Source: Takakia lepidozioides
Taxonomy: Eukaryota > Plantae > Bryophyta
DNA length: 64,000 nucleotides
Direction: 5' to 3'
Assembly (NCBI GenBank): GCA_030704615.1
Contig: CM060731.1
Coordinates: forward strand, 2,852,001-2,916,000
Position numbers and translations under genes: made by a program. The notes beneath the pieces were generated by a model. The model was not told the DNA's origin and did not search any database. It saw only the letters and a program-made list of their open reading frames with translations. Positions 1-64,000 of the stretch are shown here, one piece after another (the stretch's first letter is position 1; every line of letters begins with the position of its first letter).

Positions 1-142
1 CCAAGATGGGTGCGTGCCCGGTTTCTTGCCCATACCCACACGTGGGTCTACCTTGTTGTGGATTTGAACTTTACTGATGCACCTTAACACATTTAGCAGG
101 TTTGATTGTGTATTTCCATCTTTTTGATACCACTTTTGGAAT

Positions 143-515
143 AATGCAGAGGGAAGGCTTCAAGTTGGACAGCATCACCTTTATATGTGTTCTCTCTGCA
201 TGCAGCCACACTGGCCTACTGGATGAAGAAAGACGCAACTGGGATTCCCTGAGTCAAGATCATGGTGTCACTAGTGCACTTTGGCTGCACGGTGGACCTT
301 CTTGGACGTGCGGGACAACTGGATGAGCAGTGGACCTGATTAATAAAATGCCATCAATCCAGATGCTGTGGTGTGGAAGGCCTTGCTTGGTGCATGCAGA
401 ATCCATGGCAATGTGGAGATGGCTGAACGTGCGGCAACATCTAGCCTCACGTCCGATGAACAGGATGCCGCGACTTATGTGTTGCTATCAAATATCTATG
501 CTGCAGCTGCCAGGT
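143..515 (+). pseudogene. Frameshifted PLS/E-class pentatricopeptide repeat (PPR) gene fragment
   Basis: Across two frameshifts it reads MQREGFKLDSITFICVLSACSHTGLLDE / VDLLGRAGQLDEAVDLINKMP / PDAVVWKALLGACRIHGNVEMAERAA...YVLLSNIYAAA. These are typical L2-S2-E motifs, with no intact ORF. Confidence 0.85.
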
Positions 516-876
516 GCCAGGTGGGATCCATCTGAGCAGCAGAATGTTCTCCCTGCATTTTCCCAGCGCCTAACAACAAGATGTATGTCTCACATGAGCT
601 TGTGCTTCCTTGTACAACAATTTGACACTTAGAATAGTTTATATAGCTACCGGGACATTAAATTAAGAATCCAAACTTTTGAAATCTACACCAATTGCCC
701 ATAAACAAATGATCAAAGGGGTTAGAAAGGAGCCATGTCGCAGCTGTATTGAGGTATTTTTATCAAGACAATCATTTTTTATCAAGATAATAAAGCTAAA
801 TGTTGAGAAACTAAAGGATGGCCAACAGTCAGCACTTAAGTTGGTTAGTAAACTGAGCGCCACCCAGATGATAGCA

Positions 877-960
877 AGGGGCCTGATTTTGTGAGGGACA
901 GGCCTGATTTGTGAGCTGTCGCTCACAGGTGTTTCCCTTTAAAAAAAATTAAAAAAAAAA
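877..960 (+). mobile_element. 3' fragment of the SINE at 1211-1441
   Basis: ggcctgatttgtgagctgtcgctcacaggtgtttcccttt plus an A-rich tail matches the SINE 3' end gggcctgaattgtgggctgttgctcccaggtttcctttt plus A tail. The ggcctgatt(t)tgtgag unit is duplicated. Confidence 0.65.
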
Positions 961-1210
961 TGATGAGCAACGGATAAACAACCGGATTTCGGTCCAGATG
1001 AAACAAATGCTTAACGAAGGGGAAAATACGGGTTCACCTCTACCTCACTTCCAGGGCATAGATAGAGGTAGCTACACACATCAAACAATGGAATTTGGAA
1101 ACCACCTTATTTTGTGAAAATTGAACGTAGTTCTCAGAATTCGTAGCTAGTAGTGCGGAGCAACGCGAAGCCCTAGTTTGTTCCTTCAATACCATAGAAA
1201 AACAGCACAT

Positions 1211-1441
1211 TGGCTGGTAGCTCAGCTGGTAAATGCACAGTGTGTCGCCCTGGTGGTTCGGGGTTCAAACCGGCTGCTGTGCCCCTGTGTGGGATTGTTC
1301 ATGTCGGTATGTGTGGGCGTTGATCGTCCTGTAGGTCTCATGGCCCATAAATGAAAGGGGGTTAATTCTCCCCCCTCCTCAAGGGCCTGAATTGTGGGCT
1401 GTTGCTCCCAGGTTTCCTTTTCTTTATAAAAAAAAAGAAAA
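1211..1441 (+). mobile_element. tRNA-derived SINE
   Basis: Pol III A box TAGCTCAGCTGG (1218-1229), B box GGTTCAAACC (1262-1271), non-tRNA body and A-rich tail. Imperfect flanking repeat agaaaaacagc / agaaaagagc. Confidence 0.75.
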
Positions 1442-2289
1442 GAGCTAGGCGGAAAGATCTCAGATCTTCTAATTTTTCATTTCCTTTGCCAGCCATGCAA
1501 CGGAGATATGTATATAATTATGTGTTCATTATTACAAGAGGAAGAGGCTCTTATTTGCGCTAGCTCCATTCCCAATTCAACTCCCATCCTATGTCTCTCT
1601 TCTCTCTCTCTCTCTCAAGGAAGGGCATCAGTTCGCAGTTCAAAGAGTTGCTTTTCATAAAAATATCAAGTGGTGTGGGTGGCATTGACAGCTTGCATGG
1701 CCTCATGTATTCGACTTGAATTGGGGTGTCTTCTTTATTGCACAACCAGGTCAGACGTAGATAAAATTTCACCTACTTTCCTTCTCGCTGATGATTTATG
1801 CTAAAGACAGTTCTTTTCTAGCATTTGATCAGCTATTTTGGATCATCAGTAGATTTAACCAAACATCTCAGGGAGTTGGTGGAGGGTTTGGAGAGAATTG
1901 ATTGCATGTGCCCATCATCATTCAGAGGATCTGTGAGAGAGAATGGAGTGAAATTTACAGATTCCAATTTTTCTCCCCTTCATGATATCAATCTACAAAC
2001 ACGTCCATGTAATTTACAGCTTCCATGCCCTCCTGATGCCCCAAGCATCTAAAATCTCGACCCTCCCCCAGGTATTTACTGACAAGCAACCACACTGCTA
2101 TGTACAAATTACACCAGGTCCCAGCACAAAGTCTTGCTAAAGTTATTTTGTGGAAGACCAAAGCGGAAGTATCATTGCTGGAGTCTATTGCGAGAACCCG
2201 CCCTGCAGCTTCCATCAGATGAGCGTAACTAGTTCCTTTGTCCTATACTGCCTCCTGCCTGTGTGACTTGCCTAGACATTTAAGAATGG

Positions 2290-5200
2290 CTAACTGACAG
2301 TTGGCCACTGGGCATCCCCCCATATAATCTCTCTCTCTATCAACAGCAACACCTCCTTCTCTCTTCCCCACACAACATCAACATGCCCTCTCCCTGGCAC
2401 GGGGTAAAGGTCCACAATCTTGAAAGTGCACCTCATTTCTTCAGCCTGTTTGAACTGGCACGATGCATCCGCCTCTCCATGTATCACAAGCACTCGCTGG
2501 CCCCTCTCTTGCAATTTAGTGAGAGCGGGTATCACTGCATGTGTTCCTGCCAGCAATGTGTTGTGGGTGATATGCCATGCAGCATCGTGATAGTTTGTTA
2601 AATAGTCATGGATGAACGATCTTGGATATCTGCAGATAGCCACAGACATCTCTGTAAATATATCCATTCCAGGATTCAGTTACGGACCCGAAAGTTCGCT
2701 GCTAAGGTTGGCTATGAAGTGATTTTACAGGGATGGTACATGGAGAACAACAGTCTTCCTGGAGGTTGTTGTATGGTTCTCCCTCACAGGATGTGAATGA
2801 TAGTAGGAAAATGCCAGTGCGGACTTGCATATAGGCAGATTCACAAATCCAGTTACAGGTTTGGATATTAGTGTGTAAGCTGAGATGGTTAAGTAGCTTG
2901 GAGGCTGACGACAAACACCAATGAGAATATATTCCAGAGAGCTTGACCATTGACATAAAGTGATAAGAAAGAAGCCATACCCGTTCAGGCACCAGTGTAT
3001 CACCGACACCCAGAATTTGTGCCTTGAATAGAAAGAGTGCCCCAAAAACCGGCTAATGTTATAATATTTACTAACTGTCAATGCCCGAATGCCTTTGACC
3101 TGCAAAACCACCATTGAATGTGTGAGGTCGCTGTTCAATCTGAGTTCAAAAGTGGAAGAGCAAAAGGATTCCAAAGCATTCAAACATGAATTCAGTACCA
3201 ACCAATACAGCACGAGCTCTGAGAATGAGCGACAAAGTGCTAGTGCCATAGTAAGAGCCTTACCGACAACGGGTTGATGAACGAGAAGAAAGCGTCACAA
3301 GGAAGCTGGTCTAATTCCCCTTCCGCTCCCGGACATCGAGGCGGATATACCGGGGCAATCAAAGAGATTGACCGGACTCTATCAGGGCACCGTGCTGCCA
3401 ATGCCAGACAGAGAATACAACCCATAGAATGACCCACGAGATGGAAACTTTGTAAGCCATATCTTTGTATCACTGATATCTCTACAGCTTCGAGCTGGTC
3501 AGTTAAGCTGTAAAGACTATCAATGGGTCTTGGACTTCGCCCGCAACCCAGGAGATCAGGTACTAGCACCCGATGCCGTGACTTTATGGGGATGGAGAGG
3601 TTGGGAACGAGGTTGGTATCGAACCAGAAAGTGGAGGAACTGAAAAGTCCATGGATGAATATCACCGCAGTGCAATCTGCACCAAGCCAGAGGCAACACA
3701 AACTTGCATCAAATCTTGGTAAGATGCAGAAGAATTTTGTGGGGGCAGTCCAAAAAGAAATTGCCCGAGAAACAAAAACATCGTAGATTGAGCCAGCTCA
3801 TGTTGCAGAAAAGATATTGCATTAATACACTCTGCTTATCATGGCCTTTTTAGACATAAAGCCCTCCACTTCCTGATTTGGCAGAGCAGAAAAAGGTGGG
3901 GAGAGGGTGAGGAGATAAAACCAGAGGGGAATGGTGCACTGACCTCACAAGTGGACTTACCTTCATGGATGAAATTGCTTCTGGACTTTCAAAAGTTCCT
4001 CCAGAAAGCCTTTACCATAGCATCAACATAGTTTGGAAACCTACTCAGCAAATTGACTGAAGAGCATGTCTGGAACTCTCAAACTGAGCTCCTTTTAACA
4101 TGCCTAGTTTTTCCATTGAAGGTGGTTAGCTCCATCAATTCCATGGTTTGACTCCTCTAAGGAAAGGCTTGTCTGATTTGTGAAATGTTTCTGACGGCAT
4201 TTCTTGGCTTCCTCACTGTAAGACTAGATTTTTGGTTTCTGTAGTTTGCTTTGATGTCCCCTTTCCAGGAGGCCCAAAGGACATAGAGCAAAACAGAGAG
4301 GTACAAGTTTCCATTGCCTCTATACCAAATATCCTTGTCCATAGCATTTCAAGCAAACAATTTCCATTCCAGATAAAGACTGAGAACCAAATAGCAAGCA
4401 AAACCTTACCTTGCATTGACCTGTGTCCACTGAGGCACGGACACAGTGGCTTTGGATAGGAATTTGGTGGTGAGTGTACAAAAGTCAAGCCTTCGCTGCT
4501 AGAATCAGAGTTGGTCAAAGTCTCCCTGCCATAGTGGTCTATATATCTGTCTCCATCCATGGGCAAATCATCACATCGCACAAAGAGGTTCCCTGCTGCC
4601 AAACTCATGGGCATCAAGAGCATGCTACATTCCTGGCAATGACACTCTGACCACCGAGGGTGCATTTTACCTTCTTCCTTTCCCTCCTGAAACCACACAA
4701 AAATGCACAAATTGAATCTTTAAACTCTCTACATTTGCACATTCCCTATTCTTTGGGGTCATATGATGCACTGCCAAAGAAAGCACCAGTACAATGAATT
4801 GTCTAAAAAATAAGATCATACAATTCCTGCCAGGCACGTTCCTTCGAAACGGGTTAGTCGGTTGATCGCCTGAACTGGCACCGAATTAGGAGAGTTTTTG
4901 CAACATTTAAAGTAAAGATGATCTGAGTTGCAATGACCCAATTGGAAATAATTCGTGAAAGAAAGCTAGAACTACTGTCCGCAGACATACTCCCCAGAGA
5001 CAGCGTCAAGCAATCTCCTCGCATTACAACATGGACAATCCACGTTACTAGTGTCTCAAAATAGATAGCATTGTCACGACAGACTTCCTACTGCCGAGTA
5101 CTTCCACTCTGAACATCAAAACATTGTACCTCAGACACACCAACAGATTTTTCCGACTTTTCTTTAGGACCCCAACTGCTGTCTGCCATCGGCGAGATTT

Positions 5201-5699
5201 CATCAACTTGCCATCCCCAGCACCCGCAAGTCAGCCGGTGCCCCTTCCTGGATTTGCTCTTCATTGATCTCCTCCTGATGATTGCACCCCGCCGGGGCTT
5301 AAAGAGAACCTGCTGGTCCGTGGTGCCATGCTTTGCATCTGAAGGCAACACTCTCCGGCTGGTCTCTATGGTCTTAGAGAAGGCATCCGCAAGTGGAAAG
5401 TAATTTGTGTTTGGAGGGGGTCGACCTTCGTGCAAAAAATCGAGGACCCAGTAAAAAGCTCCAAGGATGAGATTGATAAGGGCCATGGAAGCAAGAACCA
5501 ACTCCTCTAGAATAGGCCGAAGATTGACCCCAAATAGTTTCAACAGAGAAATGCGTTTGAATGTGAGAGGGTGGCCCGACCGCCCGCGTTTGGCGATCAC
5601 ATGAGTAGTCCCCCAGCACAGAGCTGCTGCTACCACTGCCAAATACACGGCCGGCGGATGTCGCAAACGTTCCATCATGGGTACACACACCTTCTCCAT
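2290..5699 (-). CDS. BDG: BODYGUARD-like alpha/beta hydrolase (cutin-related lysophospholipase family), about 5 exons
   Basis: Exons ~5699-5130, 4686-4410, 3676-3264, 3099-2980, 2629-2290 with GT-AG ends. Motifs PRWSECHCQEC, VIFIHGLFSSSTFW, DLLGCGRSPRP..SLYSL, nucleophile GHSMG, acid HGEAD and His GRGH. Start codon uncertain. Confidence 0.85.
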
Positions 5700-6604
5700 C
5701 TTTCTCTTCCAAAATCTATAGAGCGGAACTCTCGGTTCCGTCAGCAATCTGGGGTCAAAGGAAGGCGTGGCTCTTGTTAGTGGTCAGATTCTAAGGCACT
5801 CTTAGCGTATTCTTGCAGTTGGTCCTCTATCTGTCCCTCATTACCTGCTGAGCAGTGCACAATCACGACGTCTCTTCTAGTCTCTCTCCCTCCCTCCCCC
5901 TCTCAACAGGAGAAATTCCACAGGCAATAAGGAAGAGAAATTCGGAATTCTCCAAACACAGAAATTATCTGGCCTTCCCATGAAAACCCATGACTTCCCT
6001 CTCTCCACATCACCACCATCAGACCTCTCTCTCTCTCTCTCTCACTCTCAATCCACAATTCGATTCCCCCGCCCCCACAACTGCGAAGATTCAAAAGGCC
6101 TTGAGAGTAGTCCAAAAGCGACGTATGGAAACCAAAAGGCAACGTCCTCAAAAGCGTTGCAAGATGTGAGAGTGAATGTCAAGGCAGCCCGGCCAGCTTC
6201 CGTGTGGGGCCGCCATAGCTCTGCCCGCCCACCGGTTTGTCCGGTCACGACACAGGTAACTCTAAAACTGTTACCGACTAATCGCGTACGTACGACTTTC
6301 AGTCACCCCGCTGTTTGTTTCTTTTTTCCAGTCAACCCAGGCAGGTAACTGGAAAAGTTCGTAAATTCGATGATTTTATCTATTTAAAAATTTATCTAGC
6401 GACTGGCACCAAGCAGTCGAGCTCCGAGATGGTGTTGCCGGTTAGATTGGAGGAGTCACCAACTTTATCCAAATCCTTACTATTACAAAGTTACTTGATG
6501 TGCCACATGCCGTTTAGCGATGGGCTGGAGCAGTAATAGTGTCAGAGCCTAATGCACGCATGCGATTTGACGGTACAGTGGCCGGCTTCAGGCAGCGTCG
6601 GCAC

Positions 6605-6867
6605 CAGTGATTTTTTTCTTAAATTTGAAAAATAGCACGAGTAGCTACAAGAAATAGCTATATAAAATTTGGATAGAATCATCCTCCTATGTAACTCTTT
6701 CATCCATTTATATCGTCCACATTTGGCGAATTCATCCATTGTTTTTTTTTCCTTGTAGAAGTTTGGCGATTTCATCCATGAAAAACTTGGGAATTTACGA
6801 CAGAATATTCTATTTTAATGTTTTGAGGTCGCCATTTGGCGATTTTTCGCCAAGAATAAAAACACTG
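6605..6867. mobile_element. hAT-superfamily non-autonomous element (MITE), 263 bp
   Basis: Termini CAGTGATTTT...AAAAACACTG, 8-bp TSD GTCGGCAC at 6597-6604 and 6868-6875, and three internal TTTGGCGA motifs. Confidence 0.85.
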
Positions 6868-8707
6868 GTCGGCACGTCGGCACCTCTGGTGGCCCCTGCC
6901 AAATCATTGCCACCCCCTCTCACCTATGATTTGCTATTTTAATACCACGACTTGAAGTCCGACTAGTTTTAGTGTGGCGCAGGTATAGGGTGTCATTGTG
7001 CCATGTCATCGTCAACTACATCATCGTCATCATTTCTTTAAGCTGCCCCAGAATTTTTTATTTTTTATTTATTTATTATTTATTAACTTTATTTCTTTCT
7101 TTTGTTTTCTTCTTTAGTCATATTCAATGTAAATATTAATTATGATTAAACCACCAAATAGACATCAATGGTTTGCCCAGTTTTTTAAACCCTCCAAAGT
7201 TCAATGGTTTCCGGTGAGCACACTTCAATTTGCTAAGATATGTTACAATAATACGTATATATGTACATATATATATTGGATATGTACAAAGGTAGAAAGG
7301 GACGTGCGTCGCAATACATTAGCTGGCAAGAGTTACAAAGGATATTGGGAACTCACCGGTGGAAGGTAGAGATCATGAAATTAATTACTAACGTCATAAG
7401 AAATGTCGTACCCAGGTAGTTGATTTCAAATCCCTCCATAGTCATTACTTTGTGTACTACTATGTTGGCAGCTCTCTCTCGTCCCATTTTTAAGTGCTTC
7501 TTAGTTTTTCGTTGGCTTGTTATATGGCCCACCCTCGAAAGGGGGCAGTAGCCGCGAGGCGAAGTGGCTCTTAGTTACGCCGGCTCCGGCCAAAGTCTTC
7601 TCTCTCTCTCTTTCTTTCGTTGGCTTTATTTTGGCCTTTGTAGTTGCTTAAGTTATTTTGGTACCGACGGAGTGGTATCCCTAAAGCCTCATGATTCCTT
7701 ACGATATTAATTTTTTCTTGCTCTAAGATCCCGGGCCATTGTCCCTTGTTTAAGGGGGGGGAAATCAACTACAATCACAACACCAAATAGATGGTGTCAC
7801 CCAATGCACTGAGAAGCGCAATACTCTCGTACATTTGAAAGACAAGATGCATGTGGTTTCTAGGAAATTCTACACCCACTGTACTCTCAATGCTTTTGGC
7901 ACTTCTGTCCTTTGACTAATTGCAAATTGAAGCAGGGAAAACATGGATCAAACTCTCTGCAAACATATGCAATCATCCAGTGGCTCAACATTGACTCCAC
8001 AATGCTTTCCAAGATGTGTGGGGCAAGGAATCATATGCTCAAGCCCTTTGTTAGACGTCTGCAACTCTCCAGCGTTGGGTCGCACAAAACTACTTGAGGG
8101 GCATGTTAAGATACTTTTGCCTCCACTCACCCAAATTTGAACATGATAAAGTGAAGGGGAAACATCCAGCCTGTAAATTAAGCTTCAACAAATATTGATT
8201 GTCACTCTTAGCTCCAAGAGAGGCTTCTAGATCAATGCCGTGGCACGGGTCATCTCTTACACTTTCTTAGTTGGAGCACTGTTCCATCATTGTTCTCTCT
8301 TAGGCGGGGGTTACAGAGTTTTGGCCTTGATTTCTCCTGTTTTTCTATGTCATGGCTTATACGCTTGCTACTGTTGGTTCTTCATCTTTTTGGGGACTAA
8401 GTTGATAATGGTCGCCTTGCCTTGGTCTTTCGCGTTTAGCCTGTTTGGCTCTCGTCACGGTTTTTGGCTAAATTACTTGTCTCCTCTCTCATTTCGTCTG
8501 GGCTCGTCCTTCACCCTTGGGTGTGTATATTTCAACATCATGGCTACGTGTTTGGGATTAAATTTTTTGCACTGGAACATCAGTAAAATTAAATTGCTTC
8601 TGCCTCTAGGAAAAGACTAAAACCAAAAAACTAAAACTAAAATTTAGAGACTCACTGACGATGAAGAACACTAATTATGTCCGAACTTAACACACACGCA
8701 CAATCTT

Positions 8708-8970
8708 TGGCAGGACGGTACGCCAATTTTTGACACGTCAAATCTTTTCCATCCCCTCCGCAGAGTGACATGGAATTGAAGGGAGTCAACGTGACTTTGG
8801 GTTACATGAGAGGTTACGTGTGGTGACACTTAGGTGACGCTACATTACATGCCCAAGGTTACACGGGAGGACTGCAACTTCACCACGAGGTTACACCAAA
8901 GGGAGTGACATAACTTCGGTTGGTGTAACTCATTTTTGGTCTCAAAATTTGACACAGTCTGATCTGCCTA
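8708..8970. mobile_element. Possible degenerate MITE with GTTACA-type internal repeats
   Basis: Imperfect terminal inverted similarity (ggcag...caatttttgac vs tcaaaatttgac...ctgcc) and many GGTTACA/GTGACA motifs. No TSD found. Confidence 0.3.
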
Positions 8971-10989
8971 TGAAAAGATGAGTTACACAGGACATAGAAT
9001 ACAGACCTATCATCTGCAATTGAACCCCACTCTTTGCCACCTTTATTGCCATCACCTCACCACTGCTTATCAACCTCTTGCATTCTAAGCTTCAAATACT
9101 AAGGTTGCGCAACCTCTGCGCTACTATTGATGACTTAACTACAAAAACTTCAATGTTTATTTCTGATTGGAAATATATTTTATCCGGGAAAAAATAGGAA
9201 TAATGTAAGAACTTAATGCAAGTGTGTGAATCTGACTATACTTGCGCCAGATTTAGGGAGCGTCGATTCCTAGAGCTTTGTTTAGAAAAAGAGCTTTGTT
9301 GAGAAAAAGAAACGCCCTTCCACATTGCTCTAGTTACAACAGTTAGAAAGTATTTATCTTTCGAATGGAAGGCAATAGCCTTTCATAGTGAAGTGACACC
9401 CATACGTTACATGTACTTTGGCAAGATTATTTAAAAAAAAAATTATGGTTCAATATATATTTAACTTCTAAATTTTAAAGTAAAAAATCATTTTTATAAT
9501 ATTTTATATCAACTTCAAAAGTCAAAACATATTCAATCAATCAATGGTATTGTTCTTATTATTAACAAAAACTCTGACGTAACTAAGAGCCATTCTATGA
9601 CTACTACTCTTGTCAAGGGTAGTAAATTCAAGAAATTTAAACATAGAGATGTGCATACATCTAGTATCTATCATAGAGTTTGTTGATGTGTATTTATAAT
9701 ATGTTAATGAATCTATATCTTTATTTATCTAAAATATGGACAAGAGGTAAAACCCAATATCAAGAATCTTCACATTTTCATTAGCTACTAATGTGGCATA
9801 CTAAGTGTGTTATTTGAGCACATATTGTACAGTCATTTTATAATCCAAAAATCCCAATTTGCTGTTTTTCATGAATTTTCCAGTGTGTACACAAATACTT
9901 GAGATTCCATATCTCAACACCGCAAGTCCAAAAATTATGAAACCGCCTCGATGCACCCTACTCATCAAAGGGCTTTCCGGTGGCATCAAAACCATGGGTG
10001 GAGTCGGAGGCCTTGCGGTTTGGGAGATCTCAGTGACGCTACAAAACAAAACAAAAATCAACAAACCAAATTAACTTGTTTAATATATTCACAATATCCC
10101 CACCCCAGCCGCTAACAGATGCGACATATTATGGTATGGTCTTGTTAGGTAATGTATTGCAGCAAGTTGCGTCCCTTCGACCTCTATAGAACAACCTGGG
10201 GACAATGCTTCTCATTCCTCATATTTATGAAGCTCTATCTTTATCAGAATACAAAATTTGTCCCGGATCATTCTAAATTTCATTAATGTAACTTATTACG
10301 GATGAAAGGCCTACAACAATAAACTTACTAGGAAAATTTGTTGTGTATCGTATTATAATCATATTGTGAAAACTGTGCGGGGATAGTATGATCTTTGGAG
10401 AGGTTATCGTCAACCGTAAAGACTTTGAGGTTAGACTATATTTATGCATTATTTGGTGTTTGAAAGATCGTAGTCACCATCATTGTCGTTCTTTTTTTTA
10501 TTTAGTAATGTTATCATTCAAAATCATCCATGGCCGCACGACACTGCAATTTTTAGATTATCATTGTTGGTCTCGCGCTTAACTTGTTGGGCCCTTGATG
10601 TTTAAATTGTCTTGTCGTCTCAACCACCCTGTTTTTGGCTAGATAACTAACTTATGTAGTTAGAGTAACAAAAAATTTGTCATGTGAGAGAAACATGTAA
10701 GAAGTTGGAAGTAAAGTGAAAATACACATTCTAAAGAGTTTGCGAAATTGTCAGATTCCACTTGTTTCAGCTTCCAAGCTTGTTTCTTTTCAGAAAATTT
10801 CTTAAATTAGGCATCTCGGATGTGTAATTTTTTCAAATTAGGCAACTAAAAATAATGATCACAAATTGGCGTACAGTGATATGGTTAGATATTCATTAAA
10901 CCTTGAACACTGCTGATCAAAATCCTGGGCTACAGAATAGTAGCACCCTATAGACTCTAGAGTATGAATAGTTACAATAATGACCGTTA

Positions 10990-11476
10990 CTCTCCAAAAT
11001 CTTGGGAGGGCATTTTATCTTAGGGCCAAAAAACTTGACATTCTATTAACCATAATGGTGACAGTGCCACATGCCTCGGTTTCAAGGTTCTCAGCGCAAG
11101 AGGGCTGGCTCCCATTGGCAAAAGAACCTTAGCCAAAGCGGGTCTGTTCTTCATAAGAGTCATTGACTGTGTCTCAAAGCTTAATCTACTGGGGCAAGCG
11201 AGTCATTGGGCGCACTTCAATTGGTTTTTCAGAAAGTCACTTGCAGGGTTGCAGTTGGATCCCGGGGAATGGTACTGGATGGATACAGCTCGCTCCCCAT
11301 TCTTTGTCTACTCTGTTAAACTTGGTTACTCTCTTCTCTCACCACCCCATTCCTTCTTCAGTAAATGGGTGAACAAATGGGGATCACTTTTGCAAAGTGA
11401 ATTTAATTGGTCTCAAATCTGGAAAGATCAGATCCTGGGGATATCACTTCTTGTAAAATATTGTTACCATATGTGA
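10990..11476 (+). mobile_element. Possible highly degenerate L1-type LINE remnant
   Basis: Broken peptides PKSWEG and SKWVNKWGSLLQSEFNWSQIWK resemble the Trp-rich region after the RT of plant L1s. Weak evidence. Confidence 0.3.
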
Positions 11477-14400
11477 ACAAAGGGTGTATAGTTAGGGGTA
11501 TTATTTGGTTTTTTATTGGGTACCCTTGAATTACATAATTTTATAATACGGGCTTTTTGTAGACACCCTATTTTGAATTATAAAAAATACTAGATTCTTT
11601 TATTAACACCCAAATTTACTTTAAAGTATTATATAAAGTTATGTATGGTTTAATCTTAATCCTAATCCTAAACTAGCTATTAGAGTAAGACAAATCGCTA
11701 CCTCCTCATAAATCCATCCAGCTCATACTTCATCCATAGTCACCTACTTACGTTCATCCACCCAGGGGAATCATAATGGTGAAGGGTATCCTAACTCCAC
11801 AACCCCCATTTTTTTTTTCCTTCCCATCTGTTCTTTAAAAAAAAAAATGTAACACAAAGGCAAAGATGTACCAGGCTATTTTTTTTTAAATGTAATTTTT
11901 ATAATACCACAATTTTTTGTTAAAATTAAATCTTTTAGAATTTTTATTTTTCAAGAGTTTGTTAGACCCTATATTTTATCGCACATGGTTTGGAATTCAC
12001 GCTGAGTGACTTCCCCTAGAAAGAGATTTCGATGGCAGACCTATGATCAGGTGCTTGGATCTTCCATGATAAAACCCCCAGTTTCAGATCTATGCTGTTT
12101 CAAATTTAAATTGATCTCATGACTGAGGGGAGGAAGGCCAGGATCTCATTGTGTGCAGCTCTTCCTCGAGCTTCAGATCCATGCAGGTTGCACCAGCTTC
12201 TGCATGAGTTTGATAAAACATGGGGCAAGAATGGCTTCCTCGGCTCCCCTATTTCCGACACTTCAGTGCAATGGAAAAACTCCCATGGGAAATCCCAGGT
12301 TGAAGGCGAGGATGCAGACTTCAACTGGCGCCACAAACGTGCGAGAGATTCTAAGTTTAAAGCACAGCTTAAATTTTAGAACTCATGCATTATGAAGACA
12401 GAGTAGGCTGGTCCTAGGTAGGTGTTTTTTTTTTTTTTTTTTTTTTCTTCAGTTTTCAGTTTTCATAGTTTCCCGCCCCTGTTCTGTTAAAAAAATAAAA
12501 AAATAAAAAATTGACCACATTACTAAGCAGCAGAGTGAGTCCAAGATTTTGTGCCACGGGGATCATTCCCAACAGCGCTCTTGGAACCTTCCCAACCATT
12601 TCCGCAGGTCCGTTCGGAATGCAGGGCTTTTGATTCATCCATCTCACATCCATCCGTACAACCGACTTTTGCTTTATGTGGGTTGGTGGTACGGTAACCC
12701 TCGTTTGCGATTGGGTGTCAGGGAAAAATAAAATAAAATAAAGGATTGATAGGCGTGATTAGTGGACGAAACTGTGTACATCCATCCACACCATAAGTAT
12801 TATTCATCCATCCAGCAGACGTTCGTCCATCCAATCGCGTTGCGTAGTTTCGCGCGTGCGGGGGGGCTCAGTCGTCGTTCATGGGTCTCTCGCTGCGTGG
12901 TGCCTCGTGTTTCCCCTGCACCTTCAACGAGGCAGACCTGCTGCGAAGCTGTGACTTTCTTGGAGGATTTGACTGCGGAGTTGGGGTTTTGAGCAGGGTT
13001 TTGCGGGGGATGTGAAGAAGAGGGGATTGGAGGTGAAAAAGCTTGGACATTTTCAGATGTTTGGGTATCTTCGCAGTGGAGGCCCACACCCATCGATTGT
13101 CGGTACAGAGGTGGGGTTGCGTGAAAGAGGACTGGGGATTGAGGTGGAGAGGGGCTGAAGAGCTTCGAAAAGCGGTGCTGGAGCAGATATAGTCGTTAAT
13201 TCTTCCCCGCCGGGCTGAAACTTGGTGTTTGCATCCCCGGGCCTGTCCGGATGTCGTGTATTTGGTGCTTACGGCGCAAGCCAAAAGTGGGGAACATCAG
13301 TGAGAACGGGAAAGAGAATTCCGGTAAGCGTTGGGTTCTGTCCTGCTCTTCAAATTTGGCAGAAATGGGGGAAGGGCTGACAATTTGCAGGGACTGGAGA
13401 GACATGCCGAATGCCTTTGAGTCAATTGTCCTTGATGTATTTTTAGCTTAGCTGAAGGTTTGGGATTGGTTTCGTGCCCTTCATGGCAGCTCCCACGATC
13501 GTTGGCTTGCGCGTTGGAGTAAAACTTTTGTCGGAAGATCTTCTTCAAGAGGGGCATATGGATCTTCCATCTAGCTGTCGATGGAGAAAACTGAGCTTTC
13601 TTGTCAGAAGGCCACCAAATATCTTAGCCTTTCTGGTTAAATAGTCTTTGTCCTCTTTGTCCATGTTCTGTGACTTGGACTCTCCATGTTGCAACACCAA
13701 GCTAGTATGCTGTTGTTAGCCGAATCCATACCACTTTTTATCAAGATATCCTAAAGCTGCAGCAGATATCCAGTAATATTTGGTACTCTTCCGCAAGAGG
13801 AAGTGTTGGTGTGGTATATAGCGGGTCCTCAAAGGGTTGAGGTGGAGTCATTGCACGGGGTTAGAAGATGTTGGCTGGGTGAACCTAGCCTGCACATGAA
13901 TGGAGCACATCCTCCATGCTCTTTGGAGGAGGGCAATTAATGTGGGAGCTTGTTTCTCTGCCTCACTGCAAGGAACAGTGCACTTACTACAGAGCCAATG
14001 TCAAGAAGCAAGTAGCAGCACGCCACAGTAAAGGAAGGAAACATTTGTGCTATTCAGCTGTCAATCCTGTGCATCTTGTCTTGTTTCATCCCATGCAGTA
14101 ATCCGTCTTCCAACATGCACTGCTCCACCACAAGCAGGGTGTGCGAACTTCCACCATGCAAATGCCAAGCCAACAGAGTATCAAAATTTAGAATTAATTT
14201 GAATTCCTTACGAAGCAGAGCTGCAATTGCAACATCTTGTGGAGATGTGCCCATTTGCATCCTTAATTTGGTTACAAGGGTTTAGGGTATTGGAATGATA
14301 TCAGCAGCTGTCACCTTTAAGGGCCCTTCACAAGCCGGAGTTAATTGCTCCCTGCATCTCTTTGGGTGTTACAGCAGGATCTTAAGCCTTTAGTTGAGCA

Positions 14401-14696
14401 TGTTGAGTAGTTGTCTAGTTCTACAGGTCAGTTCTCCATGTTGGTTTATTGATGGGAGTTCTTGAATGTCGGAAGTTATTTATGCTGAGAACCTTTAATT
14501 GGACATTTTTTTGATTAACAAGAGGGGTGGCAGAGAGTGATTCATGATGCCTACATCAAGCCTTAATTGCTGCTAAGATACAACTCCCTTTTTGGGAGCT
14601 GTACTCTATTTTTCTACTATGTTGCACGGTTTGTCCAAGTCTGTGCATGGATATGTAATTCTAACGCTATTGTATTGGCCGGGGTGTGTCACACAG

Positions 14697-17600
14697 CAAA
14701 TTCAGACTTGAATGCTTCTCAGGAAGGGTCCTCATCTGCAAGTAACCTGGGTTCCAGTTCATTCTCTTCACATCATGGTTTACAACATAAGCCTACGGGA
14801 GCATTAACATTCACCATGGCTGAGCTGAACAGAGTCACATCTAATTTTGCTGAGTCACACAACATTGGGCAAGGAGGGTTTGGTACTGTCTATCGAGGCA
14901 AGCTCAGGGACGGTAGAACTGTTGCCATCAAACGTGCCAAAAAGGTACCCCTGTTCTGTTGGTCTATACAACATTGGCCTGGTGGTGCAAAGACAGATGA
15001 TGAGAGGCATAACTAAGGGTGGAGTGAGGCTTGTCTATGTATATGGGAGAGGAATTCTCATGTGCTAGTAGAGTTGATGTCCAATTTTGTGCTGATTCAG
15101 GGTTGCATGGATGCCATTTATTGAGTGCAAACATCTCCTGTTTTGTGGGTCCTGTCTCTCCTTGTGCTTGGAATGAATCCCAGTTGGATTGAGGCTGACA
15201 TGGTTATCTCGTCCCCTTCACAAAACCTTCAAGATCTGGAGACAGAGCAGCATCCCACTAATTTGGTGTGGTGGATGGCAGGAAATGTTTGAGACAAGGC
15301 TATCAGTTGAGTTTCAGAATGAGGTTAACATGCTATCCCAGGTGGACCACTTGAATCTGGTGAAGTTGATAGGTTACTTGGAAGAAATGAATGAGCGTGT
15401 TCTGGTGGTGGAATACGTGCCCAATGGCAACCTTCGGCAGCATCTTGATGGTACACTCTCTGCAGATGTATCCATGAATTGGAAACATTGTTTACTTGCT
15501 CTCTCTCTCCCTCTTTCTGTACAAGGATCAATGGGCAAGGATCTGTGCATAAGATCTTGTGCTCATCATGAACGTTATGATTTTTTCTTTGTGTTGTCTC
15601 TCTGTCTCTGTCTCTGTCTCACTTCTAGAACGTGCTTGTTTGTCTTCTTTATTTATTCAATTGAAGGAAGGACTAAGCCACCATTCTACTGCAGTGTCAA
15701 GGCTTGCACATTCCTGCAAGGAAACGATAGGAAGAAGCTCTGATTCCCAGTTGTTTGGATCCAGGCAAATAGATCCTGGCCTGAAGAGCAAACCGAAGAT
15801 CTGCAGATCTTCACTCATGAGCACCAATAGTGCAACTGAAGATAGTGGTGGAACCCAAAATGGTTCCTACAAAAGACTCCAGGCTGTCCTTTCCGCGATC
15901 CTTTGGGACTCCTAAACTTTCTTTTGGAATCAAGAGCTTCCTCAGGGAGACTTCGTGCAGGGTCCATACCTGTTAGAGCCACTCTCTGTGTCTACTTTGT
16001 TCCATGCCCCCTATGGATGCTCTATTTTCTTTCTCTCTCCGCATGACCGCAACAGACTCATTCAGAGAGAGCTTATGGAATTACATGTCAAGAGAACTTG
16101 GATGCTACCCAATCTCACGATAACGCTCCACTTCTATCGAGAGACATTCTTGGTGCTCCGCGATGATAGAATCTTGAGACCAAATTACCTTTCAGCACCC
16201 TTATCTCCTTCCCTCTTGAGGGCATTGGGGCGGTTCAGGGTGGGTTCCCACAACCTACGGATAGAGACTGGCAGATGGGAAAACCTGCAACGGGAGGACC
16301 GTCTATGTCCAGCTTGCATAGGGCGCAGCAAGGAAATTGAAACTGAAGAACACTTCTTCTTCTACTGCCCTCTATACTACAAGATCCGTGGGAGATTTCA
16401 CTGTTTATTCAGTGGAACCCAAACTCTCACTGATGTCTTTCACTATGAGGATCAAAAATGCGTGGCAGCCTACCTACACGAGGCCTTCACCCTTAGACAA
16501 TCGCTAGAACATTAATTGTGGTTTCTGGATTTGTTCCTCTCTCATGTTTTCTTCCATTTTGTCCCATAAGCTCTACGAGCTTTCCGCGGACGTTATAAAG
16601 CACCATTTCATTTCATTTCATTTCATTCTCTCCTTCTCACACACACATGGATGAAATGCCTCCTGGTAGTCTGCCTGGAAGTGGTGAACCCACTTGTCTT
16701 CTTTATAGAACATCTATACCTCCAAGACTGGCCGGATTGGGACTTTATTTTAAGCAGTATTATAGTGCCACTAAGGGTGCTTTCTCTTTCATTGAACTGG
16801 CTGAGAGTTCTCACGCCAAATGGCTGCTTGGCAAGGGAACAAGGATTGGATGTCTAATGACGTAGTCTTTGTGGGTTGGTACAGGCTGTTATGGTGTTTT
16901 CCTCAACATGAGTAAAAGATTGGATATAGCAATTGACATTGCACATGCGCTCACTTATCTTCATTATTATGCTGGTAATTCTTATGACTTGCAGCTAGCA
17001 ATATTGTTTTTTCCACTTAACTAATTCGCTTACTCTGCATCTTCATATCCCATGTAGTTTATCTATTAAACTTACCTGGTGCAATCGGGAAAAATTGTTC
17101 GGTTTCTGAAGTCCTGTTTGCTGGTTAACTTGGTTTGTGCAGATAAACCGATCATCCATAGGGATGTGAAGTCTTCAAATATCTTACTCACAGACACGTT
17201 CCGTGCAAAGGTGGCTGATTTTGGGTTCTCTCGAGTGGGCCCATCAAGTGATATTGGGGCCACCCATGTCTCCACTCAAGTGAAGGGCACCGCAGGTTAC
17301 TTGGACCCAGAGTACCTGACTACATATCAACTGACGCTGAAGAGTGACGTATACTCGTTTGGCATATTGCTAGTAGAGCTGTTCACTGGGAGGCGCCCTA
17401 TAGAGCTAATGAGGCCCAGTGACGAGCGGGTCACAGTGCGATGGGTATGAGCCATGAATATTCATCTCTCTCTCTCTCTCTGATTTTCATGACTGGATGT
17501 CTGTTGTAGCAAGCTGTAGAAACTATTCCAGTTCTTAGGATCATGTGCAGAATCTCGGTGGAACTTCCAGCCTGTATCATCCCCTTGTCATTACCCCTTG

Positions 17601-18041
17601 CTTTCCAGGCCATTCAGTTTCATTGCTCTCAGGAGTTGCGAGTCTTACCAAGGCTTGTCCAGGAATGTCGGCCCTCTCTCCACTTTCAAATATTAAATAC
17701 ACTTATCAGTGTTGGTTGATTGGTGGCAGGCATTCAAGAAGTTTGTGGAGGGAAAGCTGATTGAGATTCTTGATCCAAAGATAGAGAGGACACCACCTAC
17801 AATAACAGTAATGGAGCCGTTATTTGAGCTGGCTATTTCTTGTGTAGCTCCCACAAAAGGGGACCGGCCTAGCATGAAAAAGGCATCAGAAGTGTTGTGG
17901 GACTTGCGAAAAGATTTCCAGTCAGCGACTCAGCAAGCCGAGAATGTCAAGGCTGAGGGCCTAAAATCCACTACATCTGATGCAACTTTCAAAACACGCG
18001 TCAATAAAGATCAACCTCTGAGACGGCATAGTACAAGTTAG
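14697..18041 (+). CDS. Receptor-like cytoplasmic Ser/Thr kinase, CRCK (RLCK-IV)-like; first exon(s) not resolved
   Basis: Exons 14697-14944, 15282-15450, 16885-16974, 17143-17444, 17730-18041 are in consistent phase. Motifs [66 protein letters not shown]. Confidence 0.9.
15620..16627 (+). mobile_element. 5'-truncated LINE (second family, RTEX/L2-like C-terminus) inside a kinase intron
   Basis: ORF 15955-16515 has [16 protein letters not shown]...RLCPAC...[13 protein letters not shown], a LINE C-terminal zinc-binding region. It is followed by a short 3' UTR and a (CATTT)4 tail at 16604-16627. The 5' boundary is approximate. Confidence 0.85.
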
Positions 18042-18524
18042 TGGAGTAATTCAGCAGGTTTGTCTTTTTTATCACTTTGGAGTAGAGCTTGAGGTAGTAC
18101 CCTCTAAAATACCTGCTATTGTGACCTTTATAGGGGCTGCAGTATAATTGAATGTGTATGGGCTCGGATTGTGCTGCCAAGGAGTTTGTCCTTCCAACCT
18201 ATATCAAGCTGGAAAATTTGGCCAAGACAATACTGGATGTGATATCTTCATGTGCTTTGATTGGTGACATGCAGAGCTCGTCCGCAAAGCTGGGGTTGTA
18301 AAGTGTTAATATGCAGAACATCTTATCAAAAGTGTAGTAAGTTGATCTTTAGGTGGGTCTGCTGGGTGAGATACAGGAAAAAATGATGAGGGACGTGGTT
18401 ATTGTCCTTAAGGTGAGGTATTTCGAAGCTGAAGATGCGAGAGATGGTGCTTTGTTAGGATTGTATCTCCAACTGTCATTGCCTTTGTCAAGGAGATGGT
18501 TAATGGCTTGATTGTGAAAATTTC

Positions 18525-18850
18525 ACCTGCGTGGACTTGATCTGAACTTTGAATTAGGTGAAGTCCTGGCCGAGGCGCCTCTCTCATGAGGGCGGAGTCC
18601 CAGGGAAGGGGCAAAAAATCCAGGAAAGACCAAGGGCCAGGATTTTACCTGTCCTAAAGACGGCTGTGGATATCTGACTCGTGTCCGGGCCCCGGGGCAG
18701 AATTCCATAATCTGCAATTACAGCCCTCCGACCCGGGCACAAACTGGTAGTCAGGTACGGGGGAAATTCCTGTCTGGGAAGCCCTGATTTTAACAACGCC
18801 AAAATTAGGTCAGGTCTTTACGAAATTAGATCAGGTCATCCCCTGCAAGT
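18525..18850. mobile_element. Possible GC-rich MITE
   Basis: Left end acctgcgtggacttgatct resembles the reverse complement of the right end (acttgcaggggatgacctgatct). Imperfect match, no TSD. Confidence 0.3.
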
Positions 18851-18919
18851 ATACTAGCTTGTGGTGGAGTTTGGGTAGCTTGAGGTGGGAACTTTCCAGC
18901 AGTGTATTTGTATGTTAAA

Positions 18920-19490
18920 CTTTTTACTAATAAGATTATGTTTGCCCTAGCCTTATGGCCATAGACCCTGTGCCCAGTTTGGGCGGAACAATAGGGACCT
19001 GAAACTACCTTTGTGAGGGCCTCACTCCAGTACTATGACTTACCTTGATGCAAACAATTAGTTTGGGCTTTCCAGATATCCTCTAGGAAGCCCTTCACCC
19101 AAGCATCAATCTGCTGTCTGTGAGCAACCCAAAAGCTAGACCCCAACAGGGCCAGGGCTTTAGGTGAGCCTCAAAATTTTGAAAGTTGGTGAACAGAGGT
19201 GCCGAGACAATGTTCTTGATTGTCCTGAAGACGGTCTCTCTCTGGTGAGAATATTATCCCGGACAATGTATCAGTTGATGGATATTGCCTTAAGGTTGCC
19301 TGCACATCAGGCATTACACACTCCTATTCCTCTCTGCATCTTTTTATTGTTCAAAGGTAGGCCTCCCGCCGAGTTTAAATTTCAGTCTAGTGCAAAGGGT
19401 AGGTAGGCCCTTGAGATCCTCCTTGAGGTCCTTGCCCATGTCACAGACTGGAAACAAGCTCAGGGAAGCTATATGCCTAACTTCATTTTC
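18920..19490 (-). mobile_element. 5'-truncated 3' fragment of the PTOX-intron LINE family
   Basis: Colinear with 35700-36270, sharing tccagatatcctctag, aagcatcaatctgctgt, gagtttaaatttcagtctagtgc and cccatgtcacagactggaaacaag. Confidence 0.9.
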
Positions 19491-19710
19491 ACCGGCCAGG
19501 CTGGTATGTTAAACATGAGTTAAAAGTGGCAGCACCTTCGAAACCAGGGATTTATATATAAACAACTGTCAGTTCACACCAGCACACTGTCAAACGTTTT
19601 GAGCTGTGGAATGGTAGGAATGCTGGATTGTTGGGTGCAGCCATTGATGGTGTCGCCTGAAAGAGCTGGTGCTAGAGACCAAGCGAGATATACAAGCTGG
19701 CCTACTAACA

Positions 19711-19995
19711 TGAGATGCAAAACGAAAATGCGACGCCGCTTTTCTGTTCCACTGTTTCATGACTTTCATCCAGTATGGAAATAAATTCGGTGTCGCATTT
19801 CCATTCTAGGCAGCGTTCAGTTGCATCCAAAACGGAAATGAGGTTTCATGCCTGAGATGCAAAACGAAAATGCGGCACCATATTTCGTTCTACTGTTGCA
19901 TGCCTTACATGTTGGACGGAAATGCAGCGCCACATTTCCGATCCGGAAATTCGGAAGGTACACCTTGGACAGAAATATGGTGCCGCATTTCATGA
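19711..19995. repeat. Cluster of direct and inverted ~20-bp motifs just downstream of the GAD stop codon
   Basis: TGAGATGCAAAACGAAAATGCG occurs at 19711 and 19853. AAATGCGGCACCATATTTC (19868) has an exact reverse complement at 19972, plus three degenerate copies. Confidence 0.8.
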
Positions 19996-20055
19996 TTTAC
20001 AATCACATGTAGAGCCTGGACAGCCACTGCTTGGTTGTTGCAAGATTTGCTCCAG

Positions 20056-23000
20056 CTAGCAAACGGCATTGGTTTTGTGCAGGGAGTGCTTCTTGAACAC
20101 GTTGAAGTGCCCCAATTTATTCAGATATTCATCAAACACGGAAACCTTCTTAACGTCTTCGGGTGCCATTTCGTGCGGCGCTCGTCTCTCCTCCTTCACA
20201 GCCTCCTCCACCGCTTTCACTACTGCGGCAGGGTGCCTATCCAAGTATTCCAAAGTCTTTCTCAAATCTGCCGCAAACCGGTCCGCAAGAGAGCGGCTAA
20301 AATCCTCTCTGATCACCACTCGCAGAAGTTTGATATGCTGAGCGTTAGGGGCCATGGTGTAGGCTGGAACGATCCACCCATGCCTCCGCAAGGCACCAGA
20401 GATTTCATACTCGTCATACTTACTCCTATCTTTCAATGAGAAGGCAACAAGAGGGACGCCCATTGGTTTGGAAAGGATTTTGAATTTGCCCGTGTTGGTA
20501 AGAGCTTCGGTCAAGAGATTCGCATTGCTTGTGCAATTTGCCATCACATTCTTATAGCCCTGACCCACCATCATCGAACCCAAACGTAAGTTAGTATTTC
20601 ATTTGAACACTTAAAAGTGTCCAGTCAACCAAGATTGCCTGCAAGAAACCAAGATTGCCTTAGTTCCTGAAAACTTCACCAAAGTACTCCTGCAATATCT
20701 AGTACACAGCGTGGGAGGCCAGGAACTGCAAGGAGAGAGAGAAAAGGAGAGAAAGATTCGCAACAGACATACCTCAAAGCCTAGGCGGATAAGTTGGTAA
20801 TATTGGGCAATAATTTGGCTGGCCCCTGCACCCCACAAGAATCTTTAACTTTATCTTGAAATGCCTGATTGTCCAACCTTCTGTTTCCGTTGCTATTCTC
20901 TCTTCTTTCTTCTGTTTTAATGCAAGGTCGACTATTATGGCCTTGAGGGCATGATCAGGGTGGGATGTACATGGTACTAATCCTCCTATAAAATCTTGGC
21001 ACACTGTGAGAATTGACAACGGGCACTAACTTTGATATCCTACGAATCAGTATATTAATGTACTTCGAATGCATCATTGGACAACAGTTGTGCCAGTCTC
21101 GCTATGTATGTGTATGCACACAACTTGAAAGACGAAGTGATTGTGCGACTGGCCAAAAACCACAAAGCCACAAACCTTTGGAAAAGTTGAGGGTAAAGGT
21201 GGGTTGGTCTCCCCCAAGGTAGTTGACATGGAAAATAAGGTCTTCAGGAAGGTCCTCTCTGGAACGCCAAATCGCCCACCCTATGCCAGGATATACCAGA
21301 CCGTATTTGTGTCCGCTGACGTTGATGCTCCTCACAAGGGGCAGCCGGAAATCCCATTCCAGATGTGGGTATAGAAATGGTGCGATGAAACCCCCACTTG
21401 CAGCATCCACGTGAATTGGAATGTTCCACCTTCATATACAAACCAGCATAACCCACCAAGCTAAGCAGAGGTTTTGAACACATTGGCCGATGTAGTGAGA
21501 AGTGAGGTTTTCCAATAGCTGTTGTGATCCATGAAAGGAAAGGACTGTGCTACCTCCCCGTTAATCTCAAACCCAAGAGCATAGATGAACACATACAAGC
21601 TGTTTAAAAAAAATCTGCAACGGATGTCTAAGATTACCACAAAGTTGATGTGTCATACCCCATTTCCTTGTTCTTCTTTTCCAACAAGTAATTCAACGCC
21701 CTAACATCTTCGAATTCACCATTGTAAGTTGAACCGAGAATGGTAGCCACACAAATTGTGTTTTCATCACAAAGCTCCACTGCCTTTTGAGGGTCCATGA
21801 CATAGTAATCTTCCCTCAGCTTCACGTCCCTCAACTCCACTTCAAAGTAGCGCCCAAACTTCTCCCAGCATACCTGTGCACTCATCCTAGAAATGTTAGT
21901 AACGGAGATTCAATGGCATGCACATGAATGCCTACTTAATGTCTCCTTTCCCTCGAGGTACTGACGCACACAGGTCCAACATTTTCCATATGTACGTATG
22001 ACGGTGAATCCATCCCTAGTTGATCGAGAGAGAGAGCTCTCCTAGCATGACTCATGTTATAAACCCGGGAAACTGAAGAATACATCACTGACGAAAGTGC
22101 TCACACCAGCACCAGCGACTTGACTTGTTGATCCTTGTGGCCAGACCCCACAGAGCCAGCGAGCGAGAGAGTGAGAGAGATTACCTGGACATTGGCACCA
22201 GCTACGAAGTTGGGTTTGTCATAAGTCAAACCTGCAGCCTTGCGCCTCGCTTGCCATTTTCTCTTGCAGGCCAACCCCGCCAGCATGATTGCCTCCGATG
22301 AACCCACTGTGCTAACGCCCATCGCCTGTTGACCATCCTCCAGAGGCGCATTGAAGAGTCGTGCTATAATATTCACACACCGGTCCTGCATACATCTCCA
22401 GTCCCATCTAACTGTCATTCGTCTAGCTAGCTTACAGTGCCATGTATTGTCGCTCTACTTCGCACTTTCTAGCTCATTGTCTCGCACATCCTGAATGCAT
22501 CGGAGGATCTCATATCATCTCATCTTGTGCATGCACGCACAAAATAATAATTCACGCAGTTATACATTTCCACGGTGCTCCTCTTCTCAAGATTCTCAAC
22601 TCCATTGCCAATTAAACTGCTGCCCTCTCCATCATCTTCCTGTTCAAAAGTTTCGTGCAGCTGTGTATACCTGTATGTCAGCAGTGACCGGGTACTCATC
22701 GATGTCGATGTAGTTCTTGTTCAAGGAGCCCATGATCAGTTTGTCGCACTCAGGTTCCATCCACGTGTTCACGAACGATGCCAGATTCAAGCGCGGGTTG
22801 CCATCCAACATCAACTCATCGCTGATCACCTGGTACGCCACCTCTTTCGGAGCCTCCTCGGCTGGGAGACGCCATCTGCAACCCACCAAGCACACAACAC
22901 TCATCAAACAATCTCTAGTCCTGACCGCTCTTGATCCTCTCTTGATATAATCTTGAAGCTTGTGTTGTCGGAAGATTGATCACTCATGTGCTCTGGACAC

Positions 23001-23145
23001 TCAAGACGCTTGTAACTAGTAACATTTCATGATACTCCAAGTCTTGCAGAACAACAATTTTGCAGCTCAAACGGGCTTGGAAAGAAAGATCGGACGTGTG
23101 GGACTAGTTTGAAGGCAGCAGGACAATGATCCACTGAGATTGAAC

Positions 23146-23189
<44 letters not shown>

Positions 23190-23329
23190 CCAGAAAATGA
23201 AAGAAAGGGAGATTGAGTGGGCCAAGAGAAGTTATAGAACCGGAGGAGCGGCCTCTGCATATAGCGCGAAGCAAACATGTGGGAGACAAGCTCGTGGGCC
23301 TCCTTGTCCTTGCAAAAAGTGATAACCAT
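20056..23329 (-). CDS. GAD: Glutamate decarboxylase (PLP-dependent), 7 exons
   Basis: Motifs [85 protein letters not shown] (PLP lysine), [25 protein letters not shown]. Introns have GT-AG ends. Confidence 0.97.
23149..23184. repeat. (GA)18 microsatellite in GAD intron 1
   Basis: Directly visible perfect dinucleotide run. Confidence 0.95.
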
Positions 23330-25676
23330 CTTATTATGCTCTTCCAGAAGATCCCTCCTCTACAGAAGTCACATTACCATCTCCACCTCCACTCTTCAAG
23401 AAAATTTGGGAAGCTAGCAGGTGGGATTGCATGACAACATATGTAGAAGAACAAGTGGGCATCGATCTGCATGTCAGTTGAGGCGTTCCACATGGCATTC
23501 TCATCAGAAGACGATGCCGACGCAGCGCTAGCTCAAATGAGCTGCTCAGCTGGGTAAGTTGTCCATAGAGTATTTGCCTGATAAAGTGCAATCTATAGTG
23601 TCTAAAGGATTTCTATCGGCTGTGTAAGACAACCCCCTCCTCTATCAAAAATGTAGACACAACACTAGATGTATGGCCACGTCCGAGAGAGCGTTGGCAG
23701 CAAGTTTGATGTGGCATGCTTGGCCATCATCTTTACTAATTTATTGTTAAGTACAAAGATTGTTAGATGAGGCTAAACTTTACAGAGAGCTCAAACCCGA
23801 ATGATGTGTTCACTCCAATCAAAGAACTGTGCTCATAGGCCCTCGGGCAACTTTATCATCACAAAGCCAACTCATTCTAGGGTATGTGTTTGGATGGTGG
23901 GTTGCAAAATTGATTGGACTATTAGTGTTACGCGGTAGGTAAGCTTAGCTCATTCAGATCGTCTGTCAAATGGCTGACATGGGCACAAGGACATGGTCGG
24001 TTTAAGCCAATGAAGCATGCTTAGTATCAAAGATTTGGTTTGGATGCGAGGCTCCATGTTGATGAAAGATCCATAATTCTGGTCATGTGAAGACTACTAT
24101 GGACTGTGTTTTGGTAATGCCAGCAATGTAAGAGTGAAGATCAGACCAATCCTCTCATTGCAGTACATCTTATACAATGGTTCATTTTTCAGAATCCCTG
24201 CACCTTTGGTCTAGCATGGGTTTTTTATTTGACCGAACACATCATTCGGGTTTGAGCAAAGTTCTTTGATTGCAGCAAACACATCATTCGGGTTCATGGG
24301 TGCACTTTATCACCGATGTGAGCACTCCTTTTCATGTGCTGATACATCAAGTTTCATGGAGCTACAATCTGTCAATTCCATCCTTCCTCTTTCTCCCTTG
24401 TATGTTGTCCTTGATGACACATAAGGTCATGGTCAATCATAACTTTACAATCCTTACGACTTGGGTGATTTGGAACCATAAGTTAACATTGTAACACCGA
24501 CAAATCGCAACGTTCAGGGGCCTAGTGCATTTTGCCTCACAGCATAGCAAACTAGGCAAAAAGCATTATGAGTCTAGATTTTCATCCTTGGCCAAGCCCT
24601 CTGCAGTACCCCGTATCCTCAGGAAGCTACCACTTTGCTGCCACAGTTAAACACTTGAAATGTTCCAAGCATCCAGACCCCTTCATCCCTTGCTCATCCT
24701 TACCCTGTACTATGATACCAATCTGATCCAACTGCAGCAAATTTTACTGAAGTCCAAAATTTTATGCTACACAACAAATTTATTCATATGGGATCGGGGC
24801 TTAAATGCAGGGAGACAGTTGATATTACCTGTATTAATGTTATGTCAAGAATGACAGTAGCCATGAGCTCCACAGTAAGCTCTACATGGTTTCTGCAAAC
24901 AGCAGTGACAAGCGCATTATTCAAACAAACGCTTGATATTACTCGAGCATTCTGGCTGTACCTCATGTTTCCACATGTCAGATAAAAAAACATTGGTTAG
25001 TTTGAACTAGAACAGAAGAAGTGACATGGCTAACTTGAGCAGACCACCTGCTGTAAAGTACCCCTCTTAACAACCAGTCACATGTGGGCTTCCTTGTTGC
25101 GGGGTGGCCATAGCAACCAATGTGGCAGTGCAAACTCAATTGCCCTCCTGCTGCACTTGGGTGGACCACCTTGCAAATCCCCCAACATAGGGATTCCACT
25201 CCAAGACAAGCTCCAGTGTAGCCAGAACAAGCTTATCTTGCAGACAAAATGGCCAGCATGTGTAGGATCACCTATCACATTCGTTGGTAGTTCCCTGCTT
25301 GGCCATCGTTACTTCGAATGCATGAAGCTTGAGGAAACAGAGATGAAATGTACGGACAGAGTTCATAGGATTGACACTTCTTGCACAGTACGTACAATCT
25401 GCTTCTGTGGCTGGTGAAGAAATTGTCAAGGAAAATTGGTCGGCATCAATGATGGTTATAAATCTGAAGTGGCTCAGGAATTTGGGGTAGGCTTGGTTGT
25501 GAAAACGTTCTGCAACACAGCCAGCTGCATACCCTCTGCAGTCAGCGCTCAGCTGGCCTGTGCAAAATAAGTTCAAACAAAACTGGGAAATGCAAAGACG
25601 TTCAGCATGCTAATCCAAGAAAATGAAGATGGGGGATCAAGTTAACCATGGCAAAGAGTGGCAAGTGTCAATATAC

Positions 25677-28600
25677 CTTGTGTTGCAAATCATTGACTTT
25701 AGAGTCGCTCTCCTGCTTTTGTTCCATAGCACGTACCATTGCAACCTCCATCCATCGATTCTCTGCCTCAACCTGCCAGTCCTTCAATTCAGATCCTGAC
25801 ATCTATTGACCCTCACCATGCAACATGACGGAGCCACTGCTGGCATCTTGGAGAGGCAAGCAGGGAGAAGAAAAGAAACTCTATTAACGTTGGTTAGGAA
25901 GGTGTTTTTGCGAGAGAAGGAAGAGGTGTGCTGCACACCTGTGCCAAGGCCATGACACGCTGTCGTTCAACTTCCAGTTGTTGCCGAAGAAAAGCTTGCT
26001 CCTGATTGCCCAAGCCAGCCAATCTTTCCATTTAAAATGGTCTATGCTTTGACATCTTCCCCAAATAAGTAGAGAGGCTGATCTTGTTTTGGGCCTGTGC
26101 CCTCGAGTTCGCAAGAACGCAGAGTTTAAAAGTGGATGCGGATGAAAGTGGGTGGCAACCACTAGTTCATCTATTTGAAACTGTCCATGGGCTTAGAGCT
26201 AAGCTCCACATTTTCATTTATTATCATGTCTAGACTGGGAGAGTCCTGGTCATACTCCTTGATTCCAATACATTGGAGAGCAAAAAACAGCTCATATTGA
26301 ATATCAACTGGGCTTGGAGTTGTTCCACTCTGGTCCATAACCTTAGCAGTCCACAACCATCACCCTCAATGTCTGGCTCCTCGAGAAAAATCCTTTCTGA
26401 AAGACCTTTCTCATCCATCTAGTAAGACACGGATTCATCCCTTGACACCAAAGAGGAATTTGCAAAATTGAACTGCTGTGCTAGTGGCTCACCCAGAAAC
26501 TAAGAGCCAATGAAAATTACTTTGACTTAGAAAAAGAAGGTAACAGAAGGAAACAAGGGTGGCAGAAGCTGCATACCTTGCGTACGTGATCCAGCCAAGC
26601 AACATCAACAAGCCATTTTTGTTGGCGTCGGCCAGGTGATGCTGGAGGAACCACTGAAAGGGACAAGTGGTCACAGTCACCTGGCATCAAGGTTTCATCA
26701 CGGGTTTGACTCAGCCAAGTGCTGGAGCTGCTGCCCACACTGTTGCGTACACCCATGCTGCCATGAACCCAACGTACAAGTTTTGATTAAATGCTGTCAG
26801 TTGTCAGCTCCCTTCCCTTTTTAAGGGTCATGCACCAGTTTTGGACATGCCCTTCTGTATCTAAAGGATTAGGAGTCTGCAAGAATGCTCCTATACTTCA
26901 CATCTGCTCCTGAAGCATGTTCATTGCTTTTGATGAAAAGGGCTCACTAGCCAGTGGAGCCAAAACGCAGGCACAACCATTGTCTGGGGTTGGACTAACA
27001 TGTTTGTAGCTGTAAAGGTTCTGCAAACTCTATGAGCCTACAGAATCCTTGTCAGAATTAATCTTATGAACCTAATTCCTTGGCACTTAATGCTTTCTAA
27101 TCTCTTTTAGTTCTTCAAATACCATCCAACAGATGGCCCAGCGGTTGAGGTACAAGGCCACCCTTGGAGTCCTTGGGGGAAGCTTTTGGCAACCATGTTG
27201 GGGCAGTTAAAGCAGTAAGAAGGTGTCCCCTTCTGAACAAAGGTATAGCCGTTTGGGGTGAGGAGACACCATAATTTCCATTTGCACTACAAGGAGTCCA
27301 TCTTAGTTTGTTTAAAAAAAAATTGAAACCCTCAACTCAAACTTAATCGCCACAGCCACTCATACATGCAGGGAGCAAACACCCACTGACAAAGTTCTTC
27401 AATGAACAAAGGTCTGAATTGAGTGCACCTGCTTGTGATGAGGAGACATTACGTAGACATAGACAATATAGAGGAGAGAATGAGGAAGCAGTCAAGCAGC
27501 AAAGTTGTACTAACCTGCTAGGGTTCTCAAGTTCCCAACATTGCTCCTGTTGCATTCCAGTAGCAGGGAGAGACATACTTCTGTCTACTACCCGTGACGA
27601 GGCTTTTGTTTTAACCTGCAGACTTCCTGATCCACCATCCCACAACCCCCAATCCTTTGATAAGCATGGTGAAGAAGGTCTTTTGTCCTGCCTGGCTGCT
27701 AAACTTGGCCGCCCCTTCCCTTCTTTATCTAGCTGAATCAGAGCTGCCTCAACCCCTGCAGCCTTTTTCAACTCCCGGACAGAGAGTGCTACTTCCACAA
27801 TCTTGCGCTTTCTCTCTGCTTCTTCCAGTTTCTGTTGGAGGTCAAGGATGTAACGATCCACCTCTTCCAGATGCGATGCATGCACCTTCACCATGTCTCC
27901 TTTCTTGTGGTGCTCGATGACTTTTCCCCTGTTGTTCAGCTCACTATGCTTTAGCAACCACTCTAGTTCTCGAACTGAACCTTGCAAAAGGGCAGCATCT
28001 TCCCGTTCTGCTTCCAGCTGCTGGAGCACATGGTCCTTTTCATGAATGAGTGCTTGTTCTTTGCGCTGCCACTCCTGCTGCCACTGTTGCTCTTGCATGG
28101 TTATCGTCTCTTGTTGCTCTTTGGCCCAAGCTCTCTCTCTCCTTTCCCATTCTGCTTCCTTTTCTACCCTGGCCTTCACCAATTGTGTCTCCTTGGCACC
28201 CAGCTCCTCCCGAAGGGTCTCAATGGCATTCATTGCATCAGATATCTGTTTCTCAAAGGTAGCTACCCGTCCCACAGCTGCTTGCCATTCCACTGCCCTC
28301 CAACTGCCCCCATGGCCCCGATTCACAGATTCCATCATGGACCTTTCTATACCAAGTTCCTCCAGGAGTGTCTTGTTCTCTTCCTTCAGCTTCTGACCTT
28401 CAGCATCTGCAATTCCCTTTGCTTGCCGCTCTTGATCAAGTGCCTCAGATAGAATATCTTTTTCCTGCATACAAGCAGATATTGTATTGGATAACTTAAG
28501 TTCCCTCGCTTGAGCTTCAGTCGTGCACATCATCTGCTGGTCCTCTAGTTGGCTCACCTCCTCCTTCATAGTGGCCATGTCCTCATCCTTCTGCCTAACT

Positions 28601-31305
28601 AAGGCTTTCATGTCATTCAGCTCCTGTGTCATGGCATCTATCTCATTTTGCCAGCTCTCTTCCTTCTGTCTCATCTCAGCCACCATCCTTCGCTTTCCAA
28701 CGAAATGCAACTCCATCACCTCCTCTCTCTCCTTGCGTTCTTTCTCAACCTCTCTATCGATACTTTGAACTTCATCCCTGAATTTCTGCATGGTCACTTC
28801 CATTTCATGTTCCCTTGCATGAAGCTGACCTTTCAGCATCTCCACATCAGCAGTCTTTAAAGAAAGAGCCGTCTCCATGTGCTTTCTCTCTGTTTCTAGC
28901 TGTTTTTGCTTGATCAAAAATTCAGTCCTTAACTTATCCATCTCACATCTCGTCTCTGACACTTCTACTTCGAGTTCTTTCCATTGCAGCTTGAGTTTGT
29001 CTGCGTCCCATTTTAGCCCCTTGCCTTGCAATTCATGACTCACTCTACTATCATCTGCATCCATCTCCGTTGTAAATCTTTCAATATTGGTGCAGCTCTC
29101 GCCCTCACTTTCTTCTGACATCTTCCCTGCTTGCATAATGAAACTTTCACAAGAAATACTAGTTTGTGGGCAGAGTTCCTTCCATATGTCAAGCCGTGTT
29201 ACAGGGTCAGTTGCCATTTCTTTGTTGGCATACAGAAGTTGTTGCATTTCTTCCAGCCGCCGCTTGGTTTCTGCCAAAGTAAGATTGAGCTCCTGATGCT
29301 GCTTCTGGAGAGAGACCAACTCCTGGTCTTTGGTCTCCAAAATGGATGCCCACTTGGCCACCTGTGCCTCGAGCCAGTCCTCACGTGATGAGACCATAGC
29401 CTCCCACCCGGCCTTCTCATCAGCACATTCCTTGCGGTATGCATTCAATTCCTGCTCCCAGACCTTCTGCGCTTGCAAGATTTCAGATTCTCTTTTCTTG
29501 TACTTCGTCTCCCACTGCGCCAGATCTGACTCCAAATGACTGCATCTTGTGACCAAGTTCTCCTCTCTCTCTGCCCACATTACCTCAATCTCTCTTTCCC
29601 TCTCCCTTGATCTCCTTAGAAGCAAGTTCAGCTTCTCCTCCAACTTATCCCTCTCAGCTTCCACAAGATCGCGCTGTGCTTTCCAGCGAGTAGATTGCTC
29701 AGTTTCACATGTTCGAGACCTCTTCTCACTTGTCTTCTTTGTATGGGTCCTCTGTAGCTCCTTGTCCAGATCCTTCAGTAAAGATCTTAGTCTGGTAGGG
29801 GCATCCAGTTCTCCATCCTCTTCTTTAGATAGTTTTTCCCGCAGCTTCATCAGAAAGTTCACCAACTTTTTCCACTTTTCCTCGCTCTCATTCCGCAGTT
29901 TCTTTTCCTCCCTCCACATCTCTAACATCCCATCAACTTCACACCGTGATTCTTTACGTCGCTCTTGCTCAACCACAAGGGCAGCCTCTGCCCCTCTTTG
30001 CACACCTAATATTCTGCTCACCTCCTTCTCCAGGGCAAGGGTTCGACTTTCCAGTTGACGCTCCCGCTCATGCCATCTTCGCTGCTCCTGCTGGAGGGTA
30101 CTTTCTACCTCTTCCTTGGCGTGCAGGGTAGACTCCAAAACCTGCCGGTCTCGATCAGCTCGCTCATCAGCCTCTTTCAGCATGTCCTCAAAGGCAAGTA
30201 AGAGGGCCTTATGTGGGCTAACCATGGCTTGCCGCCTTCTATCTGCAGCCACCAGCAGATTCCCATGTTTCTTCCTGAGAACATCTTCTCTCTCTATTAA
30301 CAGCTCGTCATCACCTTCGTGCAGTTCAACAAGCATTCCCTGGACTATGTCATCCATTTCATCCTGCTTCTTCTGAAGTGCATACTCCTTCTCAGCAAGG
30401 GCCACTTTGAGCTCCTCCTCCAACCGTCGCACCTTCCCCTGCAAAAGCCCAACCTCTTCTTCAAGCTGCACATCCCGTCGTTCCATTTCAAACTCACGCT
30501 CACGCCAGTCCATCTCATGGGCCTCCTCATCAGCCCGTAAACTCAACCACATCTCTTCCATAACACCTTCAAACTCCACCTCATCCTCCACCTTTTCAAC
30601 CACATGCTCCACCCTTTCCCTTCCAAGCCTTGCCTCCAATTCTCTCTCCTTAGCTGCAAGGTTTCTCAATTGTCCGAGAAGAAACCCTGAGACTTTGATC
30701 TCTCTTTTTGTTTCATCTGTTGATGGCCTGGCACTCAACTTTTTCATCTGTTCCAAGAGGTCTGTTAGCTGGCCTCCGAGCATTTGGGGTTCTTCACTTA
30801 GATTGGAGACATGAAAGCCCAACTGTGTATGCTCCCCTATATTTGGCTTACCTCCTTCCTGCTCTTTCCAACCCTCATCGAAACTAAAGCCCGCTCCATG
30901 CTCCACATCAACAAAACCCTCCATAGCTTCCATCCCTGCAGCTTTAGGAGAACAGCCCACTGGTGATTCAAAGCGTTTGTCCAAACCTCTTGTCAGTTGC
31001 CTGCTACAATCCTCATCTGAAAGGGACTGTACCTTAGTCCTTTCGCTGGAACATGGCATTATATCTCCTGAATGATCACTATCTCTAGCTGCAGCAGTTG
31101 CACTTGTCTCTCGGCCACACCTTGGTTCAGTTTCCAGGTTAGAGTCACAGCTATGTTGAAGATGAAGCAAGTTGCTATGCCGTACTTCTATTAACATAAC
31201 GCCTGCCAGCTCCTCTGAAGCTTCCTCCAAGCTTGTCAGAGGTGCCTGCCTCTCCACACACAAGCTTTTACCCTGGCTTGAATCCATGCCTGAGCACAGT
31301 TTCAC
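25677..31305 (-). CDS. Large coiled-coil protein of unknown function; both ends of the gene are uncertain
   Basis: A ~3.8-kb open exon (~27514-31305) is E/K/Q/R-rich with heptad character. Small downstream exons with splice sites follow: ~26577-26690, ~26364-26418 (MDEKGLSERIFLEEPDIE) and 25677-25795 (SELKDWQVEAENRWMEVAMVRAMEQKQ...). No family recognised. Confidence 0.75.
27130..27322 (+). mobile_element. Possible degenerate SINE in an intron
   Basis: A-box-like TGGCCCAGCGG near 27134 and an A-run at 27313-27322. No clear B box. Confidence 0.25.
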
Positions 31306-33832
31306 AAACAGATGTCCACCAGTACGTTATCAATTCCACTTTAGATGTCCTTTACTTCGGCTGGACTGAAGTTGACAAGAAGAAAAAGATGCATGGCATG
31401 GCTAAATGGCCCGGAAAACTGACCGTACCTGCAAGCTGCCGGTTGGAATGCTGGCTCAACCAAATTACTTAACTGTAAAGTGGGGATAGACTGCACTTCT
31501 ATGACTGCAGCTAGATTAGGACAGGGGCCCTTGCAAAGCCAGTATAAGTTATCAACCAAAGGATAACATGATTTTGTGCACACAAACCAAAGTTAACTGC
31601 TCGTCCGATTAACATCTCCCACTATGCTGCATGTCTCACAAGCGCCCAAGCATCAGAAGCATTGTCTCTTTCCCTTTGTTCATGGTAGAACACGTCAATC
31701 ACCTCCTCGCATTGCCGGAGATCGACTGACTGGGACCGGGTAGGATCGTGAAGCTGGTCCAACAAATAACAACAGGTAAAGAAACTAGGTGGTGATACTC
31801 TTACCTGAATTTAATGGGGCAGCTGACAATCACCCCAACCGCTTCTCCGTCCCCCGCCGCCCCCCAGCAACATACATCACTTGAAAGATGGGGGACGCTC
31901 TTCGCGCGCCTTAGCTGCTGGCGGATTCTGGACTGGCCGCTCCAGCCCTGCAACACAGTGCTCATAATAAAGTCTCCGCAATCATGCCAGTCTTTCGTCA
32001 GCTTCATGCAAAGATTCTGATTATCAACGTACATGTCCAGCTGTTCTAACTTCACATAACCTCTTCATCCCACGTCTCCATCAGAGTTGGATTCAAATGT
32101 AATCTTCTGTCAGCCCACTCCAGCTGCTTGTTTGCAGTGAATGTTGATTTTACCTCGCATCACATTGAACATAATCTACTTTATCACAATGTCAAGGGTG
32201 TTGAAGCAAATGAGCTCTCTGGATGGGTTGGTCTGTGCTCACGCAGAAGGGAAGAAAACATGCACACGCATAGAAGGGTGGGGGACGCCTAAGGGTATGT
32301 GTGAGAAATTACGGTTAGAAAAGGGAGAAATAAGCTACGAGAGGCAGGTGGTGGACGATATTCCAGTGATTCGCAAACTCAGCATCACTCCTTCAACTCA
32401 GTGCTTCACCCCTCCATGACAAAACCTCTCTCGAATAGGCTTACAAGATGAGACTATGAATGCGCCAAACTCCACCGTGCAGAATATGAAGTTCCTACAA
32501 GACATGAAATGCAGCGAGATAGATGCTAATTGACAGACGCACAGAATGGAGCAGCTACTGACATTTTCGCTTAGTCGACCTCCCACACCCGGCGCAAGAC
32601 GTAAGCGAGTCCGTGTTTACTGATTTACAAATCCACAGATGAGGAGCCTCTTCAACTTCCAAAAAACAAGCTCAGGCTGGACTTGGTGCAAGATGTGAGC
32701 CCGGGTATGGCGACGAAGGAAACCGACTTCAGAGTGTACAGCCCCATGAAAAGCTGACGAGCGAAACAATTTACAGTCCACTGATGCCGAGTTTTTTCAG
32801 CTGTCAACAAAACTCAGATCAATAAGCGAAGTATCGTGGTGACATAGACACCTCCGGTACACAAGCCTGCCAATCGGAGAAGTTCCGAAGATGTAGGTGA
32901 AAAAATGCAAGCTGCTGAAGGATCTCGAGTCCACTGTGCCTACGACCTTGCTACATACGACCTACACACAAGCCTGGTCAGCTTTCAAAAACACGCGCAG
33001 TTTCAAAACCTCCGGCCGTCAGTGAGAATATCTGCCCACGCTTCAATGCCGTCTGTACTCGGGATGTGTTCCTGACACACGCTCACGCCCGCCCTACCAC
33101 AGCCACGGTTGAAGGAGTTGCCGCGCGGGAGAGACGACCCCATCACCGATGATTCTGACCTAACTTCCGTCTACCCCACTTTCCCTTTCTCATGCACGAT
33201 TGTTATTCCAACCCTCCACTAATATTTTTAAAAAGCAATATAAAGCCCTGTAGCCTTTGGTCAACCATCCGATCCCCGTGATTCCTGGAACCAGGCCTCA
33301 CGATAAAAGAATAAACGAATTAATATATGTATAAGGGCGAGATGGATGAAGTATGTTCCATTCACGAGTTCCGTCCACGAGTCGGTGGAGCGGCTAAATA
33401 TGGCTAAACTCTGAGTGTTGACTGTGGACCATTTAATGGGTTTGGATTTTAGCACTCATTGAGAGCCTTTATTTTTTAATAAAGTGGCCTTTAGCCGAAG
33501 TTTGGATTATAGCGGTTAATGGTGCTGGCAGCTTACGAATGAACTTACTTGTCATCCATGATGCGCTACGACATCCATCCTTCACATATCCATCCATGCA
33601 TGTGACTCATTCCGTGGATGAATGACTTGAGCTATTGACAGATGGATGAGTGGCAGACAGATGGATGATCTTGATGTATGACGGATACGTGCGAGTGTCT
33701 TGGGAAGCAGGTGTGTGAAGAAAGAGAAATGTATCGATCTCCATTAAATGGATCATGAAGATGTAGGAACAAATTTGGTATCATTCAACCTCGAAAGGAT
33801 TTTTGAAACAAGCTAGGATGCTCTGCACCATC

Positions 33833-36800
33833 TCATTGAGGCAGATCTTGCAACTGGACTGGGGATCCTTGCCTCCGGGCGCGGTCAGCAAATGAGCTAG
33901 CTGTTGTTGCACACTCGAGGAGTCCTGCACACTCGGCAGGAGGCAACAAACATCCATCTTCTTGCTTGATGGTGTCTAAATCATTTGGGCTTTGACTTGG
34001 GGCGAACATGGCACTGTGTGGGGACCGCAAGTTCCCACGGGTCTGACATGCCAGCATGGTCTTGCAATGCTGCGCTTCATCCTCTCGAATGTTCACAAAC
34101 ACGTCGTACAGATTATCTGCCCTCCACCCACACCCCTTGCAAGCATCACAGCCTGCTCTGGAAGCTCTGATCCTAAACTGATATCTTAGAAGAATGAGAA
34201 GTCCGGGGAGGAGAAAAAGAGTCCCTTACCCACTTTTGGCCGCCTTGAGTTGGGCATGCGGTCCGTTTGAAACTCATCTGTCACATCAAAAGAAAAACTG
34301 AGCATTTGTTTGATGCACAACATCCTCACCGTATCACTGCATTAAGTGAATAAGTAACATGTCGTGGTCTCCACCAAGCAAGAGGACTCACCAAACATGT
34401 ACAAATCTCCTTCTGTGTAGTACTGCACTGCAACTTCCGGTGCAGGTAATTTCTTCAGTTCCTCTGTGGTCAAATTAGGATCTAGGCGTCAGTAACAGTA
34501 CCAACAAAGAAGAAAAAGCATCATCACCAGGGATGCATTTCCACAGAAGCCCCTGACCTTTATTTGCTAGACTGAATAATACTGGACAGTGGTGGGGTAT
34601 GTCCCCACAGGAGAGGTGGCACGAGAATTCAGCTGCACACGAACAAGAATATGAACTCTTGCAGGATGCAAATGGTCTTGTAAGTTCATACTCGAGTGCT
34701 ACGTGAGACTGCACCCTACACTTCCCACAAAGAACTGGGGGCCCAGAAAAGCCAGAACCAGGTCTTCCTGGTAAGATACTGTCCAGAGTGCGCACCACCA
34801 GAGCACTCAATGACCTTTCCAGTGAGTACAATTGGGAACCATTCCTCAAGATGCACAACACAAAATGTAGCATGGTTGAGTCTCTGGTTGCAGTTCATAT
34901 TCTTGGAACCTGGTTTGAATACTGTCAACGAAAAAGTATCCCACCTCCATGTAGCTTGATAAATTCGTCGTAAGTATGGAAGGCATGCTTCTCCACACAT
35001 TCTGAGAAGTGATCTGCAATCATATGCATCAGAAATAGCCCTGCCTCAGAGACAATCCTGCTTCATGTGTGCATATGGCTATTTATTGGCTTTAAAATAG
35101 ATTTAAATTCAATTAAATTGTAAAATGGCTTGAGGGAGGAGCGCGTCGGGGGGGAGGCAAATGATTTATTCGTCTGCTGTGTCTCCGCACATGTGTCGCA
35201 CACATGTTCAAGCACATGCGGGCAAAAGAGGGGCTTCAACCACATCCGTTCAATGGGTGCTATAGCCGTGCACGCATTGCAAGATTTCTTTTTTCGCATT
35301 GAAGAGAGAGAGAAACTTGTGGGTTGGTTCTGGTTGCCTTCTCATCAAGAAAACCTGTCTTTAGTCTTCCTTGCATATGAGGGAGGTGGGCTTCAACTTC
35401 GAAATCTGAGGTTCAGGGACAAGGCTTGGTCTTGGCTTTGGACCTCAAAATCCTGTGGGTGGCAGTTGGACTCCCTACCACCTAGAAGCAGTACTGATTC
35501 AGCCCACCCTGGTACATGAGACTCACTCCAAAATTGCCCAACGACAATCTGGTGAAGGGCATGTGGATACAAGCTGGACTGATCATCGTCAAAACACAAT
35601 GCTGATTTCAGCACTGCTGATGTAGTCATTTGCCCACAATTGCTAAAGAGAATGTACTCATGAGATGTTGTTTGCCACAACTGCTAAAGAGAAAGAGATT
35701 GTACTCATAAGACGTTGTTTGCCGTAGCCTTGTGGCCATTGACCCCGCGCCCAGTTTGAGCGGGAACAAAAGGGACAGAACCTACCTCTGTCAGGGGCTG
35801 ACGTTGGTAGTAAGACTTACCTCCATATAAAGAATTAATCCGGGTTTTCCAGATATCCTCTAGAAATCCCTTCACACAAGCATCAATCTGCTGTGTGTGA
35901 TTTGCCCAAAAACTAGGCCTCAGGAGGGCCTGGGCTTTTGGCTCAGCCTCGAGACTTTCAAAGTTGGTAAACAGGGGTACAGGCACAATTCCCTTAATAG
36001 ATTTGAAGAGAGCGTCTCTTTGGTGAGAGAACCCCGGACAGTGTATCAGAAAATGAATACTGTCTTCAGATTGCCCACACAACGGGCAATTGCACTCTCC
36101 CTTTCCTCTCTGCTTCTGTTTGCTGTTCAAAGGTAGGCTTCCTGCCCTGAGTTTAAATTTCAGTCTAGTGCCGAGAGTGGGTAGACCCTTGAGGTCATCC
36201 AAGATGTCCTCCCCCATGTCACAGACTGGAAACAAGTTCAGGGAAGTTTTCCGCCTAACTTCATTTTCATCAGACAATCTCATGGCAACAGACATGGCTG
36301 AGGACACTACAGCCTCTAAGTCAGATTTATCCAGCAGGGTCAAGACTTGCGGATCCAGGTCCAGGTCCTTGAGGATCTCTTCTACTCTCTTCTGCCAGGA
36401 CTTAGCCTGTTTGACAGGGCGGTCCTGTTTCCAAGATATAGAGTCGATTAATTTAGGATATCTGGTGTTGGGCATATGTTGCAGCTGACCCCACCATCTG
36501 ACCTTGAATTCATCTCGTCGGGAGCTTAAGGACGGAATGCCAAACTCACCCCGAACAGCCACATTGGCTGTTTTGGAGCATGCTGACATACACTCCTTAA
36601 GCACCCCCACTTGAATGGATTCTAGAGACTTAGCCTGGTTGGAGTTATCAACCCATATAGCAGATCCGTACTCCAAGGCAGGTCTAATAACGCGACAAAG
36701 CATGGTTTTCTTAACCTCAGAGTTGACCCCTCTGCAGTGGAAAAATTTAGTGAGCCCCAGAGCTTTGCCCTTGCCAGTTTGAACAACTTTCCGGATATGT

Positions 36801-39800
36801 GCATCCCAATTACAATTGGAGGAGAACTCAACGCCCAGGTAAGTGTAGGAAGGGAGGACCGGGATCTCTTGGCTACCCCACTGCCACTTAAGATCACTTC
36901 CTCCCTCTCCTCTGTCGTTGAATGCTACCACTGCACATTTGCTGACATTAGCCTCTAGCCCCCAAAGATCAAAGTATCTCTTCGCGCAATCAATCAACTC
37001 CTGGAGATTGGTTGGAGTCTCCCCTATGCCTGCGAAGTCATCCGCAAACATAAGGGCTGGTATGGTGGTATCACCCACCCTTAACCCAAATCCCTCACTT
37101 TCCACATCCTCGAGGAGTTGATTGATGAAAACATTGAAGAGCAGAGGGGAGAGAGTACATCCTTGAGCTACACCTTGGTCTATGTCAAAGAAGTTGGACT
37201 TCTGTCCGTTAACAGTGACACAGCTTTTGGTGTGAGCATACAAGTTGTGGACAACTCTCCACATCTTTCCCTTGATCCCACAAGACCAGAGGCGGAACCA
37301 TAGGCCATCCCTCCACACTGTGTCATAAGCCTTTTTGACATCCAGGAAAAAGACATAAGTGGGTATCCCTTCTTTTTTTCTTCCTTGGATAATCTGGCTT
37401 AGAGTGAAGATATGATCCACACAGCCCCTGTTTCGCCGAAAGCCAGCTTGGCCTTCGTGGAAACAACCTCTAAACTCCAGATCAACCTCGAGACGAGTAC
37501 TTATAACTCTGCAGAATGTCTTGCCAACAGCATTGAGGAGCGTGATGCCACGGTAGTTCCCCGGTTCTTCTCTGTCACCCTTCTTGTATAGATTGACAAT
37601 GACCCCCTGTCGCCAGCGAAAGGGGATCATTTCAGTCTTCCAGATAAGGTTAAAGAGGAGAACTAGGGCCTCTATCATGGAATCGCCACCGTGCTTGATA
37701 AGCTCGTTGACAATGCCATCAGGTCCACCAGCTTTATATCCATTTAAATGTTCAATTGCTTCCACAATCTCAGAAGAACTAATGGGAGCATTATAAGCCA
37801 TTGAAATATACTCCAGTTCATCAGGGCTGTTTTGAATCATAGGAACAGTTTTTCCAACTGTGTCCCTCCATTCAGCAGAAGACCCCTCACTGTTAGACCT
37901 AGAAGTTCTGCCAAGGATACTGTAGTGAGTTTCAAAGGTTTTGACAATGTCAACCGATGAAGTCACCACTGCACCTTTAGTAGTCTTCAGCGCTTGTACT
38001 TGCTGACCGTTTTTCGGTTTGTACAAACGTTGAAGGGCCAACCAGAATTTCTTGTCATTACCACCATGGTGGTTTGAGTTTATTTCACTGTATAACTTGT
38101 CCCAGTATAATTTCTTCTTAGACCTAACAAGCTGATTGATATCTTTACGGAGCTGGTAGTACCTCGCCCACAATTCTCTGTTGGTTTCCAAATTGCAGCA
38201 CTCTTTATAGAGGGCTCGTCTCTCAGCTATCTTGAGTTTAATCTCATTAGTCCACCAATTAACTGCTCTACCGCAGACAATTAGTTTCCTCCCAATGATC
38301 TTTAGCCACGGAGGAAACGAAACTCTCCCAAGAGTCCACTGCTCTTTCGACTTCATTTCTTGCGTTAACAGAGCGTGATTGAAGTTCTTGGAGCGATTGG
38401 ACAAAATGAGGGAGAGCCTCTTGCAAGGCCTGGACGTACTCAGCCTTGACCTCCTCATTGTGGAATTTTTCTATGCGCCACTTCCGAATCGAACGTTTCA
38501 CACATCTCTTGGTGGTGGGAAAACACCTTTTGATCTCAGTCCAAACCAGGAAGTGGTCAGAGGTACCAATATCAGTTCTGTCAATCAACACATTGGCACA
38601 CTGGGGGAACAAAATTTTGTCCATTATGATATAGTCCACAATGGAACGTTCCCCAGTTTGGGGTTTCTCACGAGTCCACTGCACTTGGTCACCTCTTGTC
38701 CTGTTATTCAAGGTCAAAAGCTGAAGCTCTTCTAGACAGTTAATTAACCGTCTGCCATTAGAATTCAGCTCGTCCTCACCAAAAGGTCCAATGATATCGT
38801 CCTGATGGATCCCTTTGCCCACCCGGGCATTGAAGTCCCCCAATAGTACCACCTGACCTTTGGCAAGGAACGAAGCACAGTCCAGCTTTACATCTTCGAA
38901 GGCCTTGTCTGCGTCAGCACTAAGGGTCCCCTCTGTGGGCATGTAAACACAACCAACAAAGAGGTCCTTTGTACTCATGCCGCCCTTCAAATTCAGTTTT
39001 AGCCAGATACTATGCTCGTACCTCAAACCCTTGTTGATAATTTCACAATTGTCAAACAAGAAATCACGGACAAAGAATCCAACCCCTTTTTGACCGCGTT
39101 TGGCAGAGGCTGCCTTGAGAGTACACATCTTACCTGCCCATTTATAACCAATGACATCTCCAACCAGTTTATCCGACGTTTCCCATGTTTCTTGCCCAGC
39201 ACAGATATGAATATCATTAGTCCGAAGAACTTGTCCCACTTCAAGTTGTTTCCTTTGGTTGGTCAACCCTGAGAAGTTGAAAGTGGCCAGCCGCAAGCCA
39301 GCCCTTTGCGTGTGAATTGTTTGTCGTCTAGGTAGCTTGTGATTGCTCCTGGACGGCCAACCGTTCTGCAAAGGGGGGACAGTTACCCCATGTGTAGATT
39401 TTGCTCGTCTTGTGTAAACTTTGAGAATTGGTAAACCATTCAGGGTACCAAATCTTTCAGTTACACGACACACAGGCTCCGTACACATAGGGGCAGATTG
39501 TCCGTCAGACTGCTTGGGGACAATTACCCCGTGTATAGATTTTGCTCGTCTTGTGTAGACTTTGAGGATTGGTAAACCATTTAGAGTACCAAATCCTTCA
39601 GTTACACGACGTTCAGGCTCTGCACACTTAGGGACAGATTGTCCATCTGACAGCTTGGGGACAATTACCCCATGTATAGAATTTGTTCGTCTTGTGTAAA
39701 CCTTGAGGATTGGTAAACCATTCAGAGTACCAAATCCTTCAGATTCAGGACGTTCAGGTTCCGTACACTTAGGGGCATCTTGTCCTTCTGGCTGTTTGGA

Positions 39801-42524
39801 TTCAACCTCATCCAGAGCATCAAACCGATTAGAAACTCTCAAGTTGAAGTTGTTGCCCTTGGTTGTCTTCCTAGAGCGCCCCATTGAATCACCAATGTCT
39901 AAGACCGCTCTCCAGCCAGTCAAGGGACGAACTTCTTTGAGATTGAATTGATGCGGGACTCTATTAGAAGCACTTTTGGTCATTGCAACCTTCAACGTAC
40001 CCCTGTTATCAAGTCTCGAGATGGTACCATTAGCCATGAAATCCAAGCCTAAGCTAGAGCATGTAGTTTTAAAGGACACATCGTCCATCCTGGGATTCAC
40101 CCCAAAAACTACACATGAAGCCCTAGATTTGGCATAAGTAACCAATTCCCAGGGATCACCCTGAGGAGTGTTGATGTTGATAGGAGCTAAATTTTTGATT
40201 GTTTTCGCAGGCCATAAGTTTAAGCACAGGAACCAACCCGAGCCCAAGTGCCGAGTATGCTAGACAGAGCATACGACTGCCCAATTTGGGCGGAGGGGCT
40301 GCCCCCAAGCGGTAGGAGTCCACTTGTTACCATTCAGAGATCACACTCCAGGGAGTTGCAGGGAATGGCCCGTGTAGGCATATTCTAAAGAGGGAAAGGC
40401 CCCAAGCTTTCCAACTAAATCCAATGCACTACCTTACCTGAAGCAAAGCGCTTCAGGTCGAAACAAACAAGGACACGAGGTCACAAGGCCGGCATTTAGT
40501 CACAGAGACATTAATGTACTCCCGTTTCAAGTCCACCCAATGTCAATAGGCTTCCTAGAGGACAGGGAGACTAAAGACAAAGAGAGAGGGAGAGGGAGAG
40601 AGAGAGAGAGAGAGAGAGAGCTTACATGCCATTCGGGGGCTAATTAGATACATGACCACTGTCATGAAGTAGTAACCAACAGCAATATGCTGTGCCAAAA
40701 ACCGGTCCACCCAGCGCTCATCTCCACCTAGAGCCTGCAACAACAGAGCAACTCCATATGAGCTTTGAAGTTTTGGGCTTTCCTTCAAAAAGCATTTGAC
40801 TAACAGTCCTCTCAAATGACAATGACAGGGTGAAAACTCCTGCTATTCATTCTCCCAAGTAAAACAGAAAGAGCTTAGAGCAACCCTATGGAAAACCACA
40901 TGTCCCCTTGATTTAATGTAGAAGAAAACCTCCATTGTGAGCAGGTGATGCAGTTCATTCCAGCTCTCCGCAAAATGAACCTTCAAATAGTCGGCGCGCC
41001 TCCACCACCCAAAGCTCTCATACATATGTAGTACTGACACAAATGCTACTCAGCCCTCCAACCAATGCACAGTCTCACAGTTTCAGAACCAGTGCACAGG
41101 ATTGAAAAGTTCCTAGAAGCTTCAGCAGTAAATGATGTTGTAGGAGAACAGAACAAAGTGAAAGTGATTTACAGATGACTGTCCACCTTAGACTAGCAAT
41201 TTTCCTCATCATGCAACCATAAGACTGGGATACTAACTCTTCCTGGAGCCAAGAGAGGACTTGCATCAACCAGAGTATGAACCAATTCTAAGATTGCATG
41301 GACAGTCAATACTCCTCTCAATAGATGAAAGTAGACAAAAGTCAACAGAAAGTTCAATGAGCCTGCATCTCAACAGGATAATTTATGGAACTGAACCTGC
41401 ACTGGCGAATCAAGAAGCCTACCAAAGTAGGGGACTCTGGCAATTGTTTCGAGAACATAAAATCGGGCATATAAACGCTTTGCATAGAGACCATCCAATA
41501 CCTTGATCACAGCCTCCTGCAAACAGAATTGCCCAGCCAATGAGACACTGCCCTTCCTTCTTCTCTTACCCTGGAACAATACCCCACTATGCACAGACAT
41601 ATTGCTACCAATTAGACATTTGCCACACTCTGAATGAACACACCCTAGTTAATAGGGATACCCACCAAAACGACAAAACTTTAAAGTAGGGAATAAAGGG
41701 CATACAGTGGCAAGAACGTTGAAAGCTTGCTCAGCTCTAATGACCCACTTTTCAAGGCCTTTTGGAAGGTCTGCATCAGGCTCTACTTGAATCTCCTCCA
41801 CCAAAGCCGCTTGCACCCGTCTCCAACCTCTGTAACATCCAATTTTCACCACACTGCAACTGAAGTGTGCTCTTGATCGGTTGGTTCACGAAAAATCAGT
41901 CCAATCAGCCTAGATGCTCCTAAGGTACGCTTATTTGGGCTCAAAAATTGGCTTTGCAAACAATATGATAAAAATCACACCTTTAAATACACAAGATTCA
42001 TAACACTCCAAAGCATATTGGAGGAAACTACAACATGAACTATTGCATCACAAGAATGAGGAGAGAGCCTTAGCTAATTTGCAAGCGAGATGACTAAGAA
42101 AGGGCAGCCCACGCTCTCATCCTTTGTCTCTCGAAAGAGATCAATGACTTGACTCAGCTGATCCAGCAATTGAATTCCTCCTCAGAGGTCACAACAGATA
42201 TCAATTCCCGAGACAAGTGCTGATTATCTGACACCTGTGCCTGTGTCCGTGAGTAGTAGCAAAACAATCACACAGGGAAAGAGAGAGGATGGAAGAAGGC
42301 GGAAGAAAGGGAGAAGACCTGCCAAAAGAGTGGCTTCTTAGCCGCAAGGATGCACACTCATTGTATAAGCTTTGGGGAAGCTGGTGACTCCTAATTCTCC
42401 GTAGTCGCTGATGAGCTCTAGCAATGGCAACAGATGCGCACACTCCAGTACTTTCGCCGGTGAAAGCACACTGGCTTGTGGCTGGCATAGCCCTCCATGA
42501 CCCACTTGTCAAACTGAGTGACAT
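33833..42524 (-). CDS. PTOX: Plastid terminal oxidase (IMMUTANS/AOX4), 9 exons
   Basis: Exons ~42524-42320, 41829-41706, 41516-41423, 41045-40930, 40734-40626, 35013-34945, 34463-34392, 34277-34230, 34116-33833. Di-iron motifs VLETIARVPYF, HFAESWNELHHL, HFSECVEKHA and IREDEAQH. The N-terminus is Ser/Arg-rich like a transit peptide. Confidence 0.96.
35705..38302 (-). CDS. LINE reverse transcriptase plus zinc-binding C-terminus (downstream of the frameshift)
   Basis: Motifs KAGGPDGI, PGNYRGITLL, QAGFRRNRGCVDHIF, FLDVKKAYDTV, GVAQGCTLSPLLF, FADD, YTYLGV, CPLCGQSEDSIHFLIHC. Confidence 0.93.
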   Translation of the reverse strand, partial: KIIGRKLIVCGRAVNWWTNEIKLKIAERRALYKECCNLETNRELWARYYQLRKDINQLVRSKKKLYWDKLYSEINSNHHGGNDKKFWLALQRLYKPKNGQQVQALKTTKGAVVTSSVDIVKTFETHYSILGRTSRSNSEGSSAEWRDTVGKTVPMIQNSPDELEYISMAYNAPISSSEIVEAIEHLNGYKAGGPDGIVNELIKHGGDSMIEALVLLFNLIWKTEMIPFRWRQGVIVNLYKKGDREEPGNYRGITLLNAVGKTFCRVISTRLEVDLEFRGCFHEGQAGFRRNRGCVDHIFTLSQIIQGRKKEGIPTYVFFLDVKKAYDTVWRDGLWFRLWSCGIKGKMWRVVHNLYAHTKSCVTVNGQKSNFFDIDQGVAQGCTLSPLLFNVFINQLLEDVESEGFGLRVGDTTIPALMFADDFAGIGETPTNLQELIDCAKRYFDLWGLEANVSKCAVVAFNDRGEGGSDLKWQWGSQEIPVLPSYTYLGVEFSSNCNWDAHIRKVVQTGKGKALGLTKFFHCRGVNSEVKKTMLCRVIRPALEYGSAIWVDNSNQAKSLESIQVGVLKECMSACSKTANVAVRGEFGIPSLSSRRDEFKVRWWGQLQHMPNTRYPKLIDSISWKQDRPVKQAKSWQKRVEEILKDLDLDPQVLTLLDKSDLEAVVSSAMSVAMRLSDENEVRRKTSLNLFPVCDMGEDILDDLKGLPTLGTRLKFKLRAGSLPLNSKQKQRGKGECNCPLCGQSEDSIHFLIHCPGFSHQRDALFKSIKGIVPVPLFTNFESLEAEPKAQALLRPSFWANHTQQIDACVKGFLEDIWKTRINSLYGGKSYYQRQPLTEVGSVPFVPAQTGRGVNGHKATANNVL
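38268..40247 (-). CDS. LINE N-terminal region fused in frame to AP endonuclease
   Basis: APE motifs ATFNFSG, AGQETW, GVGFFV, GCVYMP, LLGDFNARVG, SIVDYII and SDHFLVW. They are preceded by an SNRFDAL motif and three 47-aa repeats. The ORF opens on TTG; the first ATG is codon 54. Confidence 0.9.
   Translation of the reverse strand: MGSGWFLCLNLWPAKTIKNLAPININTPQGDPWELVTYAKSRASCVVFGVNPRMDDVSFKTTCSSLGLDFMANGTISRLDNRGTLKVAMTKSASNRVPHQFNLKEVRPLTGWRAVLDIGDSMGRSRKTTKGNNFNLRVSNRFDALDEVESKQPEGQDAPKCTEPERPESEGFGTLNGLPILKVYTRRTNSIHGVIVPKLSDGQSVPKCAEPERRVTEGFGTLNGLPILKVYTRRAKSIHGVIVPKQSDGQSAPMCTEPVCRVTERFGTLNGLPILKVYTRRAKSTHGVTVPPLQNGWPSRSNHKLPRRQTIHTQRAGLRLATFNFSGLTNQRKQLEVGQVLRTNDIHICAGQETWETSDKLVGDVIGYKWAGKMCTLKAASAKRGQKGVGFFVRDFLFDNCEIINKGLRYEHSIWLKLNLKGGMSTKDLFVGCVYMPTEGTLSADADKAFEDVKLDCASFLAKGQVVLLGDFNARVGKGIHQDDIIGPFGEDELNSNGRRLINCLEELQLLTLNNRTRGDQVQWTREKPQTGERSIVDYIIMDKILFPQCANVLIDRTDIGTSDHFLVWTEIKRCFPTTKRCVKRSIRKWRIEKFHNEEVKAEYVQALQEALPHFVQSLQELQSRSVNARNEVERAVDSWESFVSSVAKDHWEETNCLR
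39363..39785 (-). repeat. 3 x 141-bp (47-aa) in-frame tandem repeat in the LINE ORF
   Basis: ggtaaacc recurs at 39430, 39571 and 39712 (period 141). The peptide FGTLNGLPILKVYTRR occurs three times. Confidence 0.95.
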
Positions 42525-43689
42525 AGTGTACTCGCTTCTTTCCTTGACCACGCCTCTGAAAAGTAGTAGTTGCAGAGTCACCCAAAATGCGATCGCTGCA
42601 GAAATGAGCTCAAATAAGACAGATACTCCAAGTCCACCACAACCACCTCAGGTATTGCACGGGACTGATCAAATTCCCCCAAACTCAACCTCGACTCACT
42701 GTTCTCTCTCACTGTTCCTAGTGGGAGGGGTGCGAGAAGTTTAATGAGAACAACTGTACACGACAAGAACCCGGATGTTTTCTACTTGTCTTCCCCAGGA
42801 ATCTCTCCAAGATATGTCCGGGGAGGATTCGTATCATAACATAAATACTCTTTTCAGCATGCGATTTTGAATTCTCCTAAGTTCGAAAAACTAAGCATTC
42901 GTAACCAAGGCCCACTCTTTGTTCTTTTTCTTACTGAAATTTCTTCTTTGACAAGTTGTGATACTCAACTTGAGTCATAGAGGACTACAGTACTTTACAG
43001 TTCTTGAGGTCAAATCTCTATCGTCCGAAACTGCTTGTAGGCGGTAGGGATTTGTCCAACAGCATGGGTTGCAAGGAAAAGAGTCATGGCCGAGAAATGG
43101 ACGGTGGGGGAACATTTGATAAATCCTTGAAAAAAATGCAACTCAAGGGCGCATGCAGCTATGATCGCAGTGCAGAGCAGAGCACAGAATTTACTGACAT
43201 GTCTCTTGCACTTTTTGCAGTCTTGTAATCTGCACATTCAGTGCCGTCCTTGATCTGCGATGACTGGTGCTGAACTGGGCGCTTAAGAGTAGTCGTAGGA
43301 ATTGTGTGGGTTTTTTGTTAGTTAGCCTGTGACCAGCATCTGCCTCTTGGTCTGTGATGGTAACAGATGCAACGGAATTATCTTGTTTTGAAGGTGGAGA
43401 GAGTGGCAAGGATGGATTTCCAATTGGTTGCTGTGAGTGGCAATCTCTAGGGTTTATGATCACGTGTTTCAGCATCCGTGCATTGTTCAACTGTGCTACG
43501 CCACTGATGATGGCGACGGATGGTGCGAGATAGTTGTAGAAGACGCCAGGGACTGGTTATTCATACCTGGGCAGCGATGGGGCGGGAAGGTTTGCAGTGG
43601 GGTGAGAGAGTTACTTTCTTGGGAGGCAGCGGGTGAGGGGCATCTCGTTGTCCACCAGAAGCCCAATTGGAAGCTGAGCAGCTGTAATA

Positions 43690-46600
43690 ATGGAGGAAGA
43701 AATTGAAACTCTCAGTAAGAGAAAGGGCTCCCGGCTGGAACACAAAGAACAGGAAGAGGAAGAGGACAAGTTGGGACGGGCCCAATGCCTTACTCGTGAT
43801 TCTCTATCAGGTCCGAGTAAGCAAGGGAAGAAAGATACAGGCATTAGTGAAGTGGAGGTGGTTGAAGAAGATGCAGTAGGTGACAAGAGTGGAGATGATG
43901 GAAACGGAGGGGTGGAGGAGGCTAAAAAAGGTTCTGATTTGTCCTCCGCAGGTAGGCTAGACTATCAAGCAATGGCTTCCTTTACACCCCTGGAAGGCTC
44001 AAACTTGTCACTGGAGAGAAGGAGAGCTTTGAACTTGAGTTCGTCTCCCAGTGTATATGAACTCTCCCCTGCATCCCCCATCCCTTTCCTAAGCTCCTCA
44101 TCCCCTCCTATAACGAGTGTTCTGTGGGAATCTCATCCAGCACCAGATAGAAGAGGTGGTGGGTGTTGCGAGGAGGGGCACGGAGGCACTTTCGGGCAAG
44201 ACGACCAGCTCTCCCATCCTGAAGCCATGCTGTCGTCACCCGGGTCAGATGCAGATAACTGCCACACGGAGTTAAGACTTCCCCGGGGCATGCTCTTCTA
44301 CGCACATACGAAGGGAGGTTCTGGACACCGAGAGAAAGCCGCACTAATCGAGGCATCTCTGCGCCACGTTCTCTCTGATCCTGTAACGTGAGTGCATTCC
44401 CTTTCTGTCAGTATGAACCTTTTTGACAAATTGTAGAGATTACCCTTCATACGGCTTGCCCAATTTACTGCTATTTCTTTATCATGCTTTCTTGAGTTTG
44501 TCATGCTTCTGTCTTCCCATCTTTGGAGTAGGAACCCTTTTCCATTTTCTTGCTGTATTGCGTTATGCTCTTTTTGAATTGATGCTTGCTCCAAGTTCAC
44601 TTGCTTTACAGCTTCTGTACCTGCTAAAAGAATTAGGATAGGCTCCTCCATCCCATACATGACAGGTCCACTTTAACGCTGTTAGAACTTTGAGGGTTAT
44701 CTGATTCTAACTCTGTTCACAGTTGGAAGGTGTCAACTGTGAACACGAAGTGTGAATGTATGCAGAAACTTCCCCTTGTCTGGTATTTACTGGGAAATAG
44801 TGAGCCCTTAGGACTTCTCATTTTTATGTTTTGTTTACTTAGAAACATTCAGCTTGCTTGGGCACCTGTGTGTCCGTGAAGGTGAGGACAATCTATAGCC
44901 AGGCTGCTTGAAAATGCCACCTACATTAGTGGATTGCGCCCAATCTGTTTGGCTGGGAATGTTTTGAAGAGGAATTTTGTACAAGCTCTCCACCATCCCT
45001 CACTTTGCTCACTGGATGGCCACTGACTGTAGGTGTCTGGATGTGCCAGGGGAACATTTATGGACGATGCCATGGTAGCAAGGTGTGGACATTCATTTGG
45101 GAGTGCTAGCCTGATTGCCGTGCGTGAGACGGTACCACCATGTAACTTACTGCTGTGAAGTGGTTGTCTTAGCCTCAAGCCTTCCAATGATCTCTACATA
45201 GCTCTCTACCATGTGCGCTCATTAGAGACTGCAGTACATAATGTTGTTGGGCCATATGTAGCTGTAATTTATGTTTGACTTGTTTGTAAGGTGCGGAAGT
45301 TTTTGAAACTTGTTACCCATGCTAGGAAATAATTTGTAAGAGCTTGAGTCACCTAGATGATGCAAGCCAAGGAATTGCTTCATTTGCTCATTGGGTGGAG
45401 CATGTTGGATGGCTGTTGCAGAGCACATGCATGCATTGCGGGGCAGCTATTCCTGTAGACTCACTGGTTCCAAATTACGGTGAGTGACATTATTAGTCGA
45501 CACCATTTTTCTTTGGGTTAGCGTGCATTGTGCTAGAAACATTCTTGTTTCTTACATTGTTCAAAGGGTACCTGTTTCTGACTCTGGGTATGTGCTGGCT
45601 GCGCTGCAAGATATACAGCCATGCAGGGGGTTGACGTGTTGGTTCTGTGTCTTGCAGCACTTCGGGCAGCAGTGCAGGCGTTCAAGCGAGAAGATCAGAT
45701 GTGGGGGCTTACCTCAATGAAGGCAGCCAAGAGGAGGAGGGAACAACTTGAGCAGCCTGAGGGGTCAGATTTAAAGAGGCTGGCTCGGGTATGCTGGTGT
45801 ACCAGTGAGTCTGTAGTTTACAATGTTGAGCCTAGTTTAGTTACTCTGGGATCCGGTGCAGAGTGATGGTGCTGTGTTGTGCTGTTTGCCATAAAGGGCA
45901 TGGGACTAAATGACTTCATTGCAGGATCAGTTTGTTGCACGCGAACAGACATCGCCAACAGAGGGTTCACGGCCAAGGGGTGTCCAGTTCCCTTTTTCTG
46001 TTAGTGACCGGGTCCTCATCAAGGTATGTCACATGGTTGCTAGCCCTGCTTGGATGCTATTCTGAGCAGATGGCTGCTGCTTAGTAATGGGCAAGCAGCC
46101 TTCACAGGTCTGAAGTGCATCTTCTTTTGGAGCTGCTTGCATTTACTTCCTCCTCTCTGCTTATTATACAGTTTTCCAAGCTCAATGTGCCCTGTTTGTC
46201 AAACTTATGATTGATGTATAATTTTGGCGACTCTGTCTGTGATAGGGTAACAAAAGGACTCCAGAACGCTTTGTTGGGAGGGAGGCAGTTATTACGACTC
46301 AGTGCCTGAATGGATGGTATGGCTTAATTCTCCATTATTCCTCAGGGAGAAATAATGTTACTAGTGACTGAACTTGGGTATGTTTTTTTTATATAGGGGT
46401 GGACCTGTGTGGATCTGCACTTGAGAGATGATGGTTCATGAAGGTGTGTCAGAGGACAGCCTTGGTTGTCTATCTGAAATGTTTCACCATGTGATAACAA
46501 GGTGGTTTGTAATTATCTCTAGGTACTTGGTGAGGACATTGGACAACGGTGAGAGTGTGCGATTACAGTACCGCTCTCTGCAAAAATTAGGAGGTCAGCT

Positions 46601-49600
46601 GTCCTGTTCCTGGGTCCACATATGATATGCACCTGATGTGGTAGCTAGTCCTGCTAGATGTCTATGGCCTGTGTACTTGCTTTTCACTGCTTGTTATGGC
46701 AAGCTTCTTTTGAGATGGCTGATGAGCATTGGCAGACTGTGCTGACCTTCTGCATCTCAAGTGTGTGGGTCATGTCTTTGGAGTATTCACCTACACTCAG
46801 TAACCATTACTCTGGAGTAAAGTTAAACCATTGTCGGTGTAATGACATTGACTTTGAGCTTCTTGACCTCTTCCATTTGCCCCCAGAAGTATGGAACCGG
46901 TTAAATATCTGCTGTTTGGTGTTTTGTCGAAGCAGCTTACCAAAGCTGTATAAAAATCATTGTGTTTGTTACTTCCCTGCCAGAACCTTCCTGGTAAGAG
47001 ACTTCCTGTTAAAATTGGTTTTCATTTAATCATACTCTATATTCATCATCAATTGCTCCTTGATGCCACCCCTCAATACTTCCAGACAGCTGCCATGAGC
47101 TGTTCTTCTGCATTGACCGACTTAATGTTTGACATTTGGCAGGACAATGTGATGTCAAGATAACATGCTAGTGTCTTTTTTTCCAATTTCTCCTGTCTGT
47201 GATATGCCACTGAAGAGGGTTGGATATTGACGTGTGCAGCCTGTAGCGATATTTATTGTTACTCGGCCGGGGTTGTTGCTTTCATACTAAGAAGTTCTTG
47301 ATGAACTTCTATGAACATCTCCAGGCCGTGTTGTCCAATGCAGTCCAAAGAGGAACTCTTTGTTAAATGTGTCTTGCTTTGTCACACCACCAGATACGGC
47401 AGGCTTCAGACACAAGCATTGTTTCTCTGTGGTTGTCTGCCAAAGATTCCAACACTGGTGATACTGCATGGGGAGGGGCTGATGTGAGGTGTTGGTTTGC
47501 TGGTGATGGGCTATGTATACGTACTGTCAATGATACTAGATTTGTTTGGTACATGACAGTATAAAAGCCTATTTCTCTGTTGGAACTCAAATCAAGTTGT
47601 AGCAGATGTTTGGGTGTACTTATGTGACTATGTTGTCACCAACCTTTGTGCAGAGATGGAGCTGCCAGCAGATTCAGATGCAGGTTGTTCTCCTGACCAA
47701 GTTAGTAATGCAAAGAGAAATTCCAATGGTTCAGATCCCAAGGGGTACTCATCATTGTCCATTGCTGATGACATGCTGGAAGGTAGTATAAGAGAAGCAA
47801 GGACCGACACCATTGTGTTTCCAGCTATGCCTTTGAAAGGGGTCAGAACAGAGGCTTACAGCAAAAATACCATGAAAGGGAACTTGACACGTTCCACGGA
47901 CACAGCAGCAAACAGCAGCTCACCGAGTGCAGGAACCTCCAGCACTTCCTCCCCGGACATGCAGGCTGATCTCAGAAGTGCTTCTCAGGCATGTTTCAAA
48001 TCTGTTGGTTGATTTGTACGGCTCTGCTTTCAATATCTGCATTGCACTTGAGTATGGAAACATTGTCTGTGATTAAGCACTGTGCTTCACCCCTTCTTCA
48101 AGTTCCCTGCATATGTAATGCATGGTCACTACCTGCCCAAGGAGGATAGGAGAAGGCAGACTTCTAGCTCAAGTAAAGTATTACAGCGCACCTTCTATGC
48201 TGTATCCTCGTGCCGTGTGCTTCTTATTTGGTGGCTGATAAGGATCACGCTATGGGCATATTTTTTGTGACCATTGGTCAGAGTGAAGTGAAGCTGGTCA
48301 CTTCAACCAAAGTTGGGGAGGAGACACAAATAGAGGAGGCAGTGCTGGGGGAAGGTAGTGACACGAAACCAAGTGTAACAGCTCCTGACAAAGTGGAGGC
48401 TGGGATGCATAATGCTGAGAATGCTTGTGGCCAATTACCTGATTCCCAGGTGTGGCTTGGCGTTCCTGACACCAAGCGTACTCAGACCGATGGTAGAGTC
48501 ACCCATCCTGACTCAAGTTTTTCTTTGTAGTCTTTCACTGAGAGATCCTTGGGACTAGCAGGCCTGTTCTTCTGGTTTGCTTCACACCGTCCGCCCCATT
48601 TCGTTTTCATATGGGGGAGCAACAGACAAATTAAGTATGCATATGCATCTTCATTATATCTCACATGGTGATATTTCTTGCAGTTAGTGCAGTGGGGTTT
48701 GCTAACCTGCCAAATGCATAGTGGCATTCTTGCAGAGGGCATGGAAGTTGGAAACACACCAAGAGATGTGTCAAGTCATGAGACTGGGGATACATTTACA
48801 TTACGGTCTAGACGGAGTGTTATTTCAAGCAGAGGGCCAGCTGTTAGCGCTGGCATTGAGCCTGATCCGTACCGGAAGGTTAGCAGATGCTTATTTACAG
48901 GACGCTTCACCTTATGCTTCAAATGGTCTTTAGGGTCATTGAGGGAGTGGCATGGACCTTTTCTGACTAGCATAAGGTCTTTTTCGGATTTTAGGTTCAT
49001 GGCTTTGTATACTAACTTTTGCCCTTTCGCATTAATAATAAGTTGAATTTTTGTGGATCCCTAGGTGTACAGTTCAGGCTTGCGACGACGTGGGGGTGCA
49101 GGAGAAGGTGTAATGTTGGAGCCACCAGTAGCTGCTGTAGTGGACAACAAGCTACTTCCGAAAAGTGCGCAGGAGGATGAGAAATCTGAGTCTAAACTGG
49201 TGGATTCTGGTCGACATCCCATAGATAAACATAGTCGAGAGCCTGTCAGCGTACAAACAATGAAAGAAATTTTGGGCATCATGCGAAAAGACATTTTGAA
49301 TCTAGAGAAGCAAATTCCATGGAACTGCTTAGTGAAGTCATGGAAGATGCAGCGTTCGAAGTGGCGAAAGGGTGTCAAAGAGAGTAGTACAGTGAAGGTG
49401 GGTGGCTCTTTGCTGATTGACACATTGCTGATTCTGATTGTCAGTACTCCTTTCTATATTATCCAACAGTTTGTCAGGTCATGCGTTAAAGCAAATGATC
49501 TGACTAGGGAATATGCAGCAACATCTTCCGTTTACCTACAGATACATGTACTGACCATGAGTAATGGCACCTGTCACCCCTGTGATTCTGCTTACAGCCG

Positions 49601-50895
49601 TTTTATCTTATCTGTTGAAGCTAACAACCGCAGCCGGTTTGTCAGTTAATGGCCAGACAATGGTGGTGGGAGTGTGTGTGGAGCTAAATTTTCTCTTCAT
49701 TCATAGTGATGAGTATGAGGTCTTCAAACTCGAGAATTATCATAATGACATTGACAGTACAGGTGTTTACCAGATGGTGAAGATCAGGTCTTGAGCATGG
49801 GGGTTGCTATTTCATGCAGGATCTTGGAGCCAATGTTAAAGCATTTCGGAGTAGTCTATTGCTAACCATGGCTGGCGGTATATCAGACGAAGAGTGGGAG
49901 AAGCGCATAATGAAGGCCATGGAGTCAGGAGATGTTGAGTTGCTCGTGTCTCTGTGGGGAAGGTTGTATGATGATGTTTACAAGTGGGTGCAGTCCAAGC
50001 CCAAGCGCACTCAGGGGGGTGATGGAGACACAAACCTAGTGGACACGTTTGCAGAGTTACGCAAGCAATTTCCACAACTGCATGTGGCTGGGTTGTCTCC
50101 TGCAGGCATCACCACGGCTGCCACATTGGCTGCTGCAGATGCTATTGCTGAGCGGCATCTGGATGCCAACGTAAGTCCTCGGGGGTTTGAAAGTTGTTGG
50201 ATCCTTTCATGGTGGGAGCTTCTTATGATTTGATTTAGTGAATGGATTCTTCCTTCTTCCCAATCTTGTCATTATTTCGTCTCAGCAGCAGTGCAAAAAA
50301 TGCACACATAAATTTAAATGAAAGAATGGTAGAGAGTACACCTTGTATCCATGCTGATGGCACACACAAGGGTATCACCTCGATAGTGTGGACACACCAA
50401 CACTTGCAAGTAGGTCTTGCTTATAACAGCCCCACTTCTATTAGTACGTGAAAGCCTTTGCAGAAGATATGGTAAGGATGCTATATATAAAGTGTAATAC
50501 CATTGGTTGTGGTATGACAGGTATTGTTGGCTGTCCCCATGAAACTGCTTCAACAACATAGCCGAGATGACCTTCTTGCAGTTCGGGAGGCTCTAGGGAG
50601 AGAGAAGCGCCATCTTGCAGCCAAGCTTGCTCAGCTAGAAAGAACTGAAAAGGTAAATAGAGAAGAGGAGATGGTGGCTGGATATTTGGAGATGGAACCT
50701 CCATCAAGCAATCTCCAAGTCAGTTCACCATCTGCACCATTAGAGGCAGAGATGGTTACCATTCCTAGTACTCTTGTGGAGATAGTAAAGCCAAGACCAC
50801 AGCAAGGTGATGAAACAGATGATGGTGGAAGTGACACAGCTGATGATATCCATGATGCAGATGGAGAGGCTACAGACATGTCGGATTCTGATTAG
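43690..50895 (+). CDS. PUB62/PUB63-like U-box protein with SH3/KOW-like domain and long C-terminal extension, about 13 exons
   Basis: Spliced U-box LRHVLSDPVT|GTFMDDAMVARCGHSFG...|STCMHCGAAIPVDSLVPNY|ALRAAVQAF (exons 45050-45131, 45422-45479, 45658-45788). Then VQFPFSVSDRVLIK|GNKRTPERFVGREAVITTQCLNGW|YLVRTLDNGESVRLQYRSL. Six further phase-compatible exons lead to the stop at 50895. Confidence 0.85.
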
Positions 50896-52605
50896 GAAAG
50901 ACTTTTTTATTGAGCTCTTTCTGAGAATTGGCCGCTGGCAAACTAAAATGGTTTCAAGTGTAATGGGGCAAACTTTTTTATTACCCACACATTGGAAAGT
51001 GCATCCACACAGGACTGACATGTACAAAATTGCTAGTGTATGTAGTGTGAAGGTATAGTATGTTGAGAATGGCTTTAAGGGCCTTCCCTCCTTTTAGCTA
51101 GATCTGCAATGCGGGGACGTTTCAGCCAGGTTTGAAGGGTTGGTCTAGTTTTAAATTCTTATGTACAAATAATATGGAGTCTTCTCTGGCCTTTTGGGGG
51201 TTGCCTTGATCTTACACCGCAATACAAGCTATCTTTGTTATGACTATTTGAAATCTTTAGCATGCTGGTGATGGAGGACCTTGAATTTGGGCTTCACTCG
51301 CGAAGCATTTACAGAAGATGAAATGGATATTGATAGATTGTGAGCTGGGATTGGTTCTCTTTCAACAGGTATGACTGATGTCAAAGTTTTAGGACCTCCG
51401 ACCGCATGTTCTACGTGGCAGATTTTTGGGATTTCTATTGCATTTGTACAGTCTGATACCTTCACACTTCCCATTGGATTGACAAAAGTACGCAACTTCA
51501 ACTCACTGGGATGACACATGTGGGTGTGCCTCATGCAGTATGCTCCTACATGTTTGAGAGAATGGATCAGTTTGGACCGCCAGAATGCAATGGTGTAGAC
51601 TTTGCAGGTGACTTCAACACTGTACCTCGACACTTGCTAGGCAACTCTCCAATGCTCATTTGAACCGAATCTGCCCCAAAGTATAGACTACAAATCCATG
51701 TGGTGACTTTGGGTCCCTCATTGGCTCATCTTACAGCCCAATCAGGATCCAAAGCTGGACAAGGGAAAACTGTACAACAATCAACACATCCAGAAATGTC
51801 ATTTGTTAAAGACCCAGCTGATGTTATGTAAGTGGAGAGTTCTTACCATAGGCTCATTCAGTTCTGCTTTCATTGCCCTTTTGACTGAAGCTAGAAATAA
51901 AGACTTTCTACATATCCCTACAAATTGGCAGTCATGCCTGCAATTCCCAACTGGTTCAGATGGGTGGGTACAACTCATGTAAAACCATGAAAAGTGACCA
52001 TCATTCTGCCACATAAATTGACATTACTTCCAACTCATTCACATAATGATCTCTAGGATTCACATGAATTAACAAAAATTCTTTCAACATCCTTGCAGTT
52101 CCATATAATAGAAATGCCTACTACCTCACCTACAGGATAAGCTCCAACTATCCAGGACTATGAATGTCTCTTACTACACTAGGATCTTGTAGAGCATACG
52201 TTATACTAATCTAATACCATGAGCAGAAAGAGAATGCTTGTACATCAGCTAAACTCTTGAGGTTGTAGCAGCTCACTACTGGGAAGTACTAAGCACTTCG
52301 ACACTGGTTTGCAATCAGAACTAGGACCAATGCAAATCCATGTCCACTCTTTCTAGCTAGGCATCCGACTGACGTGCGCATCTACCAAAATGTTCACAAA
52401 CATCCTTGTTCTTTCCAAAAATAAAATGGTCAAATGCAGATTGACCTATATCATCTCCAAGAAAAAATACACTGTATTCCCTCCAAATATGAGATGGGGG
52501 AAAGCAATTCATCAATCAGCGTCTCCTCAATTTATGTACACATCCCATTGTGGTTACCAAGGCCTCTGCTGGCTTCACCATATTGCACTGAAAACCCAGC
52601 AGCTG

Positions 52606-55503
52606 TCACACATGCCGTTTCTGTTCTTTCATCAGTCGTGTTATCAGCTCCTCCTGCCCACCACCCCATGACTGATTACAACCAACATTGTCATCTCTCT
52701 CCGCAAGCAATGCAAAACTACCTGTGTAACACTTTCCCTTCACAAATAGGTGCGACTACAAAAAGTATTGCTAGTTGTGCAAGCTGCAGAAAATACCTTA
52801 TTGCCCTTCAAAGGAAGACTCCTCTCCTTCAGCATCGCTTTTAGCTTCTGCACAGTGAAGGTCTGCAAGTCCTTCTCCGAGAGTCGGCTTGACCCACCAT
52901 CTGCCGCCACACCCGCAGATATTAACGTCAATTTGCTCAGGAGACCACAGATACTTGAGAACTCGATCTCTACAAAGCAATAGTGCCGCAACCTCACCTT
53001 TTCTTACTGTCACACTGCCACTTCCAGTATTAACCCTCTTTGATGCTAGTTTGTCTTCATGATGCCGCTCCGCAGGCCTGCCAAATACATATGCCATGCC
53101 TGCTAATCAGAACCCAATCTGATGAGAGTCTACTGTCAGCCTCAAGGACACCCACCTTCACCCGTAGTACTTGTCAATATTTTCATACAGACACACCCCC
53201 CCCACTCCTCATCTGTCATTCTCGTCCAACCAGAGATGAGGATGGTAGTATACTGTTTGGACCAAAATGATATGAAAAAACCAGATGAGCTTGCATGTGG
53301 CCCCCAAGTGCCTGCCTAACATTCGTTCAGTAACAGATGCTATGAATGCTGGGAATGGAGGCTGAACTTGAAGACAGTTTGGTATCAGCAAACCCATGCA
53401 ACAGAATCAGATTGGTACTGTTTCGCCACAGAGGAAAGAAGAGAGGGCAGCAGAAGTCAGTCTGAGCATAAGAGGAATACCGCTTCCCCTTCCCTTCCTC
53501 AGCAGCCACCTTGCCTTTGTTATCTTTTGCTTTCTGGTCCGCCCTTCCTTTCTTCAGGGTGAGATATCGTATGAGGATATTTGTGGCATCTGTTTTGATC
53601 AGCTGTTCCTCTGAAGCCATCAACATTCTGTCAGTCCACATACTTGGTCCCAACCAACTTGTCAAAACTGATGACAAGTTCATCAAGCTAAGGGCATTCA
53701 CATTTGTGCTGGGTAACAGACATGGGAAACTAAGGACAAGACGGTTGGGGATGTTGTTGGCTACAAGTGGTACGGTAAGATGTGTGCCCTCAAGATGGCA
53801 TCTGCAAAGCATGGTCAAAAAGGCATGAGGTTCTTTGTCCTTGATTTGTGTGATAATTGTGAAATCATCAACAAGGAACTTCAGTACAAACACAGTATTT
53901 GACTGAAACTGAAGGGCGGCGTGAGGGCGCTTTCTGGGATGTGTCTACATGCATACAGAGATAGCCCTTAGTGTTGAGACTGGTAAAGCCTTCGAGGAAG
54001 TTAAGCTCAATTGTGCCAAGTTCCTTGCTAGGGTACATGGTCTTGTTAGGCAACTTTAGTGCCCAGGTGGGAAACAGGGCGATGCCATTGGGCTTTTTGG
54101 TGAGGACGAGCAACTGCAAGCGGCTAAAATTGCCAGGAAGAGCTCAGCATTCGAACAATAGGTCAAAAGAAGACCCTTTGCGGTGGACTCATGAAAAAGA
54201 CCAAACTGGGGAACAGTCCATTGTGGATTATATCATAGTGGATAAGGAGTTGTTTCCTCGGTGTGCCAAGGAACCAGTACTGGTACAGACCACTTTCTTG
54301 TCTGGACTGAGATCAAAAGGTGTATTCATAACACTAAGGGATCTGTGAAATGTTCACTTCAAAAGTGGCGCATATAAAACTTCCGGGGGGAAGAGGTCAA
54401 GACCAGTATATTGAGGCCTTGAAAGAGGCTCTCCCACCCTTTATCCAATCGCTCCAAGATCTCCCCTTTTGCTTGGGTGATGCAAGAAGCAAGGTTGAAA
54501 GAGCTGTGGACACTTGGGAGAGTTTTGTCACTTAGGATCACCGAGAGTTTACAGGGACTGCTGTAATATCAAAGATGACAGGGAGCTGTGGTCTAGATAT
54601 TACCAGCTGCGAAAGGATGTGATCATCTAGTAAAAGCTCAGAGGAAAACATATTGGGAAGAGTTGTACATTGACATTAACTTGAAGCCATGAGTGACCTA
54701 ACCTGGTGGAGAGGTGTCATGGTCGCATACGTAGACACGCAATCCACCCTGCCAAACCAGTTCCCAGTCAATTGCATAGAGTGTACCAGTGCTTCATAGT
54801 AACAATCTGCCTGGAAGCAAAAAATCATCAGAACCACCGTCCTTATCAGTAGGTCAGGGATATAGAGCATGTCTGCCTATACTCCCAAGTAATCAGACAG
54901 CTCAAAATCAATTGGCTCCCAATATCTCCCACTGCCACAGAAGGTTGGAGAACACATCATTGACTTCATCATGATGTTATGCATATTAGGTCAAGATACA
55001 ACAATAGTGCAGACTAGGATTTTTTACTACATAGAGCTGATTAGGGTACCCAATTCCTGAACTGAATGTACTCAGCAGCTTAGAAAAATATAATTTGACC
55101 AACACGGCACAGCGACATGCCTGAAACAGAATACGAGCAGCCCAAATTCTGAAGCTGCAACTGGGAATCTTTACATTGTAATTGATCTAAGCGACCTCCA
55201 AATAAGTGCATTTTGTGACAAGAACAATGATGATGATGATGCCGAAGATGATGCCGGCCGTACTGATCCAGATACAAGGAAAATGAATTCAGGACCACAC
55301 AGATCTCGGTGGCGGTACAATCTGAAACCCATGACGCATGCAGCAACACGGCCACCTATCCCGAAATGTTGGACCCAAATGATACCGGAGGCAAGGACTA
55401 CAAAGGGCAGGGAAGAAGGGCTTACAGGAGTGGAGGAGGACACACAGGTCGAGAAGTAACCCCGCGACGGTAGATGCTGCAAATACTGCCCTGCTCCCTC
55501 CAT
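52606..55503 (-). CDS. DDA1-domain plus C-terminal SAP-domain protein (LOWER TEMPERATURE 1-like), 6 exons
   Basis: Reads [16 protein letters not shown]|[15 protein letters not shown]|[17 protein letters not shown] (DDA1-like) ... [24 protein letters not shown]|EELITRL (SAP). Exons 55503-55426, 54748-54703, 53610-53480, 53077-52998, ~52900-52797, 52653-52606. Confidence 0.88.
53667..54681 (+). mobile_element. Degenerate internal (APE-region) fragment of the PTOX-intron LINE family
   Basis: Broken peptides [60 protein letters not shown] and [19 protein letters not shown]...[12 protein letters not shown] align with 38085-39240. Confidence 0.9.
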
Positions 55504-56199
55504 TGAATCAATCAATCCTTTCCCTCCTGACCTCTCCTTCTCTTCACCCACCTATATACTGAAATCTTGCTCACAAGAACTCTTCACGAGGTTACTCCCA
55601 ACCCAACTGCAACCATCGTCCCCACCATCACCATCATTAACCATGGTCAATTCCTCCGATGGGTGTTTGGATTTCCCGCCAGCAGCCGCCGCCACCCAAA
55701 TGTAACCATGGTTTAGTAAATCACCTTCTTCTTAGGTCTAACGTGTGATCTGCGCACAAGAAGCTTCTTCGTCGTCTGTTTCCTAGATGTATCAATCATG
55801 TGTTTGCCCAGAACGATCAATCTGCAAATTTTCTGTCACTCACTGGGACCCAACACTCAACGTCAATTTTGTCAGTTAATAATTTGTAATGCAGAATCTG
55901 GCTCTCTTCAACAGCATGTGAGTGTGTTTGATTATCTGGGTCCATTGTAGGGCTGTCACGGAGGGACACTTGTTGATGCGGAGACAAATCTTGATGCTGC
56001 TGTACCATGCATAGAGGTCTCTTAATTAGCTGCGGATTCTAGATCTTTGTACAAGCGCTCAAATTCGAATGGATTTCAACCAGATTTGAGGTTCTCGACT
56101 CTCTGATGAAGTGCTCGAGTAAATTTGACAGGAAACCATAATTGGCGGTTAAGGTTTTGGCGCTTGAATTTCAGCCCTGATTTTTTAGGGGATTGAGCT

Positions 56200-59100
56200 A
56201 TGGCAATGGCGGCTAGGGCGCCACCTTTGCTGCAGCAGTCAGCAGGGCGAGATGGGTTGGGAGGACGCGAGGATAGGAATGCCTGCACCATGTTGGAATA
56301 TCAGGCCCCCCAAAGCCTCGCTCTGCATTCAGCTTCTTGGGCTGATAGAGTTGGTTTAGTTCAAGAATATAGGCAGCTGTTCAGAAACTTGTATAAGAGT
56401 AGCAGCAGGAGGCCGATTAGCGTGAAGAAAACCCATGTACTCGTTGCATGCAATAGCTCCGCAGATAATCTGCAGTCACGTGTTGTTTCCGGGGACGGCC
56501 CTAGCAGTGCAGCAGCTGAGCGCATCTCCTCCGTGCGTGGAGTACCTCTGGAGTTATCCGCCAAAGGAGAAGATGCAGTCTTTGGTGTGGAGGGGTCTGT
56601 AGATGGAGGAGGTGGGTCTGGTAAGTTCGGAGGCGACGATGGGGGATCCCAAGGGGGGAATCATGAAGGTCACGGAGGCGAAGGGGACAGTGACGGTGAG
56701 GATGATGAGGATGAGGGATTCGGCGTGTTGCTGGATGCGGAGCAGGTTCATAACGAGGTGCGAGCTAGAGGAGTCAGTCTTCCAGCGGACATGGCCGAGG
56801 CCGCCAGCACTGTGGGCATTCGCAAGCTGCTACTCTCTCGCTACTTGGACTTGCAGGTGCCTTTTTTTATCTGTGGTCTGATCAATTTCCAATGACACAG
56901 AGATGTACTTCGGTGTTGAATCTGTGTGAGTGACATGGTGGCGGAGGAGTGAGTGATAAAGAGGCCGAAACTTCTTATTCACATAAGATGGGTGATGGTT
57001 CAGCTGGGTGATAGTTGGTGAATGGTGAGAGCGGGTGGCTTGCAGGGAAAGTTCCACGGCCACTGAATTCACTGGCGTTGATCTTAAAGCCTAAAGCCCT
57101 TCCTCAGATTTTGAATGGCGCTCATGTTATCTGGCAAGCCATTGGTGGAGCATGAGTCTAATGTTGAATGTGTGTCTTGTACTCATGCAGGAGGCAGCAT
57201 GGCCTCTAGGGCCAGCAATAAAGAGCAATGCTATGCTGCGGAATAGGATGGTCGCAGATCCAAGCTTCCTGTTCAAAGTTTTCACAGAAGTATGTGGTGA
57301 ACTCTCTTTCCTCAGAGCCATTTGTGTCATACACTGATATCCTTCCTCTTAAGATCAAGGTTGAAAGGTAGAGTCTCACCTGGCTCGTGGCTTTTTTGCA
57401 GATAGCCATTGATTCTGGGTGTGCAACATTTGCAGAGGTCCAGAAGAGGGGCAAGGATTTCTGGAATGAGTTTGAGCTCTACATGTCTGATCTGCTAGTG
57501 GGCATGGTATTGGATGTGGCACTTGTGGGCATGCTGGCCCCCTTTGTGCGCTTTGGCAATACCACTGCTGCAGGTTCTGGCACCAGGGCTCGGCTCTCTC
57601 GAGCCATCCAAGCTCTGCCAAGCAGGTATGATGTTACCTCTCTCAGATCAAGTTATTTGCCTGCGAGGACATAGGCCTTGTTCAATGTAAGCAACTTGTG
57701 ACAGCACCACCTTAGACGGATATTGGCATCTTTTTGCTCCACAGACTCTTATTCAGTGATTTTTGCTTTGGATTAGTACTGATTGACTTTTTGCTTATTT
57801 TGGAGCATGAATGTGAGGAGTTGTTGCTCTTCAGCTCTAAAGTATACTATCACCTGGAGGTAAATGCTCTCCTGTGGGGAGTAAATACCCACTCTGGCTT
57901 GTTAGAGCCTGTTCCTCATAGGTTATCTTGCTTTCTACTGCATTACCTTGCGGTAGTCTGGATCATTCATTGTATTATGTGAGGTTGTGCAGCATTTTTG
58001 AAGCAGCACGGCCAGGATGTTCTTTTACTTTGCAGCAACGAATTGGCACATTTTTTTACAAGGTGTGTGATAGATTTCTAATTTCATGTTTTCAAAAGTA
58101 AGATATCAGTACTTGACCTCCTTACATTTGATGTTTGTGTGGACTTATGTCAATTGGTATGTGAGGAAATTTCGCAGTTGGCAGAAAAAGTGACGTGGTT
58201 CAAGTTTGGTGGGGAGCTTAATTGCACCTGTGGGAATGTTTCCACATTTTTTGTCTGAGAATTGTCTCATAATGAGGCCTCCAAGGTTCTGATGCTGGAA
58301 GGTGTGGAATTTTTTTGATGTTCCAATCTCTTCGAAATGAGCAGGCTGGTCAATATGGAGCTGCTGGCTTTGCCTGTGGCATTGTTGGCCAAGGAATTGC
58401 CAGCTCTATCATGACCCTTAAACGGTATGTTTCTACTTTTTCTGTCAGTCTTACTGTGGATGTCTATTTAAATCAGATGAGCACACTGAAAGCCAAGTGT
58501 GTTCTGGTTGCACACTGTTGGAGTGGCACGTTTTGTTCGTTTGTATGTGTACTGTTTTATTCTGTAAAGCTCCTTGTCCCCTCCCATCTGTGTGTCACTT
58601 GCACCATGCACTGTGGACCCCTTTGTGACTATTGTTTTTGCATTAATATACCAAATCTCAAGATAAGTATGTGAGGTCATATAAGAATGCTCAGAGGTGG
58701 TTGCTGTTTGCAGGAAATTGAAGAAGTCAGGGGAAGGAGAGGTCCCCGTCCCTCCAATTTTGCAAAGCGCTGCACTCTGGGGTACATTAGGGTTGATAGA
58801 TGTGATATTGATGTCTCTTGTTCTGCATCATGTATGTTTAAATGTGTTATGCAGGTAGTAGAGAGCTCGACAGTACTCTCTCTTTGCAACCAGGCAGTTG
58901 CATGCGGACAATTGCCTCTGTGAGCGCCTTATTGACAGTTGCAGGAAAACAAGTTAGTAAACAAGTTAACACCTGCAGCTGAGCTGCAAGGATATGCTAA
59001 ACCTGGTGGGTGTGAACCACAGAGAAGGCTCCGGGAGGGCTAGTTTCCTACGCGGTCAATGTAAGGCTATGGCAAGCTAACATTAGCAGGGAACAGTTTG

Positions 59101-60563
59101 AGTACATTCTCTCTCTCAGCCTGAAGGCAATATCCATTTCCTGATACTTTGTCCCGGATATTCTCACCAGAGAGTTTCCCTCTTCAGGATGATCAAGAAC
59201 ATTGTTCCTGCATCTCTGTTGACCAACTTAATCTTGAGGCTGAGCCAAAAGCCCCGGGCCTGTTGGGGTCTAATTGCCGGGCAGCTCACACACAGCAGGT
59301 TGATGCCTGTGGGAAGGGTTTTCCAGAGGATATCTGGGAAGCCCAAACTAATTGTCTATACCTTGGTTAGTGCCACTGTCGGAGTGAGCCACTCACAAAG
59401 GTAGTGTCTGTTCCCTTCTGCTCCTCCTAAACGGGGTGTGTGGTCTATGGCCACAAGGCTACAGCTTGGGAGGCTGAAGTGAAGGCTATGTTGGAAGCAT
59501 AAAGAATGTCTGAACAAAACAAAGTTAGGCATAAACTTCCCTGCTTTTGTACATGGGTGAAGACCTTAAAGATACCCTGAAGGGCCTACCTGCCCTTGGC
59601 ACTAGACTGAAATTTAAACTTGGGGCGGGCAGTCTGCCTTGAACAAAAAACAGATGCAGAGAGGAAAGGAGATTGCCTGTGTCCGATGTGGAGGTGGCCT
59701 GAAGACCATATCCATTTTCTGATACAATGTCTGGGGTACTCTTATCAGAGAGCGACCCTCTTCAGGACCAGCAAGAACTTAGTCATGCACCTCTGTTCAG
59801 TAGCTTCCAAAATATGAAGTCTTTGCCCTCTTGGGGTCGAAGTGCTCGGCAGATCACACACAGCAGGTTGATGCTTGTGTGAAGGGCTTTCTGTAGGACT
59901 GGAAAGCCCGAACAAATTGTTTATATCAAGGTAAGTCCCACTACTGAGTGAGCCCTCACAAAACTAGTCTCTTCCCTCTTGTTCCACCCAAACTCGGCAG
60001 AAGAGGGTCTATGGCCAAAAGGCTAAGGCAAACATCCTCTCCACCCTTTAACTAATCCCATATCCTGTGGCCTGGAACTGGACAAACCCAATCCAGGAGG
60101 ATTTGTCCCCCACGAGGACTACGCTGTCTCTTGCAGTGTACCACTTAGCTAGTGTCAACACTTGTCTCATAATACAATGTCAATGCTAGCACCCAATTCT
60201 CTTATGGCTGTTTCAATTTTGGCCAAGTGTCCGAGCCAACTTCTGTAATCAATGCTAGGAGCTTGCTTTCTTCTCTTCCCACCCTTTTTGCATTTAGGTG
60301 TGATGTTATGCTTACAAGAAGCCTTTCACTCTCCAGCTCCATGGTACTTTCGTGGCATTTTTGGTGCAGGTGTGTTCATGGCCATCTCGTCAAATACAAG
60401 ATACCAAGTTATCAATGGTCTAGAACGGGTTGTTGAGAGCTCAGCACTGACGAAGAGGATACCTCCAGTTGCACTCGCGTTCACAGTTGGAATTCGTTTT
60501 GCAAACAACATCTATGGTGGCATGCAGTTTGTTGACTGGGCTCGGTTGGCTGGCGTGCAGTAA
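56200..60563 (+). CDS. RE: RETICULATA-family chloroplast envelope protein (DUF3411), 7 exons
   Basis: Transit-like N-terminus and Gly-rich linker, then LPADMAEAA..GIRKLLLSRYLDLQ, LRNRMVADPSFLFK, IDSGCATFAEVQKRGKDFWNEFELY, CGIVGQGIA and FMAISSNTRYQVINGLE...RFANNIYGGMQFVDWARLAGVQ. Confidence 0.93.
59050..60035 (+). mobile_element. Three head-to-tail 3' fragments of the PTOX-intron LINE family in the last RETICULATA intron
   Basis: ~59050-59120 is tail only (cgcggtcaat..aaggctatggcaa..gagtacattctctc). The pieces at ~59121-59465 and ~59470-60035 each end in ggtctatggccaNaaggcta and align with the reverse complement of 35715-36320. Confidence 0.85.
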
Positions 60564-61553
60564 GCATGTTCCTCCCACCCTTTAAGTCACTACTTCGAGA
60601 AGAAACTCAGGTTGCTATCTAGCCAAGTTTTAGTGCTATTTCACCTCCTGGGTTTGCAATTTTGTCATGGTTCAGTCACAGTTAGTGAACAGGACCTGCC
60701 TGGTCCTATCATGGAGATAAGCTTCTTCTCGGAAGCTTCCATCCGGCCTTTCACATTACAAAGTCCATTTTTCAAGAATCAGCATGGGTTTATTTACTGG
60801 ATCTGTGTTTGGCTTATCAGGCGAGTTGACCCTCAATGGTTGACACAACAGTTTTCTGGCCTGGTGTTCCACAAATAAAGAGAGAAACTTTTGCTCCATG
60901 TGGCTTGGTACACTTATGGTGGCACTGTTAAGACTTCTCCCTTGCACTCAGCAATTACAAAGTATCTTCCTTTCCGAGTGGCAATCAATCATCTACAACT
61001 TTATATGATCTTGCAATGCTGAAGGAGATGTATAAGTAATCTCTATGCCCACCCAGTCTTGCACAAAGAATCCATTCAGAAAGCTTGCACCAAATAACGG
61101 GGAAGAGTGATTGATGGGCATGCATGTTGCATTGAGTTGTGCTGTGATGCTACCACAAAATGCCCTAGTCGAGGAGCATTTTTTGTTGATTGCACAACAT
61201 GGGTTCTGCAGAAGGATATGGAGAGAGGATATGAAGAACAAGGTGACAGCATTTCATACATATTTGGGTTGTGAGAAACTGTTCAAAGAACTCCCTTGAT
61301 CTGGCAGTCATTGCTGTCACATTGACTACTAGACAATCACACCAGCTTTGCCTTTTGCAGACCTTCTAAAGCCCTCCACAACAGTGTAACCTCAGCCATG
61401 GTAAAATGATGAATGATATACACAACATCATGAGATACAAAAGGGGACTGATCATTGCTTCCGGGCTAAAAGTTCGTCAGCTCAATGGCAAAACTGTAAA
61501 AATCGGTCCTTGTACCACTTGTCATCAATTGCTGCCAAGCTTGAAAGTGCCCC

Positions 61554-63855
61554 TCACTCTTCACTACCCTCGACTGGAAGCCCATCCTTAAACCAAGACC
61601 GAAGACCACCTTCCAAGTGCACAATGTTTTTGTAGCCGTCCAAGACCAGTATGTAGGCAGCTATCAAAGATCTGCCAACACCATGAATAATGTGAGCGTC
61701 ACAACCTCTCTTTCTCTCTCTAGTCAAGCCTACAATGAGTGAACATATGTTTGAGTCTCGGTGACATTGCTGCCAGCCTTGCAATCCCGGGTCTGGAGCC
61801 CCATATTGCTTGCGTATCCTCGTGATGGTAGACTCCATGCTTAGTTTGGACAAAGCAGAAGAGAGGAGAGAGGGAGCTGAGTAATCTTGGTGTGACCTAG
61901 GCCAGTGGAAGAAATATAAGGAAACACTACAATTCGACAAGCTGAAGCCTAGCGCAATTACCAATTGTGAGCTTTGTCAGTCTTCCATGAACAAGGTGTA
62001 CTATAGCCTACCCAACAGCCCTTTCCATGTTGGACACAAGGCTGAACACTAAGTTTACAGTAGACTTCACTAACTATGAACAGTACATTGAACAAAACTA
62101 GGTAAATTGAAGCTATGTACCCGAGCTAAAGACACTGTGTTTGTGGATAGGACCAGCTACCCCACAATTAAAAGCATGGTATGAAACATAAAAAGGTTGC
62201 AAGGGGACAAAAATTGTTTAACCACATGAAAGCAGGAAAAGAGTCAAGACCTAACCTGGACTGCTGCCCGTCGGCCAGGTTGGGGGTGGGCTTCATGGTG
62301 CCACCAGAGGAGCAAGCAACTATGGCTTTCGAACTCTTATCCAGCTTGGATCCCACATCTGTCAATCCACACACAGCAAAGGAAGGAAAAAGAGTGTGAG
62401 GAGGGGGTACCTTGACTCCTTGCCTTCTGAGGAGGCCTGGTTGGGTCTAGTGGAGCCCCCCATGGTGCATACTACAACAATTGGCGACTCCTTACCAAGC
62501 CTCCCCCCAACTTCTGTGCAAGGTCCAGGTTTTGCAAATTAACTCAGGGACTCCATTCTCCCCTAAAACTCTAAGCAGCATAGTCTTTCAAACAAAGCAT
62601 ACATCAGGAGTACACAGGATAGGAAATGAGAATGACTGGGTGAAAAGGTCATAGCAACCACCCTGCGGAGCTTCGGAACTCCTCCATGCTAAGAGGCAGG
62701 ACAAAGCAAGAGGCACAACTTCTCATCCTGCTGTTTGGATGCAAGGAGGGAGTGCACAGAGAGCAAGTAAATGTGGCCCTCTCCAAGCCCATAACTTTCC
62801 TGAACTTGGCAGTCCTACAAGGTGTGTCATAAGCTCCATGAGCACATTTATTAAAGCGTAGGTTCAGAACAAAGTGGCCCATCTTGGCCAAGTGCTGGGT
62901 AAGTCATTGCTAGACATCATTGTCATGATGTCTAGCAAGACATCATGACAAGAGCCCTAAACAGCTTGGTGCACCCATGCAATACAGATTGAATCCCAGC
63001 TTTGTTTCACAATTCCGGACACCACTATCCTGCTACTGCGTTTGAAAAGAAAAAGTAACTTCCTGTGTGAATGCTTGGTTCCTATCTAGTTTCCTCAAGG
63101 TAAGGATATAGAGGCTGGAACACACAATCCTAACTGCTGCCCAACTGAATTCCAGGGTAGTTGAAAGATATGAGATTTCCTGAATGCATGCTGATAGCCA
63201 ACAGAACTTGGAATTTGTAAGGCAGCCAGACATCAAACCAAGCAGTTTATATCACTTCTCCCTGTAACTCTACCATTGCCTGCTGAGAAATTCACACATG
63301 ACTTACAGTCAATTCTCAGCAGTCACACTTAGGAAGCCGTACATCTTAGTGACTGACATAAGATTGATCACAATATACTAAAACACAGTTCAAGAAACCT
63401 GCTAAGATCATCCAATCAACAGGTATTCATTATTTACAGACCTTTCAAAAACTCTGGATTCTCCTCCGTTCCTTGAAAGATCCCAAAGAAAGCAAAAGCT
63501 ACACGTCGAGCTACATCCCATGGTGTCCACTCCTTGATAAGCCGGTACAGCTGCACATTAATGGCCCCAGTTGGATGGATCTACAACCACACAATCCCCT
63601 CACTGTCATAAACGCTTCACAGCACAAAGTCTGTAGTATTAATCAGTCCTACAGATCTGCATGATCAAGGTTGCTCTTCAGTTTAGCTTTCCTGCAAACC
63701 CAAGTCACTCCATCAGTCCTCACTCTTAATGACAACTATGTAATAAGGGGTGCGATAGATACCTCAGCAAACTCACCCTCAGGACGCACATCAAGGATGG
63801 TGTAACCTTGTTCTTGCTGAAGCCGCAAGGCCTCCTTTACATTTACAGACCTCAC
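61554..63855 (-). CDS. STR14: Chloroplast rhodanese-like domain protein, STR14-like; 5' end beyond the window
   Basis: Exons 63855-63763 (VRSVNVKEALRLQQEQGYTILDVRPEGEF), 63580-63442 (HPTGAINVQLYRLIKEWTPWDVARR..FFGIFQGTEENPEFL), 62358-62256 (IVACSSGGTMKP...GQQSR) and ~61670-61554 (SLIAAY.L...GYKNIVHLEGGL..W). Confidence 0.92.
62411..62513 (-). CDS. Duplicated alternative exon of the rhodanese gene (candidate mutually exclusive exon)
   Basis: 103 nt flanked by cacag| and |gtaccc. It is open in the same phase as exon 62256-62358 and encodes EVGGRLGKESPIVVVCTMGGSTRPNQASSEGKESR. Confidence 0.8.
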
Positions 63856-64000
63856 CTGCCCAACAACAAGCCAAGCTCAAATGCATGAGTATAAATGCAT
63901 TCCAATGCCCTTCACTCTATGTAGAAAGCTACATGCTATGTGTACCGCCTGAGCCCTTTGTCCTTTCATGGGAACCTGTCAGTAGTTTACTGTACCTTGA

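Follow-up and report, generated by a model that had tools for sequence, protein, structure and literature searches.

The gene for a predicted chloroplast sulfurtransferase, the orthologue of Arabidopsis STR14, carries in Takakia lepidozioides (Bryophyta) and in three liverworts two adjacent versions of the exon that encodes the active site, most likely a homologous mutually exclusive pair at least as old as the moss-liverwort split, although only one version, exon B, has been observed in productive transcripts. The alternative copy, exon A, is old and under purifying selection, but no transcript including A alone was found in contigs, annotations or the protein database, so that a full-length A enzyme is inferred.

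The exon pair and its gene

We analyzed a window of 64,000 nucleotides (GCA_030704615.1, contig CM060731.1, positions 2,852,001 to 2,916,000; coordinates below are those of the window). The relevant features, all on the minus strand, are:

63763..63855 (-), constitutive coding exon, N-terminal part of the rhodanese domain, with a weak Pfam Rhodanese match; the first exon, expected to encode the transit peptide, lies beyond the window end
63442..63580 (-), constitutive exon before the cassette, ending in phase 1, an STR14-specific segment with 75-93% identity to land-plant orthologues
62411..62513 (-), exon A, 103 nt, unannotated alternative copy encoding a helix, a strand, the catalytic Cys (C-x-M-G-G) and a loop insertion ending GKESR
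62359..62410 (-), 52-nt intron between A and B
62256..62358 (-), exon B, 103 nt, the standard STR14 exon (C-S-S-G-G ... GQQSR), the type found in the full-length land-plant homologues retrieved
62231..62248 (-), intronic element just after the B donor, complementary to the last 18 nt and donor of exon A, a possible species-specific silencer of A
61554..61671 (-), last coding exon, phase 2 entry, stop at 61556-61554, matching the C-terminal part of Pfam Rhodanese

The first-pass annotation, made from the sequence alone, had described two adjacent 103-nt exons with AG/GT ends and the same phase (1 in, 2 out), both open, free of indels and separated by 52 nt, and this observation is confirmed, with coordinates and counts that are correct. 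The exons align without gaps, and 13 of 35 residues are identical when the junction residues are counted (12 of 33 internal). The CTCAC motif, which had been placed about 10 nt from the donor, starts at +11 and has its A at +14. Chance similarity was rejected: among 123 open AG-103nt-GT segments in the window, A scores 70 against B and the next best scores 5, and among 33,127 open 33-codon stretches, only B itself and A reach 70.

Searched exon by exon, the flanking exons give rhodanese matches, and their relatives are named rhodanese-like domain-containing protein 14, chloroplastic, the orthologue of At4g27700; the closest database proteins are from Sphagnum. These searches, together with natural homologues, identify a single rhodanese domain with a catalytic Cys loop. 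A model of the natural Marchantia B form is a confident predicted rhodanese fold (pLDDT 89). Alignment to AtSTR16 (1TQ1) shows that the exon encodes the helix and strand before the catalytic Cys, the C-x-x-G-G loop, and a family-specific 14-residue insertion before the R-S that closes the loop. In B-type proteins this insertion is well conserved, whereas A differs at most of its positions.

Elsewhere in the window, two long minus-strand ORFs (35705-40247) resemble the endonuclease and reverse transcriptase of a LINE retrotransposon, and a 1320-aa uninterrupted coiled-coil-rich ORF is present on the minus strand at 27343-31305.

Transcript evidence

The first-pass annotation had named splice junctions and orthologous copies as the points on which its proposal could be checked. 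Two public runs from two studies, both only presumed to be RNA, contain the locus. In both, contigs join 63763 to 63580, 63442 to 62358 and 62256 to 61671, so that B is spliced on both sides and is the main form; nothing lies on A, and no joint including both exons was present. Given that contigs drop rare variants, and that an equal-length alternative exon is the kind of variant removed by assembly, this does not show that A is unused. Both runs read C for T on the plus strand at 63512, a synonymous Val change in the exon before the cassette that is probably an allele difference from the assembled plant. Low-depth contigs cover part of the intron upstream of A (62776-63318); a 46-nt piece of it (62981-63026) is also part of another, deeper contig with unrelated flanks, and both runs show 11 other letters in its place, possibly a repeat or an allele difference.

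The Marchantia annotation does contain A, but never alone. BFI30440.1 and BFI10218.1 (215 aa) are A spliced directly to B, and PTQ38548.1 and BBN05328.1 (232 aa) are A plus the retained intron; both forms stop early in B. If these models rest on reads, the acceptor of A is used in vivo and the 51-nt intron can be removed, which argues against strict steric exclusion in Marchantia. A search of 5.8 billion proteins with the Marchantia exon A region returned only the truncated Marchantia isoform, no A-type proteins were found from transcriptomes, and a metagenome scan for A returned nothing.

Conservation and loss of exon A

The same A-then-B pair is present in Marchantia polymorpha (Mp3g12160), M. 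paleacea and Riccia fluitans, with both exons 103 nt long and introns of 51, 52 and 65 nt. The order, the lengths, the AG acceptor and the GTAC donor after A are shared by four species of two bryophyte divisions. Thirteen of 33 residues of A are invariant, including the Cys, M-G-G and G-K-E-S. Between Marchantia and Riccia, exon A has dN 0.21 and dS 1.07 (dN/dS about 0.2, Fisher p=0.0007; changes by codon position 10/3/15), similar in ratio to B (0.13 and 0.54), indicating protein-level selection on both copies. Between the two Marchantia species, A and B show 0 changes in 206 nt against 13 in 330 in constitutive exons, and the small intron shows 1 in 51 against 112 in 678 in flanking introns (both p=0.002), so that the cassette is constrained at the nucleotide level too.

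Between the Takakia window and the liverworts, the selection signal is weaker (dN/dS about 0.37, p=0.035; codon-position test not significant). Together with the lack of contigs on A and with repeated loss in other mosses, this leaves a remote possibility that A is a slowly decaying relic in this species, kept functional only in Marchantiales or in none. However, frame, both splice sites, Cys and the GKES end are intact here, whereas Sphagnum shows what an unselected copy looks like: a recognizable remnant at the same place, matching the Takakia A at the DNA level (p=0.0005), with the Cys and both splice sites gone.

No intact A was found in Calypogeia, Selaginella, Diphasiastrum, Adiantum or the angiosperm-type loci, and a metagenome scan for B yielded Sphagnum, angiosperm-type and algal-type loci, none with an intact A. 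Having been lost from or being absent in Sphagnum, Ceratodon, Calypogeia and all vascular plants checked, A is dispensable in many lineages. The Ceratodon (locus L004) and Chara (L054) orthologues are intronless, which suggests independent replacement by retrocopies, and hence uninformative on the pair; Ceratodon kept the B type. In Selaginella, the start of the intron before exon B (L002:3650-3682) weakly resembles exon B at the DNA level (p 0.008, uncorrected), possibly a trace of a lost duplicate. The Adiantum orthologue spans 68 kb (L007:2001-69901) through very long upstream introns, while the intron before B is only about 88 nt. The acceptor before B has a similar purine-rich end (GGATTG..CAG) in this species, Marchantia and Calypogeia (L005:3431-3481, L001:6255-6276, window 62359-62375), although Calypogeia has no A.

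Closterium has a single exon at the same intron phases, ending GKESR like A, and Netrium ends the same way; in Chlorokybus (protein P0061), the active-site segment (C-G-M-G-G-S) resembles A more than B. A 34-column tree separates the A copies from the B copies (88/97 and 85/96, below the starred level), with Chlorokybus on a long branch next to A. With so few columns, the AU test does not reject a clade of the Takakia A and B (p=0.058), but independent, convergent duplications in this species and in liverworts appear very unlikely given this grouping, the shared C-x-M-G-G and GKES, the same order, the GTAC donor, the branch motif position, the intron likeness and the Sphagnum remnant. The pair is at least as old as the moss-liverwort split, over 400 million years ago; an origin before the bryophyte-vascular split is suggested by the tree but not established (AU p=0.094 for a bryophyte-only A+B clade).

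How exclusion might work

All four species have a YTNAY branch motif with its predicted branch A at +14 (Takakia) or +15 (the three liverworts) from the donor of A. In the Takakia intron, the only A residues at branch-point distance from the acceptor are +14 and +16, with no other A between +17 and +44, whereas Marchantia has a second motif at +34, 18 nt from the acceptor, which may explain the leak. Inclusion of both exons shifts the frame and gives a stop 81 nt before the last junction in all three lineages, which fits the usual NMD distance rule. Given the annotated A+B splice, steric exclusion looks leaky in Marchantia, and frameshift/NMD is probably the backstop. In human, 75% of annotated mutually exclusive exons (MXEs) were of the frameshifting type with joining reads, and most clusters have one ubiquitous exon along with regulated ones (PMC5740500). 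Some co-inclusion therefore does not refute mutual exclusion of the productive forms.

A conserved RNA structure that selects the exon was not supported. The 18-nt inverted repeat that could pair the 3' end and donor of A (62411-62428) with the intron just after the B donor (62231-62248; -27.3 kcal/mol, p 0.003 uncorrected) was found only in this species and is not conserved in liverworts. An intron-to-B hairpin appears in liverworts with weak z-scores (-1.0 to -2.2) but not here (+1.4), and alifold gives no consensus. Use of A as an alternative last exon by read-through is not favored either, because the tails after its donor are unrelated between species and Riccia has no early stop, while the donor is conserved.

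Interpretation

Most likely, a tandem duplication of the active-site exon of STR14, at or before the moss-liverwort split, gave a homologous mutually exclusive pair, and we hold this reading with fair confidence. In this view, B is the default and A is a rarely used, probably condition- or stage-specific alternative that would give a full-length rhodanese with the same catalytic Cys but a different active-site loop and insertion. Choice of exactly one exon would be enforced, first, by the inferred branch point 14-15 nt from the donor of A, tight in this species and Riccia but leaky in Marchantia, and second, by frame, because both exons or neither shift it and co-inclusion creates a likely NMD target. 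The anatomy, conservation, purifying selection, use of B, use of the acceptor of A in Marchantia gene models, and the frameshift and stop on co-inclusion are demonstrated by the analysis, whereas NMD, the A-only mRNA, its protein, the sulfurtransferase activity of either isoform, plastid location (by analogy with AtStr14) and a changed specificity are inferred.

The main argument is that codon-level selection on A needs a folded product. The truncated A-containing proteins lack model residues 128-163 (the last helix, strand and helix of the domain) and so are unlikely to explain this selection. The principal alternative is that A is now a conserved unproductive-splicing (poison) element, use of whose acceptor yields only transcripts with a premature stop, tuning the STR14 level through NMD without a full-length A enzyme. 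This matches the Marchantia annotations, the nucleotide-level constraint across A, the intron and B, and the common position of the stop. We nevertheless consider it unlikely, because a poison exon need not keep the catalytic Cys, the exact 103-nt length or the deficit of non-synonymous change, and because the lack of a branch A more than 16 nt from the donor makes A+B splicing hard in this species.

The first-pass annotation had inferred an old, selected splice switch producing two enzymes with different active sites, with mutual exclusion through steric hindrance and frameshift/NMD. This interpretation is only partly supported: the age, selection, coverage of the catalytic Cys and following loop, and frameshift hold, but a transcript with A alone was not found and the Marchantia models argue against strict steric exclusion there. 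A change in substrate or partner is plausible, since variable MXE residues cluster at functional sites (PMC7954323), but remains hypothetical.

More tentatively, early land plants might have switched the active site of a plastid sulfurtransferase by mutually exclusive splicing, with A keeping the algal-type loop end (GKESR, as in Closterium and Netrium) and B carrying the land-plant type. The pair could then be one of a larger overlooked set of ancient homologous MXEs kept in mosses and liverworts and lost in vascular plants, which would overturn the angiosperm-based view that this splicing mode is negligible in plants. This is possible, but we consider it less likely than not.

Comparison with known systems

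Homologous MXEs are regarded as very rare in plants, and our literature searches, which reached few subscription papers, found no report of the second exon of this gene or of duplicated exons shared by mosses and liverworts. The pair sits on the catalytic loop of an enzyme, is missing as a productive form from the gene models checked, and is present in Marchantia polymorpha, where RT-PCR, long reads, NMD inhibition, exon-specific knock-outs and enzyme assays are routine. It also offers a natural loop-swap pair for learning what the unusual active-site insertion of STR14 does.

Homologous MXEs arising by tandem exon duplication are well known in animals (Hatje 2017, PMC5740500; Lam 2021, PMC7954323) and share with the present pair equal length, the same phase, homologous sequence, a donor-to-branch distance under 50 nt (predicted here), a frameshift on co-inclusion, variable residues at a functional site and one default exon; the present pair is found in bryophytes, and its A-only junction is so far without read support. 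In Arabidopsis, only 14 internal exons, of very unequal length, were annotated as mutually exclusive, and 99 predicted candidates were preliminary (PMC3923563). Arabidopsis FLM/MAF1 is a plant gene with two alternative internal exons, but these are of unequal length (19 and 15 aa), and remnants of the cryptic one were found only in the close paralogues MAF2 and MAF3 (PMC3266260), whereas the STR14 pair is homologous and shared by mosses and liverworts.

Arabidopsis STR14 (At4g27700), a plastid single-domain sulfurtransferase (group VI), has orthologous exons at 70-93% identity. AtStr14 is only lightly characterized: it is plastidic, interacts with Trx f1 and has H2S-releasing activity with 3-mercaptopyruvate (PMC4618214). 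The angiosperm-type, fern and lycophyte loci checked have only the B exon, many with an intron of only about 90 nt before it, and the A version is undescribed. In AtSTR16 (At5g66040, PDB 1TQ1) and GlpE-type single-domain rhodaneses, the C-x-x-G-G then R-S active-site loop aligns with that of STR14, but STR14 has a 14-residue insertion between GG and RS, and it is this insertion that the swapped exons encode.
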